From assembly GCA_963849325.1 (NCBI GenBank), contig CAWKHF010000005.1, forward strand, positions 928,001-992,000: a stretch of DNA of 64,000 nt. The letters run 5' to 3'. Each line of letters starts with the position of its first letter. The stretch's first letter is position 1. The translations under genes and the position numbers were made by a program. This document shows positions 1-64,000 of this stretch, in pieces. The DNA comes from an uncultured Planctomycetota bacterium. GTDB taxonomy: Bacteria; Planctomycetota; Planctomycetia; Gemmatales; Gemmataceae. The notes under the pieces are model-generated. The model was not told where the DNA came from. It was given only the letters and a program-made list of their open reading frames with translations, and made no database searches.

Positions 1-783
1 CGTCTCGACGATGCGATTGTTCTGCATGACGCCCAGGCCGCGCGTGTTGCCGTCGAGTTGGAACTGGTAACGCAAGTTCGGGTCGAACGCCGAACCCTCC
101 CAGAACAGACGCAGACGCTTGACCTCCAGCTGCGAGAAGTCGCCGGCCGCCGGCTCGTAGCGCTGGCCGGTCAGGTGGTTGAGATTATCGGTGACTTTGT
201 AGAAGTAGTAATCGAGCTGGACGCGGCCGCGAATGCGCAGCTCGAAGGGGATGCGGCTCTGATCGTGCCAGTTGTCGTAGTTCGGATTGGGTGCGCTGCG
301 GATGTAGAAACCCTGCCCGGCCGCGAAGCCGGTCTGCACGCCGGCCGGCATGCCGATGCCCGGTTTTTCCTTGAGATAGCTATCGATAATAGCCTGGAAA
401 GCCGATTTGTCCTGTCCCTCGCCGCCCTCGGCGGTCTCCTTGCTCTCTTCGCCCTCTTTGCCGACGCCGCCCGGCGTCCCTTTGCCCTTTTTCCCTTTCG
501 CCCCGCTGGCCGGTTCAATGCTCTTGGGCGCGGCGGTGGTGCTGGGCGGCTGGGTGTTGGCCGAGACCGGCAGAAGGTTCGGTCCAGTGCTCAGGGCGTC
601 CACTCGCTGTCTCAAAACGTCCATCTGCTCCTGCTGCCGCTCCAGTTGCCGACTCTGGACATCGATGATTTGCCGCAAATCCTCCACGCTCTCCTGAGCC
701 TGGATCCGTCCGGCGCCCAGCAGAAGCGTTGCCAGGACCAACGCCGTCCGCTGTCTCCACCCCTTTCTCCAGCTCGACCGCAT
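1..783 (-). CDS. Outer-membrane porin, phosphate-selective porin O/P-like; 5' part only, runs off the window edge
   Basis: Own translation from ATG 783: MRSSWRKGWRQRTALVLATLLLGAGRIQAQ (signal peptide), a coiled coil, then GFYIRS...FELRIRGRVQLDY...EVKRLRLFWEGSAFDPNLRYQFQLD beta-barrel porin pattern. Absent from the ORF track because there is no stop in the window. Confidence 0.7.
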   Translation of the reverse strand, partial: MRSSWRKGWRQRTALVLATLLLGAGRIQAQESVEDLRQIIDVQSRQLERQQEQMDVLRQRVDALSTGPNLLPVSANTQPPSTTAAPKSIEPASGAKGKKGKGTPGGVGKEGEESKETAEGGEGQDKSAFQAIIDSYLKEKPGIGMPAGVQTGFAAGQGFYIRSAPNPNYDNWHDQSRIPFELRIRGRVQLDYYFYKVTDNLNHLTGQRYEPAAGDFSQLEVKRLRLFWEGSAFDPNLRYQFQLDGNTRGLGVMQNNRIVET

Positions 784-974
784 GATTCCGCCTTCCGGCA
801 CGGGAAGGAGACGTTGAGCGCCCCGGGACACCCCGAGATGGATCGACCAGATAGCGCAACCGGAATAAGAGGAAATACCCGCAAAGGCCGAAAAGTCGTT
901 GGCCGCCAGGGGTTATTATCGTGTCTTGAAGAACTTTGTGTGAAGGAAGCGAGAAGGTCGAGAACGAACGGATT

Positions 975-1014
975 GTTTCGCCGCGACGCGCAGCGGAGCG
1001 CGTCGCGGCGAAAC
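975..1014. repeat. Palindromic repeat family A, internally deleted copy
   Basis: GTTTCGCCGCGACGCG-CAGCGGAG-CGCGTCGCGGCGAAAC; same arms as the copies at 29104, 32255, 36907 and 52146. Confidence 0.85.
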
Positions 1015-1018
1015 CGGA

Positions 1019-2110
1019 TCATGACGCATGCAGGTTTTGCAGCATCTCGCGGCGCGATACCAGGCGATGGCCGCGGCACTCGTCGATGCGCAGGGTCTTG
1101 AGCAAACGCCGGCGCAGCTCGCCCTGCATCTGCTCGACGGCGCTGGCGGACGTGCTCAACAGCGGCACCGTGCCGCCGGCGCGGCGGTCGTGACCGCCGG
1201 CCCGACCGAGCTTGCCCACCACCTGACGCAACATCTCGCCCGCCCGAGCATCCGCCGCGGCGCTGCGCACCGACAGGATCAACTTGTCGTCGTAGACGCC
1301 GCCGCAGACCGCCCAGTCGATCTCCTCGAAGCGGATGAGGAAATCGACCACCTCCGCCGCCAGCTCCGGCTGCGGCAGCTCGTTGACCCAGCTGATAATC
1401 AGCCGATCGTAAATGAACGAACTCTGCAAGGCGTGCAGGATGCACTCGAAATGGCTCTGCGGCAGACGAGCGTTGCGGATGCGGGCCAGCAGGTCCTTCT
1501 CGGCCAGGGGATAGAGGTAGAGCAAGGCACTGTCGTCGAGGGAGCTGGCCTCGCGCGGATAGCCGCTCAGCTCCGTCTCAATGCCGTACAGCAGGCCGGT
1601 CGCCAAGCGCGGCGGCAAATCGATGCTCTGCTCCATCAGGTAACTCGTCACCAGCGAACAGGTTGCGCCCAGGGTGCGGCGAACGTCCACGAACGGGACG
1701 CCGTCCAGGTCGCCGGGAGTGTCGTGGTGATCGATGACGGCATAGAGGGGAACGCAGGGATCGAGATTGTGCCGGCCGGTGTTGGGCTGGCTATCGACCA
1801 TGACGATGGCGTCGCCTTCGTGCCAGGTGGCCTTCTCGATCGGCACCAGGTCGATGTCGAGCAGCGACACCATGGCCCGGTTCTCGGCCCGGCTGATGAG
1901 ACCGTCGCGGGTCAAACGGGTCCGCTTGCCCAGGACGGTTTCGACCAGATGGGCCAGGCCCATCATGCTGCCGAGGCTGTCCGGGTCGGGGTGGACGTGC
2001 GAGACGAAGGTGACGGTGGCCGCCTCCTTCAATCCTTCCAGAAAGCGATCCGAACGACGGAGGGGCGATGTCTTGCCATTCAATCCACAATCGGCGCTGC
2101 GACGCGCCAT
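1019..2110 (-). CDS. DHH/DHHA1 phosphoesterase (NrnA-like oligoribonuclease / cyclic-dinucleotide phosphodiesterase)
   Basis: Motifs HxHPDPDSLGS, VD, IDHH and AGGH; GAGGAGG RBS. Confidence 0.85.
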   Translation of the reverse strand: MARRSADCGLNGKTSPLRRSDRFLEGLKEAATVTFVSHVHPDPDSLGSMMGLAHLVETVLGKRTRLTRDGLISRAENRAMVSLLDIDLVPIEKATWHEGDAIVMVDSQPNTGRHNLDPCVPLYAVIDHHDTPGDLDGVPFVDVRRTLGATCSLVTSYLMEQSIDLPPRLATGLLYGIETELSGYPREASSLDDSALLYLYPLAEKDLLARIRNARLPQSHFECILHALQSSFIYDRLIISWVNELPQPELAAEVVDFLIRFEEIDWAVCGGVYDDKLILSVRSAAADARAGEMLRQVVGKLGRAGGHDRRAGGTVPLLSTSASAVEQMQGELRRRLLKTLRIDECRGHRLVSRREMLQNLHAS

Positions 2111-2322
2111 AACGGGTTTTCCTCCTCAGGAGCAAGTCAGGGTAGGTCGCACGGGGACGACAGCTGGGCGGCTGCGAACCCGTTGGCACATCCAGGGCAA
2201 CTCCTCCGTCCTTCGCGTGGGCCGCAGCCAGAGACCGCGACCCGAGGGGGGAAGTGCGGAGGCACTCCCTGACTCTGAACAAAATTGTAGCTCTCGCCAA
2301 GGCTCCTGCCAAGACAACGCAC

Positions 2323-2736
2323 TCATCCCGGTTCGGCGGCCAACTCCTCGACCCGCCGCCATTGCGCCTCCGTGACCGGCACGACGGACAGCCGCGGCAG
2401 TCGAACCAGGTCCCAGCCGGCCAGCAGCGGATCGTTCTTGATCCGGGCTAGCGAGACCGGGTGGGGCAGCAACCGCACGGCCTCCACCTCCACAAGCACT
2501 TCCTTGGGATCGTCGGCGTCGGGGTCCGTCCGCGGATCGCTCAGCACCCGCATCTCGCCGACGACGGCCTTCTCCTTGCCCGTGTGATAATAGAACGCGC
2601 GGTCGTCCCGGCGTACTTGCCACAAGTTCTGTCTTGCCAAGGCGTTACGAACTCCATCCCACACGGTTCGTCCCTCGCGCTGGAGGGAGGCGAAGTTGTA
2701 GTGGGTCGGCTCCTCCTTGAACAGCCAGCACGCCAT
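2323..2736 (-). CDS. EVE domain-containing protein
   Basis: MACWLFKEEP...WDGVRNALAR...FYYHTG...RLSVVPVTEAQW is the EVE/Thy28 signature; start moved to ATG 2736. Confidence 0.9.
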   Translation of the reverse strand: MACWLFKEEPTHYNFASLQREGRTVWDGVRNALARQNLWQVRRDDRAFYYHTGKEKAVVGEMRVLSDPRTDPDADDPKEVLVEVEAVRLLPHPVSLARIKNDPLLAGWDLVRLPRLSVVPVTEAQWRRVEELAAEPG

Positions 2737-2854
2737 GCACACGGTCCTCTCTGTCCGGTCTGCCCGACCGGATTCCCTTCTCAGGCTTCGATCCGAAATC
2801 CGCTCCAAGACCCCTTGTCTGGACAGCTGGGGTCGAGGCCGCTGCGTAGAATCC

Positions 2855-3035
2855 ATTGCCCCACGCGGAAGGCAAACCCCTTCGGTCCCCGCGTCACGGG
2901 TCGATCCGGAGTTGGGATCGGTTTCGGCCTCTAACCCTCTTAGGGGCACGTCTCATGCCGGGGCCGATCCCTTCTCGTGGCCTCGACCGCGTGTACCTTT
3001 CGTCCGGCGCAACCAACCTCTCGGCAGGAGGAACC
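2855..3035. ncRNA. Candidate ~180-nt rod-shaped structured RNA (6S-like)
   Basis: Nested long-range stems (2914-2928 with 2957-2971; CACGGGTCGA with TCGACCGCGTG; ~2859-2872 with ~3017-3031); TTGACG-N17-TAGGAC on the minus strand at 3068-3040; strand uncertain. Confidence 0.35.
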
Positions 3036-3339
3036 TCATGTCCTACCTTACATTTCTGTTCGCGTCAAAAGTCCCTGGTATGTCGAAATCGTCCGGGGCG
3101 GTCGGGGAGAGAGAGTCGGCCATTCCGGCGGCATGGCCGAACGCGGCGGAGACGGCCTCGTCTGTTCCTTCCGCCCCTTGGCCGGCCGAGCACGGGCTGC
3201 CCTCGGGGATCGCTTCGATGGAACATTGGCTGGACCTCAACGCCTGAGGGCGTCGAGGCTCTCTTTTTTCGCCGGGCTGTCCCTTCTCCGTCACCGATTC
3301 GGAAACGATCATAACCGTAATCAACTCAGGGAGCAAGAG

Positions 3340-5817
3340 TCAGCTAGCCGAAGAGGAGTCGAGCCAGTCGCGGACCTGCTTGCGCTGCGGGTCAGTTAAT
3401 TTGCGCGTGGGGGCGGTGGCGATCTCATCGAGGCGGCGCGCCTCCTCGGCCTGTTCTCGACATCGGCGCCTGTCGCCGGCCTTGGCCCAGGCCAGGGCCA
3501 GCGAGTAGTGCAGCTTGGCCTCGGTTGGATCGTTGGGCAGAAAGCCCTCCAGCACCCGGCCGGCCAACTCGTACTGCTGCTTGGCGGTCTGCTCCTTCTC
3601 GTTGACGAAGAGCGGGTCGCGGTCGGGCAGCTTGGCCATCGCCTCGTTGAGTCCGCCGAACATCATGCGGAGCTGATACTGCACCATGTAGCCCTGTCCT
3701 CCCTCCGGGTCGAACCGGGTAGCCATTACGCCGTGCTCGACGGCTTGGCGGGCGATCTTGAGGTCGGAGACTTGCGTCTTTTGCAGGTTCAGCCGCCACA
3801 CGGTGCCGTACCAGAACGCCGCCTGGACGTGCAGCCGCGCATCGTCCGGCGTCAAGTGGATGGCCTGCTCCAACCGAGCGAGGACGAGCTTTCGTAGATA
3901 GCCGTCCGGGTCGTTGCGGATGGCCGCGACGCGCTCGGCCGGCGGCTTGGCTCCTTCGCTGTGGAAAAAGGCGACGGCCCGCACCGCATCGCGCAGCAGG
4001 CTATCGCTGCCGAGTACTGGATAGAGGATGGAGGTGACGTAGCCGAGGACGACCGCGACGAGGATGGGCAGAGGCAGGATCATGGCGACGCCGGGACGGC
4101 TGAGCCAGCGCGACGGCTGGAGCGAATGAGCATTGAGGGCCAGGGCGACGGCGACCCACAGCGGCCCGGCCACGGACGGAAAGGCGATGCCGCCGGAGAC
4201 GCACAGGTTGAGCAACAAGGCGGCGACGCCGGCCGTCAGGGCCAGGGCGCGGCCGCGATCGGACCACGGCACCCGTTCGAGCAGGCCATAGGCCGCGAAC
4301 CAGACGACGGAGCGCAGCGCCGCCGCCCACGTCTCCGGCAGGATTCTTCGGGGGCCGCGTCCCAGACGCGCAGCAGGAACGCCAGCAGCAGGCCAAACAT
4401 GCCGCCGAGGTAGAAGTGCCAGCGAACCTCCGGCGAGCGGGGGGCGTCAGCCCCCTGTTCCGGCGTCAACAGGGGGCCGACGCCCCCCGCTCGCCCTAAC
4501 CACCCAACCACCCGCAAGAAGAAAGACGCGAGCACTCCCAGCAGGGCGAGCAGGGCGAACAGACCGCACGTCGCCCACATCTCCAGGGCGAAGTTGTGCG
4601 GATCCTTGATCTTCTCGCCGGCGGTCTCGTCCATGACGCGCGTGTAGTTTTCGCCGAAATTGCCGGGACCGACGCCCAGCCACGGCCGCTCGCGGATCAT
4701 CCGGCAAGTGGCACTCCAGTATTGCAGACGCAGGGCCACCGTGTTGTTCTGCTTGCCCACGGCGGTCGTCAGCAGGCCGCTCCTCCAGGCGCCGTAGCCC
4801 AGTCCGACGAGCACGAGCACGGCGGCCAGCGTGACAAGCAAGTGGGTGCGCAGCGTGCGCCGCCAGAGCAGGACGACGACGCCCAGGCCAGCCAGGACCA
4901 GGCCCAGCATCGCGCCGCGGCTGTGAGTCAGCCACAAGGCCGCGCCGCCAAGCACGGCGCAGCCGGCCGCCAGGATGGTTTGCCAGGTCGGAGCGCGCGT
5001 TCGCCAACAGACCACGGCCGCCCCGATCAGGCCCGGCAGCCACAGGACGAGATAGCCGGCGTAACTGTTGGGATGAGCGTATGTCCCGAAGATGTTGTTC
5101 TCGTGCAGGCGGCGGAGATACTGCCGCAGGTGGGCCTCGTCGCGGTCTTGCAAGTCGCCCTGACGAGCGAGCATCTCGCGCAACTTGTCGATGTCGTCGC
5201 CGACCTGGCGGCGTGTCTCCGGTATCTCGACCCGGTATTGATAGATGCCGTGCGCCGCCAACGACACGGCGCCGGCCAGCACGCGGTGAACAATCCGCGC
5301 TGCTCGGCTGTCGTGACGGCCAACTGGCGGACCACGAAGAACGCGAGGAACAGGCCGAACCACTCCCAGGCGATGAGCCGGGCCGGGAACTTGTAGTGGG
5401 CGGCCATCTCGGCACTGAGGAAGATCAGCGCCACCGTGGCCAGCAAGGCCGTCTGCACCACGCCGCCATACCAATTCCGCGCCGGCGGCCCCTCGCCCTC
5501 CGTTTCGCCGGTCGATTCTTCGACGGTCCCATCCGGGCGCGTTGCGGGCCGCAGCCAGAAGCGCCAGACGGCCCAGCCGAGGGCGGCCACCAGCCACAAC
5601 AGCGTCAGGACCATGCCCAGCGGATCGGTCATGCCCTCCATCAGGCCGGGGTCTTCGCCGAGGACCAACGGCCGGGCCACCAGCAGCGCCGTCGCCAGCA
5701 CCAGCAGGGCGCGGCGCAGCAGGGCCGGCCCGGAAAGGGTCGGAACGTCCTCGGCTTCGGGGTCCGGCGGTTTCGGGGTTTCGGCCGGCGCGGTCTTGTG
5801 TTTGCGGGTCGTGGCAT
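3340..5817 (-). CDS. O-antigen ligase (Wzy_C/WaaL-like) membrane protein with C-terminal TPR region; frameshifted
   Basis: Track pieces 5027-5701, 4236-5939 and 3340-4272 carry GTYAHPNSYAG, LTHSRGA, PWLGVGPGNF, DPHN and TPR helices; ATG at 5817 after a CAGGAG RBS; several 1-nt indels. Confidence 0.8.
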
Positions 5818-5942
5818 GACTCCTGAGAGCACCGGGGCGAACGGCCGGCGACCCGTTCCACCGCCGGCCATGTCGTCACCGCATAGAGTAGCAGACCACT
5901 CGCCCCGTTGACCAGCGCCAACAGGTAAAGGACGCGCACCGC

Positions 5943-6503
5943 TCAGGAATGCTCGTCTGCCGGTCTTTCTTCGCGCAGACGCTGGCGGTAGTAATCGCGG
6001 GCCTGTTGCAAGAAGTCGTGGACGCAGGGCAGACGATAATCGGCGTAGGTCCACGGCCACGGCTCGAAAGCGCCGGCGTGATAGCGCAATGTCACCTCGG
6101 CGAAGATGCCGTCGCGCAGGTAGACGCGATGGGATTGGTCCTTGGTGGTGGCCAGCAAGAACTTGCCGAGCACGAGGAGACCCGGATCGAGGTTGAGCGG
6201 CCGCAGTTCGGGATAAATGCCCGCGACGGCCAACTCGCGTTCGAGGGCGTTGGTTCGCAGCTTGATGTCGGCGAGGCGGTCGGGTGCGACGAGATCACGG
6301 AAGGCGAGGAGTTGTTTGAGCAGATCCGGCCCCATGCTCGCCTCGTAGTAGGCCGTCTGATCGAAGACGAATGGCGGGCTGGCCAGCTGCACGGGACCGA
6401 AGAAGTGTTCCAGCCGGCCCCGCGCCCGGGTCAGCACCTCGGGATGACGGCTGAAGGCGGCTATCACTAACAGCACCGGCACGTGAGGACTCGGCTGAGC
6501 CAT
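5943..6503 (-). CDS. DUF4416 family protein
   Basis: TAYYEASMG...R.LNLDPG.L....F.LATTK...HRVYL..GIFAEVTL.Y...WPWTYADY. Confidence 0.8.
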   Translation of the reverse strand: MAQPSPHVPVLLVIAAFSRHPEVLTRARGRLEHFFGPVQLASPPFVFDQTAYYEASMGPDLLKQLLAFRDLVAPDRLADIKLRTNALERELAVAGIYPELRPLNLDPGLLVLGKFLLATTKDQSHRVYLRDGIFAEVTLRYHAGAFEPWPWTYADYRLPCVHDFLQQARDYYRQRLREERPADEHS

Positions 6504-6545
6504 CGGCGCTAATCTCGGCCGCTTGCTTGCGGCTGCGAGTGTTTA

Positions 6546-6602
6546 TCCGAGCCTGAAGCGTTAGCGAAGATTTCCTTTCTTCACTAACGCTTCAAGCTCG
6601 GA
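6546..6602. repeat. Palindromic repeat family B (GAGCCTGAAGCGTAAGCGAAG arm)
   Basis: Inverted repeat matching the copies at 46715 and 62997. Confidence 0.85.
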
Positions 6603-6619
6603 AGAGTTTGGCCATTATT

Positions 6620-7303
6620 CTACCGCAATTTCTGCTGCTTGAGCACTTCCTGCAACCACTGACGGTCCTCGGCGCCTAGCGGCGTGCTGGGGTCTTTGCC
6701 ATAGTCGATCTTGGACGCGAAGCCGCCCTGGTCGTAGCAGCGCGTGAAGGCCGTGTGCAGGTCGAGCACCGTATCGCGGTCGTCGGAGGCCAACGGCAGA
6801 CGAAAACGCGGCAGACGCTTTTGCAGCGTGGCCGTGTAAATCTCATAGCGCTCCGGCTGTGTCGAGCGCGTCACGGTGACGGCGTAGTCCCAGTCGGGCA
6901 GACCGTCGCGCGAATACTCCAGCGTCGGCTGTCCTTGCAGCACCAGGTCCAGCTCGACGAGGTTGGCGCTGACGTTGCGGCCCTCACGGCGCTTGTCGAG
7001 ATAGGCGTCGCGGCCGGCCGACGTCACCTTATTGGCCGGACTGACCACATCGACCATCGTGATCAGCCGGCCGTCGGAGCGCTGGCGGACCTCGATGTAG
7101 TCTTCGTGGTGTTCCTCGCGCACGACCGAGGTGAACAGGGCTTGCTCGGTGACGTAGTGGCGCTGGTTGACGCGGGCCCGGTAGCGATCGACGAGGCCGG
7201 GCAGCAGGATTTGATACAGACACATGACGAGCTGGTGATGGAACACCGGCCACAGAGCGTCATCTTCGAGGTAAGGGTCCATACCTGGAAAGGGGCTCGG
7301 CAT
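6620..7303 (-). CDS. DUF4058 family protein
   Basis: MPSPFPGMDPYLE...SPANK...Y..KR...LVELDL...LP.FRLPL is the characteristic planctomycete family pattern. Confidence 0.9.
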   Translation of the reverse strand: MPSPFPGMDPYLEDDALWPVFHHQLVMCLYQILLPGLVDRYRARVNQRHYVTEQALFTSVVREEHHEDYIEVRQRSDGRLITMVDVVSPANKVTSAGRDAYLDKRREGRNVSANLVELDLVLQGQPTLEYSRDGLPDWDYAVTVTRSTQPERYEIYTATLQKRLPRFRLPLASDDRDTVLDLHTAFTRCYDQGGFASKIDYGKDPSTPLGAEDRQWLQEVLKQQKLR

Positions 7304-7645
7304 CGGCGATCATCTCCCTGGTTCCTGGAGAACGGCACGGGACAGACAAGGTTTCGGGTCGCGGAGCGGTCCCGAACTCAAGAGCCGGTTTCGCGGTCGG
7401 CCGGCACGCTCTCCGCTTCGTCCCAAGGGCGCACTCCCCCTAGACTACCGTTCGCCCTTGGCCTGTCCAAATGAATTTTCCACTACCGCTCCGAGGCTCT
7501 CGCGGGGTCCATTATAGGGGGCGTTCCGGGGAAGTGCCAGCATCCCCGAAGGAGCCGCGATTGACGCGGACTTCCTCGTTTCCGTACACTCCTTCCGCCG
7601 CCCTCTCGCTCCTCGTTCGCATGATGAGAAACAGGAGGTTCGATC

Positions 7646-10393
7646 ATGAACGCACGGATTGCCCTGGCCGTTCTCCTTCTTCTGACCGGCCGTGTTGGGG
7701 CCGGCGAGATCGACAAAGCCAAGCTGCGCAAGCTCGCCGAACTGCCGACCGTCACCGTCGTCGCCGGCGTCGGCTTCTCGACCACCTCTGGCTTCACCTT
7801 CAACGACGAGAAGCCCGATCCAGCGGCGGAGATTGTTCGCTTGCGCAAGCAACTCCAGGGCGATGCCACGGATGCGGAGCGCTATCAGCGTCTGGGACTG
7901 CTCTATCACAAGATCGATCAAAAGAAGGCGTCGGAGGAAGCCTACGCCAAGGCCGTCGCCCTGTGTCGGCGGCAAGTGCGCGAACATCCGGAGGACAAGC
8001 GCTGGCTGGCTCGCCTGGGCGATGCCCTTGTCGCTACCGACCAGGCGGACGAAGGCGAGAAACTCCTGCGCCGTGCGATCCGGGAGGCGCCGGAGGATTG
8101 GCGGGCGTGGCTGGCGCTGGCCCAGTGCCTGGACGGCCGAGCCGTTCACGCGGTTACGGGGGACGAAGGGTTCACTCTCCGGTTCGCCAGTGAGAAGTTG
8201 ATCGTCTCCACACTGCTCAAGAAGAAGCCGACGGCGCAGCAGATCGCCCAGATGCGCCGGCTGCACAAGGAAGCGCGAGCCTGTTACGACCGGGCCGTCA
8301 CCTTGGCGCCGCGAGAGACGAAACCTTATTTCTGGCGTGCCGCTTCGAGCTGGGGTCATGGGGCCATCGAAGCGGGTCTCCGCATGGCCAAGGTCGAGAA
8401 AGCCGATCTCGTCGCCGCCCTGCTGACGCCCGATGTCGCCGCCGACATGAGCCGGGTCGCCCGGCTCTCCCCCGACGATCCGCGCCTATCGGGATGGCGA
8501 TGTTCCTGGAGATCCTAACCTGCGTCCTGCATGGCAAGATCGACGTAAAGGACGACGCTTTCTCGAGCATTATGGGGAACAATCGTCCCCTGCTGGAGCT
8601 GCTGCCCAAAAAGAGCCGAGACTTCGTTCGCTGGTCACAGGATCGCCTGGAACATCTGACGAAGAGCAAGGACAAGGATGCGTCCGCCGTGGCCTGCGAA
8701 ATGCTGGCCGTCACGCTGCTATTCCTGCAATCGTGGGATGAAGATCACGGTGGCGGCTCGCACTCGCCCTTCCGCAAGGACAAGGACATAGGGGAAAAAA
8801 CGATCTCGAAAATCCTGGACTATCTGCGCCGCGCCGTCGAGTTGGATCCGTCGCGCGAGCGCGCCTGGGAGATGTTGACGCCGCTGCTCGTGGAACAGGC
8901 GAAGTACGAGGAAGCGGCTGTCGTGGCCCGCAAGCGGATCGCGCGGAAGGACAACGCCCACAATCGCTTCTTTCTGGCGAAGGTGTACGCCGAACAGAAG
9001 CAATTCGACAAGGCGGCCGAACAGTTGCGTATCGGGCTGAAGCAGGAGCCGGAGGACCTTGATTGCCGGCTCGGCTTGATTGCCATGCTGCTGAAGCGCG
9101 ACGATTCGGCAGCGCGGAAGGAAGCGGGCGAACAACTCGGCGAAGTCAAAGTGCGAAAGAGCGACGACAAGAGCAAATCGCGCCAGGTGAGTTATTCCTT
9201 GCTGCGCGGCATTCACGCCGCCCTGAGCGGATCGGCCCGACCGAGCGAAAGAGTTGTTCTGGGAAGTCCTGCAACACGACCAGGGCAACACGAAGGCGAT
9301 GCGTGCCTTGGCGGCCCTCGGACAACCGTTGACGCCGGCCGACGAGCAGAGGGCGATGGATTACCTCCGCGAACGAGGCGGGGAGATCAACGGCGGCAAG
9401 AAGCATCCCGCCTTGCCGGTGGTCCAAGTCCGACTCTCCGAATTGAAGAACAAGTTCACGGATGACGATCTGTTCGCCCTCACTGCGTTCTCCTACCTCC
9501 ACGGCCTCCATTTGTACAGCTACACGATCACCGATGACGGGCTCGTTCCCTTCAACGGCCTCACCGGCCTTCGTAAGCTGGAGTTGTCTTGTTCCAGGAT
9601 CACCGATAAGGGATTGAGGCGCCTCCAAGCATTGACCAATCTTCGCCATCTTTCCCTTGACGGTCGGAACGTCAGCGATGTCGGCCTGAGCTACCTGGAA
9701 GCGTTTCCGAAACTGGAGAGTTTGTCGATCGATAACTTGCACCTTAACACGTCTATCACGGACAAGGGACTGGCTCATCTTCGCAAGCTCACTCAGCTCC
9801 GGGAGGTTTCGTTGAGTGAGTGCGTGACAGACAAAGGGCTGGCTCACCTCGCTGCTCTGCCCCGGCTGCAAAAGCTGTACATCGTCTACACCCCAATCAC
9901 GGATGAAGGAATGAAGCAACTGGAGCGGTGTACGGAGCTACGCGAGCTGTGGCTTAGCGGCACGGAGATCTCCGACGCCGGTCTGGTCCACCTCAAGGGA
10001 CTTCGCCATCTCCAAAAAATAGACCTGTCCAACACGAAAATCACCGATGCCGGTTTGGCCCACCTGCGGGGGCTGAACAACTTACGTGAGTTAAGCCTGA
10101 AAGACTTCAACCCATTTGAGGGGGCGATACAACAGATGAAGTTCTTCCCCGGCCAGGAGCCGGAGAAGAAGCCGGAGAAACGCCGAATCACGGACACGGG
10201 CCTGAAACATCTCGAGGGACTGACCAAGCTGGAGAAACTGAATTTGTCCGGGCACCCCGTCACGGATGCGGGGCTGGTTCATCTGCACGGGCTGAAGCGA
10301 CTGAAGTACGTCCGTCTCGACGGAACGAAAGTCACGGCCAAGGGCGTCGCCGAGCTGCGGAAGGCCATTCCCGAGTTGGAGGTTTCGCGCTGA
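7646..10393 (+). CDS. Secreted TPR-repeat plus leucine-rich-repeat protein; frameshifted near 8490 and 9240
   Basis: Signal peptide MNARIALAVLLLLTG; TPR helices in 7646-8518 and 8494-9465; repeated LxxLxLxxTxITDxGLxHL units in 9254-10393. Confidence 0.7.
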
Positions 10394-10413
10394 GTATCGC
10401 TCGCCCCGGTGTC

Positions 10414-11634
10414 TCAACTCCACGCCGGACGTTCACGGACGGGATCCAGCGTCCACACCTGACGGCAGCGCGGCCCGTGACGTTGGAACACCAGTTCGCC
10501 ATCGGCCGCGCCGTCTTCCGCGCACGTCGTCTCCAGCGGTACGGCACGCAAGCGGAACTCAGTCGGCCAGGGACCGCCGGCATCGAGGAAGGCGTGCCAT
10601 AGCCGATGGCCGAGATCGCGTCCGGCCGGGCCGGTCACGCGCCATTCGCGCAGACCCAGCCAGCAGGCGTGACCGTGGACGAGGTCGCCCAGCCCGTACA
10701 GCGTTCGGCCGTCCGACAGCGACTGATAGCCGACCGCGTAGCCGTGCAGCCAGCCGAAAAAGGCCAGCGACGGCAGCAATCCCGGCCCGGAGCAGGGCGC
10801 CTTGCGCTCGGCCCAGTCGGCCCACGGAGCCGTCATCGACGGCAGCGGCTCGGGAGCGGGCAGCAGGCCGGCGGGGACCGGCACATTGTCGCGGCCTTCA
10901 TCCTCCTCGGCCCGCAGCGGCATGAAGTAGGCCGGCCGGGTCAGCCGGCCCTCGAAGACGCCATCGCGGCAGCTGCCGCGCACCAGGAACGCCAGGCCGG
11001 GCGCCAGATCCAACGGCACCAGCAGCAGGCCATCGACCGCCAACTGTTCCAGCCACGCCGGTTCCAGGTCCAGCGACGCCGCCGTCACCAGGATGCGATC
11101 GAACGGCGCCTCCGCTGGCCAACCGAGCCGGCCATCGCCGTGGTACAATTCCACCGGACGATCCGGGAACGTCCGCAAATGGGACTCCGCCTCGGCCAGC
11201 ACGCGGCGATCGACCTCCAGCGACACGACCCGGCCGACCACGCGCGCCAGCAGGGCGGCGTTGTAGCCGGTGCCGGCGCCGATCTCCAGCGTCCGCAACC
11301 CCGGAGACAGACGCAGGTCTTCGAGCATCTCGGCCATGAGCGACGGCTGACTGGAGGAGCTGATCGGCACCGGGACGAAGCCCGGTCCCGGCTCGCTCAA
11401 CCGCGTGGTCAGGGCGCGGTCGGCATAGAGCAGACGCAGTTCGTGCCGGCCGGGCGACTGCGTACGCACTTCGCGCCAGCCGGGCGGCTGGCGCTGGTAG
11501 TGGTAGACGCGATCGAGGAAGCGATGCCGCGGCGTCGCGCGGAACGCCTCGATCAACGGCCGCGACCACAAGGCGCCGCGAGCGATCAACTGATCGACCA
11601 GGTGCTGGTTGGCTGCGTCGGCGGCCGTGCTCAT
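10414..11634 (-). CDS. Protein-L-isoaspartate O-methyltransferase-like protein with long C-terminal extension
   Basis: [42 protein letters not shown]...[10 protein letters not shown]. Confidence 0.85.
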
Positions 11635-11991
11635 GTTGACTTCCTCGCATCGTCCCCCGGACCAACGCGGCGAGTGCGAAAGCAACGGTTTCGCGGGACG
11701 CGCGGGCCGGCGCGGACGCCTTCGGAGGTTTGGCCGGGAAATGTCCTTGACGTCAAGGAGACGAGCCTATACATGATGGATGATAGGATTGAACCCACTG
11801 CGGCACAAGGAGTTTCTCGGCATCGGGACGCCGTACTCCGGAATACGGAACTCCAGGCAGGGGAAACCGAAGCGCCCTCATCATCGATCCGATTAACCCG
11901 TACCCTCATCCGCGGCAGACCGCGTGCATTCTCACCGTTGGCGTCTCTGTACGGATCGTCCACTCCTCTCCAACCTCGGGGGACCCCATCG

Positions 11992-13928
11992 ATGCCGAAA
12001 GGCGCTGAGCCGGAATTGATGGACAAATGGAAGATCGCAGGACGCCGTCGAGACCTACGGCGTCCGCAACTGGGGCAAGGGCTACTTCGGCATCAACAAG
12101 GCCGGCCACGTCACCGTCCAGCCGAACAAACGCCCCGACGAGTCGATCGACCTCAAGGAGCTGGTCGATCAGCTCCAGGCACGCGGCATCCAGCTGCCGA
12201 TCCTGCTCCGCTTCACCGACATCCTCCGCCACCGCGTCGGCGAGATCCACGACGCCTTCCAGCAGCGCCATCGACGAGTACGAGCTACCAGGGCAGCTAC
12301 TGCTGCGTCTACCCCATCAAGGTCAACCAGCAGCGGCACGTCGTCGAGGAGATCCTCGACTTCGGCAAGCCCTACCACTTCGGCCTGGAGGCCGGCTCCA
12401 AGCCCGAACTGCTGGCCGTGCTGGCCCTGACCAACGGCCTGGACACGCCGATCATCTGCAACGGCTTCAAGGACGACGAGTTCATCAAGCATGACCATGC
12501 TCGCCCGCAAGATCGGCAAGAACATCATCCCGGTCGTCGAGAAGTTCACCGAGCTGGAAGCTGATCGTCCGTCACGCCGAGGAGCTGCAACGTCCGGCCG
12601 GCCATCGGCGTGCGCGTCAAGCTGGCCGCCGCGCGGCGCCGGCCGCTGGCAGTCCAGCGCCGGCTACCGCTCCAAGTTCGGCCTGACCCTGACCGAGGTG
12701 CTCGAGGCCGTCGAGTACCTCAAGCAGCGCGACATGGCCGACTGCCTGCAACTGGTCCACTTCCACCTCGGCAGCCAGATCACCAACATCCGCAGCATCA
12801 AGAACGCCCTGACCGAGGCGGCGCGCGTCTACGTCGAGCTGCACCGCGTCGGCGCCGGCGTCAAGTACATCGACGTCGGCGGCGGCCTCGGCATCGACTA
12901 CGACGGCTCGCAGACCGACTTCGAGTCGTCGGTCAACTACACGCTGCAGGAGTACGCCAACGACGTCGTCTTCCGCGTCAAGAGCGTCTGCGACGAGGCC
13001 GGCGTGCCGCACCCGACGATCATCTCCGAGTCGGGCCGGGCCGTGGTCGCCTACCACAGCGTGCTGGTCTTCGACGTGCTGGGCGTGTCGCAACTTCGAC
13101 CGCTTCGAGGCGCCGCCGGAGGTGCCCGCCGACGCGCCGCAGCAGATCGCCGACCTGTTCGCCATCCACCGCGACCTGAAGAAGAAGAACCTGCTGGAGA
13201 GCTACCACGACGCCGTGCAGGCGGTGGACGAGGCGCTCAACCTGTTCAACCTCGGCTACTGCACGCTCGAGCATGCGCGCCCTGGCCGAGCGGCTGTTCT
13301 GGGCGATGTGCGGCAAGCTGCTGAAGATCGTCCGCGAGATGGACTACGTCCCGGAGGAGTTGCAGGGCCTGGAGGCGATGCTGTCGGACACCTACTTCTG
13401 CAACTTCTCGATCTTCCAGTCGATGCCCGACAGCTGGGCGATCAAGCAGCTCTTCCCGATCATGCCGATCCACCGGCTCAACGAGGCGCCGACGCCGCCG
13501 GGCCGTGCTGGGCGACATCACCTGCGACTCGGACGGCAAGATCGACCAGTTCATCGACCTGCGCGACGTGCGCAACACGCTGGAGCTGCACCCGTTCAAC
13601 GGCGAGCCGTACTACCTCGGCGCGTTCCTGCTCGGGGCGTACCAGGAAATCCTCGGCGACCTGCACAACCTGTTCGGCGACACCAACGCCGTCCACGTCA
13701 GCCTCGACGAGGACGGCGAGATCGACCTCGACGACGGTCATCAAGGGCGACACGGTGCGCGAGGTGCTGGCCTACGTGCAGTACTCCGCCGACGAGCTGA
13801 CGGCGCAGTCTGCGCAAGGACGTGGAGCGGGCCGTGCGACGGGGCAAGATCTCGCTGACGGAATCGCGGCAGCTGCTGCGCTTCTACGAGTCGGGCTGGA
13901 AGGGTATACTTACCTGGAAGAACCGTAA
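11992..13928 (+). CDS. speA: Biosynthetic arginine decarboxylase; many frameshifts
   Basis: [88 protein letters not shown], ends GYTYLEEP*; spread over at least 6 frame segments. Confidence 0.95.
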
Positions 13929-13975
13929 CAGCGAACCAACCGACGAGGGCGAGTCATGGCGATCGGAGGTCGGCC

Positions 13976-14621
13976 ATGCCTGTGAAAGTGCGTGATATCC
14001 ACGCCCAAAGCCTGGAGACTTCCACGGCCCTGTCGGCATACTACATAACCAATTTCATTCCGCCGCTGGAAGTGTTTCGCGTCCTCAACGCGGCACAAAT
14101 GCGTTTCATGCTCCTGGGAACCCACGCCCTGGGCGGTTGGATGCGCGAGCCACGCACCACCACGGACGTTGATATCCTCGTTGGAAATCGCGGCCACAAG
14201 AAGGCCGTGCGGCGTTTTGCTGGCGGCGTTTCCGCAGTTACAAGCGGAAGAAGAGGAGGACGTGACTCGTCTCCGGGATGGGGAGACGGGGCAAGTTCTC
14301 ATCGACGTGATGAAGACGAATCAACCGCTCTACCGGGCCGCCTTCCGGCACCGTCATGGCGTGAAATGGGAGGGACAGGTCTATTCAATTCCTTCGTTGG
14401 AATTGGCCCTGGTGATGAAGTTCACGGCCATGGTCAGCGTCACTCGCGACTATGCGGACAAATACATTGACGCCCACGACTTCCTTTGCATGGCCCAATC
14501 CAACGCCGACATGGATTCGAGAAAACTGCACGCCCTCGGCCAGCTGGTCTACAACGGCGGAGGCGATGAGATCGTGGAAAAAGTTCGCAAGGTGCGGGCC
14601 GGCGAGAAGTTGACCCTGTAG
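13976..14621 (+). CDS. Minimal nucleotidyltransferase (AbiEii/DUF6036-like); one frameshift near 14214
   Basis: LLGTHAL...[11 protein letters not shown] in the first frame, then [10 protein letters not shown]...R...DKYIDAHD in the second frame. Confidence 0.6.
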
Positions 14622-14632
14622 AATGCGCAACC

Positions 14633-15541
14633 ATGATCGATCTCTCCGTCCGCCTGGGCCGTCTGCACCTGAAGAACCCGATCCTCGTCGCCTCGGGCAC
14701 GTTCGGCTACGCGCGGGAGATGGCCGGCGTCGTGGACTTCGCCCGCCTGGGCGGCATCATCCCCAAGACGGTCACGCGCCATCCGCGCGCCGGCAACGCG
14801 CCGCCGCGCACCGTCGAGACGCCGTGCGGCATGCTCAACGCCATCGGACTGGATAACGACGGCATCGAGCACTTCCGGCATCATCATCTGCCGTATCTAC
14901 GCGCTTTACCGACCGCTGTTCTCGCCAACATTGCCGGCGAAAACGAGGACGATTTCGTGGACATGGCGGCCCAGCTCGGCGGTGAGGAGGGCTTGGCGGG
15001 AGTCGAACTGAACCTGTCTTGTCCGAACGTGGCCGGCGGCATCGACTTCGCCATCGATCCCGAGGTGACGCGCCGCGTCGTTGCGCGCGTGCGGGCCGTC
15101 TGTCCGCTGCCGATCGTGGCCAAGCTGACGCCGAACGTGACGAACCTCGTGCCGATTGCTCGCGCCGCCGCCGAGGCGGGCGCCGACGCTCTGTCGCTGA
15201 CCAACACGTTCGTCGGCATGGTCATCGACTGGCGGCGGCGTCGGCCGGTCCTCGGCAACGTCACCGGCGGTCTGAGTGGGCCGGCCATCAAGCCGTTGGT
15301 GCTGCGGCTGGTGTGGCAGGTGGCGAGGCAAGTGGGGGTGCCGATCCTCGGTGTCGGCGGCATCGCCACAATTGACGATGTGATGGAATTCCTCGTCGCC
15401 GGGGCCAGCGCCGTGCAGCTAGGCACCGTGAATTTCTACGATCCGACGGCGTCTATGCGTATGGCCGGACAATTGCCGGAAGCGCTGGCCCAACTCGGCG
15501 CCGGTAGCGTTCGTGAAGTGATCGGCACGCTGCGCGCCTGA
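14633..15541 (+). CDS. pyrD: Dihydroorotate dehydrogenase, family 1B catalytic subunit
   Basis: [45 protein letters not shown]. Confidence 0.95.
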
Positions 15542-15666
15542 AGGGGTCGAGCGACGGTTCCGGCCGCCTTCCCGCCGGATGGATGTTTTTTCGGAGACAA
15601 CCGCCTTTAGTAGCGGATATACTCGCGGTAGAATGACGAACCTCGCCCGCACCGGAGCCTCGATCC

Positions 15667-16554
15667 ATGCGATTGACACCGATTGGTTTGACGTTGCTTG
15701 GTCTGGTCTGCCTGGCGGAGATGGGCCGCGCGGCGGACAACGCACGGATCCTCGATGTCTGGCCCGGCAAGCCGCCCGGCGAGACGGCAGAAGTCGGTGA
15801 GGAGAAAATCACCGGCGCCAAGGGCGGACGAAGTCTCACCAACGTCAGCAAACCGACGATTACCGTCTATCGGCCGGCCAAGGAGAAGGATACCGGCGTG
15901 GCGATCGTCATCGCTCCCGGCGGCGGCTATCGCGTGCTGGCCTGGGACCACGAGGGCGAGGACGTGGCGGCCTGGCTAAACTCGATCGGCGTGACCGGCG
16001 TTCTGCTCAAGTACCGCGTGCCGCGCCGGAGCGATCATCCCAAGGGTCCGCTGGCGGACGCGCAGCGTGCGCTGAGCCTGGTGCGCGGCAAGGCCAGGGA
16101 GTGGAAAATCGATCCGAAAAAGATCGGCATGCTGGGTTTCTCCGCCGGCGGCCATCTGACTGCCCTGGCCGCCACGAATTTCGACAAACGAGCTTACGAG
16201 CCGGTCGATGAGGCGGACAAGGAGAGCTGCCGGCCGGACTTCGCCGTCATCGTCTATCCCGGCGGCGTCGTCAAGCGCGACAGTGCCGAGATGGACCCAG
16301 CCATCCGCGTGTCGAAGGAGACGCCGCCGGCGTTTCTCACGCAGGCCAGCGACGACCGTGTTGGCGTCGAGAATAGCGTGATGCTGTATCTGGCGCTGAA
16401 GAAAGCCGGCGTTCCCGCCGAGATGCACCTTTACGCCGCTGGCGGCCACGGCTACGGTCTGCGTCCCAATAAACGTCCGGCGTCGGAGTGGACCAAGCGA
16501 TGCGAAGAATGGCTGCGGGCGCGGGACGTTCTGCCGGCGAACGCGGCGCGTTGA
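15667..16554 (+). CDS. Secreted alpha/beta hydrolase (acetyl-esterase-like)
   Basis: Signal peptide; PGGGY, GFSAGGHL nucleophile motif, DD.V and GGHGYG. Confidence 0.85.
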   Translation: MRLTPIGLTLLGLVCLAEMGRAADNARILDVWPGKPPGETAEVGEEKITGAKGGRSLTNVSKPTITVYRPAKEKDTGVAIVIAPGGGYRVLAWDHEGEDVAAWLNSIGVTGVLLKYRVPRRSDHPKGPLADAQRALSLVRGKAREWKIDPKKIGMLGFSAGGHLTALAATNFDKRAYEPVDEADKESCRPDFAVIVYPGGVVKRDSAEMDPAIRVSKETPPAFLTQASDDRVGVENSVMLYLALKKAGVPAEMHLYAAGGHGYGLRPNKRPASEWTKRCEEWLRARDVLPANAAR

Positions 16555-16564
16555 GAGCAACTAA

Positions 16565-16708
16565 CCAAAAGAGCCTCACGCAAAGGCGCAAAGAACGCAA
16601 AGGAAAGACAAAAAGAAGAAAAGAAGAAAAAGGCCAGTCTTTCCTTGTTGTTCGTCTGCATTTTCTTTTTCTTTGCGTTCTTTGCGCCTTTGCGTGAAGC
16701 TCTTTTGG
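16565..16708. repeat. Tandem-unit inverted repeat family C (CGCAAAG x3 arms)
   Basis: 38-bp arms CCAAAAGAGCCTCACGCAAAGGCGCAAAGAACGCAAAG and its reverse complement (1 mismatch) around an A-rich then T-rich spacer. Confidence 0.85.
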
Positions 16709-16743
16709 AGAGAGCTACTGAGGAAAAATCGGTACTCCCGAGG

Positions 16744-19057
16744 ATGAAGATACGGATGAGGAAGTTGCGCTATCTGCTGCTTGGCGCCTTTGCCCTGACG
16801 GTCTCTGCCGCCCTTCGAGGGGCCGTTTCGGCGCCCGCGACGGAGCAGTCCCCGGCCAGCTTTAGGCGCGACGTCGTTCCCTTCCTGAAGCAGCATTGTT
16901 ATCGCTGCCACGGCAACGGCAAGGACCGCGGCGATCTCGCCCTCGATAAATACACCGACGACGAGAGCATCCTGAAGGACCGCAAGGTGTGGGAAAACGT
17001 CCTGCACGTGGTCCGCACCGGCGAGATGCCGCCGAAAAAACGACCACGGCCGTCCGCCGCGGAAATCGAGACCGTCTTGCGGGCCATCGATGGCGTGTTC
17101 GCTTCGGCGGATTGCGCGCAGACGCGCAACCCCGGCCGCGTCACCCTGCGCCGCCTCAACAAGACCGAGTACAACAACACCATCCGCGACCTGGTCGGCA
17201 TCGACTTCCAACCCGCCGCCGATTTCCCCGCCGACGATGTCGGCTACGGCTTCGACAACATCGGCGACGTGCTGTCGCTGTCGCCGCTGCTGCTGGAGCG
17301 CTATCTCCTCGCCGCCGACGCCATCCTCGACCGCGCGCTGGTCGTCGTCGATCCGCCGAAGCCGGCCAAGACTCGCCTGGGAAGTTTGCGCGTCTTCCCT
17401 CCGGATGCCGGCGAGATCCGCCGTCGCGGCGGCGCGGTGCTGCGCTCCAGTGGCCGGGTCGGCGGGCAGAGCTTCTTCGAGGAGGGCGAGTACACCATCC
17501 GCATCGAAGCGTATGGCGAACAGGCCGGCGACGAGCCGGTGCGCGGCGGCGCTGCGAATCAACCGCGACGACATCCAGGAATTCACGGTCAAGGCCGAGG
17601 CGGCGAAACCGGAGACGTTCGAGTTCAAGGTCCGCCTGCCGACGAAGACGGCCCGCATTTCCGTCGCCTTCGTCAATCCTTCCGGCGAGAAGGACAAGCC
17701 GAAACGACAGCTCGTTCTCCGCGGCATCGTGCTGGATGGGCCGTACAACGCGCCGCCGCCCCAACTGCCGGAAAGTCATCGACGCATCATGGCCCACGAT
17801 AAGGGACAGTCGCCGCGCGCGGCGGCGCGGGAAATCCTCGCCCTCTTTGCCACACGCGCCTTTCGTCGTCCGGCGACGGAAGGCGAGGTCGAGCGCCTCC
17901 TGAAACTGTACGATCAGGCCGAGAAGGAGGGCGAGCGCTTCGAGCATCGCGTTCGCCTGGCCCTGTCCGCCGTGCTGGTTTCGCCGCACTTTCTCTTCCG
18001 CGTCGAGCGCGATCCGCCAAAGGCGAAGCCGGGAACGGCGTATCCCATCGGCGAGTACGAGCTGGCGAGCCGGCTGTCGTACTTCCTGTGGAGCACCATG
18101 CCCGACGAGGAGTTGTTCGCCCTCGCGGCGAAGAACGAGCTGCGCAAAAACCTGGCGGCGCAGCTCCAGCGCATGCTCAAGGACCCGAAGTCGGCCGCGT
18201 TCGTGCGCAATTTCGCCGGCCAATGGCTGACACTCCGCAAGCTCGACACCGTTACGCCCGATGCCAAGACGTTCCCGACTTTCGACGCCGAGCTGCGCGC
18301 CGCCATGCGGATGGAGACGGAGCTGTTCTTCGAGGCGATCCTCAAAGAGGACCGTAGCATCCTCGATTTGCTCGACGCCGATTTCAGTTTCGTCAACGAA
18401 CGGCTGGCGAAGCACTATGGTATCGAAGGCGTTACGGGCAAGGAATTTCGCCGCGTGAAGTTGCCGGCCCATCGCGGCGGTATTCTGACGCAGGCCAGCA
18501 TCCTGACGCTGACCTCGAACCCAACGCGCACCTCGCCGGTCAAGCGCGGCAAATGGGTGCTCGATCAGATTTTCAACACGCCGCCGCCGCCGCCGCCTCC
18601 GGACGTGCCGGAATTGAAGGAAGAGAAACGACTGACCGGCTCGCTGCGTCAGGTCATGGAGATGCACCGCGCCAACGCCCTGTGCGCCTCCTGCCATCAG
18701 AAGATGGACCCGATCGGCTTCGCCTTCGAGAACTACGATGCCATCGGCGCCTGGCGCGACCGCGACGGCCAGGCCGCCATCGATCCGTCCGGGACGCTGC
18801 CGGGCGGTCCCTCCTTCCAGGGACCGGCCGAGCTGAAAACCATCCTCAAGAGCAAAAAAGAGTTGTTCGCCCGCTGCCTGGCGGAGAAAATGTTGACGTA
18901 CGCCCTCGGTCGCGGTTTGGAATACTACGATCGCTGCGCCGTGGATAAAATCCTCGACGCCCTGGGCCACAATGACTATCGATCCTCGACCATCCTGGTC
19001 GAAGTGGTGAAGAGCGAACCGTTCCAGCTGCGGACGGCGACGGGAGGAAAGCGATGA
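16744..19057 (+). CDS. DUF1592/DUF1588/DUF1587/DUF1595/DUF1585 protein with cytochrome c motifs; frameshift near 17545
   Basis: CYRCH, RRLNKTEYNNTIRDL, ELASRLSYFLWSTMPDEEL, TSPVKRGKWVL, CASCH, YALGR. Confidence 0.9.
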
Positions 19058-20385
19058 TACTTGGCCGGCGGATTTCGAGACGGACGGTGCTGCGCGGCGT
19101 CGGCACGGCAGTGGCCCTGCCGTTACTGGAGGCGATGTTGCCGTTGTCGCGGGCGGGCGCTGTGGCGCGTCCGCCGCGGCGCATGGCCTGCATCTATGTA
19201 CCCAACGGCGTCGTCCCGTCCGATTGGACGCCCAAGACGGAGGGGGCCGGCTACGAGCTGACGCCGATCCTGCAACCGCTGGCCGCCCTCCGGGACGACG
19301 TGCTGGTCTTGAGCGGCCTGACGTGCGATAAGTCACGGCCCAACGGCGACGGCGCCGGCGATCACGCTCGCGCCTCGGCCGCTTTCCTGACCGGCGCCCA
19401 GGCCCGCAAGACCGCCGGCGCCAATTTTCACGCCGGCATCTCCGCCGATCAGGCCGCCGCCGCCCGCCTCGGCGACCGCACCCGTCTGCCGTCGCTGGAA
19501 ATCGGCATCGAGCGCTTTCGCGGCAGCGGCAACTGCGACAGCGGTTACTCGTGCGTCTACGAACATACGCTCGCCTGGCGCAACGCCACCTCGCCGCTGC
19601 CGACCGAAACCGATCCCAAGCTGGTGTTCGACCGTCTCTTCTCCGACAAGGCCAACGATCCCGAGCGCGGCAAGCGTGGCCGGCTCCGCAGCAGCGTCCT
19701 GGACGCCGTGCTGGCGGACGCGCGCGACCTGGACAAGCAGCTCGGCGGCGCCGACCGGCAGAAGCTGGATCAGTATTTGACCTGCGTGCGCGAGATGGAG
19801 CAGCGCATCGCCCGCGCCGAGAAGCTACCGCCGGCCCCGCCGCCCAAGGGGAGCGCTCGGCCCACGGAACCGGCGGACCTGGGCGAGCACTTTCGCCTGA
19901 TGTGCGATCTGCTGGTGCTGGCGTTTCAGGCCGACGTGACGCGCATCGCCACCTTCATGTTCGCTCGGGAAGGCAGCAATCTTTCGTATCGCATGGTCGG
20001 CGTCTCCGAGGGGCATCACGAATTGACGCACCATCGCGGCGATCCCAAGATGATTGCCAAGGTGCGTGCGATCAACACGTATCACGTCCAGCAATTCGCC
20101 TACCTGCTCGGCAAACTGAAGTCGGTGCCGGAGGGCGACGGCACGCTGTTGGACCATTGCATGATCGCCTACGGCAGCGCCATCGCCGACGGCAACCGGC
20201 ACACGCATCACGATCTGCCGGTGCTGCTCGGCGGCAAGGGCGGCGGCAGCATCAAGTCCGGTCGCCACCTGCGCTCGCCGAGGGAGACGCCGCTGAACAA
20301 CCTGTGGTTGGCAATGCTCGACCGCATGGGCGCGCATACCGCGAAGCTGGGCGATAGCACGGGTCTGCTCGAAGGGTTGTCGTGA
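19054..20385 (+). CDS. DUF1552 domain-containing protein (Tat-like leader)
   Basis: ISRRTVLRG.G..VALPLLEAM, Y.PNG, LAFQ.D.TRI.T, HH.L.HH, EGDGTLLD; ATGA overlap with the DUF1592 gene. Confidence 0.9.
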   Translation: MILGRRISRRTVLRGVGTAVALPLLEAMLPLSRAGAVARPPRRMACIYVPNGVVPSDWTPKTEGAGYELTPILQPLAALRDDVLVLSGLTCDKSRPNGDGAGDHARASAAFLTGAQARKTAGANFHAGISADQAAAARLGDRTRLPSLEIGIERFRGSGNCDSGYSCVYEHTLAWRNATSPLPTETDPKLVFDRLFSDKANDPERGKRGRLRSSVLDAVLADARDLDKQLGGADRQKLDQYLTCVREMEQRIARAEKLPPAPPPKGSARPTEPADLGEHFRLMCDLLVLAFQADVTRIATFMFAREGSNLSYRMVGVSEGHHELTHHRGDPKMIAKVRAINTYHVQQFAYLLGKLKSVPEGDGTLLDHCMIAYGSAIADGNRHTHHDLPVLLGGKGGGSIKSGRHLRSPRETPLNNLWLAMLDRMGAHTAKLGDSTGLLEGLS

Positions 20386-20647
20386 CATGACTCCAATAGG
20401 AGCGAAGCGCACCCGGACGACAACGCAATGCCGAATTGGCCGCCGGGGAGCGCGAATCGTTGCCGATTTTTCGATTTCTCCAGATCTCGAACGAAAACAG
20501 GAGCTTGCGAGAAGCGTCCCTGTTTTTCCCCTGGGTCGGCCGAGTTTGGTCTTCATTCAACTCCCGACCCTTTTTCTCGTTTTTTTCTCGTTCCGGCAGC
20601 CAGGAAGGACAGTGCGCCTCGGAAAGCCAGCATGGCTGCACGGCGTG

Positions 20648-21415
20648 CTAGCCGCCCCGCCGCAGACACTTCGGCTTGTATGACGAATCGCCTGTCGCCA
20701 ACAAATAGCGGAGGCCCTGCTTGAGGTTGGCTCGCGCCCGAAAGTTCAAGTGCCGCGCCCACTCGGGATGCTCCTCACCGCGGAACCAAGCCAAGTGGGC
20801 CAGCGCCCAGCCGAACATCGGCGGAGTCATGTACTCGGGCTTGAGTAGGTCCGTCTCGGGCCATTTGCTGTACTGGCTGTCCCAGTTGCGTGGTGTATTG
20901 GCCAGGAAGATGCCCAAACCGAAGTGGACCACCGTCAGGTCGGTTAGCACCTCATTGTCGAACACCTCTCGCAGGATCCGGCTCTCTCCGAGTAGGCGGA
21001 CGTGGGCCAACTCATGGGCGATCGTGCCAACCAGCCCCATCGCGTCGTCCAGCCCAGACTTGTCGATGCGGAGGATGAACCTCCGCTTGCCCTCTTCGTA
21101 GGTGCCGGCCGCCCCAGGGAGGTAGTGCCCGGCATCGTTGACTAACCAAATCTTGCCAGCGTCGGCCACGAACTTGAGAGCGACGAGGTCAGGCACTACG
21201 TCCATGTACTGGCATACTCGGTCGAGCAGCTTGCGGACGGCCTTCTTGGAACCGTCATAGGGGTCGGGAAAGAACTCGGTAGTCGGGAGAACGACCCGCC
21301 GCCCGGAGAAGGCGTTGTCGTCAAACTCCTCGGCCAGCCACTCCAGCCGCTCCTCGACCCACGCTTTCGCGGCAGGATCACATGGGCACGATGGTCGGAA
21401 CAGCCAGTCGAGCAT
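20648..21415 (-). CDS. Hypothetical protein with HExxH zinc-metallopeptidase motif
   Basis: Starts MLDWLFRPSCPC; TIAHELAHVRL...DNE.LTDL...FGLGIF. Confidence 0.65.
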   Translation of the reverse strand: MLDWLFRPSCPCDPAAKAWVEERLEWLAEEFDDNAFSGRRVVLPTTEFFPDPYDGSKKAVRKLLDRVCQYMDVVPDLVALKFVADAGKIWLVNDAGHYLPGAAGTYEEGKRRFILRIDKSGLDDAMGLVGTIAHELAHVRLLGESRILREVFDNEVLTDLTVVHFGLGIFLANTPRNWDSQYSKWPETDLLKPEYMTPPMFGWALAHLAWFRGEEHPEWARHLNFRARANLKQGLRYLLATGDSSYKPKCLRRGG

Positions 21416-21430
21416 CGATTCACTCTCTTC

Positions 21431-21520
21431 GCCGAACGAAGAGCGATCTATCCGCCGTGCCGTCCGGCAGAAACCGTTCCCGTGCCAGCGACCGGCACGG
21501 CGGATAGATCGCTGTTGGAC
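21431..21520 (-). mobile_element. attC-like site / perfect 21-bp hairpin
   Basis: Minus strand: GTCCAAC (RYYYAAC), 21-bp arm, 30-nt loop, 21-bp arm, CTTC, GTTCGGC; ends 15 nt upstream of the HExxH gene ATG. Confidence 0.45.
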
Positions 21521-21632
21521 GGAACCGCGGCACTTGTGTGTTTGTCCCGTCGAAATGGCGTTTTCCTGCAAGTCGCCAAGTTCCATTGCCAAAAGACGTT
21601 TTCTTGCCAAGCCGGTTGAGGGCGATACGCAC

Positions 21633-21989
21633 TCAGGGAAGTTCCAGCGCCACTTTGAGGCAGGCGTTGACCTTCTGCATCAGCCCGGCCGATAGTTTGC
21701 CGATCACCCGGTCGATACGGTCTCCGAACACGGTTGCCAGGAAGAGGCCGCTCACCAGCGCGTTTTGATCCAGCCCGGTCGCCTTCCCCTCGGGTGTCGT
21801 TGTGTCGATGAAAACGAAGGCGGGATCGTTGGCGGGCGCCAAATTCGTCGTGATCTCCGCGACGATAACGTGCCCGACCGTGGAGTTGTAGCCATCCGCT
21901 TGCACTACCAGCGCCGGCCGTTTCTTCCCCCGCAGCCCGCCTGCATGGGGGAAACGTGTCAGGACTACGTCGCCACGAGTTACCTTCAT
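21633..21989 (-). CDS. Type II toxin, PemK/MazF family endoribonuclease
   Basis: RGDVVL..FP.....GKKRPALVVQ.D..N......IVA.IT...IGKL. Confidence 0.9.
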   Translation of the reverse strand: MKVTRGDVVLTRFPHAGGLRGKKRPALVVQADGYNSTVGHVIVAEITTNLAPANDPAFVFIDTTTPEGKATGLDQNALVSGLFLATVFGDRIDRVIGKLSAGLMQKVNACLKVALELP

Positions 21990-22201
21990 TCGTCCTTACC
22001 GTAACGGTCGAGTAGCGCCACCGACTCCTCCCGCAACCAATCCATCTCCGCCGCGTCCCACGGACTGTCATCATAGCCCCCCTCGGCGAGGCGGTCGTAC
22101 ACGTCGGGCCGCAGCAGCACGTATTCTCGATCGTCCTCCTGAATCCGCACGGCCTTCCCCTGGTCGATGGATTGACGCTGTTCTTCGGTGAGTTCGATCA
22201 T
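21986..22201 (-). CDS. Putative cognate antitoxin (small acidic protein)
   Basis: 71 aa, AAGGAG RBS, ATGA overlap with the PemK toxin. Confidence 0.7.
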   Translation of the reverse strand: MIELTEEQRQSIDQGKAVRIQEDDREYVLLRPDVYDRLAEGGYDDSPWDAAEMDWLREESVALLDRYGKDE

Positions 22202-22279
22202 GGCTGTCTCCTTTGCGGGCATCTTACCAAGGGGACACCGCTGCGGACAAGTAGGTGCTAGCGCCTTTTCGAGCGCGTC

Positions 22280-23980
22280 TCACCAGCACCGCCGGGCCGC
22301 CTCCAGCATGGCGGCGGCTTCTTGCCGCGTCGTCTCGCCGCGTGCCTCGCCGCGCAACATGCTGGCCAATTCTTCCAGCCGCTCCGGCTCCGGCAGCAGC
22401 TGAATCTGCGTGACGCGTGCGTTTGCCGCGGCGCGACTTGCGGATGGTCCAGTGATGGCGGGCGTAGCTGGCCACCTGCGGCAGATGCGTCACGCAAATG
22501 ACCTGATGCGTCTGGCCCAGAGCGGCTAGCTTTTGTCCGAGCACGTCGCCGAGCCGGCCGCCGACGTTGGCGTCGATCTCGTCGAAGACCAGCGTGCCGC
22601 GGCGATCGTGTCCGGCCAGCACCGTCTTGAGGGCGAGCATGGTGCGCGATAGCTCGCCGCCGGACGCCACCTTGCGCAGCGGCAGGGCCGGCTCGCCGGG
22701 GTTGGCCGCCAGCGTCAGCTCCAACTGATCGGCGCCCCAGGCGGGAACGTCGGATTGAGCCGGATCGTCGCCCAGCGGGATCGTCTCCAGCACGGCCTCC
22801 AGCTTGGCCCCGACCATGCCGAGGTCGGCGAACTGCTTCTGCGTCTCCTTCGCCAGACGGTCGGCGACGCGCTGTCGCTGCTTGCTCAGCTCGGCGGCGG
22901 CTTCGCGGAGCTGTCGATATGCCTCCGCCAGCTCGGCGTCGATGCTCTCCAGGTCGTCTTCCTGTTGCCGTAGCCGCGTTTCCTGCTCGTCCAGGCTGAT
23001 GCGGTAGACGATCAGGTCATCCACGGAGCGGCGATACTTGCTCTCCAGCCGGCGGAGGAACTGCAAGCGGCGCTCGACCTCCTCGAGCCGTTCCGGGTCG
23101 GCCTCCCAGCGCTGACCGAGCTGGCGCAGCACCTGGGCCAGATCCTGCACCTCGGACGTGCAGCGCCTCCAGCCGCCGCACCACTTCTTCCAGACTCGGA
23201 TCGAGCGCCGCCCACGACTGCGCCTCGCGCTGCAGCTTGCCGAGCCGTTCGACGACCGAACCGTCCTCGTCGTACAGCTCGCCACAGCCCAGCGTGGCGA
23301 AGGTTTGCAAGTTCTGGGCGTGGGCCAGCCGTTCGCGCTCGCGCGTCAGCTCGGCGACCTCGCCCGGCTCAAGGCTGGCCTGATCCAGCTCCTCGCGCTC
23401 GAAGCGCAGCAGGGCCAGCTCGCGCTGGCGCTGCTGGCGCTCGGCCGACAGCGTGTGGTGACGGCGGCGCAGCTCGCGCACGCGCTCCGCCAGGGTCAGG
23501 TACTTGCGCCGCGGCCCTTCGAGATGGCCATAAGCGTCGAGCAATTGCAGTTGGTAGGCGGGCTGCAACAGCGATTCCGTTTCGCGCTGGCCGTGGATAT
23601 CGACCAGCAGGTTGCCGATCTGCTTGAGGGTGGCGAGGACGACCGGCTGATCGTTGGCGTAGGCGTGGCTGCGGCCATTGCCGTGCAGCCGCCGCGCCAG
23701 GATGATCTCGTCCTCGTCGAGCGCTGCCTCCGAGGATGCCCTCGATCTCGCGGCGCGTCTCGGCGGAAGTCAGCTCGAACCGCCCGGTGACGCGCAACTC
23801 GTCGGCGCCGGCGCGGAGCAGGTCGGCCGAGCCGCGTTCGCCGAGCAGCAGGCCGAGAGCGCCGAGCAAGAGCGATTTGCCGGCCCCGGTCTCGCCGGTC
23901 CAGGCGCAGAAGCCCGGCTGCAGCTCGACGCGCACGTCCTCGATCAGCGCCAGGTTCTGCACGGATAATTCGCGCAGCAT
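22280..23980 (-). CDS. recN: DNA repair protein RecN; frameshifted
   Basis: MLRELSVQNLALI, TGETGAGKS, DIHGQ, NPGEP..PLRKVASGGELSR, FDEIDANVGG, QVICVTHLPQVA; 4 frame segments, stop TGA at 22280. Confidence 0.95.
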
Positions 23981-23999
23981 CGTCGCTCATCTTATCGAG

Positions 24000-24141
24000 A
24001 AATAAACCACAGATGAACACAGATGAACACGGATCAATTCAAGAGAGGGAGAAAGCGCCGGCAAACGTGCCCCTCGACGGCCTTCCGCCTGCCTTTTTTT
24101 GCTTTTATCCGTGTTTATCTGTGTTCATCTGTGGTTTATTT
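24000..24141. repeat. Tandem-unit inverted repeat family D (ACACAGATGA-type 10-mers)
   Basis: Arms AAATAAACCACAGATGAACACAGATGAACACGGAT and ATCCGTGTTTATCTGTGTTCATCTGTGGTTTATTT; second copy at 58942. Confidence 0.9.
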
Positions 24142-24159
24142 TGTTTTATGATGGTCCCG

Positions 24160-25480
24160 ATGAGTCGCGTAGACGAACAGTATCGGCAAGCCTGCGAATA
24201 CCTGGCGGGAGGCGTCACCGCCTCGACGCGGCTCAACCGCGCTCTCGGCCACGCCATGCTCTTCGACCGGGCCGAGGGCTGCCGCATCTGGGACCTGGAC
24301 GGCCGCGAATACATCGACCTGTGTTGCAGCCACGGCGCGACGCTGCTGGGCCACGGCGACATGCGCGTGCGCCATGCCGTCGAGCGCGTGCTGGCGCGCG
24401 GCGCGGCCTGCTCCTACGAGAACGAGCTGCACACGCGAGCTTGGCCCGGCTGCTGTGCGAGACGATCCCCTGCTGCGAGCGCGTCCGCTTCACCGGCTCG
24501 GGCACCGAGGCGACGATGCACTGCCTGCGGCTGGCCCGCGCCTTCACGCGGCCGCACGCAAGCTGCTCAAGTTCGAGGGCAACTTCCACGGCTACCACGA
24601 TCAGGTGATGTACGCCATCGGCACGCCCGCCGACCGCCTCGGGCCCGAGGAGGCGCCGCCGCTCTACCCCGGCTCGACCGGCCTGCCCGCCGGGCTCGAC
24701 CAGAACCTCGTCGTCGTCCCGTACAACCGCCCGGACCTGCTGGAAGCGGCCTTCCGCCGGCACGGCCCGAGCTGGCCGCCGTCATCTGCGAGCCGATCTA
24801 CTACAACGCCGGCTGCATCGTGCCGACGCCGGAGTTCCTCGACGCGCTGCGCCGCCTGACGCGGGACCACGGCGTGCTGCTGATCTTCGACGAGGTGCTC
24901 AGCGCCTTCCGCATGGCGCCCGGCGGAGCGCAGGAATACCTCGGCGTCACGCCCGACCTGTGTACGCTGGGCAAGGCGGTCGGCGGCGGCTTTCCGCTGA
25001 GCGTCTTCGGCGGCCGCAAGGACATCATGGACCGGCTCATGCCGACGGGCGACTGCCAGCACAGCGGCACCTACAACGGCCATCCCGTCGCGGTCGCCGC
25101 CGGCCCTGGCCGCCGTGACCGCCTACCGTCAGCCGGGCTTCTACGACCACATCCACGCCGTCGCCGACCGGCTCTACGAGGGTCTCAACGAGCTCTTCGC
25201 GCGGCACGGCGTCGCCGGCCGTGTGCAGGGACTCGGGGCGCGCTTCGGCATCTACTTCGGCGTCGCCGAGCCGATACGGAACTACCGCGACGCCGTGCGC
25301 CATCAGCGCGAGCAGATGCTGCGTTTCATCGCCGCCGCGATCCAGCATGGCGTCTACTTCCACGACTACGGCGGCGCCGCTTGCCATCACGGCTTCTGCG
25401 CGGCGATGACGTTGGCGGATACCGAAGAGGTGCTGAACCGCCTTGACGACGCCGTGCGCGAAGTCCGCGATCCGTTGTGA
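24160..25480 (+). CDS. Class III aminotransferase (glutamate-1-semialdehyde aminomutase-like); frameshifted
   Basis: WDLDGREYID, SGTEATM, KFEGNFHG, LLIFDEV, PDL.TLGKAVGGG.P, SGTYNGHP. Confidence 0.85.
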
Positions 25481-25542
25481 GGAATCCCAAGTGGGGGCGG
25501 GTGCGCGAATCGTTTCTGGTAGTTTTGGTGTCGGGCGGTAGC

Positions 25543-25667
25543 CCCTCGTTCCCAAGCTCTGCTTGGGAACGCCCGGTTGCGAAGCTCTGCTTCGCGGCCA
25601 GACCCCTACGCGGACGGGAAGCAGAGCTTCCCGACGTGCGTTCCCAAGCAGAGCTTGGGAACGAGGG
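25543..25667. repeat. Nested-palindrome MITE-like element, family F
   Basis: CCCTCGTTCCCAAGCTCTGCTTGGGAACGC ... GCGTTCCCAAGCAGAGCTTGGGAACGAGGG, with two further internal GAAGC-NNN-GCTTC hairpins. Confidence 0.85.
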
Positions 25668-26054
25668 CGACGAGGGCGACTACCAGAATCCTGCACGCAC
25701 CCGTGGGGGCGGACGAGGCGGTTTTGTGCTTGTGCCGGGACATGGTAGCCTTCAGAATAGAGGCGTTCGTGGGACAACCGTGGGAGGCCGGCGAAGGCGC
25801 ATCGTGGCGTGAGGAAGGGCAAACTTCCGAACGGGGTCCGCGCGGGACCGCCACGAAGGAGGCCGCGAGACGCCCCGCCTCCGACGAATCAGCGGGGGGA
25901 CCGTGAAGGTCCAGCCACCACGAATGCGGCGAGGGCCACGACCGACCGCCCAAGCAAATGTAGGGAGGACGGCCTTGTCCCGCTCCTCGCCTAATGGCGA
26001 TCTACCAAGTGGTTTAACCAGCTAATCAGTTGTTCGGCGCGAAAGGAGGGGCGG

Positions 26055-26504
26055 ATGGGTCGTGCTACGCAGCTCGGGCCGATCATCTTCCTCTTGGTTG
26101 GAGCCGGGGTCGGCCTCAGCGTGGGCATGCTGACACACAACGAGCCCCCGTACCGAGTCCACCTTGACGACAGTGTGACGTGGATGTTCCTGGGCGGCTT
26201 CGCTGGGGTGCTAGTGGGGTGCGGGATCCCGGGGGCATGTGCTCGCTGGCCCCGGCTGGTCCGCCCCTTGGGGTTGGCCTCGACCGTCCTGCTCGGCGCG
26301 GCATTCGCAGCCCCGCTCGGCTGGATTGTCGGGACCGGAGTGGCGAGTGAGCGCCTACCGCGTGCGGAAGTGGAGGAGGACGTGCAGCACCTACCGCCGC
26401 TCGGGCTGGCCGTCGGAGCGGGTGTCGGAGCCACTATGGGCCTTGCGTTGGGCGTGATGCAACTGCTCTGGGACCAGAGGAAGCTGAACGCCGAACCCTT
26501 CTAA
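26055..26504 (+). CDS. Hypothetical 4-TM membrane protein, cassette-like
   Basis: AAGGAGG RBS; Gly-rich TM helices; bracketed by GTTCGGCG (26032) and CGCCGAAC (26489). Confidence 0.65.
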   Translation: MGRATQLGPIIFLLVGAGVGLSVGMLTHNEPPYRVHLDDSVTWMFLGGFAGVLVGCGIPGACARWPRLVRPLGLASTVLLGAAFAAPLGWIVGTGVASERLPRAEVEEDVQHLPPLGLAVGAGVGATMGLALGVMQLLWDQRKLNAEPF

Positions 26505-26862
26505 GGCTCTTGGTGTCAAGAGAAAATATTTTCCACGGGAACGGCAATCGGCGGCGTTTTTCTGGCCGGATTTCCGAACAGGGTAGCTGCGGCGGCGGAC
26601 ACAAGTCCTCGGCGATCCGGCTTGGATATCCACGGCGGACGCGGCACATGCACGTTCAACGGTCGAGGCGAACCCAACACTCCTGCGGACTCCGGCGGCC
26701 CAGACCCGAAGGACCAGGCGGCTGTGCCAGGGAACCTGCCCTGGCCGGTCCCGATATTCATGCGTTCCCAGCGTCGCCGCCATTCAAAAGCGCCGGTGTA
26801 AGCGGGTGAAGGAGATAGCGGCTGAGTGCTGTCTCCTTCAAGTGTGCTTCAAGAGCCTTCAT

Positions 26863-26955
26863 GAGTATCCATTCGCTGCAGTAGACCGGGACGTCATTCT
26901 GGTCTTTCGAGGTATTGCGGCTCTCCGGCCAGCTCGGCAGGTGAGTTCGTTCGGC
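26863..26955 (+). mobile_element. Degenerate attC site
   Basis: gagtATC-CATTC-GCTGCAG...GGCAGGTGAG-TTC-GTTCGGC follows the R''/L''/L'/R' layout with a decayed R'' box. Confidence 0.5.
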
Positions 26956-27023
26956 CATCCTTTCCTCTTTCCGCCGGCTATGGTATCCTCTCAGGAGAAA
27001 CGGATCATCCAGGAGGAACGGCC

Positions 27024-27246
27024 ATACCTGTCAGCATCGAGGCGTTGGGGATCGACCGGCTCAGTGTCCGGGAGCGGCTGGAATTGATCGAGCAGATCTG
27101 GGATAGTTTGCCCGAAGACGTGAATCCCGATGAGGTGCCGCCGTGGCACCTGGCAGAACTCGCCAAGCGGCGCAGAGGCCGACGCCTCTCCGGGAGTAGG
27201 CAAGCCGTGGCGCGAGTCCCTGGCGCGGTTCGGGAACGGATCATGA
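27024..27246 (+). pseudogene. Addiction-module antitoxin (TIGR02574-like), decayed
   Basis: LSVRERLELIEQIWDSL...HLAELAKRR; ATA instead of ATG 7 nt after AGGAGG; frameshift near 27175. Confidence 0.75.
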
Positions 27247-27464
27247 ATTTACCTGTGATCCTTCGGCCTTCGGCCGACGCTGACATCCAGGCGACCCACG
27301 ACGAACTGGAACAGTTGCAAGCCGGCCTGGGTATTCGTTTCGTAGCCCGCGTGCGGGAGGTGCTGGATCGCATCGAAGGGATGCCCATGCTGTACGGTCT
27401 GGTATGGCAGGATGTACGGGCGGCGCGGCTGCGGAGGCAACCGGCACTCGGTCGGTTGGGATGA
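27243..27464 (+). pseudogene. RelE/ParE family toxin, C-terminally truncated
   Basis: MNLPVILRPSADADI...GLG.RF...L.RI...P..Y......VR.A.L.R, then the similarity ends; the usual F-P-Y and H..R C-terminal part is missing. Confidence 0.75.
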
Positions 27465-27562
27465 GTTGATTCAACCGCTCAAACCCTCATCAATTATGCA
27501 CGGAGGCTTGATGATTCGGTGTAGAAGCCGATCATCGACGAGGTGCCGCGCCTTGAGAGGGG

Positions 27563-29110
27563 ATGAGCGGACCCGTGGGACAGGTGGGCTTTATGCGCAT
27601 CGCCATCGGCCAGCTGTGGCAGGAAACGAACACGTTCAACCCCATTCCCACGACGCGCGGCGATTTCGAGCACTTCGGCATCGTTCGCGGGCCGGAGTTG
27701 GTCGAACGGATGGCGGAGACGAACGAGCTGGGCGGCTTCATCCAGTCGCTGCGGCGCTGGCCGGAACAGCCGGAGATCGTCGGACTGGTGCGCCTGCCGG
27801 CCTGGCCGGCGGGCGCCGCCACTGCGGACACCTTCACCTGGCTGCGCCGGGAAATGGTCGATGCACTCCAGGAACAGGGGCCGGTGGACGCGGTCCTGCT
27901 CGCCCTGCACGGCGCCCTGGTGGCCGACGAGGCTCCCGATGTCGAGGGCGAAATATTGCATGCGGTGCGCCAGCGGATCGGCCCCAACGTGCCTCTGGTG
28001 GCGACTCTCGACCTGCACGCCAACGTCACCGAGCGCATGGTCGCCGCCGCCGACGCCCTCGTGCTGTATCACACGGCCCCGCACATTGATGTCTTCGAGA
28101 CCGGCCAGCGCGGTGCCGCCGTGCTGCGGCGTCTGCTCGTAGAGGGCGCTCGACCGATCGCGGCATTCCAGAAGTTGCCGCTCGTCGTCCCGGCCGAGCG
28201 CGCCAACACGCAGGAGCCGGCGAGTGTCAGTTATGGCTTGCGCGAACGGTTGCAAGAGCTGGAGCGCGATCCGCACATCCTCAGTGCCGGCCTGGCGACG
28301 GTGCAGTCCTGGCTCGACATTCCCGAGTTAGGATCTTCCGTCGTCGTTGTCACCGATGGCGACGGCGAGCGGGCGCGGAAGGCGTGTGCCGAAATCGCCG
28401 CGGAAGTTTGGCGGCGACGGCGCGAGTACCTGCCGGAACTGGTCTCCGTCGCCGACGCCGTCCGCACGGCCCACGAGAACGCGGACGGATTGGTGGTGCT
28501 CAGCGATAGCGCCGACGCCACCACCTCGGGCGCGCCGGGAGACAGCAATTGGTTGTTGCGCGAACTGCTCCAGTACGATTGGCCGCGTCCGGCCCTGGTG
28601 ACGTTCGTCGCTCCCGACGTCGTCGAAGCCGCCCGGCAGCACGGCGTCGGCAATGAATTGACCACCGCGCTGGGAGGCCGGCGCGATCGACGCTTCGCGC
28701 AGCCGATGACCGTCACGGCGCAAGTCCACCATCTCTTCGATGCGCGCTTTCTTCTGCACGGTCATCTCGCCCGCAACATGCCGATTGACATGGGGCCGTC
28801 TGTCGTCCTGCGCCACGGTCAGATCCACGTTGTCGTCACGACGCGCTCCGGGCCGCATTTCGCTCCGCAGTTGTTCCAGGCGGCGGGCATCGATCCCTTC
28901 GCGGCCGCCGTCCTCGTGGCGAAAAGCCCGTGCGGCTTTCGGGCCGCGTACCAGCAGCACGCGAAAAAGATCCTCGTGGTCCGCGCCCCCGGCTGCGCTC
29001 CGTCCGATTTCTGGAACTACGAGTATCGCCGCATCCCGCGCCCGCTATGGCCGTGGGACGAAATCGAGACGTGGGAGCCGGCGCCGCGGATCGTCTCTCG
29101 TAACGTTTAG
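27563..29110 (+). CDS. M81 family metallopeptidase (MlrC-like)
   Basis: QETNTF, LLALHGA, LDLHAN, PHID, DSAD...GA.GD. Confidence 0.9.
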   Translation: MSGPVGQVGFMRIAIGQLWQETNTFNPIPTTRGDFEHFGIVRGPELVERMAETNELGGFIQSLRRWPEQPEIVGLVRLPAWPAGAATADTFTWLRREMVDALQEQGPVDAVLLALHGALVADEAPDVEGEILHAVRQRIGPNVPLVATLDLHANVTERMVAAADALVLYHTAPHIDVFETGQRGAAVLRRLLVEGARPIAAFQKLPLVVPAERANTQEPASVSYGLRERLQELERDPHILSAGLATVQSWLDIPELGSSVVVVTDGDGERARKACAEIAAEVWRRRREYLPELVSVADAVRTAHENADGLVVLSDSADATTSGAPGDSNWLLRELLQYDWPRPALVTFVAPDVVEAARQHGVGNELTTALGGRRDRRFAQPMTVTAQVHHLFDARFLLHGHLARNMPIDMGPSVVLRHGQIHVVVTTRSGPHFAPQLFQAAGIDPFAAAVLVAKSPCGFRAAYQQHAKKILVVRAPGCAPSDFWNYEYRRIPRPLWPWDEIETWEPAPRIVSRNV

Positions 29111-29170
29111 CCGCGACGCGCAGCGGAGCGCGGGATACTCCCGCGCTCCGCTGCGCGTCGCGGCTAAACG
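29104..29170. repeat. Palindromic repeat family A
   Basis: 32-bp perfect stem with 3-nt loop between convergent genes; contains the TAG stop of the M81 gene. Confidence 0.9.
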
Positions 29171-29192
29171 ACAACGCCAAGGAGCGTGAAGT

Positions 29193-29789
29193 TTACTTCA
29201 GGCGCGAAACCAGTCCCTTCTTGATCCCCTCGCCGACGTTGTTCTTTCCCAAATAAATGTCCCACACCGCCCGCGAGAACTCCGGTTTATCGAGGAGGAT
29301 TTCGCCCTTGTTGACCACGTTGCAGCGCAAACCGACGCCGGGCAGGTGCGTCAAATAAATGTGGTCGCCCTTGGTCAAATCGAGATTGCGCATCAGTGCA
29401 CACAGACGCTCCACTTCTTCGGCGAAGGCTGGCTCCGGATAATTCTGGCGGATGGCGATGCGGAACGCCTCGGCCATGTCCTTGCCGTCCACGTCGCGCT
29501 CCAGGACCAGGTGTAACTGCTTGGGCTGATCGACCGCCGCCAACTCCTCGGCCGTGTGTACGCTGACGCCTTCGAGGAGATAGCTACCGATGGCGTAGAC
29601 GTTGAGAAACAGCTTCTCCCGCAGACCCACGCCGGTGAGCACGAGCTTGACCGGCCGATCGCCGATGGTGATGCCCATGGTCGTGGTGAAATGCGTGCTG
29701 CTGCCGCGCACGCCCACCAACTCCGTGGCCCCGACGCCCACCCCGACCAGCAACAGCATCGTCGCCGACATCCATCCAACTCGTCTCAT
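29193..29789 (-). CDS. Chalcone isomerase-like family protein
   Basis: Signal peptide; LTGVGLREK.F.NVYAI.SY...F.RAVWDIYLG. Confidence 0.8.
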   Translation of the reverse strand: MRRVGWMSATMLLLVGVGVGATELVGVRGSSTHFTTTMGITIGDRPVKLVLTGVGLREKLFLNVYAIGSYLLEGVSVHTAEELAAVDQPKQLHLVLERDVDGKDMAEAFRIAIRQNYPEPAFAEEVERLCALMRNLDLTKGDHIYLTHLPGVGLRCNVVNKGEILLDKPEFSRAVWDIYLGKNNVGEGIKKGLVSRLK

Positions 29790-29892
29790 GGCTTCTCCTC
29801 CGCGCCGCGGTCCCGAGCGAATCGAGACCGTCCGGGGCGAAGGGGATGCCTGAAACCTCCGTTTTTGTCAAGAGGTATCCATCCACGACGAG

Positions 29893-30408
29893 TCAGGGGA
29901 GCTGGACGCCGAACGTTTCGTTGAAGCGATTGGTCCAGTTGGCCAAGCCAACGGTGGCGGCGAGGACGACGAGCTGCGCGGGAGAAAGGCTTTTGGCGAG
30001 GGCGGCCACTACCTCGGTATCGACCTTGCCCTGCTGCGACCACTGCTCGGCGAAGCGAATGACTCGTTTCTCCAGGTCGCTGTAGGCGCTGCTCTGCTCG
30101 TAATCTTCGAGCGTTTGCACCTGCACGTCGGATACGCCGATCTTGCGGGCGGCGCTGGTATGATAGTGCAGGCAATACTTGCAATGATTGACCTGAGACG
30201 CCTTCAAATAGGCCAGCTCGCGCAGCTTGGGGTCGAGTTCGCCCTGGATCGCATGGTTCATGGCGAGCGTCGCTTGCAGCACCTCGGGAACGTGGGCCAG
30301 GGTGCGGAAGATGTTCGGCACCGTCTTGAACGCCGACAGGATCTTGTCGAAAACGGCCTGAACTTGTCGACTGGCTTGCTCGTCCTTGAGCGGCTGGATG
30401 CGTGGCAT
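29893..30408 (-). CDS. Carboxymuconolactone decarboxylase / AhpD-like peroxidase
   Basis: PNIFRTLAH.P, RELAYL..S..NHCKYCL.YH, N.TNRFN. Confidence 0.85.
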   Translation of the reverse strand: MPRIQPLKDEQASRQVQAVFDKILSAFKTVPNIFRTLAHVPEVLQATLAMNHAIQGELDPKLRELAYLKASQVNHCKYCLHYHTSAARKIGVSDVQVQTLEDYEQSSAYSDLEKRVIRFAEQWSQQGKVDTEVVAALAKSLSPAQLVVLAATVGLANWTNRFNETFGVQLP

Positions 30409-30614
30409 GGCGGACTTCTCCGGACTGGGGGAATGGATCGATCGACCCTTCCGCAAACGTCGTTGCGGAGGATGGAGCTATCTTATGGTTTTGGCGGAGA
30501 CATGGTTGCGGCCGAGCCGCCCATGAAGGATAATCCGGACAGACTCGACCGTCCCGATTTTTCCCGAATCGCCGGGCCGATTGTATTCTTTTTCGCTCTG
30601 ATTGGTCTGTTATT

Positions 30615-32247
30615 ATGACAGAGCTTCCGCGATCGAATGGACCGGACGCCGTGACGCTGGACCCGGAAGCGGCGGCGGCGCTGGACGCCGCCCTCGACGC
30701 CCTTCAGTCGGGCCGGCCCGTGGACCGTCAGGAACTGCTCGCCCGGCATCCGCAGCTCGGCGTCGCCCTGGCGGCCGTCGATCATCTCTTCGGCGACCCG
30801 ACCACCCTGCCCGACGGGCCACCGGCTCGGACGTGTACCGCGCCGGCGCAGCTCGGGCCGTATCGCGTCGAGCGCGAGCTGGGACAGGGCGGGTTCGGCA
30901 TCGTCTACCTGGGCTATGATCCCGATTTGAAACGACGGGTGGCGCTGAAGGTGCTGCACCCCGGCCGGCTCGATCAGCCCGAAGCCGTCCGTCGCTTCCA
31001 GCGCGAAGCGTGCGCCATCGCCCGCCTGGCCCATTCAGGGATCGTTCAACTCTTCGATTACAGCCGTCAAGGACCGCCGTACTACCTGGTCACGGAGTTC
31101 GTCGAGGGCGACGAGCCGCGCCTGTGGTGCCGGCGGCACGGCGCTGGAATCCGCGAGGCGGTCGATCTGGTCGCCCGCATCGCCGAGGCGGTCGAACACG
31201 CTCACGCCCAGGGAGTTTGTCACCGCGACCTCAAGCCGGGCAACATCCTGATCGACGCGGAAGGTCGGCCGCACGTCCTCGATTTCGGCCTGGCGCGCCT
31301 GGATTTCCTCACCGATTCCGGCAGCGCTCCCGACGTCGGACGGCCACATCCTCGGTTCGCTGGCGTACATGGCCCCCGAGCAGGCCGCCGGCCACAGCCA
31401 CGCCGCCGACGCTCGCAGCGACATCTACTCGCTCGGCGTCATCCTCTACGAGCTGCTGACCGGCCGACTGCCGTTCGACGGGCCGCCGCACGCTCTGCCG
31501 GCGCAGGTGGTCGAGGACAGTCCGCCCTCGCCGCGTCACCTGAACGCCGCCATCGCGCGCGACCTGGAAGCGATCTGCCTCAAGGCGCTGGCCAAGCGGC
31601 CCGAGGAGCGCTACGCCAGTGCCGCCGCTCTCGCCGCTGACTTGCACGCCTTCCTGGGTGGCGGGGCGGTCACGGCCAAACGGCTTACCTGGTTCCAACG
31701 CCTCAAGCACGGCCTGGGCGCTCGTCACCGCGACATTCTTTCCGAAGGTTGGCCGCGTCTGCTGCTGGCCGTCGGTCTGACCATTCTCGCCGGTTGCGCC
31801 CTGGCCAACTACTGGGAGCTTCACCTGGGGCCGGACGTCCGCTGGATGGCGATGCTGGCGACGAAAATCGCGCAGGTCGGCGTCATGCTCTACCTGGCCG
31901 TTCGCCTGCGCCCGGTGAAAGAGCGCGGCCTGACGGCGGTGGAACGGCAGATCTGGAACCTGGTGCCGGCGTATTACGGCGGCTTTCTCGCCCTGGTGAT
32001 CGTCAATCACTTCCTCGACAAGCCGCTGCCGTTGGCCCCGGTGCTCGCCGTGCTCAGCGGCATGGGCTTTGCCAGCCTCGGAGCGACGATCTGGGGCTGG
32101 TTCTACGTCTGGAGCCTGGCTTTCTTCGGGCTGGCCGTGTTCATGGTTGGTGTCCCGTTCGGGCTGACCTACGGCCTGACGCTGCTCGGCTGCGGCTGGT
32201 TTCTCTTGCTGGCGCTGGGCAGCGTTCAGCTGCACTATACGCGCTGA
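30615..32247 (+). CDS. Hanks-type Ser/Thr protein kinase with multi-TM C-terminus; one frameshift near 31330
   Basis: LGQGGFG.VY, VALK, HRDLKPGN, DFGLAR, then YMAPEQ and SDIYSLGV in the second frame; several TM helices follow. Confidence 0.9.
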
Positions 32248-32254
32248 GGTATCT

Positions 32255-32317
32255 CGTTTAGCCGCGACGCGCAGCGGAGCGCGGCAGACGCGCTCCGCTG
32301 CGCGTCGCGGCTAAACG
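32255..32317. repeat. Palindromic repeat family A
   Basis: CGTTTAGCCGCGACGCGCAGCGGAGCGCG ... CGCGCTCCGCTGCGCGTCGCGGCTAAACG between convergent genes. Confidence 0.9.
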
Positions 32318-32352
32318 GAGAGGAAATGGGACACCAGCACCGGACACGTGTA

Positions 32353-33636
32353 TTACGCCGCCACCGGCTGGACCTGCCGGAGCGGTTGACTCGGCGTGCT
32401 TTGAAGATAATCGCCGAGCCGGTTCAGCCCTTCCTGCCATCGGCCGTCGTCGCCGGCGTAACTGATGCGGACGTAGCCGGCGCCGCTCGGCCCGAACAGG
32501 TCGCCGGGCGTCACGCGCACCTTGCGCTCGCGGAGCAACCCCTCGGCGAAGCGACGGCCGCTCGCGCCCCTTTGCCAAACCGGCACCCACAAGAAGTAAC
32601 CTCCCGCCGGCCAGGTCGGGTTCAAGTCCATGGCCCGCAAGCGCTCGTAGCCGTACCGCCGACGCGATTCCCATTCGGCGCGGACGGACGCGAATTGCCC
32701 AGCATCGCCGCGCAGGGCGGCCAGGGCGATTTGCTGGCTGACCGTTGGCACGAACGGAGAGCGCAGGGCCGCGGTGAGCAGGCACGGCCGCAGCAAATGG
32801 CGGTAAGCGGCCAGCCAGCCGACGCGGGCCGACGCCAGGCCATGGCCTTGACTGACGCTGCCCGCTGTCAAAGTGCGCGGACGCGCGCGGGGCATGGCGC
32901 CGATGCCGGCCGGCGGACCTCCCGGATGATAGCGCTCGAAGGCGCCGTCGCTGAGCAGGAGCACGTCGTTGCGATCGGCCCACCAGGCGATCTGCTCCAG
33001 GTCTTCGGCGGCGATCACTCCGCCGGTCGGATTGGCCGGCGAATTGAGCACCATCAGGCGCGCTCTGCGCAGGACGCGGGCGAGGTGATCGAAGCGAAAG
33101 CGCGTGCGGCCGTCCTCGTTCCAGGTGGACAGCCAGCGGACACGGGCCTGACGCGCACCGACCGACAGGGTATACAACGGCGAACAGGGATCGAGCAGGA
33201 CGACGCGATCGCCGCGATTGACGAAGGCGTCGAGCACCGTCTGCACCGCCCCCAGCACTCCCGCCGTAATCAGAACTTCGCTGGCGGGATTGAATGCGAG
33301 ACCGTTGTCCGCGAGAAGTTTCTCGGCGACGGCCGCGCGTAGCTCGGACAGACCGGCCAGCGGCGGCAAGCCGCGCCGATCCACCGGCAGCTTGGTGGAG
33401 GCGGAGGGCAGCCAGTCGAAGGACGGCCAGCCGCGGCAGAGATCGATCGCGTCCGGCTCCTGCGGCCCCCACTCGTCGGCGACAGCTTCCAGCTCTCGCA
33501 GAGGGGAAGCGAACAGCCGATTGCTGTAATGACGCAGGAAGTCCGTCCCGCCGCCCGGGCGGCGTCGCCCACCCGGTACAAACCGAGAGAATCCACTGTG
33601 AAGGAAGAGCTTCCGCAGGAAAAGAGATGGTCTCAC
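32353..33636 (-). CDS. Class I/II aminotransferase-fold protein; PLP lysine position reads Gln
   Basis: G..ELR.AVA, NSPANPTG, LLLSD, SVSQGHGLASARVGW, PG..FG.SG.GYVRISY. Confidence 0.8.
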   Translation of the reverse strand: MRPSLFLRKLFLHSGFSRFVPGGRRRPGGGTDFLRHYSNRLFASPLRELEAVADEWGPQEPDAIDLCRGWPSFDWLPSASTKLPVDRRGLPPLAGLSELRAAVAEKLLADNGLAFNPASEVLITAGVLGAVQTVLDAFVNRGDRVVLLDPCSPLYTLSVGARQARVRWLSTWNEDGRTRFRFDHLARVLRRARLMVLNSPANPTGGVIAAEDLEQIAWWADRNDVLLLSDGAFERYHPGGPPAGIGAMPRARPRTLTAGSVSQGHGLASARVGWLAAYRHLLRPCLLTAALRSPFVPTVSQQIALAALRGDAGQFASVRAEWESRRRYGYERLRAMDLNPTWPAGGYFLWVPVWQRGASGRRFAEGLLRERKVRVTPGDLFGPSGAGYVRISYAGDDGRWQEGLNRLGDYLQSTPSQPLRQVQPVAA

Positions 33637-33846
33637 CGCACCCGCCTCGTGAACTAGGAAACCCTACGTCCGGCCCGGTGTCCGTCGAGAGGAGCGGTAT
33701 CTTACCCACGCGGTTCCCGCGCCACAACGCGAACCTGTTCGGCATGGCAGATGCACTACATCCGAGTGAGGGTTGACGCCGGCGGCCCAGCCGATGCACG
33801 AAAGGCAACCCCGCGACCAACACGTTCCCGAGAAGAGGAGTTCATC

Positions 33847-34443
33847 ATGACGCGCACCTTTGCGATTGCTTTGTCCGGCATCTTCGCCTGGACGAGCTTG
33901 GCCCAGGCCCAGTTTTATTCCGGCGCCATCCACCCCTTGCCGGCCCGACAGTCGATGAGTTCGAGGTATGCGTCTTCTCCGCAGACCACCGAAGGCACCA
34001 GCGTCACCGCCCCCCGCGACCTGGGCCGGATGGGATCGTTGCAGAGAGAGCAACCCGAGGAGAAGCCTCGGGACACGATGGATAAGGCATCGTATTACCA
34101 GGATGACTTCAAACCGGCGGCCTTCATTGAGCGGTTGTACGTCGATGTGCTCGGACGCGAACCGTCCGACCGGGAAGTCAGTTACTGGCTGCTACGTCTG
34201 CGAACGGAATCGCGCAAGCAAGTCGCCGCGGAATTGGCGCAGTGCCGGCCGCTGTACTGGTTGGGGCACTACGATCCGCGCTATGGCTCGGCGATTGATC
34301 CGGGATGGGGTTCGGGCCTCTACCCGGATCCGGCCAGCCTGAACTTCCGCGATCCGGGTGGGCCCTTCTTCAAAAGCCCGTACTTTCCCAATTATGAGTA
34401 CCGCCGGCCCATTCGAGCGTTCCCGCTCGGCGCCCGAGGTTAA
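33847..34443 (+). CDS. Secreted hypothetical protein with DUF4214-like motif
   Basis: GAGGAG RBS, signal peptide, ERLYVDVLGREPS..EV.YW. Confidence 0.6.
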   Translation: MTRTFAIALSGIFAWTSLAQAQFYSGAIHPLPARQSMSSRYASSPQTTEGTSVTAPRDLGRMGSLQREQPEEKPRDTMDKASYYQDDFKPAAFIERLYVDVLGREPSDREVSYWLLRLRTESRKQVAAELAQCRPLYWLGHYDPRYGSAIDPGWGSGLYPDPASLNFRDPGGPFFKSPYFPNYEYRRPIRAFPLGARG

Positions 34444-34487
34444 CGGGGAAAATCCAACCCTCGCTTCGAGGCACGAACCTTTTTGCC

Positions 34488-34544
34488 GACAAGCCCGGAG
34501 CGCCAGCGACGGTTGTTCACCCGTCGCTGCGCTCCGGGCTTGTC
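34488..34544. repeat. Palindromic repeat related to family B (AGCCCGGAGCGCCAGCGACGG arm)
   Basis: GACAAGCCCGGAGCGCCAGCGACGG...CCGTCGCTGCGCTCCGGGCTTGTC between convergent genes. Confidence 0.75.
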
Positions 34545-34545
34545 T

Positions 34546-35394
34546 TCATTTTGCGCTGACCGAACCGAAATCGGGGTGGAAAATCACTTGCCGCGCGTCA
34601 ACTCTCAATCGGCGGGCCTCCTCTGGGAAAGGAGTTTTCCGCAGGGGAGGATAATGGCCGGGTTCCAGCGGTACTTCCTCGCCCATGACGAGACCGAGGA
34701 AGTTGGCCTTGGCCAAAATCTCGACGTGGACGAACGAACCATTCGACTGGATGGGGATACGCGCGAAGATGTCGCGGCGTTGCAGTCGGAAGGGGCAGGC
34801 GACGTCGCGATAGCGCACGCCGAAAAGTACGCGCACGGCCAGTCGGCCCAGTTCGCGCTTCCAGCCCAGCCAGCCGGGTGAGCGAGCCGGCGAATGTCCG
34901 AAGAGCACACGACAAAAGAAACGCCACAGCAATCCCATAAGGCGTCCCGGCCACGGCATCCGCTCGCCACCGCGCGCGGCGGACAGGACGTGAACGTGAT
35001 CGAGTTCCAGGTCCGGTTTGTCCGGCTCCGGGCGCTTCCGCAGCAAGCGACCGAGGTCGCTCGGCTGATAGTGCGGATCGCACAGGGTATAGAAAAGCAA
35101 GGGATGACGAGCGGAAGCCAGTCCCGTCCGCAGGGCCGCTCCTTCACCCTGGGAAGTGGCGTGCCGGAGGATTTGCACGCGCCGATAGCCGGAGGCCAGC
35201 TTGTCGGCCAGCGCCGCCGTGCCGTCCGTACTGCCGTCGTCCACGACGATCACTTCATAGTCCCGATCCAGCCCGTTGAGGAACGTCACCCAGGCCGCGA
35301 GCACGGCTTCCAGATGGTTCGCCGAATTGTGTGCCAGCAGGATCACGCTCAGCGACTGTGAAGCGATCGGCGGCAGACGGGGGAGTTCGGGCAT
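34546..35394 (-). CDS. Glycosyltransferase family 2 (ArnC/DPM-synthase-like)
   Basis: LSVIL.AHN, YEVIVVDDGSTDGT, G.G.ALRTG, RD..C.FRL. Confidence 0.85.
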   Translation of the reverse strand: MPELPRLPPIASQSLSVILLAHNSANHLEAVLAAWVTFLNGLDRDYEVIVVDDGSTDGTAALADKLASGYRRVQILRHATSQGEGAALRTGLASARHPLLFYTLCDPHYQPSDLGRLLRKRPEPDKPDLELDHVHVLSAARGGERMPWPGRLMGLLWRFFCRVLFGHSPARSPGWLGWKRELGRLAVRVLFGVRYRDVACPFRLQRRDIFARIPIQSNGSFVHVEILAKANFLGLVMGEEVPLEPGHYPPLRKTPFPEEARRLRVDARQVIFHPDFGSVSAK

Positions 35395-35415
35395 ATTGCG
35401 ATGGTGGAGAAGGTC

Positions 35416-37003
35416 TCAGGGGGCGAGTTCCGGCGCGCGTTCGCCGCGGAGCAGGACCAGCGGATGTTCGTGTCCCATGCTGGAGAGGTCGGTGTTCGCC
35501 ACGACTTTCTCCAGGTACACTCCACGCAAAGAGCGGCGGCATTCGGCGGCGTACTGCGGCGGGGTCACGACATAGTGCGTACCCGGCCCGAGCAGTCGCG
35601 CGTTCAGTTCTCCCCATTGTACGACAAGGACGAGCGGCCGACCCAGGTGAAAGGCGAGAGGATGGGCCTCGGTGCGGAAGAAGAGGATCTCCGCGGGCGG
35701 GGCGCCTGTCGGCGCACGGCGGCGGCGAACGCCCGATAATCGCGGTACGGCTCGTTGGCGGGCAACTGCCACTCTACCCGCACGAGCCACAACAGCGTCA
35801 TGACGCCGGCCACGGCGGCGAGAGAACCGACGGCCCCTTTTCGTCGTTCAGGGCGGAGGCTTTGCAACCAATGTTGCCCCACGCATCCCAGGAAGATCGC
35901 GGCCCCCGGATACGCTGGCAGCAGGTAGTCGGCACGCTTGAAGCGCGAACAGGAGAGGACCAGTAAAACACTGACGAACCAGGCCAAGCCGAAACGCGCC
36001 TCGGCATCGATCCGCCAGCAGCCGCGACGATACGCCCACCATGCGGCGAACGGCAGCAAGAGCGTCCACGGTAGAAAATCGCCGGCGAACTGAGGCAAGT
36101 AGAACCACCACGGATTGGAGCGCAAGCCGGAACCGCCCCAGCCGCGCTCGACGTTGTGGTGCCAGAGGAAGACGCGGAAGAATTCGCCCTGCGTGCGCGC
36201 GTTGGTCCAGAAAAACCAGGGCAACGTCAGGACCGCGACGAGCGGAAGACCCCACCACACGCCCAGCTCGCCGAGCGCCGGCGCCAGTTCCGCCAGCGCC
36301 GCGGCGACGGCGGACCACACTCCAGGGCGACGTGGGCGATCAGCACGGCCGCCGGCAGGACGAGGCCGATCGGCCCTTTCAGGTGAACGCCGGCCGCGAC
36401 GGACAGATACGTCAGACCCAGCAGGAGCCAGCGCACGCGGCCCTCCCAACCGCGTGCCAGGTAGGCGGCACCGACTGCGAGGGTGACGCTGAGTGTCAAC
36501 GGCATGTCAATGCGGCCGATGCGGGCCAGCCAGGTGAAGTGGACGGCCGTGGCCAGAACGGTCGCCGCCATCAGCCCGGCCGCGAGGCGCTGTCGTCCCC
36601 ATCCCAGTCCCAGTCCCACGGCCAGCACGCAAAGGGTCGCCGCGCCCGCCGCGGGCAGACGCACCGCCCAGGCATCGACCTCGCCGCCGCGCAGCTTGGC
36701 GATACCCGCAACCAACCAGTAGTAGAGGGGAGGCTTTTGCAGTTCGAGACGGCCATCGTACAGTCGCGGCAAGCCGCCGGCGCCGTCGTCGAGGATCGTC
36801 TGGGCATCCATGCCCGCCCGCGCCTCGTGGCTGCTCCACAGGTCGCGCTCGGCCAGACGATGAAAGAACAAACTATAAATCGCCAAGAGGGCGCAGATAA
36901 CAAAAACTCGTTTAGCCGCGACGCGCAGCGGAGCGCGGGAGAACCCCGCGCTCCGCTGCGCGTCGCGGCTAAACGAGGAGATTGTTTGGATAGGCAGTTC
37001 CAC
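35416..37003 (-). CDS. ArnT-like GT-C (family 39/83) glycosyltransferase; frameshifted
   Basis: RDLWSSHEAR, KPPLYYWL, VRLP, RIDMPL, KGPIGLVLP, PWWFYL....FLPWT, K...YLLP.YP across three frames. Confidence 0.85.
36907..36977. repeat. Palindromic repeat family A inside the 5' end of the ArnT-like CDS
   Basis: Full-length copy, read in frame as SFSRDAQRSAGFSRAPLRVAAKR. Confidence 0.9.
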
Positions 37004-37009
37004 GTTCGT

Positions 37010-39115
37010 TCACGCACACAAGCGCTGATTGTACGCTTCCTGCAGGCGCTGATAGGGCGGGCATCCGGCCAGAAGCTCGGCATGAGATCCGACGGCGGCG
37101 ATGCGACCGTTCTCCAGCACCACAATGCGGCCGGCGATCTCCAGCGTGTGCAAGCGGTGCGTGATGACGAAGGTCGTGCGGCCGACCATGAAGTCCTTCA
37201 TGGCCCGATGAATGAGCGCCTCGCTCTCGGCGTCGGCGGCGCTGGTGAATTCGTCCAGGATCAGGATGCTCGGGTTGCGCAGGATGGCGCGGGCCAGGGC
37301 CAGGCGCTGCTTCTGTCCGCCCGACAGCTTGCCGCCGATTTCGCCGACGCGCGTCTGGTAGCCTCGGGGCTGGGCGGTGATGAAGTCGTGAGCGAAGGCG
37401 CGGTGGGCCGCCGCCTCCACGTCTTCGGGCTTCGCCGCGCGCGTGCCGTAGGCGATGTTGTTGTAGATCGTGTCGTCGAAAAGGCGCGTCTCCTGGGTGA
37501 CGAGACCGATCTGCTGCCGCAGACTGCGCAGATTGACCGTGCGCAGGTCGTGTCCGTCGATGAGGACGCTGCCGTGGTCGGGGTCGTAGAAACGCGGCAG
37601 CAGACCCAGCATCGTCGTCTTGCCGCAGCCGTTGGCGCCGACCAGGGCGACCGTTTCGCCGGCGCGGACGCCGAGGTGGATGTCGTAGAGGATCGGATGG
37701 CCCGGCTGATACGAAAAGCATACGTCGCGGAATTCGATGTAATACGGCCGGCTTCGGGCCGATGACGAGGAGGCCGCGTTCGATTCGACCGCCGACTCTT
37801 CCAGGGAGGCCATCTGGAGGGTGGGGCGTGCCAGGCGTGGACCGTCGCTGTTGCCGCGCACGCGCGGCCGACGGTCCACGAAATCGAAGATGCGGTCAGC
37901 GGCCGCGCAGCCGGACTGAATGCGCGTGAACACGCTCGACAACTTGCGAACCGGGTCGGCGATGGCGGCCAGCAGAATGTACAGTTGCAGCAGCGACTCC
38001 GATTCCAACGGCTGCTGCGTCATGCGCATGCCGAACAGATGCGTGTGCTTTTGCAGCACCAGATGGCAGCCGGCCAACAGAGCGGCGGCCACCGCCGCCA
38101 CGCCGAGCACTTCGATAATCGGATCGGCCAGGGCGTCGATGGTCACCACCTTCATCGCTTTGTAGTAGTAGTCCTTCGTCGCCAGGCAGAAGCGCCGCCG
38201 TTCGTAAGGCTCCATCGTGAAGGCCTTGACGACGCGGATGCCCTGGAACGACTCTTGCAGGATCTTATAAATACTGGACATGCGCTCCAGCAGCCGTCGC
38301 GTCGCCTGCTTCATGATTCGGCCGACGCGGGCCAAGATGAACGCCGCCACCGGCACCAGCACCAGAAACATGAGCGTTAATTGCCAGCTAATGAAGCAGG
38401 CCATGATGACGCAGGCCAGGGCGCGGAGCGGCTCGGCCACCACCTTGCCGAACAGCGTCTTGATGCCGGTGCCCAGCGATTCCATGTCGTTGGTGAAGCG
38501 AGCCATCAGTTCGCTGGTGCCCTGTTCGCCGAACTGATCGACGTCGAGGTGAATGACGTTGCGATAGAAGCGATTGCGCAGGTCGAACAGCGTCAGATTG
38601 ACGACGCTTCCGACCAGCGATTCCTGGGCGAACTCGAAGAAACATTTGATGGCCACGCCCACCACGACGAAGAGGATCACCCAGGCCAGGGTGGTGAAGC
38701 AATCGGGGGCCAGGAAACGGTAAATGTACTTGCGCAGCACCTGGTGCCAGTACAGGCTGCTCCGGGCGGGACCGAGCTTGGCCTCCCACCTGGACAGATC
38801 GCGATTGATGTCGCGGATGCGCTGTTCGACGTAGCTGTTGCGCTGCTTGCTTTCTTCCAGTTCCTTGAGGTGGCTCAGCTCTTCGTCTTTGTTCTGATAT
38901 TCCGTAATCTGGGCCTGGATTTCGTTGATCCGTCCATCGACCCACTGATGCGGGCTTTGCTCGGTGTTGAGCAGCTTGAGGACGGGATAAATCGAGGTGA
39001 AGTTGGCCCCCCACAGGACCGCGGCGCAGAGAGCACACAAGATGGACAGAATCAGGCGCCGGCGGTACGGCACGGCATGACGGAGAGCGCGGAGGAAATT
39101 TTTCATGGTACTCAC
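37010..39115 (-). CDS. ABC exporter, fused permease/ATPase (MsbA-like)
   Basis: Transmembrane domain plus GANGCGKT, LSGGQKQR, ILILDE, ITHRL. Confidence 0.9.
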   Translation of the reverse strand: MSTMKNFLRALRHAVPYRRRLILSILCALCAAVLWGANFTSIYPVLKLLNTEQSPHQWVDGRINEIQAQITEYQNKDEELSHLKELEESKQRNSYVEQRIRDINRDLSRWEAKLGPARSSLYWHQVLRKYIYRFLAPDCFTTLAWVILFVVVGVAIKCFFEFAQESLVGSVVNLTLFDLRNRFYRNVIHLDVDQFGEQGTSELMARFTNDMESLGTGIKTLFGKVVAEPLRALACVIMACFISWQLTLMFLVLVPVAAFILARVGRIMKQATRRLLERMSSIYKILQESFQGIRVVKAFTMEPYERRRFCLATKDYYYKAMKVVTIDALADPIIEVLGVAAVAAALLAGCHLVLQKHTHLFGMRMTQQPLESESLLQLYILLAAIADPVRKLSSVFTRIQSGCAAADRIFDFVDRRPRVRGNSDGPRLARPTLQMASLEESAVESNAASSSSARSRPYYIEFRDVCFSYQPGHPILYDIHLGVRAGETVALVGANGCGKTTMLGLLPRFYDPDHGSVLIDGHDLRTVNLRSLRQQIGLVTQETRLFDDTIYNNIAYGTRAAKPEDVEAAAHRAFAHDFITAQPRGYQTRVGEIGGKLSGGQKQRLALARAILRNPSILILDEFTSAADAESEALIHRAMKDFMVGRTTFVITHRLHTLEIAGRIVVLENGRIAAVGSHAELLAGCPPYQRLQEAYNQRLCA

Positions 39116-39253
39116 GAACCTGGGGAGGTCAGCAGGGACGCCAGGCGATCCGTCTCGGCGCGGCTTCGGGTTTTAGCACAGGGGCGGATCGGGGACAAGG
39201 GCGAGTCCACCCGGCCGGGTGTAACCCAATTCTCTGGGGGTGTCGGCGCCCTT

Positions 39254-39325
39254 GTAGGGTGGGTCGAGGGCCGCGAGGCCCACCATGCCCGCATGGTGGG
39301 CCTCGCGGCCCTCGACCCACCCTAC
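39254..39325. repeat. GTAG-type REP doublet (REPIN-like), family G
   Basis: GTAGGGTGGGTCGAGGGCCGCGAGGCCCACCATGC-CC-GCATGGTGGGCCTCGCGGCCCTCGACCCACCCTAC. Confidence 0.85.
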
Positions 39326-39478
39326 CCCCGGCCCCCAGAGATTCGGGTTACACCCAGCCGGCCGATGGGCATACAGAGTCTTGGCAATTGGCCGCGCGAT
39401 GCAGTAGGATTTGAGGAAGGTCCCCCCAGGCAAGCATGGGGGTTTCCCCTGGCCGTGGGGTCGGGGGCGGATTGAAAC

Positions 39479-40643
39479 ATGAACGACGATCTCCTCTGTT
39501 CCTGGTTGGGATTGCCGCCGGGAGGGTGGCCGCCCGATCATTACCGCCTGCTGGGCCTGGAGCCTGGCGAAGACAACGCGGAACTGATTGAGCAGCGCGT
39601 CCACCAGCGCCTGGACTCCGTCCGTCGCTATCAGATCATGCATCCGGAGCAGGCCACCGAGGCGATGAATCGGCTGGCCCAGGCGTTCGTCTGCCTCATG
39701 GACCCGGCGTCCAAGAAAGCCTACGACGCCACCTTGCCGGGCGCCGCGGCTCGGGCCGCCTCCTCCGCCAACGCCGCCGAGCAGGCGGCGAACGAGGATG
39801 GCCCGGTCTGGTTGGACGACCAGGCCGCCGTCGTTCCGTCCGCCCAGGCGGTGCCGTTTGGCCCGCCGGCCGCCGTCTCGTTCCCGTTCGCGGTCCCGGT
39901 CGTTCCTCCGCCGCTGCCCGCGTCGGCCGTCTTGAACTATGCCACCACCCCGCCGCCGATTCGCCAGCCTCCGCCCTTGCCGCCGCTGCCGCCTCCTCGC
40001 CGAGGCCGAACCTCCCGCCGCCGCGGAAGCCGGTCCCGCTCCCGTCCCCGTCCCAGCCGCGCCTCCGCCGGAGCCAGTGGACCCGGTGCTCGAAGCGGCC
40101 CAGTCCGGCCCCGCCCTTCGCGGCATCGCTACCAAGCGTGCCCTCTATCACCGCATCGTCCGTACCCGCCGACTCCTGCGTGTGTGGATCAACCTGGGCA
40201 AATACGTCGCCTCGCCCAAGCGTCGCCTGAGCCGTTCCACCGATGGCCCGGAGCTGGTTCGTCTTCTGGACGAAATGCTCACGCTGCTGAAGCGGTTCCC
40301 TCCTGTGCTGGGCGAGGCGGGTCAGCCGGGCTACCTGGTCCGAACGCTGACAGAGGTAGATACGGTCAAGGTGTTTCAGAGTTTCTCGCCGCATCAGCGC
40401 GAGGCGCTGACCCGCGACTGGCGGGCCGGCCAGAAACTCTTGTTGGCCCATCGGGATTTTCTGCGCCGGGAGGCGCGCTCGCTCCGCAATCGGCCGTGGC
40501 GCCAACGCCTGCTCCGATCCGCCTGGTCGCTGATGGTCGATCAGCCGGGGACCGTCCTCTTGTTGCTGGCCCTGGTCGCCATCAACGTCGCCCTGTGGCG
40601 GACCTATGCCCGTGTCCTGTGGGAGAAATTCTTCGGACACTGA
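39479..40643 (+). CDS. Hypothetical protein with J-domain-like N-terminus, Pro-rich linker and C-terminal TM; one frameshift near 39995
   Basis: WLGLP...PPDHYRLLGL...HPE...MN.L.QA..CL.DP..K.AYD; continues in track ORF 39939-40643. Confidence 0.6.
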
Positions 40644-40738
40644 GAGCGGACGCGGCACGCCGCGGGCATACAATCCGCAGTTTCGGCGCGGGCGGTCCCT
40701 TTGCTCTCCTTCCTCCCCGTTTGCCTATCTTCCTTACG

Positions 40739-40768
40739 TTGACAAGTCGCTGTCATTGAAGCTATCGT
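40739..40768 (+). promoter_or_regulatory. Sigma70-like promoter with overlapping inverted repeat
   Basis: TTGACA-N18-TATCGT; TGACA-N6-TGTCA at 40740-40755. Confidence 0.55.
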
Positions 40769-40841
40769 TAATATGTTCTCTTCGACACGTTTTCCTGGGA
40801 CGCCGGCGCGGGCCGTCCGCGCGGGGAGGGGCACGGTCATC

Positions 40842-41303
40842 ATGGTCGCCACCGGAACTGAGATGCGCGTGCAAGAGATCGCGCAGGATCTTTTCGACCT
40901 GATCACGCAGTTCTGCCTGGTCAGTCCGCGCGGCCGTCGCCGTTCCGGCGATCTCAAGGAAGTGGAGTTTTTGACGCTGTCGCTGCTGCACCATCACGAT
41001 ACGCTCATTGTCGGCGACATCCAGCGCCAGCTCGGCGTCCTGCCCGCTCAGATGTCGCGGATCATCCGCTCCCTGGAGACGCGCGAACGTCCCCTCATCG
41101 CCTGCCGCATCAATTCGCACGACAAGAGGAAGATTGACGTCGCCCTGACACCGGAAGGCATCGCCGCTTTCCTGGAGTACCAGTCGGCGCGCATCGGCAG
41201 CATTCACCACCTGATCGGCAAGCTCGCGGAAGAAGACCTCGACGATTTGCAGCGCTTGCTGGCCAAACTCCACGACGCCGTCGGCCCCTCCGTGCTCAGC
41301 TGA
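40842..41303 (+). CDS. MarR family transcriptional regulator
   Basis: w[26 protein letters not shown]...DKRK..V.LT.EG. Confidence 0.85.
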
Positions 41304-41361
41304 TCCGAGTCCGCCGCGTTCGCAAGGGAAGATCCCTCCTCGCTTACGCTGCGGGCTTCGA
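41304..41361. repeat. Degenerate family B-like palindrome
   Basis: Right arm CCTCGCTTACGCTGCGGGCT resembles CTTCGCTTACGCTTCAGGCT. Confidence 0.5.
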
Positions 41362-41530
41362 TGACCACGTCCTTGCCCTTCTCCTCGCTGTTATTACAAT
41401 TTTGAGAAGCGTATTACCGGATAAGGAAGCCCCTGGCATCCGCCAACGAATGGGCGAAGCCGTAAGCCAGAGGCGCCATCCGCCGAAGTCAACTTCCCTG
41501 TGGCCTGATCCAGAGAAAGGGGATGAAATC

Positions 41531-42448
41531 ATGACCGCACGCCGTTGCCTCCGTTCCCATTCTCCCGGCTTCACCTTGATCGAGCTGCTGGTTGTCATCG
41601 CCATCATTGCCGTGCTGATCGGACTGTTGCTGCCCGCTGTCCAGAAGGTCCGTGAGGCGGCCAGCGTTACGCGGTGCAGCAATAATGAGAAGCAGCTGAT
41701 GTTGGCGATCCATGCCTACCAGGACACCATGCAGGCTCTGCCGCCCTCGAACTTCTCCCAGGTGGTAAACCCGCAGACCGGCGACGTGGCCCAAGGCAGC
41801 GCCTTCTACGCGTTGTTGCCCTACTACGAGCAGGGCAACCTCTTCAACCAGTGTACGCAGAACATTCCCAAGCCCGGATACCTGACGGCCGAGTGGGTGC
41901 CGCTCAAGGTCCACGTCTGCCCCTCGGATCCAACGACCAACAACGGCATCGGCAGCGTTCCCCCCAACTACGCCACCGGCAACTACTCCCTCAACCTGGC
42001 GCTGTGGGGGGCTAGCGGCACATGGAACATCCAAGCGGCCCCCCCCCCTTACAAGATCGAAACCATCCCCGATGGTTCCTCGAACACCATCGGCATTGTC
42101 GAGGCGTCGGGCTGTTTCCCCGGCTACCCCACCGTGGACCCGCAGACGGGCACGCTGACGAGCTACATGACCTGGCATTGGCCCGCCTATCCGAATTCCT
42201 TCGGTCCCTACTGGCCCGACCCGGACGAGCTTCCCGGACAGCCGAACTACAGCGGGGTGTTCTCCTTGCCGCAGATCGGCGTCAACCCCATGAAGGCGGA
42301 CCCTAACCTTTCGCAGAGCTACCACGCCATCATGGTCGTGGCACTTATGGACGGCAGCATTCGCAAGATTTCTCCCGCTCTGACGCAGACGACGTGGACG
42401 AACGCACTGAATCCGGCGGATGGGCAAGTGCTGGGGAATGACTGGTAG
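41531..42448 (+). CDS. DUF1559 prepilin-type N-terminal cleavage/methylation protein
   Basis: [32 protein letters not shown]...C.NN.KQL, CPSD, I.DG.SNT, C-terminal H..DGS. Confidence 0.95.
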
Positions 42449-42585
42449 ACATTTCGGTCATCGCATGCCCTCCCCAATCCAGAGTCATCGGTGAGCAGGG
42501 AACCCGCTATACGGTCTTGACGAGATGCGGCGGCCGGGGTTGGATAGCGGAACGTTTACGCTTTCCACCACGACGAGGCGGCGAC

Positions 42586-44664
42586 ATGCAACGGCTGCGC
42601 ATTCGCGGGGCGTGCCCGCACGATTGTCCCGATACCTGTGGAATCATCACGGAGGTCGAGAACGGTCAAGCCGTCTCCGTCCGCGGCGATCCCGACAATC
42701 CCATCACGCGCGGCTGGCTGTGCGCCAAGGTCCGGCCCTACCTCCAGCACGTCTATCATCCCGACCGTCTGCTGCATCCGCTGCGCCGCGTGGGAGCCAA
42801 GGGCGAGGGCCGATGGCGGCGCCTGAGCTGGGACGAAGCGCTGGCGGAGATCGCCGCTCGCTGGAAGGCGATCATCGCCGAGTCGGGCGCGGCGGCGATC
42901 TTGCCTTACAGTTTCAGCGGCACGCTCGGCCTGGTGCAAATGATCGTGTCCAGCGCGCGTTTGTGGAACCGCCTGGGCGCCAGCCAGCTGGAGCGCAGTA
43001 TTTGCGGGGCGGCCGCCGAGGCCGCGGTCGTGGCCACGCTCGGCCGGCGCTGGAGTCCAGCGTATGACGACGTACTGCACAGCCGGCTGGTTGTTCTCTG
43101 GGGCCACAACCCCATCTGCACGGCGCCGCACTTCATGCCGTTCTTGCGCCAGGCCCAGCATTCCGGATGTCAAGTCATTGTCATCGATCCGCACCGCACG
43201 CGGACGGCGCGAAGCGCCGACTGGCACCTGGCGCCTCGGCCGGGCAGCGACGGCGTACTGGCGATGGGCCTGGGCCACGTCCTCCTTGCCGAAGGTTGGC
43301 ACGACGAAAAGTGGCTGGAGGCGCACACCATCGGTTGGCCGTTGTTGCGCGAGCGGCTGGCGGAATATCCGCCCCATCGTGTCGCCGCTATTACCGGACT
43401 GGCCGAGGAGGACATCACGAAACTGGCCCGTCTTTACGCAATGCACCGGCCCGGTCTGATCAAGATCGCCGACGGCATCAACCGCAATCGTAACGGCGGG
43501 GAGAACGTGCGCGCCATCTGCGCGCTGCCGGCGTTGACCGGGCAGTACGGCGTCCGCGGCGGCGGTCTGTCCTACAGCACGAGCGATGCCGTGAAATGGG
43601 ACAGCGAGGCGGTCAATCATTGGAGCGACTGTCCGCCGCCGGCGCGGCGGGTGAACATGAACCGTCTCGGCGCCGCCCTGCTCGGCGAGATCGCCGACCC
43701 GCCGATCCGCTCTCTCTACGTCTTCGGCGCCAACCCGGCGACCTCCAGCCCCAACGCCGGCCGCATCGTCGAGGGGTTGCGACGCGAAGACCTCTTCACC
43801 GTGGTCCACGAATTGTTCCTCACCGACACCGCCGATTACGCCGACATCGTGCTGCCGGCCACGTCGCAGCTGGAGCAGACCGACCTCCACAAGGCCTACG
43901 GCACCTCCTTGTTGACGTACAATCGTCCGGCCATCGCGCCGCTGGGCGAATGCAAGAGCAACTGGGAGGTGATGGGCCTGCTGGCTTCCGCGCTGGGCTT
44001 CGACGAGCCGTGGCTGCACCAGAGCGCCGACGAGGTGATCGAGGAGGTGCTGGCCGCGACGGCGGAGCGTCTGCCGCCGCTGCGCGGCATCACCCTGGAC
44101 CGGCTGCGCGCCGAGGGCGCCGTGGCAATCCATCTCGACGATCCGACGCCCTTCGCCGACGGCCGCTTCCCCACGCCCAGCGGCAAGGTCGAGTTGTGTT
44201 GCCCGGCGCTGGCCGAGCGAGGGCTCGATCCGGTGCCCGGCCGCTTCCTGGCGCGAGAGGATGACGGCGGCGTGTCGGCGGATGATCCCGAGTATCCGGT
44301 CGGCGAGTCTCTGCAACTGCTGACAGCCGCCTCGCACCACTTTGTCAGCAGCAGCTTCGCCAACCACCCGCATTTGCTCAAGAACGCCGGCCCGCCGCTG
44401 GTGGAGATCCATCCCGCCGACGCGGCCCGGCGCGGCATCGACAGCGGCGATACGGTCCTCGTGTCCAACGGCCGGGGTTCGTGCCGGCTGCGAGCGGTGG
44501 TCACGGATGCGGTTCGGCCCGGCGTGGTCGCGTCGGCGAAGGGACGGTGGGCCAAGCTCGATGGCGGTCGCAACGTCAACTGGACGACGCCGGACGCCCT
44601 GGCCGACATGGCCGGGCAAAGTACGTTTCACAGCAATCGCGTCTGGCTGCGCCGCGTCGAATAG
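42586..44664 (+). CDS. Molybdopterin-dependent oxidoreductase (DMSO reductase superfamily)
   Basis: CPHDCPDTC...LCAK 4Fe-4S motif, DRLL.PLRR, TDTADYADIVLPA, F.TPSGK.E, EIHP.DA. Confidence 0.9.
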   Translation: MQRLRIRGACPHDCPDTCGIITEVENGQAVSVRGDPDNPITRGWLCAKVRPYLQHVYHPDRLLHPLRRVGAKGEGRWRRLSWDEALAEIAARWKAIIAESGAAAILPYSFSGTLGLVQMIVSSARLWNRLGASQLERSICGAAAEAAVVATLGRRWSPAYDDVLHSRLVVLWGHNPICTAPHFMPFLRQAQHSGCQVIVIDPHRTRTARSADWHLAPRPGSDGVLAMGLGHVLLAEGWHDEKWLEAHTIGWPLLRERLAEYPPHRVAAITGLAEEDITKLARLYAMHRPGLIKIADGINRNRNGGENVRAICALPALTGQYGVRGGGLSYSTSDAVKWDSEAVNHWSDCPPPARRVNMNRLGAALLGEIADPPIRSLYVFGANPATSSPNAGRIVEGLRREDLFTVVHELFLTDTADYADIVLPATSQLEQTDLHKAYGTSLLTYNRPAIAPLGECKSNWEVMGLLASALGFDEPWLHQSADEVIEEVLAATAERLPPLRGITLDRLRAEGAVAIHLDDPTPFADGRFPTPSGKVELCCPALAERGLDPVPGRFLAREDDGGVSADDPEYPVGESLQLLTAASHHFVSSSFANHPHLLKNAGPPLVEIHPADAARRGIDSGDTVLVSNGRGSCRLRAVVTDAVRPGVVASAKGRWAKLDGGRNVNWTTPDALADMAGQSTFHSNRVWLRRVE

Positions 44665-44678
44665 GAGTTCGACCCGAC

Positions 44679-45464
44679 ATGGGGAACTGGTGGGAACACA
44701 TCCCGTCGTGGCTGCGCGAGTACGCCCTTCGCCTGTCCGGTGCGGTGCTGATCCTGTTGCTGGGCTGGGTGGCCAACCGTCTGCTGGTGGGACCGCTGCG
44801 CCGTCTGCTCGGCCGCAGTCGTCTCGACGTTTCCGTGGCGTCGTTCCTGGTCAACTCAGTTCGCACGGCCATCCTGCTGGTGGTGCTGCTGGCGGTGCTC
44901 CAGCAGTTCGGCCTGGAGACGACGTCGCTGTTGACCCTGCTCGGCACGGCGGGCCTGGCCGTGGCCCTGTCGCTGCAAGGTTCGTTGGCCAACTTCGCCT
45001 CGGGACTGCTGCTCTTGGCCTTCCGCACGGTACGCATCGGCGACTGGATTGAAGTTGGCGACGTGCGCGGCCGGGTCAGCGAGATGCTGCCCTTCCACAT
45101 TGTCCTGGAGACGCCGGACAACCAGCGCATCACCGTGCCCAACACTCTGCTGACCAACGGACCCGTGCGCAACAACACGTTTCTGCCGGCGCGGCGCGTG
45201 CAGTGGACGTTACCCGTCGGTGCCCGCGACGACCTCGACGCGGTCAAGGCCGCGCTGCGGGCGCGCTTGCAGTCCGAGCCGCGCATCGCCAAGGAACCGC
45301 CGCCGCAACTGTTCGTCCAGGAGTGGACAGCGGACAAACGCACGCTGGTCGTAACCGCGTGGACGGCGACCGCCGATTACCTCGACGTGCAGCAGGACAT
45401 GCTCGAAGAGTTGGGCAAGACTGCCGAAGGCGTGCGCGCTGCCCAAACTTCACCCAGCCCATGA
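44679..45464 (+). CDS. mscS: Small-conductance mechanosensitive channel (MscS family)
   Basis: LG..GLAV.L.LQG.LANFASG...F....IGDWI...G.V......VPN. Confidence 0.85.
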   Translation: MGNWWEHIPSWLREYALRLSGAVLILLLGWVANRLLVGPLRRLLGRSRLDVSVASFLVNSVRTAILLVVLLAVLQQFGLETTSLLTLLGTAGLAVALSLQGSLANFASGLLLLAFRTVRIGDWIEVGDVRGRVSEMLPFHIVLETPDNQRITVPNTLLTNGPVRNNTFLPARRVQWTLPVGARDDLDAVKAALRARLQSEPRIAKEPPPQLFVQEWTADKRTLVVTAWTATADYLDVQQDMLEELGKTAEGVRAAQTSPSP

Positions 45465-45606
45465 AGCTACTTCGTCCTTCCGATCCTCGATGGGCTTTTC
45501 CGCCTCCGGGAGTATGATAATACCGTTTTCCCTCCCGTGGCTGGGCACGGAGGTGCGGTGATCGGCGCAATTGACGCCGGGTAGATGCTTTCCAAGGGGG
45601 CGGAAT

Positions 45607-46701
45607 ATGGATCGCAGAGTTTTCCTGCGTGGTGGCGCGATCGGGGCCGCCACGCTGGGTGCCGCCGGGGCCGAGCCGGCCGACAAGGGCGCGCCCGTCG
45701 TCAAGTCCCGGCTCAAGGCGGGCCATCAACATCACTCCACCGACGCCGACCTGCGCGTCCTGTCCGCGCTGGGAGTCAATCACATTTGCAGCGCCCTGCC
45801 CTCCCGCCGCTTCGACGCGAACTGGTCGGTCGAGGGACTGTCGCGCTTGCGCGAGCGCGTCGAGAAGTTCGGCATCCAGCTGGACATGGTCCCGCTGCCG
45901 TTGAGCAGCTCTCCCATCAGCCGGGTCGAGAACCCTCACATCATGAGGGGCAAAAGCCCGGAGCGCGACCGCGAGATCGACAACCTTTGCCAGATGATCC
46001 GCAACGCGGCCAAGGTGGGCATCCCGGCCGTGAAGTACAACCTCTCGGTCCTGGGCGTGGTCCGCACTCCGAGCACGCGCGGCCGCGGCGGCGCGGCGTA
46101 CAGCACCTTCGTCTTCAGCAAAGCTGTGCAAGGTCCGCCGCCCGAGGAGACCGGCCCTCTCGACGCGGACGCCATGTGGGAGCGCATTACCTATTTCCTG
46201 CGGCGCGTCGTGCCGGTGGCCGAGGAGTGCAAGGTGCGACTGTGCTGTCATCCGCACGATCCCGGCATGCCGCGCGGCAAGGGCTTCCGCGGCGTCGAGC
46301 GCGTCCTCGGCTCCGTCGAGGGGCTGAAGAAGTTCGTCGGCATCATGCCGAGTCCGTATCACGGCTTGAACTTCTGCCAGGGCACCGTGGCCGAAATGTT
46401 GGAAAAGCCCGGCGAGCAGATTTACGACGTGATTCGCTGGTTCGGCCGTCGCGGCAAGATCTTCAACGTCCATTTCCGCAACATCAAGGGCGGTTTCCTC
46501 AACTTCCAGGAGACCTTTCCCGATGACGGCGACGTGGACATGCCGCGGGCATTGCGCGTGTACAAGGAGGTTGGTTACAACGGCATGATTATGCCCGATC
46601 ACGTCCCGCGCATCGAGGGCGATAGCGGCGGAGCGCAGGCGTTCGCCTATGCTTTCGGCTACATCCAGGCGTTGATCCAGGTGGTCAACGGCGAAGCGTG
46701 A
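45607..46701 (+). CDS. Mannonate dehydratase-like (UxuA family) protein with Tat-type leader
   Basis: [10 protein letters not shown] leader; HPHDP, GLNFCQG, HFRN, F.E.F.D.GD.DM, MPDHVP, AY..GYI.AL. Confidence 0.8.
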
Positions 46702-46714
46702 TGGAGGGCAGTCG

Positions 46715-46762
46715 GAGCCTGAAGCGTAAGCGAAGGATTTTCTTCGCTTACGCTTCAGGCTC
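46715..46762. repeat. Palindromic repeat family B
   Basis: GAGCCTGAAGCGTAAGCGAAG-gatttt-CTTCGCTTACGCTTCAGGCTC; contains the stop of the YbaK-like gene. Confidence 0.9.
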
Positions 46763-47258
46763 GGAGACTTAACCCGTGCTGAACGGAAGGGCGCGGCCGG
46801 GACGGCGAGCGGCGGGCAAAACGAAGGCGGCGCGGGTTCTCCAGGCGCTCGAAGTCTCGGCAGCGCAGACGGACGGCCTCGAACTGGGTGTGCGTCTCCA
46901 GCACAATGAGGGCATCCGGCGCGATGGCGTCGTCGAGCAAGGTCGAGAGACCGTAGCGCGTCCCGAACGGCGGTACGACGCCCCACTCGCAGTCGGGGAA
47001 AACCGCGGCGACCTCGCGGTCGGTGGCCAGCCGTACCGGCCCGCCCAGCTGCTCGATCAGTACCGTGGTATCGACCTGATGCGTCGCCGGCAGCACGGCC
47101 AACAGGTAGCCGGACGGACCCGCCAGCAGCACACACTTGGCGACCTGCTCGCCGGGCACGGACAGATACTTGGCTCGTTTCTGCGCCGTGTACGCCGGCG
47201 GATGTGGCAGCCATTCAAAATCAATCCGCTGTTCGAGCAGATATTCGTCGATGTGCAT
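46755..47258 (-). CDS. YbaK/EbsC aminoacyl-tRNA deacylase family protein
   Basis: HP.AYTA...A......VAK.V, AVLP, LA...E....FPDCE.G..PPFG. Confidence 0.85.
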   Translation of the reverse strand: MHIDEYLLEQRIDFEWLPHPPAYTAQKRAKYLSVPGEQVAKCVLLAGPSGYLLAVLPATHQVDTTVLIEQLGGPVRLATDREVAAVFPDCEWGVVPPFGTRYGLSTLLDDAIAPDALIVLETHTQFEAVRLRCRDFERLENPRRLRFARRSPSRPRPSVQHGLSLRA

Positions 47259-47535
47259 GACGACCTCTCCTGTTCCGAGATGCCCAGAGGGCGTCAGTCG
47301 CGAAGAATGGGGGAGACGATCGGGGTCGCTTTCGCCCCGATGCGGTCTTGCTGAAATATAACAGCGGAAGGCCCGCCGTCTGAGGACGGCGGCGTCCGGT
47401 TCCGCGATTCGGTCCCTTCGCGGCTTCCGGCACTGCGGAGGATAGCGGTTTTTCCATCGCCCCTCCGCGAACCCGGTCGCGAGCAGTCCAGACGGCCTTC
47501 GGAGGATGCGACAAGCGAACGGACGGAGAAAAGTG

Positions 47536-48367
47536 ATGTTTCTCGATGCGGAGATGGAAATTCTTCGAGCCGACCTGCCCCGCGGCCGCTTCCGCTCCGT
47601 GCTCTTCGACTTCGACGGCACGCTGTCGCTCATCCGCGAAGGTTGGCCGCAGGTCATGGTCCCGCTGATGGTCGAGGTGCTGCGCGAGACCGGCACCCGC
47701 GAGACCGAGGCGGAGCTGACGGCCGAGGTGGAAGAGTTCGTCATGCGTCTGAACGGCCGGCAGACGATTTACCAGATGATCCAACTGGCCGAGGAAGTGC
47801 GGCGGCGCGGCGGCCAACCGCTCGACCCGCTGGTCTACAAGCATCGCTATCACGACCGGCTCATGGAGCGCATCCGCGATCGTCTGTCCGCCCTCCAGAC
47901 GGGCAGCGCGACGCCCGAAGAGTGGACTGTGCCCGGTAGTCACGCCTTGCTGGACAATCTGCGCCGTCGTGGCCTGACTCTGTACCTGGCCAGCGGGACC
48001 GATCTGAAATACGTGCGCCACGAGGCGGACCTGCTCGGTCTGACCGAGTATTTCGGCGATCGCATCTACGGGGCGCTGGACGACTATCATAACTTCTCCA
48101 AACAGATGATTATCGAGCGCCATCCTGCGCGAGAATGATCTGCACGGCGAGGAGTTGCTCGGTTTTGGCGACGGCTTCGTGGAGATCGAGGAGATCAAGC
48201 GCGTCGGCGGCGTCGCCGTGGCCGTCGCCAGCGATGAGGTCAACCGGCGCGGCGTCCACGCCTGGAAGCGGGACCGGCTGGTACGGGCCGGTGCCGACAT
48301 CGTCATCCCGGAATATCGCCGGCACGAGCGGCTGCTGGCGTACCTGATGGGGGAAGAGGGGCCTTGA
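47536..48367 (+). CDS. HAD family hydrolase; one frameshift near 48120
   Basis: FDFDGTLS, LASGTD, K, GFGDG..EI. Confidence 0.85.
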
Positions 48368-48492
48368 AAGAAGGCCGGCCTGATCCTCTCGGTTTTTTTG
48401 AGTAGGATGAATCCGGGTGACGGGACCGTTCCTCGCACGGCTCGCCGTCTCCCTCCTCGGATGTCCTCGCCAGGTTGACCGCGAAAGTTACC

Positions 48493-50060
48493 ATGCTGAT
48501 TTCATCCTCCCGACTCGTCGTTCTCTCGGCTGCTATCGTTCTCGCTCCGCTGTCGTCCGGCCGGGCCGCCGACGGGTTGGAGTCCCGTGTCAAGGAGATC
48601 CTCGCGCGGCCCGAGTACAAGCACAGCCGATGGGGTCTCCTCGTCGTGGATGCCGACAGCGGCAAACCGATCCTGGAGCACAACGCCGACCAACTCTTCG
48701 CTCCCGCCTCGGTGACCAAGCTCTACACCTGCGCCGCCGCGCTGATCGCCTTCGGGCCGGACTATCGCTTCCGCACGCCCGTCTATCGTCGCGGCGTGCT
48801 GACCGACGGCACTCTCCAGGGCGACCTCATCCTGGTCGCCAAGGGCGATCCGACGCTGGGCGGCCGCACCGACGCCAAGGGGCACCTGGTCTTCCAGAAC
48901 TTCGATCACACCTACGCCTCCTTCGTCAGCACGTTGCCCCAGTTGACCGACACCGATCCGCTGGCCGGACTGCGGGAGCTGGCCCGGCAGGTGAAGAAGA
49001 GCGGCGTCCACAAGGTCGAGGGCGACGTGCTCATCGACGATCGCCTGTACGCGCCGGCCTTCAGCAGCGGCAGCGGTCCCAAGATCATCACGCCCATCAT
49101 GGTCAACGATAACCTGGTGGACGCGATCATTACGCCGGGCAAGGCGGTCGGCGAGCCGGCTTCCGTGCAGTTTCGTCCGCCCAACGGGATGATTCAGATC
49201 AACGTCCAGGTCGAGACGCGTCGCCGCCGAGAAGAAACCGAACATCACGGTCGAGCTGGTTGGGATCGGTCGATACGTCTTGCGCGGCGGCATCCCGCTC
49301 GGTTCGCCGCCGCTGCCGCGCATCTGTCCGGTGACGGACCCGGAAAGCTTCGCCCGCGGTCTGTTCATCGAGACGCTGCGGAAGGAAGGGGTGGCCGTCA
49401 AGGCCAGCGTCTTGAGTCGGCCGACCGCCATCTTGCCGGAGGCGGACGGCTATGCGGGACTCACGCGGGTCGCCCGCTACGAGTCGCCGCCGATGTCGGA
49501 GCTGCTCCGCGTCATCCTCAAAGTCAGCCACAACCTGTACGCCAGCTCGCTGCCGTTGCTGCTGGCGTCCAAGCACGGCAAGCGAACGCTGGCGGAGGGC
49601 ATGGCGCTGCAAGGCAAGCTGTTGGCCGACCTGGGCGTGGACGTCAAGGACATCGCCCTGGAGAGCGGCGCCGGCGGCGGCTCCTGCGACAACGTGACGC
49701 CGCGCGTGACCGTGCAGCTGTTCGCGCGCCCTGTCCCGCCGGCCCGATTTCCCCGTCTTCCGCGCGGCGTTGCCGATACTCGGCGTCGATGGCACGCTCG
49801 TGGACGTGGTCGAGAAAGACAGCCCGGCTCGCGGCAAGGTGATGGCCAAGACGGGGACTTATCCCGATACCGATCTGCTCAACGACCGCATGTTTCTCCG
49901 CTGCAAGTCGTTGGCGGGCGTGATGACCACCCGCAACGGCCGCAACCTCGTGTTCGCCCTGTTCGTCAACGACGTGCCGCTGCCGCCGGGCGTTCCCACC
50001 ACGCGCGAGGCCAAAGCCCTCGGCCGTCTGTGCGAGATCCTGTACCAGTACACGCCCTGA
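48493..50060 (+). CDS. dacB: D-alanyl-D-alanine carboxypeptidase/endopeptidase (PBP4, S13); frameshifted
   Basis: PASVTK (SxxK), GDP.L, KVSHNLYA (SxN), AKTG across three frames. Confidence 0.85.
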
Positions 50061-50063
50061 CCT

Positions 50064-50150
50064 TAGGGACTAGGGACTAGGGACTAGGGACTAGGGACTA
50101 GAGAAGAAGAATCCTCTTCTCTAGTCCCTAGTCCCTAGTCCCTAGTCCCT
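50064..50150. repeat. Heptamer tandem/inverted repeat family E: (TAGGGAC)5 ... (TAGTCCC)4
   Basis: Read directly from sequence, between the dacB stop and the epimerase RBS. Confidence 0.95.
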
Positions 50151-50168
50151 GCGAGGGGAGGATCGGCC

Positions 50169-50924
50169 ATGTCCGTTGTCCTCGTCACCGGCGCGACCGG
50201 CGAGGTAGCGCGCGGAGTGCTGCCCTGGTTGGAGCACGAGTTCGCGTTGCGTCTGCTGGCGCTCGATCCTCCCGGTGACGATCCGCGCCGCCTCCAGGCC
50301 GATTTGCTCGACTGGGACGCGCTAACGAGCGCCCTGCGCGGCATCAACGCCGTCCTGCACCTGGCCGTCGCGCCGGGGCACTCCGGCGTGTACGAAGACG
50401 ATGTCTTCAACGACCGGCGCTTCGACGTCAACGTCAAGGGCACCTATCACGTTTTCGAGACGGCGCGCCGGGCGGGCGTCCGTCGCGTCGTCCACGTCAG
50501 CAGCCTGATGGTCGTCTGGGGACATGGGAACGCGGCGCCGGTGCCCGGCGATGCGCCGCCGCGGCCGGCCGGAACCTACGCCTTGACCAAGACCCTGTCC
50601 GAAGAAATCGCTCGCCATTACGCCGTCGCTTTCGGCATGGAAGTCGTCACGCTCCGCATCGCGGCGCCGCTGGACCTCCGCGATCCCGACTTGACCCGCA
50701 AGCCGATACGGCCGCAGCAGGTGCCCTTGCCCGATCTGGCCCAGGCGTTCGTCCGAGCGCTGACGGCGCCCCTCGATCGCTATGAGGTCGTCACCATCGT
50801 CGGCGAGAGTTCGCGGCGCGTCTGGGATCTGGGACCGGCGCGGCGCGTCCTCGGTTACGAGCCGCGTTATCGGCTCGATGACCTGGGACTTTGCTGGGCC
50901 GAGCCGTTCGATGTTGAGCCGTGA
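50169..50924 (+). CDS. NAD-dependent epimerase/dehydratase (uronate dehydrogenase-like SDR)
   Basis: VTGATGEVA, VLHLA, NV.GT, SS, YALTK (YxxxK). Confidence 0.85.
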   Translation: MSVVLVTGATGEVARGVLPWLEHEFALRLLALDPPGDDPRRLQADLLDWDALTSALRGINAVLHLAVAPGHSGVYEDDVFNDRRFDVNVKGTYHVFETARRAGVRRVVHVSSLMVVWGHGNAAPVPGDAPPRPAGTYALTKTLSEEIARHYAVAFGMEVVTLRIAAPLDLRDPDLTRKPIRPQQVPLPDLAQAFVRALTAPLDRYEVVTIVGESSRRVWDLGPARRVLGYEPRYRLDDLGLCWAEPFDVEP

Positions 50925-51046
50925 TCCATGCCGGAGTGGCCCGCTCTCCGACCGCATCCGTTGGGCCGATTTCCCTCCGAAGCCTTGATCCTCTCGGTCG
51001 ATCCTGTTAAGACTAGACTTTTCCCGCATAACCAAGAGGGACAACC

Positions 51047-52120
51047 ATGCGTCACTGGATTGGAGCTTTCCTCGCCGCTGGGATCGCGGCAACCTCGCTG
51101 ATGGCCCTGGACAAACCGGCCGACGAAAAGGGCAACGACCGGGCCTCTCAGTTCGAGATCCTCCAGAAGGACTTCCAGAAGACCATCAACGAGGTGGTCA
51201 AGGAATTTCAGGCGGCCAAGACGTCCAAGGAGCGGCAAGCGATCCTGGATCGGCTGAGCAAGGAATACAGCCCGCGCGTCGTCAAGCTCGTCGAAGCCGA
51301 CCCCAAGGACAAGCTCTCCTTCGAGATTCTGCTGTGGGGCGCGGAGAACGTGCCGCAAATCGATACCAAGGTGTACGACCTGCTGACGGAGCATTGGGCC
51401 ACGAACGCCCGAATCAAGAGTGTGTGCCAGGCGATGTCGTCCCAACCGTCCAGCGCCACGAAATTGTTCCGCAAGGTGCTCGAGGAGAACCCGGACAAGG
51501 ACGCTCAGGGTCTGGCCTGCTTCGCCCTGGCGAAAACCGCCCTGAAGAAAAGTGAGTCGGAAGGCGATCCGAAAGCGGCTGAGGAAGCCGAGAAATTCTA
51601 CGAACGGGTGAGCCGAGATTTCGCCGACGTGAAGGCGAAACGCGGGGCCGCCCTGGGCGTTCAAGCCAAGGACGCCCTGAGCGAAATTCGCGCGCGCGGG
51701 GTCGGCAAGACGGCGCCGAACGTCCAGAGCGAGGACCTGGCCGGCAAGAAGGTCCAGCTGAAGGATTACAAGGGCAAGGTGGTCGTGCTCGACATCTGGG
51801 CGACCTGGTGCGGTCCCTGCCGGGCCATGATTCCGCACGAGCGCAACATGGTCAAGAAGCTGAAAGACAAGCCGTTCGCCCTCATCAGCGTCAGCGCCGA
51901 CGAGACGAAGGACACGATCAAGGAGTTTCTCGACAACGAATCGATGCCGTGGACGCACTGGTGGAACGGCCCCAGCGGCGGCATCCTCAAGGACTGGAAC
52001 GTCCAGTTTTTCCCGACGATCTACGTCCTCGACGCCAAGGGCGTCATCCGCTACAAGCACGTCCGCGGCGACGAGCTGGAAAAGGCGGTCGAGAAGCTGC
52101 TCGCGGAAGTCGAAAAGTAA
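51047..52120 (+). CDS. Secreted TlpA-family thiol:disulfide oxidoreductase
   Basis: Signal peptide; DIWATWCGPC; FPT.YVLD..GVIRY. Confidence 0.9.
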   Translation: MRHWIGAFLAAGIAATSLMALDKPADEKGNDRASQFEILQKDFQKTINEVVKEFQAAKTSKERQAILDRLSKEYSPRVVKLVEADPKDKLSFEILLWGAENVPQIDTKVYDLLTEHWATNARIKSVCQAMSSQPSSATKLFRKVLEENPDKDAQGLACFALAKTALKKSESEGDPKAAEEAEKFYERVSRDFADVKAKRGAALGVQAKDALSEIRARGVGKTAPNVQSEDLAGKKVQLKDYKGKVVVLDIWATWCGPCRAMIPHERNMVKKLKDKPFALISVSADETKDTIKEFLDNESMPWTHWWNGPSGGILKDWNVQFFPTIYVLDAKGVIRYKHVRGDELEKAVEKLLAEVEK

Positions 52121-52145
52121 GAGCGCTTGCCCAGCAATCATTTCG

Positions 52146-52210
52146 GTTAGCCGCGACGCGCAGCGGAGCGCGGGAGCACTCCCGCGCTCCGCTGCGCGTC
52201 GCGGCGAAAC
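52146..52210. repeat. Palindromic repeat family A
   Basis: GTTAGCCGCGACGCGCAGCGGAGCGCGGGAG-CA-CTCCCGCGCTCCGCTGCGCGTCGCGGCGAAAC between convergent genes. Confidence 0.9.
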
Positions 52211-52225
52211 TTGCGGCGCGGTCGT

Positions 52226-53272
52226 TCATTTCTCACGCGCGAAATCCGTCACGGCGACGATCGCGCCCGTATCGACCGAGCGCTGCGCCGCCAGGCACAG
52301 CGCCACCGACCATTTGCCGTCCGTCCCCGTGGCCGCGATCGGGCCTCCGTCGCGCACGGCGCGGACCATCATCGCCATCTCGTCTTCCAGCTCGTACACC
52401 TCGCCGGTGATTTTCGTGATGGGGATGTTCTCGGTCTTCGTGCCGTCGTGATACTGGAGCGAAAAGCGCGGATGGAAGTCGCGGTCCATGGCGCCGCTCC
52501 AGCTCGCTCCCAGCGCGCCGCGCGTGCCGGTCAGCTTGACCACCTGATGATGCTCGAACGCGGCCAACGTCTGCGAAATGACGGCGTATTCCCCGCCGGC
52601 GAAGGTGAGAAGGGCGCTGAAATTGTCCTGCAATTCGGGATGGCCTTCCTGTTTCGAGTTGGCGCGCGCGTACACCGTGACCGGCTCGCCCGCTCCGGCG
52701 AGATACCAGCGTGCCATGTCGAAAAAGTGGATGGGTTCTTCGAGCACCCAATTGCCGACGCGGTTGATGTCGTAACGCCAGCCCTCCGCGCCGAGACGGT
52801 ACGGCCTCCGCCATAGCTCGATGAGCAAGTACAGCGGCCGGTCGACGGCGCCGGACTCGACCATCTCGTGCATCTTGCTCCACAGGGAGGAGAGGCGGAA
52901 TTCGTGGCCGATCGCCAGGCACTTCCCACGGGCACCGGCCAGCGCGATCAGCTCGTCGCACTCCGCCACGCGCAGCGCCATCGGCTTTTCCAGCAACAGA
53001 TGCCGGCCGGACTCCAGCACCGCTCGGCCGACCTCGTAGTGCAGGTAGGTCGGCAGCACCACATCCACCACGTCGAGTTGTTCGCGTTCGAGCAGGGCGC
53101 GATAATCCTCGTAGACGTGGGCCGTGGGATGATCGTTTTGGGCGGCGGCGCGCGTCTTCTCCGAGCGCGCCGCGATGGCGGCCAGCTCCGCCCCTTCCGT
53201 CTTGGCGATGGCGCGGGCGTGATGACTGCCCCAGGCGCCGTAACCGATCAGTCCGAAACGAATGCTGCTCAC
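52226..53272 (-). CDS. Gfo/Idh/MocA family oxidoreductase
   Basis: GLIGYGAWG..H, P...H, EKPMA, H.FD; GTG start inferred. Confidence 0.9.
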   Translation of the reverse strand: MSSIRFGLIGYGAWGSHHARAIAKTEGAELAAIAARSEKTRAAAQNDHPTAHVYEDYRALLEREQLDVVDVVLPTYLHYEVGRAVLESGRHLLLEKPMALRVAECDELIALAGARGKCLAIGHEFRLSSLWSKMHEMVESGAVDRPLYLLIELWRRPYRLGAEGWRYDINRVGNWVLEEPIHFFDMARWYLAGAGEPVTVYARANSKQEGHPELQDNFSALLTFAGGEYAVISQTLAAFEHHQVVKLTGTRGALGASWSGAMDRDFHPRFSLQYHDGTKTENIPITKITGEVYELEDEMAMMVRAVRDGGPIAATGTDGKWSVALCLAAQRSVDTGAIVAVTDFAREK

Positions 53273-53373
53273 GATGGTCTCCGATTCCCTGGCGGCATCT
53301 ATCCGGTGGATGGAGAGCATTGTATTATAGAGGGCCGTCGAGGCAGCCCGGAATCGCGGCGGGAGGTAGATCG

Positions 53374-54717
53374 GTGAGTGGGCAGCGGCAGGCGGACGGA
53401 CGTTGGTACGAGGGCATCACCCGCTATCAATGGCTGGTGTTGATCGTGGCCTCGCTGGGCTGGGTCTTCGACGTTTTCGAGGGCCAAATCTTCGTCGCCA
53501 GCATGAACCAGGCGATGCCCGCGCTGGTGCCCGCCGGCAGCCAGCGCCACAACCTACCCTATTACACCAACATCACGCTCGCGGCTTTCCTCCTCGGCGG
53601 CGCTCTGGGCGGCGTCGTCTTCGGCCTGCTCAGCGATCGCATCGGCCGCAAGAGGACGATGACGTACACCATCCTGATGTACTCGCTGTTCACCTGCGTG
53701 TCGGCCTTCGCCGGAACGTGGTGGGAGATGGCCGGCTATCGCTTTCTGGTGGCGCTGGGCGTCGGCGGCGAATGGGCGGTGGCCAGCGCCCTGGCCGCCG
53801 AGGTCTTTCCGCAACGCGCCCGCACCTGGTCGCAGTCGATTTTCCATGCGTCGAGCGTGCTGGGCACGCTGCTGGCCGTCGCCGCCGGGGCGCTCATCGT
53901 CGCCAACCCGCGCCTCACCTTCACGATCGCCCTGCCGGGCGGCGACTTCGTCGTCACCGGCTGGCGCATGGGCTTTCTCCTCGGCGTCGCGCCGGCCCTG
54001 CTCATTATCTGGGTCCGGGTGAGTCTGCGCGAACCGGAGCGTTGGCTGAAAGCGCGAGCGGTCCCGGGCGACAGCACGCCATCGGTGTGGCAACTATTCG
54101 AGCCGGGACTCTTGCGGCGGACGCTGGTGGGAGTGGGGTTGGCCACGATCGGACTGGCGACCTTCTGGGGTACGCACATCTACGGCAAGGACATGCTCGA
54201 ACAGGCGTACAGGGCGGCGACCGGGGAAGAGAACGCGAAGGTCGTCAAACAGGTCGAGATGCTCGGCATGTTGCTCGTCACGCTCGGCGGCGGCGTGGGA
54301 CTGGTCGCCTTCGGGCCGATCTGCGAACGCCTGGGCCGGCGCGGAGCGTTCCTGTTCTATCACCTGGGCGGATTGGCGGCGGCCCTGCTGCTCTTCAAGG
54401 GACTGACGGGAGTGACGACGATCGGTGTGTTCCTGCCGATCTTCGGTTTCCTGACGCTGGGCATGCACGCCGGCTATGCAGTCTACTTCCCCGAGTTGTT
54501 TCCGACGCGCCTGCGGAGTACCGGCGGCGGCTTCTGCTTCAACGTCGGCCGTATCCTGGCCGCTCCCATTCTCTTCCTCAGCGGCTGGCTGCAATCGGAC
54601 GGGGGCATGAACCTGGGCATGGCCAATGCCGCAGCTCTCCTCAGCTTGTTGTTCCCCCTCGGCGCGCTGCTGTTGCTGTTCGCTCCCGAGACGCGAGGGC
54701 AAGATCTGCCGGCGTAA
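53374..54717 (+). CDS. MFS transporter (SHS/AAHS-like)
   Basis: G.LSDRIGRK, LGVGGEW, PELFPTRLR.T..GF.FN.GR; 12-TM pattern. Confidence 0.9.
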   Translation: MSGQRQADGRWYEGITRYQWLVLIVASLGWVFDVFEGQIFVASMNQAMPALVPAGSQRHNLPYYTNITLAAFLLGGALGGVVFGLLSDRIGRKRTMTYTILMYSLFTCVSAFAGTWWEMAGYRFLVALGVGGEWAVASALAAEVFPQRARTWSQSIFHASSVLGTLLAVAAGALIVANPRLTFTIALPGGDFVVTGWRMGFLLGVAPALLIIWVRVSLREPERWLKARAVPGDSTPSVWQLFEPGLLRRTLVGVGLATIGLATFWGTHIYGKDMLEQAYRAATGEENAKVVKQVEMLGMLLVTLGGGVGLVAFGPICERLGRRGAFLFYHLGGLAAALLLFKGLTGVTTIGVFLPIFGFLTLGMHAGYAVYFPELFPTRLRSTGGGFCFNVGRILAAPILFLSGWLQSDGGMNLGMANAAALLSLLFPLGALLLLFAPETRGQDLPA

Positions 54718-54753
54718 GGGCGAACCTTTCTCTCCGCGAGGAGTCTGACGGAC

Positions 54754-54957
54754 ATGGACCAGGACAAACGCCGCTATCGCCAGCTCAAGCGCGACCTGAA
54801 ACGGGCTGGCAATCGCAAGCGCCGCCGCCAGCTTCAGCGCGAACTGGTGGAACACCCCGAGAACGCTGGGCAAACGACGTTCGACTTTGGCCGTCACGGC
54901 AGCGCCGGACTCAACGGCAACGACCGCGACGCCACGCGACGCCGCGAAGACGATTAA
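54754..54957 (+). CDS. Small basic hypothetical protein (67 aa)
   Basis: GAGGAG RBS, typical codon usage; MDQDKRRYRQLKRDLKRAGNRKRRRQL. Confidence 0.65.
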   Translation: MDQDKRRYRQLKRDLKRAGNRKRRRQLQRELVEHPENAGQTTFDFGRHGSAGLNGNDRDATRRREDD

Positions 54958-56867
54958 CCCCCGGCCCATTCCAGCACGCGCGGGAACGGCACCTGATCGA
55001 GGGCGCCGAACAAGGGATGACCGCCGAGCTTTGCCCGCGATAATCGAGGCGAGGTCAGACCGCACAGAAAACGGGCCAGCGTTCTCGGCTCGGCGAACAG
55101 CTCTGGCCGCTCGCGGCGCAACTCTCCGACGCGATCCCGGAGCGCCGGATCAAGGACGGTCGCCGGACGCGGCGGAATGTCCGCCGGCCGATGCCCGTTC
55201 AAACACCAGGAACAATGGCCGCACGGTTTCGCCAGCGCTTCGCCGAAATGCTCGCCCAGGCGCGATACGAGACATCCATCGTTTCCGGCCCATTCCAGCA
55301 CCTGCCGGAGCCGACCGATCTCTCGCGCCTCGCGGTCGAGCGTCCGCTGGTGCAGCGTCCGCGCCATCTCGTCGAGGCTGGCCGGCGGGCGGCGGCGGTG
55401 GTAGCGATTGCGCACACCCTCGACTTTGAGAGTCAAGAGACCTTGTTCCTCAAGATATTGCAGAGCGCTGACGACCCGATCGCGCGTTGCACCGGCGGCG
55501 GCCGCCGCTTTCTCTGCGTCGATCGTGAACCACTTCACCGCCTTGACCGCCTGACCGAGCACCCTGGATAGAAACGTCCGCCGTTCGCCGGTGAAGCGCG
55601 CCAGGATTTCCGCCGAGGTACACAGCGGCTGGAACTGGTAGCGGGCGTAAAACGGCGTACCGGCTTCGAGGTAGCCGTCCAGCTCCAGATAGGTCAGCAG
55701 CGTGTTCAGCACGAGCGGGCGAAGATCGTGCTCGGCGGCCAGGTCGTACAGGCTGACGTCGAACTCGTCGCCGCGTCCGAAGACGTCGCGCAGCAGTCCT
55801 TGCACCGAGGAGAGGGCCGGCGTATCGCCGTAGACGAAATTCTCCAGGGTGCCCAGGTCGCGCGGACAGACGAACATCTCGCAATGGGCGGGGGCGTCAT
55901 CGCGTCCGGCTCGGCCGATCTCCTGGGAGAAGTTCTCCAGGCTCTTGGGCAGGTTGTAATGGTACACCGCCCGGATATCGGACTTGTCGATGCCCATGCC
56001 GAAGGCAATGGTCGCCACGACGACGGCATGATCGGCACGGGCGAACCAGTCCTGAATTTCGGCGCGGATCTCGTCGGCGAGTCCGGCGTGATACGGGCGA
56101 GCGGGCAGTCCGGCCGCGGCGAGGCGCGACGCCACGTCCTCGGCCGTGCGCTGCAGGGTGACGTAGACGATGGACGCGCCGGGGGGCCGGCTGCTCAGAC
56201 CTCGGATCAGGTCTTCGTCGCGTTTCTCCGGAGTCACGGGGGAGACGAGGACGGTGAGGTTGGGGCGATAGAAGCCGGTACGGACGGCGCAGGCTGGATC
56301 GATGCCGAAGCCGCGGCAGATGTCCGTCAACACGTGCGGCGTGGCCGTCGCCGTCAGCGCCAGCGTGCGCTCGGCACGGCAGGCGGCCGCGAAGTGGGCC
56401 AATTTGAGATAATCCGGACGAAAATTGTGGCCCCATTCAGAGATGCAGTGGGCCTCGTCCACGGCGAACAACGACACGCGGACGCGCTCCAGCGCCGCCC
56501 GAAATCGCTCGTTGTTGAAACGCTCGGGCGCGACGTAGAGCAAGCGGAGTTGGCCGGCGCGGAGGGAACTGGTGACGGCGGCGACCTCATCGGCGTCGCG
56601 CGTCGAATCGAGACGTTCGGCGCGAATGTTGCGAGCTTGTAAGCGCTCGATCTGCTCGCGCATGAGGGCGATCAGCGGCGAAACAACCACGGTCAATCCC
56701 GGCAGCAGCAGGGCCGGCAGTTGATAACACAGCGATTTGCCGCTGCCGGTGGGAAAGACGGCCGCCGCGGATCGACCGGCCAGCAGGTGGCCGATGACCT
56801 CTTCCTGTCCGGGGCGGAAGCGCTCGAAACCAAACGTCTGACGCAGTACGTCGTGGGCCGTGGACAT
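54954..56867 (-). CDS. recQ: RecQ family ATP-dependent DNA helicase
   Basis: FRPGQ, PTGSGKSLCYQ, DEAHCISEWGHNFRPDY, ATIAFGMGIDK, QEIGRAGRD, Zn motif CGHC..C. Confidence 0.9.
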   Translation of the reverse strand: MSTAHDVLRQTFGFERFRPGQEEVIGHLLAGRSAAAVFPTGSGKSLCYQLPALLLPGLTVVVSPLIALMREQIERLQARNIRAERLDSTRDADEVAAVTSSLRAGQLRLLYVAPERFNNERFRAALERVRVSLFAVDEAHCISEWGHNFRPDYLKLAHFAAACRAERTLALTATATPHVLTDICRGFGIDPACAVRTGFYRPNLTVLVSPVTPEKRDEDLIRGLSSRPPGASIVYVTLQRTAEDVASRLAAAGLPARPYHAGLADEIRAEIQDWFARADHAVVVATIAFGMGIDKSDIRAVYHYNLPKSLENFSQEIGRAGRDDAPAHCEMFVCPRDLGTLENFVYGDTPALSSVQGLLRDVFGRGDEFDVSLYDLAAEHDLRPLVLNTLLTYLELDGYLEAGTPFYARYQFQPLCTSAEILARFTGERRTFLSRVLGQAVKAVKWFTIDAEKAAAAAGATRDRVVSALQYLEEQGLLTLKVEGVRNRYHRRRPPASLDEMARTLHQRTLDREAREIGRLRQVLEWAGNDGCLVSRLGEHFGEALAKPCGHCSWCLNGHRPADIPPRPATVLDPALRDRVGELRRERPELFAEPRTLARFLCGLTSPRLSRAKLGGHPLFGALDQVPFPRVLEWAGG

Positions 56868-57016
56868 GGGCCGCTCCCGGAACGCAATCGGCAAGGGAGG
56901 AGAAGCAACGGCCCCACTCTAGCACGGATCGGACGACGCGGATACTGACTTTTGTGGACGGACGAGGTATCCTGACGGGTAGGGCAAATCTCACCTCCCT
57001 TCGGCGAGGTCGCATC

Positions 57017-58868
57017 ATGAAGAAGCTACTGACGGTGGGACTCCTGGCCGGCGTCATGCTGACAGCGATGGTCAACCCGGCTCGCGCCGTCGATCCGGAC
57101 GCCGTCAAACGGGCCGTTGATCGAGGCGTAACTGCATTGCGGGGTTTGCAGGGCGCCGACGGCACCTGGCGTTATCCGGAGATCGGCGCCACCGCCCTGG
57201 CCGGATTGACTCTGCTGGAGTGCGGCGTGCCGGCGGACGATCGGTCGGTGTCGCAGGCCGCCGAGGTCGTGCGACAGGCCGGCGTCACTCTGACGCACAC
57301 CTACTCGATCGCCCTGATCCTTCTCTTTCTCGATCGCCTCGGCGATCCGGCGGACGAGGCGTTGATTGAATCGCTGACCGTGCGTCTGCTGGGAGGGCAG
57401 GGCAGCACGGGTGGCTGGACCTATCATTGTCCGGCGATCCCGGAGAAAGAGGTGCGGCGCCTGCAGGCGAAGCGGAATGACCGGAAAGGACCGGCGGATG
57501 GCCGCGATCCTCCCAAGCCCGGTCCCGGTCAACGTGCGGGCAAGAAGTTGCCCGCGGAGATCCAGCAACAACTGGCCGCGCTGAGCCGAGCGGGTGCGAC
57601 CTTCGGCACCGGACAGAGCGACAATTCCAACACGCAGTTCGCCACGCTGGCCTTGTGGGTGGCCCGGCGTCATGGCTTACCCGTTGAAAAAGCCTTGCGC
57701 CTCATCGACGCCCGTTTCCGCACCAGTCAGAACCCCGACGGCGGCTGGGGCTACTCCGATTGGCGAACGGGACGCGGACCCGGCCGGCGTGCCGCCTCGA
57801 CCGCCTCGATGACCTGTGCCGGCCTGCTCGCTCTGGCGGTGGAGCATGGGGCGGCGCTGGAAAGCGCCGCGCGAAAAAACACGTCCGAGACCTTGGCAAG
57901 GACACCGCCGTGCGCAAGGGCTTACTCGCCCTGGGCACCGCGGTCGGCAATCCGGCCGGGGCAGGGCGCCGATGGGCAATGGCGGAGGCGTCGCGCGGGT
58001 GGGCGGACGAACATATTATTTCTTGTGGTCGCTGGAGCGTGTCGCCGTGGCGCTGGACTTGAAGACGATCGGCAAGAAAGATTGGTACGGCTGGGGCGCG
58101 GAAATCCTGCTGGCCAATCAACAGCGTGACGGCTCTTGGGATGGCGATTACTCGCCCGCCGGCATCGACACGTGTTTCGCGCTGTTGTTCCTCCAGCGCG
58201 CCAACCTGGCGCGCGATCTGACGTCCCGGATTACCGGCAAGTTGCAAGACCCGGCCGAACGGACCCTCAAGGGCGGCGGCGTCGGCGGCTCCGCCGTGCT
58301 CGGCGAGAGCATCGCCCAGATCAAGCCGGGCCTCGAAAGCAAGGACGCCCAACCGATCGCCAAGCCGCTGCAGGATCTCCCCGCCAATCCCAAGCCGCTG
58401 AATACTCCCAGCACGCGGATGGCGGACGACCTGGTGAAATCGTCCGGCTCGCGCCAGACGTCGCTGCTGAGCCACATGCGTGATGGCAAGGGCGTCGTGT
58501 TCACGGAGGCGTTGGCCTACGCGATTCCGCGTCTGCGCGGCGACATCCAGCAACAGGCGCGGCGAGCGCTGGTCGAACGTCTGACGCGCATGAAGGCGGA
58601 GACGCTGAGGGATTATCTCGAAGACGAAGACGCCGAGATTCGCCGAGCTGCTGCCCTGGCCTGCGCACGCAAGGAGAACAAGGCGCTCACTCCCCACCTC
58701 ATCCCGCTTGTGGGCGACGCGGATCGCTCGGTGGCGGAGGCGGCGCATGCGGCCTTGAAAGATCTCACCGGCCAGGACTTCGGTCCCGCCGCCGCGGCCA
58801 GCCGCGAAGACCGCGAACAAGCCGCGCGCAAGTGGCTCGATTGGTGGAACAAACAGGACGGCAAATAG
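57017..58868 (+). CDS. Secreted prenyltransferase/squalene-cyclase-repeat (QW) protein with C-terminal HEAT repeats; frameshifted
   Basis: QGADGTW, DNSNTQFA.L.LW, QNPDGGWGY, YYFLWSLERV, QQRDGSW, HEAT-like IRRAAALA. Confidence 0.75.
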
Positions 58869-58941
58869 TCCGCGTCCAAGTCCGTTCTTCAAGCCGCTTG
58901 CGGCTTGGCGTGCGCCCCGCAGCGCTAAGTGCCTCTAATAA

Positions 58942-59077
58942 AATGAACCACAGATGAACACGGATGAACACGGATAAAAGACAAAATGAGAGAAAGACAC
59001 CGGAAAGGGAGCGTTCCTCGCTAGCGCTTTTCTTTTTGTTTTGATCCGTGTTCATCTGTGTTCATCTGTGGTTCATT
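58942..59077. repeat. Tandem-unit inverted repeat family D, second copy
   Basis: AATGAACCACAGATGAACACGGATGAACACGGAT ... ATCCGTGTTCATCTGTGTTCATCTGTGGTTCATT. Confidence 0.9.
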
Positions 59078-59193
59078 ATTTTACAGGTTATAAGCCGCAA
59101 GGGGCTTGGGCGACCGACTCTCCCTTGCCATCCGCTGCCTTTGCTGCTACAAGATTCTTACGTTGCTTTTCGACGATCGGGGAGCTTGCCGCG

Positions 59194-59289
59194 ATGGCAC
59201 GTCGGACGAACCTGGCAGCCTGCATCCTCCCGGCCCCGCTGGCCGGTCGGGCTGTTCTCGTCGCCGCCGCCATCGCTGTCACGGGCTAA
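59194..59289 (+). CDS. Putative attenuator leader peptide, 31 aa (MARRTNLAACILPAPLAGRAVLVAAAIAVTG)
   Basis: GGGGAG RBS 9 nt before the ATG; Ala/Val/Leu/Ile run of 10 codons; stop directly abuts the antiterminator arm. Confidence 0.75.
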   Translation: MARRTNLAACILPAPLAGRAVLVAAAIAVTG

Positions 59290-59351
59290 CCGGGTCGTCT
59301 TATCTCGATTGGAGAACCACGACCCGGGGTAGCCCCCCGGGTTTTTTCTTT
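59290..59351 (+). terminator. Attenuator: mutually exclusive antiterminator and intrinsic terminator
   Basis: Terminator ACCCGGGG-TAGCC-CCCCGGGT-TTTTTCTTT (59322-59351); antiterminator CCGGGTCGT (59290-59298) pairs with ACGACCCGG (59319-59327). Confidence 0.8.
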
Positions 59352-59369
59352 CCCGCCTGGAGAACCCTC

Positions 59370-60719
59370 ATGCCGCCGGTGCCGCTGTCGTCGCGCTCGC
59401 AACGCACCACCGAGTCCCCCATCGGGTATTTCGTGCGCCTGGCCCTGGAAGATCCCTCGCTCATCAGCCTGGCCGCCGGCCTGGTCGATGAGGAGTCGCT
59501 GCCGGTCGAGGAGGTCGCCGAGGCGCTGGCCGAACTGCTCGCCCAGCCCACCGCCGGCCGGGCCGCCCTCCAGTACGGCACCGTCCAGGGTCATGGGCCG
59601 CTGCGCCGGCAGATCCTCCATCGCTTCGCCGCCGCCGACGGACTGCGTCCCGAGGACGTGAGCCTGACGCCCGACGAGGTCGTCATCACCACCGGCTCGC
59701 AGCAATTGCTGGCCCTGCTCGCCGACGTCCTGCTCGATCCGGGCGACATCGTCATCACCGAGGCGCCGACCTACTTCGTTTATCAGGGCGTCCTCCAGAG
59801 CGCCGGCGCCCGCGTCCATGCCGTGCCGATGGACGCCGACGGGCTGAACACCGACGCCCTCGACGAACTACTGCGGCGTCTGGATCGCGCGGGCGAGCTG
59901 GGGCGAGTGAAGCTGATCTACACCTGCGACTACTATCAGAACCCGACCGGCCTGACGCTGTCGATGCAGCGGCGGCGAAAGCTGCTGGAGCTGGCGCGAC
60001 AGTATAGCCGTTCGCATCGCATCCTGATCCTGGAAGACGCCGCCTACCGCGAGCTGCGCTATGAAGGCGAAGACCTGCCGAGCATCAAGAGCTTCGACAC
60101 CCGCAACGAACACGTCATCTGGACTTCGACCTTCTCCAAGCCATGCGCTCCGGGGCTGAAGACCGGCTACGGTATCCTGCCGCGCGATCTGGTCGGCCCC
60201 TTGCTGCGGCTGAAGGGCAATCACGACTTCGGGTCCAACAATCTGACGCAATACCTGCTGGAGCGCCTGCTGGCGAGTGGGGCCTATGATGTACACGTCG
60301 AACGGCTGCGCGACGTCTACCGCCGCAAGCGCGACGCCCTGCTCGACGCGCTGGCGGCGGAATTTCGAGATGACCCGCGAATCTCCTGGACGCGGCCGGC
60401 GGGCGGACTGTACGTGTGGGCGACCTTCCCGCCCGGCATGGAGGCGGGTCCGTCGAGCCGGCTACTGCGGGCGGCGCTGGACGAAGGCGTGCTGTACGTT
60501 CCCGGCGAATACGGCTACGTCGCCGACGACGGCGCTCCGTTGCCGCGCCACGAGGCGCGGTTGAGCTTCGGGGTGGCGACGCCGGAACAGCTTCGTGAAG
60601 GCGTCCGCCGTCTGCGCCGGGCCATCCTGTCCGCCTCTGCCGGCGCGAAGGACTGGGGAGTTAGTCACGGAACACCCAGCGCATCATCTCCCCCAACTTC
60701 GCCCCCTTGCCCTGCATGA
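59370..60719 (+). CDS. PLP-dependent class I/II aminotransferase (LysN/AvtA/MocR-AT-like)
   Basis: ISLAAG, ALQYG..QG...LR, TTGSQQ.L, QNPTG, EDAAY, STFSK...PGLK.G, RLSF; GGAG RBS. Confidence 0.9.
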   Translation: MPPVPLSSRSQRTTESPIGYFVRLALEDPSLISLAAGLVDEESLPVEEVAEALAELLAQPTAGRAALQYGTVQGHGPLRRQILHRFAAADGLRPEDVSLTPDEVVITTGSQQLLALLADVLLDPGDIVITEAPTYFVYQGVLQSAGARVHAVPMDADGLNTDALDELLRRLDRAGELGRVKLIYTCDYYQNPTGLTLSMQRRRKLLELARQYSRSHRILILEDAAYRELRYEGEDLPSIKSFDTRNEHVIWTSTFSKPCAPGLKTGYGILPRDLVGPLLRLKGNHDFGSNNLTQYLLERLLASGAYDVHVERLRDVYRRKRDALLDALAAEFRDDPRISWTRPAGGLYVWATFPPGMEAGPSSRLLRAALDEGVLYVPGEYGYVADDGAPLPRHEARLSFGVATPEQLREGVRRLRRAILSASAGAKDWGVSHGTPSASSPPTSPPCPA

Positions 60720-62009
60720 GGATGCCGACGCGGAAGACGCGGCCGGCGGCCCAGACGCACAGCATCGTCGTGGCCAGCACCACCACGGCGCCAACGACTG
60801 GCTGCCAGGTCTCGACGCCCGGCGGCACCGACTGCCGCACGATCATCAGCATCGGCGTAGCGAAGGGGAAGAACGATAGTCCCGTGGCCACGGAACTGTT
60901 GGGTTCCTGCAAGACACTGCCCAGGAGAAACATCGGCATGACCGCCAACATCATGACCGGCCACATCAAGTTCTGCGTCTCCTTCATGTCCGTGCAGGCG
61001 GCGCCGATGGCGATGAACAGCGAGCCGTACATCAGCGCCGCCAACGCCTGGAAGACGACGAACCAGGCCAGCAGATGTCCGGGAATGTACTCGGCGAAAC
61101 CGTAGTGCTGCGCCGACCAGTACACGCCGCCGAGGTAAACCGCCGTGATGGTCAGCGACACCGCCGTCATGCCCAGCAGCTTGCCGAGCATCAGGTCGAA
61201 CGGCCGTACCGACGCCAGAAGCACCTCGGCGATGCGCTGCATCTTCTCCTCAACCACGCCCTGCATGAGCGGCGTCGCACTCATCATGATAATCATGAAC
61301 ATCAGCATCATGAAACCCATCGGCACGGCCACCGGAGCGAACCGGCTCTGCAAGGTGGCGTCCTCGATTTCGCCGGTGATCGGGTTGCGCCGCGTCAACC
61401 CCTTCGATTCGAGCGTCACTGGCCGCATGACCTCGCGCACTTTCTCCAGCGGCGCCTGCAAGCCGGCCTCGCGGAAGCGGAGTTCCTGCACGCGGGGAGC
61501 CAGAAACGTCCTCATCAGGCGCGGGAAGCTCTCATTGGTGGGACGATTCGACTGGTAGCGGATGCCGTGACGGTCCTCGGCGTCGTCCGCGAGCGATGGC
61601 GGCTGGAGGACATCGGGACCGATGTCGAGGAAGCCGAACAACTCCCCGTTGCGAACGCGCTCGGAGAGGTCGGCGCGTTGTCCGGCCATCGCCTCAGGTG
61701 TATCCGCCGAGGGCGCCACTGCCTCCACGCGGAAGAACGGCTGCACCTGCTTGCCCGTCTGGGGATCGCGCGTTTGCGTCGGTTGTACTGCTCGACACAC
61801 GCTTCGATGGACGGATAGAGGCGGGTGCCGGGAGTGCGATCGACGACCGCGAAGCGCTTCTCGGCGATATCGTGAAAATCGCGTAGAAGCCACTGCACCA
61901 GCAGACTGCCGCCCATCATGACCGGCATGATGACCAGGCTGACGACGAACGCCTTGGTGCGCACGGCGGCCAGGTACTCGCGCACGGCGACGACCAACAT
62001 CTTACGCAT
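60661..62009 (-). CDS. ABC-2 type transporter permease (NatB/YhaP-like); one frameshift near 61775
   Basis: REY...VRTKAF, VVEEK..RI.EVLL.SV.P..LM.GK, P..TP..M..R. Confidence 0.85.
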
Positions 62010-62937
62010 GGACCTGGTCCTCCGGCGCCGCGGCCGCCTCGGCGGCGTCTGGCCGGGCGATGCGAACGAAGATGTCGTGCAGGGTGGGACGGACCAGCTC
62101 GAAATGGCGGACCCGGCCGCGCCGCATCAGGCCGGTCAGCACCTCTTGCGAATCCGCCTCGGCCGCCAAACGCAGCTCCTGCCAGCGGCCGAGGTCCGTC
62201 ACGCGGACGACGCCCGGCAAGTCCTCCAGCGTCGCCGGCCCGTCGAGGTGGACGCGCAGCGTGTCCCGGCCGTAGGCGTCCTGGATCGACTCCAGGGTGC
62301 CGTCGAGTACCTTGCGGCCCTTGTAGATCATGAAGATGAAGTCGCACAGCTTCTCGGCCACGCTCATGTCGTGCGTCGAAAAGATGATGGTCGCCCCCTG
62401 GCGGCGCAGGTCGAGGATCGCCTCGCGCAGCACCTCGGTGTTGACCGGATCGAGGCCGCTGAACGGTTCGTCGAGCAGCACCAGTTCCGGTCGCGCGATG
62501 ATGGTGGCGATGAATTGTACTTTCTGGGCCATGCCCTTGGACAGCGTCTCGACCTTTTTGTCGCCCCAGTCGGCGAGGTCCATGCGCTCCAGCCAGGCAT
62601 CGATGGCCGGCCGGCTGCGGCGAAAGCCTTTCAACTCGGCGTAGAAACGGAGCACGTCGCGCACCTTCATCTGCTTGTACAGGCCGCGCTCTTCCGGCAG
62701 GTAGGCGACGCGGTCGAGGATTGATCGGGCGTCGCGCCCTCCCTCGTCGAGGACGCGGAGGGTGCCGCGATCGGGATAGAGGATGCGCATAATCATGCGG
62801 AGCGTGGTCGTCTTGCCGGAGCCGTTGGGCCCGATGAAGCCGTAGATGCTGCCGCGCGGCACTTCCAGGCTGAGGTCGTCCACGGCGACGTGCTGGCGGA
62901 AGGTCTTGGTCACCTGTTCGATCGCGACGGCGGACAT
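62002..62937 (-). CDS. ABC transporter ATP-binding protein (NatA/YhaQ-like)
   Basis: GPNGSGKTT, YLPEERGLY, LSKGMAQK, LDEPFSGLDP. Confidence 0.9.
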   Translation of the reverse strand: MSAVAIEQVTKTFRQHVAVDDLSLEVPRGSIYGFIGPNGSGKTTTLRMIMRILYPDRGTLRVLDEGGRDARSILDRVAYLPEERGLYKQMKVRDVLRFYAELKGFRRSRPAIDAWLERMDLADWGDKKVETLSKGMAQKVQFIATIIARPELVLLDEPFSGLDPVNTEVLREAILDLRRQGATIIFSTHDMSVAEKLCDFIFMIYKGRKVLDGTLESIQDAYGRDTLRVHLDGPATLEDLPGVVRVTDLGRWQELRLAAEADSQEVLTGLMRRGRVRHFELVRPTLHDIFVRIARPDAAEAAAAPEDQVHA

Positions 62938-62996
62938 GCGTCTCCTCGGGGGAGAGTGGAAATGTTCTTTTGTTGATGGTATCCAGGGACCATCCG

Positions 62997-63050
62997 TCCG
63001 AGCCTGAAGCGTAAGCGAAGAGCAACCTTCGCTTACGCTTCAGGCTCGGA
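62997..63050. repeat. Palindromic repeat family B
   Basis: TCCGAGCCTGAAGCGTAAGCGAAG-agcaac-CTTCGCTTACGCTTCAGGCTCGGA. Confidence 0.9.
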
Positions 63051-63056
63051 GAGAGG

Positions 63057-63578
63057 CTATCCGTCCGCCTTGCGCAGCTGCTGCCACCACAGCAGCGCCA
63101 GCAGCGTTTTGGCATCGCGGATGGTGCCGTCGCGGGTCCAGGCCAATGCCTGCGACCAGGCGACGACTTGCGGTTCCAGCTGCTCGTCGATCTCCGGTCT
63201 CATGGTCCCGGCCGTCAGGTCCGAGGCGACGAACAGGTGCGTCCGTTCGCTCAGGATGCCGGGCGACGGATAGAACTCCAGCAGCTTGCGCCAACGGCCG
63301 GCCTGGTAGCCGGTCTCCTCGGCCAGTTCACGGACGGCCGCCGCCTCGATGTCTTCGCCCGGCTCCAACGTGCCGGCCGGGATCTCCCACAGTACTTCGT
63401 TGAGAATGAACCGATGATTGCGCAGAAGACAGATGTGCTCGTCATCCACCAGCGGCAGGATGGCCACGGCCCCTGGATGCAGCACGACGTCGCGCAGGAC
63501 CGTCTGGCCGTCGGGCGCCTGGCTGCGGTCCACGGCAACCTGAATCTTGCGCCCCCGGTGAACAATGTCCCATGCCAT
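63057..63578 (-). CDS. NUDIX hydrolase (ADP-ribose pyrophosphatase NudF-like)
   Basis: HPGAV, EIPAG.LEPGE....AA.REL.EETG, SPG, I.DAKT. Confidence 0.9.
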   Translation of the reverse strand: MAWDIVHRGRKIQVAVDRSQAPDGQTVLRDVVLHPGAVAILPLVDDEHICLLRNHRFILNEVLWEIPAGTLEPGEDIEAAAVRELAEETGYQAGRWRKLLEFYPSPGILSERTHLFVASDLTAGTMRPEIDEQLEPQVVAWSQALAWTRDGTIRDAKTLLALLWWQQLRKADG

Positions 63579-63771
63579 GACTGGCCTCCTGAAGGGTCGG
63601 CCGCTACGCCGAGCCTCGGCGGTGGAGCGGATGATTGCGTGTCCGTGCCTGCGATGATAGAATCACAACGTCGAAGAGGCAACGCTTCCACCGGAAGACA
63701 GCGCCGTCCGGCCCGTACGTGTCCGCGTGTCGGCGAGGGGCGAGGACGGCGGGAACTGGCGAGCTGCTGTG

Positions 63772-64000
63772 ATGCGCGATCCGTTTTTCTGGTCGATTCC
63801 GCTGGGCCGTCTGTTCGGTATCACCATCCGGGTCCACCTGCTGTTTCCGGTGGTGGCCCTGGCCATGATCCTGCGTATCGCCTTCAAACAAGACCCGCCT
63901 TACATTGAGGGTTCGTGGATCGACGCCGTCATGGTGACGGTCCTGTTTTTCGTGTCGGTGCTGTGCCACGAATTCGGCCACTGCTTCGTGGCCCGCTGGG
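63772..64000 (+). CDS. Site-2 protease (M50) family, 5' part only
   Basis: Own translation MRDPFFWSIPLGRLFGITIRVH...VLFFVSVLCHEFGHC (HExxH); runs off the window edge. Confidence 0.85.
   Translation, partial: MRDPFFWSIPLGRLFGITIRVHLLFPVVALAMILRIAFKQDPPYIEGSWIDAVMVTVLFFVSVLCHEFGHCFVARW

Follow-up and report, generated by a model that had tools for sequence, protein, structure and literature searches.

A putative leader-peptide transcription attenuator with alanine, valine and isoleucine codons upstream of an aminotransferase gene in Gemmataceae

Introduction

Leader-peptide attenuation is textbook knowledge for Trp, His, Phe, Thr, Leu and Ile/Val. In the enterobacterial attenuators (his, phe, thr, ilvGMEDA, leu and trp), a short upstream open reading frame (uORF) carries its control codons near the stop, a ribosome that has reached this stop covers the 5′ strand of an anti-terminator, and a mutually exclusive intrinsic terminator precedes the first structural gene; the leader from Gemmataceae analyzed here is predicted to be alike in each of these respects, and its long control-codon run has counterparts in the his and phe leaders. 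It differs from the enterobacterial attenuators in its Ala/Val/Ile control residues, in having three segments, in being predicted ON without translation, in its target, which is a lone aminotransferase gene and not a pathway operon, and in its phylum, Planctomycetota.

Among Gram-positive bacteria, leader-peptide attenuators of branched-chain genes are described for Corynebacterium glutamicum ilvBNC and for Staphylococcus aureus ilv-leu, the latter with a Leu-rich peptide (PMC11857589; PMC5794164). They share with the Gemmataceae leader an aliphatic-rich leader peptide and a choice between terminator and anti-terminator, whereas their control residues are Ile/Val/Leu or Leu; the Gemmataceae leader is dominated by Ala and depleted in Leu, and it precedes a lone aminotransferase gene as its proposed target.

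An alanine-sensing system is described in mycobacteria, where the Ala-enriched uORF of whiB7, with its terminator/anti-terminator switch, senses alanine starvation (PMC10274678). According to that paper, stalling favors the anti-terminator over a Rho-independent terminator, the Ala enrichment is conserved while the uORF sequence varies, and there is a physiological link to the alanine-forming aminotransferase aspC, all points of likeness to what is proposed for the Gemmataceae leader. An earlier note on this DNA knew of no characterized alanine-sensing or planctomycete attenuator; the whiB7 uORF is a characterized alanine-tuned one, although it controls a transcription factor and not the aminotransferase itself. 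In that system the factor activates aspC, whereas the Gemmataceae leader immediately precedes the aminotransferase gene. The uORF of whiB7 is also longer and of more varied composition, Ala making up 24.1% of it in M. smegmatis (bioRxiv 10.1101/2025.10.10.681568) as against 38–49% in the Gemmataceae leaders; the co-enrichment of Val and Ile and the depletion of Leu are specific to the Gemmataceae element, which also belongs to a different phylum. Membership of the whiB7 type was considered and set aside: the leader has a uORF and a predicted switch, yet an aminotransferase gene follows it and the relatives are from Gemmataceae, so that the element would work alike without being a member.

No direct alanine leader was found in Rfam 15 or in full-text literature searches, which brought up the indirect whiB7 circuit as the sole alanine-tuned case, and Korolev et al. 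2016 (PMC4833913), in the portion bearing on the phylum, brings in Planctomycetes only in leader–gene distance statistics and not with the Gemmataceae element. Judged from its sequence, the element looks like a previously undescribed amino-acid-sensing attenuator. That it is the first amino-acid attenuator with an alanine-codon (plus valine and isoleucine) leader acting directly on an aminotransferase gene, and the first leader-peptide attenuator class defined in Planctomycetota, is a claim on which we are evenly divided.

Results

Layout of the locus

The following features were identified in the window (the whole 64,000-nt stretch of DNA analyzed):

59125–59153, plus strand: promoter-like site, TTGCCA (59125–59130), 17-nt spacer, TACAAG (59148–59153)
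59180–59185, plus strand: Shine–Dalgarno (SD)-like GGGGAG, 8 nt ahead of the uORF ATG
59194–59289, plus strand: leader ORF (uORF), 31 codons, TAA stop at 59287–59289
59251–59280, plus strand: putative control-codon run AVLVAAAIAV, codons 20–29, corresponding to positions −12 to −3 from the stop
59283–59335, plus strand: predicted anti-terminator hairpin, GGGCUA..CCGGGUCGU..loop..ACGACCCGG..UAGCCC, the foot of which takes in the last sense codon and the stop
59290–59298, plus strand: segment 2, CCGGGTCGT, directly 3′ of the stop; 5′ strand of the anti-terminator
59319–59329, plus strand: segment 3, common to the anti-terminator (59319–59327) and the terminator left arm (59322–59329)
59321–59351, plus strand: predicted intrinsic terminator, stem 59321–59343 with eight Watson–Crick pairs and one G–T, loop TAGCC
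59359–59362, plus strand: ribosome-binding site GGAG of the aminotransferase, 7 nt before its ATG
59370–60719, plus strand: gene proposed to be regulated, a PLP-dependent class I/II aminotransferase of 449 aa (Pfam Aminotran_1_2, E = 8.8e-35)

The predicted uORF product is a 31-aa peptide, MARRTNLAACILPAPLAGRAVLVAAAIAVTG, with 10 Ala, 4 Leu, 3 Val and 2 Ile. The 31-codon ORF, its composition and the AVLVAAAIAV run are all as claimed in the earlier note, and the GGGGAG ribosome-binding site that it placed ahead of the uORF is read directly from the sequence; the start of the aminotransferase is corrected from 59371 to the ATG at 59370. The uORF is the last part of a longer frame, open from 59041 on. 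A short ORF in the 5′ leader, as expected of a leader-peptide attenuator, is thus present as a predicted ORF.

A strict sigma-70 consensus scan returned no promoter-like sites, and TTGCCA/TACAAG appears only through a relaxed pattern together with conservation. In the set of 61 leaders used for most counts (that of the window and those of 60 loci), TTGNNN-N16-18-TANNNN was found 25–110 nt before the uORF start in 50 cases (shuffles averaged 8.4 and never exceeded 15), and the stricter form TTG[CT]CN in 33 of the 61 (shuffle mean 1.3); the −10 element ended a median of 36 nt before the uORF start. The TTGCCA-N17-TACAAG site proposed in the window is there in the sequence, and its relaxed pattern is enriched over shuffles among the leaders.

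Conservation across Gemmataceae

The comparison covered 80 orthologous Gemmataceae loci and the window, with about 480 further confirmed relatives outside the sample. A covariance model (R1) trained on the 61 leaders gave one strong plus-strand match (E ≤ 8e-7) in the window and in 62/80 loci, always upstream of the aminotransferase, including two loci (L073 and L004) outside the training set. In the search space of 551,575 nt, which included the rest of the window, no other R1 match had E < 0.3 except palindromic terminators on the minus strand, and no second leader copy was detected in the window or elsewhere within the 80 loci. Eighteen of the 80 loci had no strong R1 match, three of these being too short upstream; in L010, L019 and L078 the hairpin is kept and the uORF is absent. 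The leader and its putatively switchable terminator upstream of the aminotransferase are conserved across Gemmataceae, cultured carriers including Limnoglobus roseus (L020), Zavarzinella formosa (L043) and Gemmata spp. The six neighbor genes of the window were matched in only 0–2 of the 80 loci and the biggest neighbor family reached 8/80, with no conserved neighbor or downstream gene and hence no operon clue to function; since the neighbors are not conserved, the leader travels with the aminotransferase gene.

The uORF itself recurs with variable sequence. An in-frame ATG lies 20–45 codons before the conserved stop in 55/61 leaders, the other six having only GTG or TTG candidates, and leader length ranges from 23 to 45 codons (median 33). 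The frame of the conserved stop is the richest of the three in Ala/Val/Ile in 61/61 leaders. Across 16 close pairs of leaders, which are not independent of each other, 35, 65 and 91 differences fell at codon positions 1, 2 and 3, respectively. Only some of the orthologues carry an SD-like tetramer no more than 18 nt from a candidate ATG, which counts against the attenuator reading. With its positively charged N-terminus and the hydrophobic stretch after it, the leader peptide also looks like a small membrane peptide, an observation that likewise counts against this reading.

Alternative hairpins at the stop codon

Segment 2 of the window, CCGGGTCGT (59290–59298), is the exact complement of ACGACCCGG (59319–59327). 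The anti-terminator at 59283–59335 has a predicted free energy of −33.3 kcal/mol (z = −3.6; 0/200 shuffles equally stable) and is the minimum-free-energy form of the entire leader (59160–59375). The competing terminator has ACCCGGGG as its left arm (59322–59329) and CCCCGGGT as its right arm (59335–59342), the terminator scan calling 59321–59343, and is followed by the T tract TTTTTTCTTT, which ends at 59351, 18 nt ahead of the aminotransferase ATG. The complementarity after the TAA, its overlap with the left arm of an 8-bp terminator and the T tail about 18 nt from the ATG, as put forward in the earlier note, are confirmed. Two of the properties that define an attenuator, an intrinsic terminator before the gene and a terminator-excluding anti-terminator at the stop codon, are therefore both found here. 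Paired with the terminator left arm, segment 2 of the window reaches −11.6 kcal/mol compared with −5.3 kcal/mol in shuffles (p = 0.02), and this pairing beats shuffles (p ≤ 0.05) in 53/61 leaders, with means of −14.1 and −6.9 kcal/mol, respectively.

In 58/61 leaders, segments 2 and 3 pair over six or more contiguous bp, starting 1–5 nt from the first nucleotide of the stop codon, and there are 28 distinct segment-3 cores, each with its own matching segment 2. Since RNAalifold on the MAFFT alignment recovered only six terminator pairs and did not predict the anti-terminator, the latter was tested as a named structure and sequence by sequence. In the MAFFT alignment, which contains register shifts and sequences related to each other, 86% of cells in the anti-terminator columns were paired with 4/7 pairs changed on both sides, and 85% of cells in the terminator columns were paired with 6/12 pairs changed on both sides; the observed number of double-change cells was reached by 0/500 shuffles. 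Column 94, in segment 3, covaries both with column 37 of segment 2 (UA 34, CG 13) and with column 104 of segment 4 (AU 44, GC 15). The model-fitted alignment A5 has one-column register shifts in some rows (e.g. L057) and was left out of the pair counts. The comparison by which the earlier note had proposed to check its reading, the recurrence among orthologues of an Ala/Val-rich uORF with compensatory 2:3 and 3:4 stems, thus came out in its favor in the Gemmataceae loci.

A hairpin with a T-rich tail within 200 nt of the ATG was found in 71 of the 77 loci with enough upstream sequence. The terminator lies 18–52 nt from the ATG in most loci, so that there, as in the window with its 18 nt, no room is left for a separate promoter. 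For the stretch from stop to terminator, the thermodynamic minimum is the terminator and not the anti-terminator in 51/61 leaders, which counts against the attenuator reading and makes read-through dependent on kinetics; the window is an exception, its anti-terminator being the more stable (−22.6 vs −15.9 kcal/mol).

A segment 1, that is, a 1:2 pairing of the uORF coding region with segment 2, was supported at p ≤ 0.05 in only 1/61 leaders; the mean 1:2 duplex (−12.1 kcal/mol) was weaker than the shuffle mean (−13.5 kcal/mol), and no pause or synchronizing hairpin was identified in these leaders. The trp/ilv/thr-type geometry suggested in the earlier note consequently holds for the alternative 2:3 and 3:4 pairings and their compensatory changes and fails for segment 1, so that the candidate is a three-segment attenuator and not one of the four-segment trp type. 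We take segment 1 as defining the four-segment trp model, not the whole attenuator class, and the element is filed as a three-segment variant.

Control codons

In the 61 leaders, Ala, Val and Ile together make up 56–93% of residues at each position from −3 to −19, with Ala alone at 74–80% from −3 to −5. Over the last 20 residues the leaders average 49% Ala, 14.7% Val and 6.6% Ile as compared with 9.4, 7.5 and 3.9%, respectively, in the enzyme; over whole leaders Ala accounts for 38%. In contrast, Leu is depleted (4.6% vs 12.7% in the enzyme), as are Gly, Arg and all rarer residues, with Phe at 2.1% and Lys at 0.7% of the leaders. The last 15 codons of the leaders contain a mean of 11.1 Ala/Val/Ile codons compared with 2.7 (sd 1.8) in a control of 10,265 ORF tails from the window and the loci, the leaders themselves included. 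The window uORF has 10 of 15, and values of at least 10 occur in 0.57% of these tails. It is the composition of the leader peptide that is conserved, and not its sequence, which is diverse outside the run. The clustering of codons for a sensed amino acid near the 3′ end of the ORF, a further attenuator property, is therefore seen. Of the sensing of Ala and/or branched-chain amino acids proposed earlier, the enrichment favors Ala, Val and Ile, whereas the depletion of Leu speaks against that residue.

The aminotransferase

More than 6,000 homologues of the enzyme were found, the top ones sharing 63–81% identity and coming from Gemmataceae; many are auto-named ‘2-aminoadipate transaminase’ by one source. 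No NCBIfam model matched at its cut-off, the best being MocR-like/PdxR and MppQ domains (236 and 193 bits, respectively). The closest solved structures are MsAT 1wst (‘multiple substrate aminotransferase’, E = 5.8e-68), PH0207 and 1vp4, with LysN 2egy (E = 1.5e-54) and the alanine-glyoxylate transaminase (AGT) 2zc0 (E = 5e-53) as further relatives. AvtA (valine-pyruvate transaminase) was rejected as a family, NF006967 scoring 84.4 bits where its cut-off is 402. The sequence resembles the LysN/KAT/MsAT/MocR-domain subgroup of fold-type I aminotransferases and is not AvtA-like.

The role of LysN Arg23 was reportedly addressed by Ouchi et al. in 2009. This arginine holds the distal carboxylate of the substrate, as stated in the passage of PMC4094517 on the residue. 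The residue aligned with it is S, T, G or N in 80/80 sequences, which led to the rejection of LysN membership, and is Gly19 in the window, a placement that follows from an ungapped one-residue extension of the LysN alignment and is direct in the 1vp4 alignment; the equivalent of LysN Ser20, the partner of Arg23, is S or Q. Because of this replacement and the scarcity of Lys in the leaders (0.7%), it is plausible that the enzyme is not LysN in function. The suggestion in the earlier note of an AvtA-like enzyme rather than LysN thus remains plausible in its second half and finds no support in its first. We infer that the enzyme supplies Ala, perhaps also Val and Ile.

Discussion

Proposed mechanism

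These features, all predicted from sequence, argue that the monocistronic aminotransferase gene is probably controlled by a ribosome-mediated (leader-peptide) transcription attenuator, and the attenuator with Ala and Val control codons that had been proposed for the window is, with Ile added, supported by conservation in 62/80 loci. Transcription would start at a promoter some 35–45 nt ahead of the uORF, which has about 30 codons; its last ~17 sense codons, leaving aside the one or two next to the stop, code mostly for Ala and also for Val and Ile. With Ala-, Val- and Ile-tRNAs well charged, the leading ribosome would reach the stop and cover segment 2, which touches or overlaps it; segment 3 would then pair with segment 4, and the GC-rich hairpin with its U tract would terminate transcription 18–50 nt short of the gene. 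If one of these charged tRNAs became scarce, the ribosome would stall within the run, at least three codons ahead of the stop, and segment 2 would be free to pair with the nascent segment 3, so that no terminator forms and the aminotransferase is transcribed. Given the lack of a detectable segment 1, read-through is also expected of an untranslated leader, and the default state would be ON, unlike that of trp. The scheme presumes that the uORF is translated, that stalling at Ala, Val or Ile codons is the signal and that termination occurs at the U tract.

[quoted passage not shown]

Alternative explanations

The same architecture could serve a uORF that acts as a general translation-stress sensor, responding to antibiotics or to any starvation and not specifically to Ala, Val or Ile, as proposed for whiB7. 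Lacking segment 1, the leader should read through whenever something delays the ribosome ahead of its stop; many defects in amino-acid supply or translation trigger the uORF of whiB7 (PMC10274678), and the diversity of the leader sequences outside the run would fit such a role. We nonetheless consider general sensing improbable, given an Ala content of 38% over the full leader and 49% over its final 20 codons against the 24.1% of the M. smegmatis whiB7 uORF, the depletion of Leu, Gly, Arg and all rarer residues, and a target that is an aminotransferase and neither a stress regulator nor a resistance gene.

It is very improbable that the uORF instead encodes a stable hydrophobic membrane micro-protein with its own terminator, the aminotransferase being independent and the 2:3 complementarity having no regulatory role. 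Many leaders do have Arg near the N-terminus followed by 15–20 hydrophobic residues, and the position and length of the ORF are conserved; yet the usual membrane-helix residues are low (Leu 4.6%, Phe 2.1%) where Ala is 49%, and it is the composition and not the peptide sequence that is kept. Moreover, segment 2 is tied to the position of the stop codon in 58/61 leaders and covaries with the terminator arm, the 18–52 nt between terminator and ATG leave the aminotransferase no promoter room in most loci, and the ORF always accompanies this one gene despite differing neighbors. Hardly any credence is given to an untranslated RNA switch (a riboswitch or a protein-binding anti-terminator) in which the Ala run would be a GC-rich spacer. 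Alternative terminator and anti-terminator hairpins also serve riboswitches as expression platform, and the three loci devoid of a uORF retain the hairpin, but neither the length nor the sequence of the interval from segment 2 to segment 3 is constant (alignment A2), leaving no conserved aptamer core, and the frame, start codon and stop position are conserved, which is not required of an untranslated RNA. Riboswitch membership was rejected for want of a conserved ligand-binding core and of an Rfam match, the best over the leader (E = 0.21) being to an unrelated sRNA terminator.

Implications

If the attenuator reading is true, the LysN-like family named ‘2-aminoadipate transaminase’ would be marked in Gemmataceae as the alanine (and valine/isoleucine) transaminase, so that regulation would hint at what a large and probably mis-named enzyme family (>6,000 homologues) does, and alanine supply would be limiting and sensed in these bacteria. 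Because attenuation of this kind requires a ribosome that closely follows RNA polymerase, the leader would also offer a gene-level test, as a compact reporter amenable to genetics, of transcription–translation coupling in Gemmata-type cells, a matter debated in planctomycete cell biology, and ribosome-coupled attenuation would be extended to Planctomycetota. The element would represent a natural three-segment design, for which the deletion variants L010, L019 and L078 could act as controls.

Rfam matches around the leader

A cmscan of 58600–59600 against Rfam 15 (E ≤ 10) gave four matches, none of them to the His, Leu, Thr, Trp, Phe or any other leader family. The sole match over the leader was to anti-hemB, with 17.9 bits against a gathering score of 49.5. 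Upstream of the leader, at 58931–59088, lies a long palindrome, where the two strongest Rfam matches are located, both to plant miRNA-precursor models.

Leader anatomy in the window

Reading of window positions 58700-60800 with a listing of ORFs recovered all the elements described in the earlier note, i.e., a ribosome-binding site, a uORF, complementary segments and a terminator, arranged 5' of the aminotransferase gene as follows:

59180-59185, plus strand: GGGGAG, Shine-Dalgarno-like (sequence)
59194 (ATG) to 59287-59289 (TAA), plus strand: uORF of 31 codons (ORF listing)
59290-59298, plus strand: segment 2, CCGGGTCGT, adjoining the uORF stop
59319-59327, plus strand: segment 3, ACGACCCGG, exact complement of CCGGGTCGT
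tail ending at 59351, plus strand: terminator, ACCCGGGG, loop TAGCC, CCCCGGGT and tail TTTTTTCTTT (sequence)
59370, plus strand: aminotransferase ATG, 18 nt past the T tract

The uORF peptide, MARRTNLAACILPAPLAGRAVLVAAAIAVTG, contains 10 Ala, 4 Leu, 3 Val and 2 Ile, and a terminator scan placed the terminator at 59321-59343. The minimum-energy fold of the entire leader (59160-59375) includes the hairpin formed by segments 2 and 3 (2:3, the anti-terminator), the foot of which reaches back over the uORF's stop codon and the sense codon before it; taken alone (59283-59335), this hairpin gave -33.3 kcal/mol (z = -3.6), with none of 200 shuffles equally stable. The motif GGAGAACC is present twice in the window, in the anti-terminator loop (59311-59318) and in the ribosome-binding region of the aminotransferase gene (59359-59366).

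Conservation of the leader across Gemmataceae

A protein alignment (A1) of 28 of the top homologues was used to scan genome contigs, matching at least 600 stretches with at least 560 confirmed relatives, and the best 80 were taken with 3-kb flanks as orthologous loci (L numbers below). The start codon was placed in all 80, L050 being cut at its 5' end. Most loci shared a common layout in the 130 nt 5' of the ATG, in which a run of GCN/GTN/ATY codons leads to a stop, with CTCCGGG or a variant of it abutting the stop on its 3' side; a variable stretch of 25-35 nt then separates this motif from a hairpin (for example GGCCCCGGAG-loop-CTCCGGGGCC), which is followed by a T-rich tail and the gene. 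A script detected a hairpin with a T-rich tail no more than 200 nt from the ATG in the window; of the 77 loci having at least 150 nt of upstream DNA (too short in L030, L034 and L050), 71 had one as well, the exceptions being L004, L011, L016, L025, L068 and L069. A leader, defined as an ORF that stops 25-45 nt ahead of the terminator and has at least eight Ala/Val/Ile in its final 15 codons, was found in the window and 60 loci; ten loci had the terminator without such an ORF (L002, L003, L008, L010, L013, L019, L073, L077, L078 and L080) and L079 had no ORF candidate.

A covariance model (R1) built from these 61 leaders, with the terminator as its sole structure, was searched against both strands of the window and all 80 loci (551,575 nt). 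It returned 63 strong plus-strand matches (E <= 8e-7), one per locus and every one 5' of the aminotransferase gene; 61 of them were the training sequences, and two, L073 and L004, were new to the model. Minus-strand matches were the palindromic terminators themselves, and no second leader copy was found in the window or the 80 loci, all other matches having E >= 0.34 (0.59 and 0.88 in the window). The leader thus recurs in 62 of 80 loci in addition to the window. The window's six neighbour proteins had relatives in only 0-2 of the 80 loci, and when the flanking ORFs (120 aa or longer) were clustered, the most widespread family reached 8 of 80 loci and no downstream gene proved conserved; the window's own downstream gene is convergent. 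The leader moves with the aminotransferase gene and not with its neighbourhood.

The uORF as a run of putative control codons

In all 61 leaders, the frame richest in Ala/Val/Ile was the one closing at the conserved stop. The last 15 codons held a mean of 11.1 Ala/Val/Ile vs 2.7 (sd 1.8) in a six-frame set of 10,265 ORF tails drawn from the window and loci (leaders themselves included), of which 0.57% reached at least 10 of 15. An in-frame ATG lay 20-45 codons ahead of the stop in 55 of 61 leaders, the other six having GTG or TTG only, and leader length ranged from 23 to 45 codons (median 33). The peptides are conserved in composition and not in sequence beyond that, many opening with an Arg-containing motif (…AR.R[FI]A…). 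In 16 equal-length close pairs with overlapping membership, differences at codon positions 1, 2 and 3 numbered 35, 65 and 91, weakly favouring translation of the uORF.

Compared with the aminotransferases, the last 20 leader residues were enriched in Ala (49 vs 9.4%), Val (14.7 vs 7.5%) and Ile (6.6 vs 3.9%) and depleted in Leu (4.6 vs 12.7%), with Lys at 0.7%. Ala, Val and Ile together made up 56-93% by position between -3 and -19 from the stop, Ala alone reaching 74-80% at -3 to -5, and the last residue was Thr in 52%. Since a ribosome covers about 12-13 nt past the first A-site base, the control run ends roughly where a stalled ribosome would just free segment 2. Relative to coding sequence, the last 20 codons of the leaders (window and 60 loci) favoured GCT+GCA (27 vs 11%), GTT (36 vs 8%) and ATT (43 vs 18%), with GCG and GTG depleted; it is possible that rarer codons sharpen sensing or that a G able to pair with segment 2 is avoided.

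Alternative pairings and the proposed switch

A contiguous 2:3 run (Watson-Crick or G-U) of at least 6 bp was present in 58 of 61 leaders and of at least 7 bp in 44, starting 1-5 nt from the first base of the stop codon, which therefore abuts or forms part of segment 2. The 61 leaders carried 28 distinct segment-3 cores, each with its own matching segment 2 (for example CCCGGAG/CTCCGGG, CCCCAGG/CCTGGGG and CCGAGGTC/GACCTCGG; CGACCCGG/CCGGGTCG in the window). The pairing energy between the 14 nt past the stop and the terminator left arm averaged -14.1 kcal/mol vs -6.9 in shuffles, with p <= 0.05 in 53 of 61 leaders (p = 0.02 in the window).

Compensatory changes were seen in both the 2:3 and the 3:4 (terminator) stems. 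Specifically, on the leader alignment A2, a MAFFT alignment of related sequences that has register shifts, 86% of cells were paired in the anti-terminator helix and 85% in the terminator helix, with both-side changes in four of seven and six of twelve pairs, respectively. For both helices the observed number of double-change cells was reached by none of 500 shuffles, and pairing fell to 24-69% when the partner was shifted one to three columns. Column 94 of A2 covaries with its partner in segment 2 (UA 34, CG 13) and with that in segment 4 (AU 44, GC 15), a double covariation that is a prediction of mutually exclusive helices.

Segment 1, the partner of segment 2 in the trp model, was undetectable in the coding region, where pairing with segment 2 gave p <= 0.05 in 1 of 61 leaders (mean -12.1 vs -13.5 kcal/mol in shuffles). 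Within the stop-to-terminator stretch the terminator was the thermodynamic minimum in 51 of 61 leaders; the window favours the anti-terminator (-22.6 vs -15.9 kcal/mol). With segment 1 undetectable and the terminator usually the minimum, the proposed switch must therefore be kinetic. Segment 3 would pair with whichever partner is free on its emergence, and a leader without translation would be expected to be read through.

Promoter-like site and variant loci

The promoter proposed in the earlier note, TTGCCA-N17-TACAAG, was not called by a strict scan. With a relaxed pattern, 50 of 61 leaders had TTGNNN-N16-18-TANNNN 25-110 nt 5' of the uORF start (vs a mean of 8.4 and at most 15 in shuffles), and 33 of 61 had a tighter TTG[CT]CN form (shuffle mean 1.3). 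Measured from the end of the -10 element, the uORF start codon lay a median of 36 nt away. In Gemmata-like loci (L005, L007, L012, L023, L036, L065 and others) the stretch from the promoter-like site to the uORF start holds a conserved motif resembling GTCGAGAGAAnCCG.

A strong R1 match was absent from 18 of 80 loci, three of which have too little upstream DNA. In L016 and L025 repeat elements precede the gene; short-unit repeats (CTCTGTG...CTCTGTGG, GGATAACAGGAT...) were observed in these loci, L042 and L005, in the gap between leader or terminator and ATG or 5' of the leader, and the region upstream of the aminotransferase gene seems to attract such elements. Two loci with a strong match have variant leaders: in L073 (2883-2985) the Ala frame passes the usual stop and ends at a TGA within the anti-terminator loop, and in L004 (2638-2733) about 270 nt separate leader and ATG. 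Among the loci lacking a strong match, L080 (2889-2989), whose genome has 40% GC, carries a leader that is degenerate and poorer in Ala but has segments 2 and 3 that still match (CTCCGA/TCGGAG). L010, L019 and L078 (2900-3003 in each) keep a complete hairpin and U tract, abutted by a promoter-like CTTGTC-N17-TAGGAA, with the uORF and segment 2 missing, and may represent a natural deletion of the sensor.

The putatively regulated enzyme

The gene product (449 aa) belongs to the class I/II PLP aminotransferases (Aminotran_1_2 in Pfam, E = 8.8e-35). All NCBIfam models fell short of their cut-offs, the best-scoring being those for the MocR-like regulator and MppQ aminotransferase domains. The one for valine-pyruvate transaminase scored 84 bits against a cut-off of 402, so that the "AvtA-like" assignment of the earlier note is not borne out as AvtA family membership by sequence. 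The nearest solved structures were the Thermococcus "multiple substrate aminotransferase" 1wst, PH0207, TM1131 (1vp4), LysN and alanine-glyoxylate transaminase. A protein search found 6,492 homologues with E <= 1e-30 among 8,000 candidates scored; the top 120 were 63-81% identical, those with a named source being from Gemmataceae, and one source names many homologues "2-aminoadipate transaminase". In LysN the distal carboxylate is gripped by Arg23 (PMC4094517), a role that Ouchi et al. (2009) reportedly also addressed. The corresponding position is Gly19 in the window and S/T/G/N in 80 of 80 sequences having the motif (L050 is truncated). As a lead, the logic of the leader argues for a role in the supply of Ala, perhaps also of Val and Ile, and disfavours one in the lysine pathway. 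At 60661-60719 the aminotransferase ORF runs for 59 nt into a convergent ABC-2 permease ORF (minus strand, 60661-61893), reflecting either a C-terminal extension of the window enzyme (449 aa vs about 432-443 in many orthologues) or an over-extended permease ORF.

Comparison with known systems

The comparative evidence across Gemmataceae supports the core of the attenuator reading, with the element interpreted as a putative three-segment leader-peptide attenuator with Ala/Val/Ile control codons. No family in Rfam 15 matched the leader, and neither an alanine leader before an aminotransferase nor a planctomycete attenuator was found in full-text literature searches. The closest described case is the mycobacterial whiB7 uORF, named "Ala leader" by its authors, which is universally Ala-enriched, can form either a Rho-independent terminator or an anti-terminator, and senses alanine starvation, WhiB7 feeding back on the alanine aminotransferase aspC (PMC10274678); the Ala content of the M. 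smegmatis uORF is given as 24.1% (bioRxiv 10.1101/2025.10.10.681568). The Gemmataceae leader is more extreme in composition and would act directly on the aminotransferase gene.

Leaders are present in five Gemmata-labelled loci (L007, L017, L021, L036 and L065). Ribosome-mediated attenuation requires a ribosome close behind the polymerase. [quoted passage not shown] 2014). If the attenuator works as proposed, it would provide a gene-level test of transcription-translation coupling in the Gemmataceae group.

Other features of the window

A near-perfect palindrome of about 158 nt (58931-59088), made up of 10-nt units (CCACAGATGAACAC...) in tandem, is found just 5' of the leader promoter and has a second copy 35 kb away at 24007-24134; its 14-mer had eight matches with at most two mismatches vs 0.25 expected. 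It looks REP- or MITE-like and matches plant miRNA-precursor models in Rfam only because it is a long hairpin. Two plus-strand ORFs in different frames, 56954-58129 (weak squalene-hopene-cyclase-like repeat) and 57816-58868 (HEAT repeats), overlap by 314 nt, which may reflect a frameshift or, the DNA being GC-rich, over-extension of an ORF; the corresponding parts adjoin in L011 and L013.
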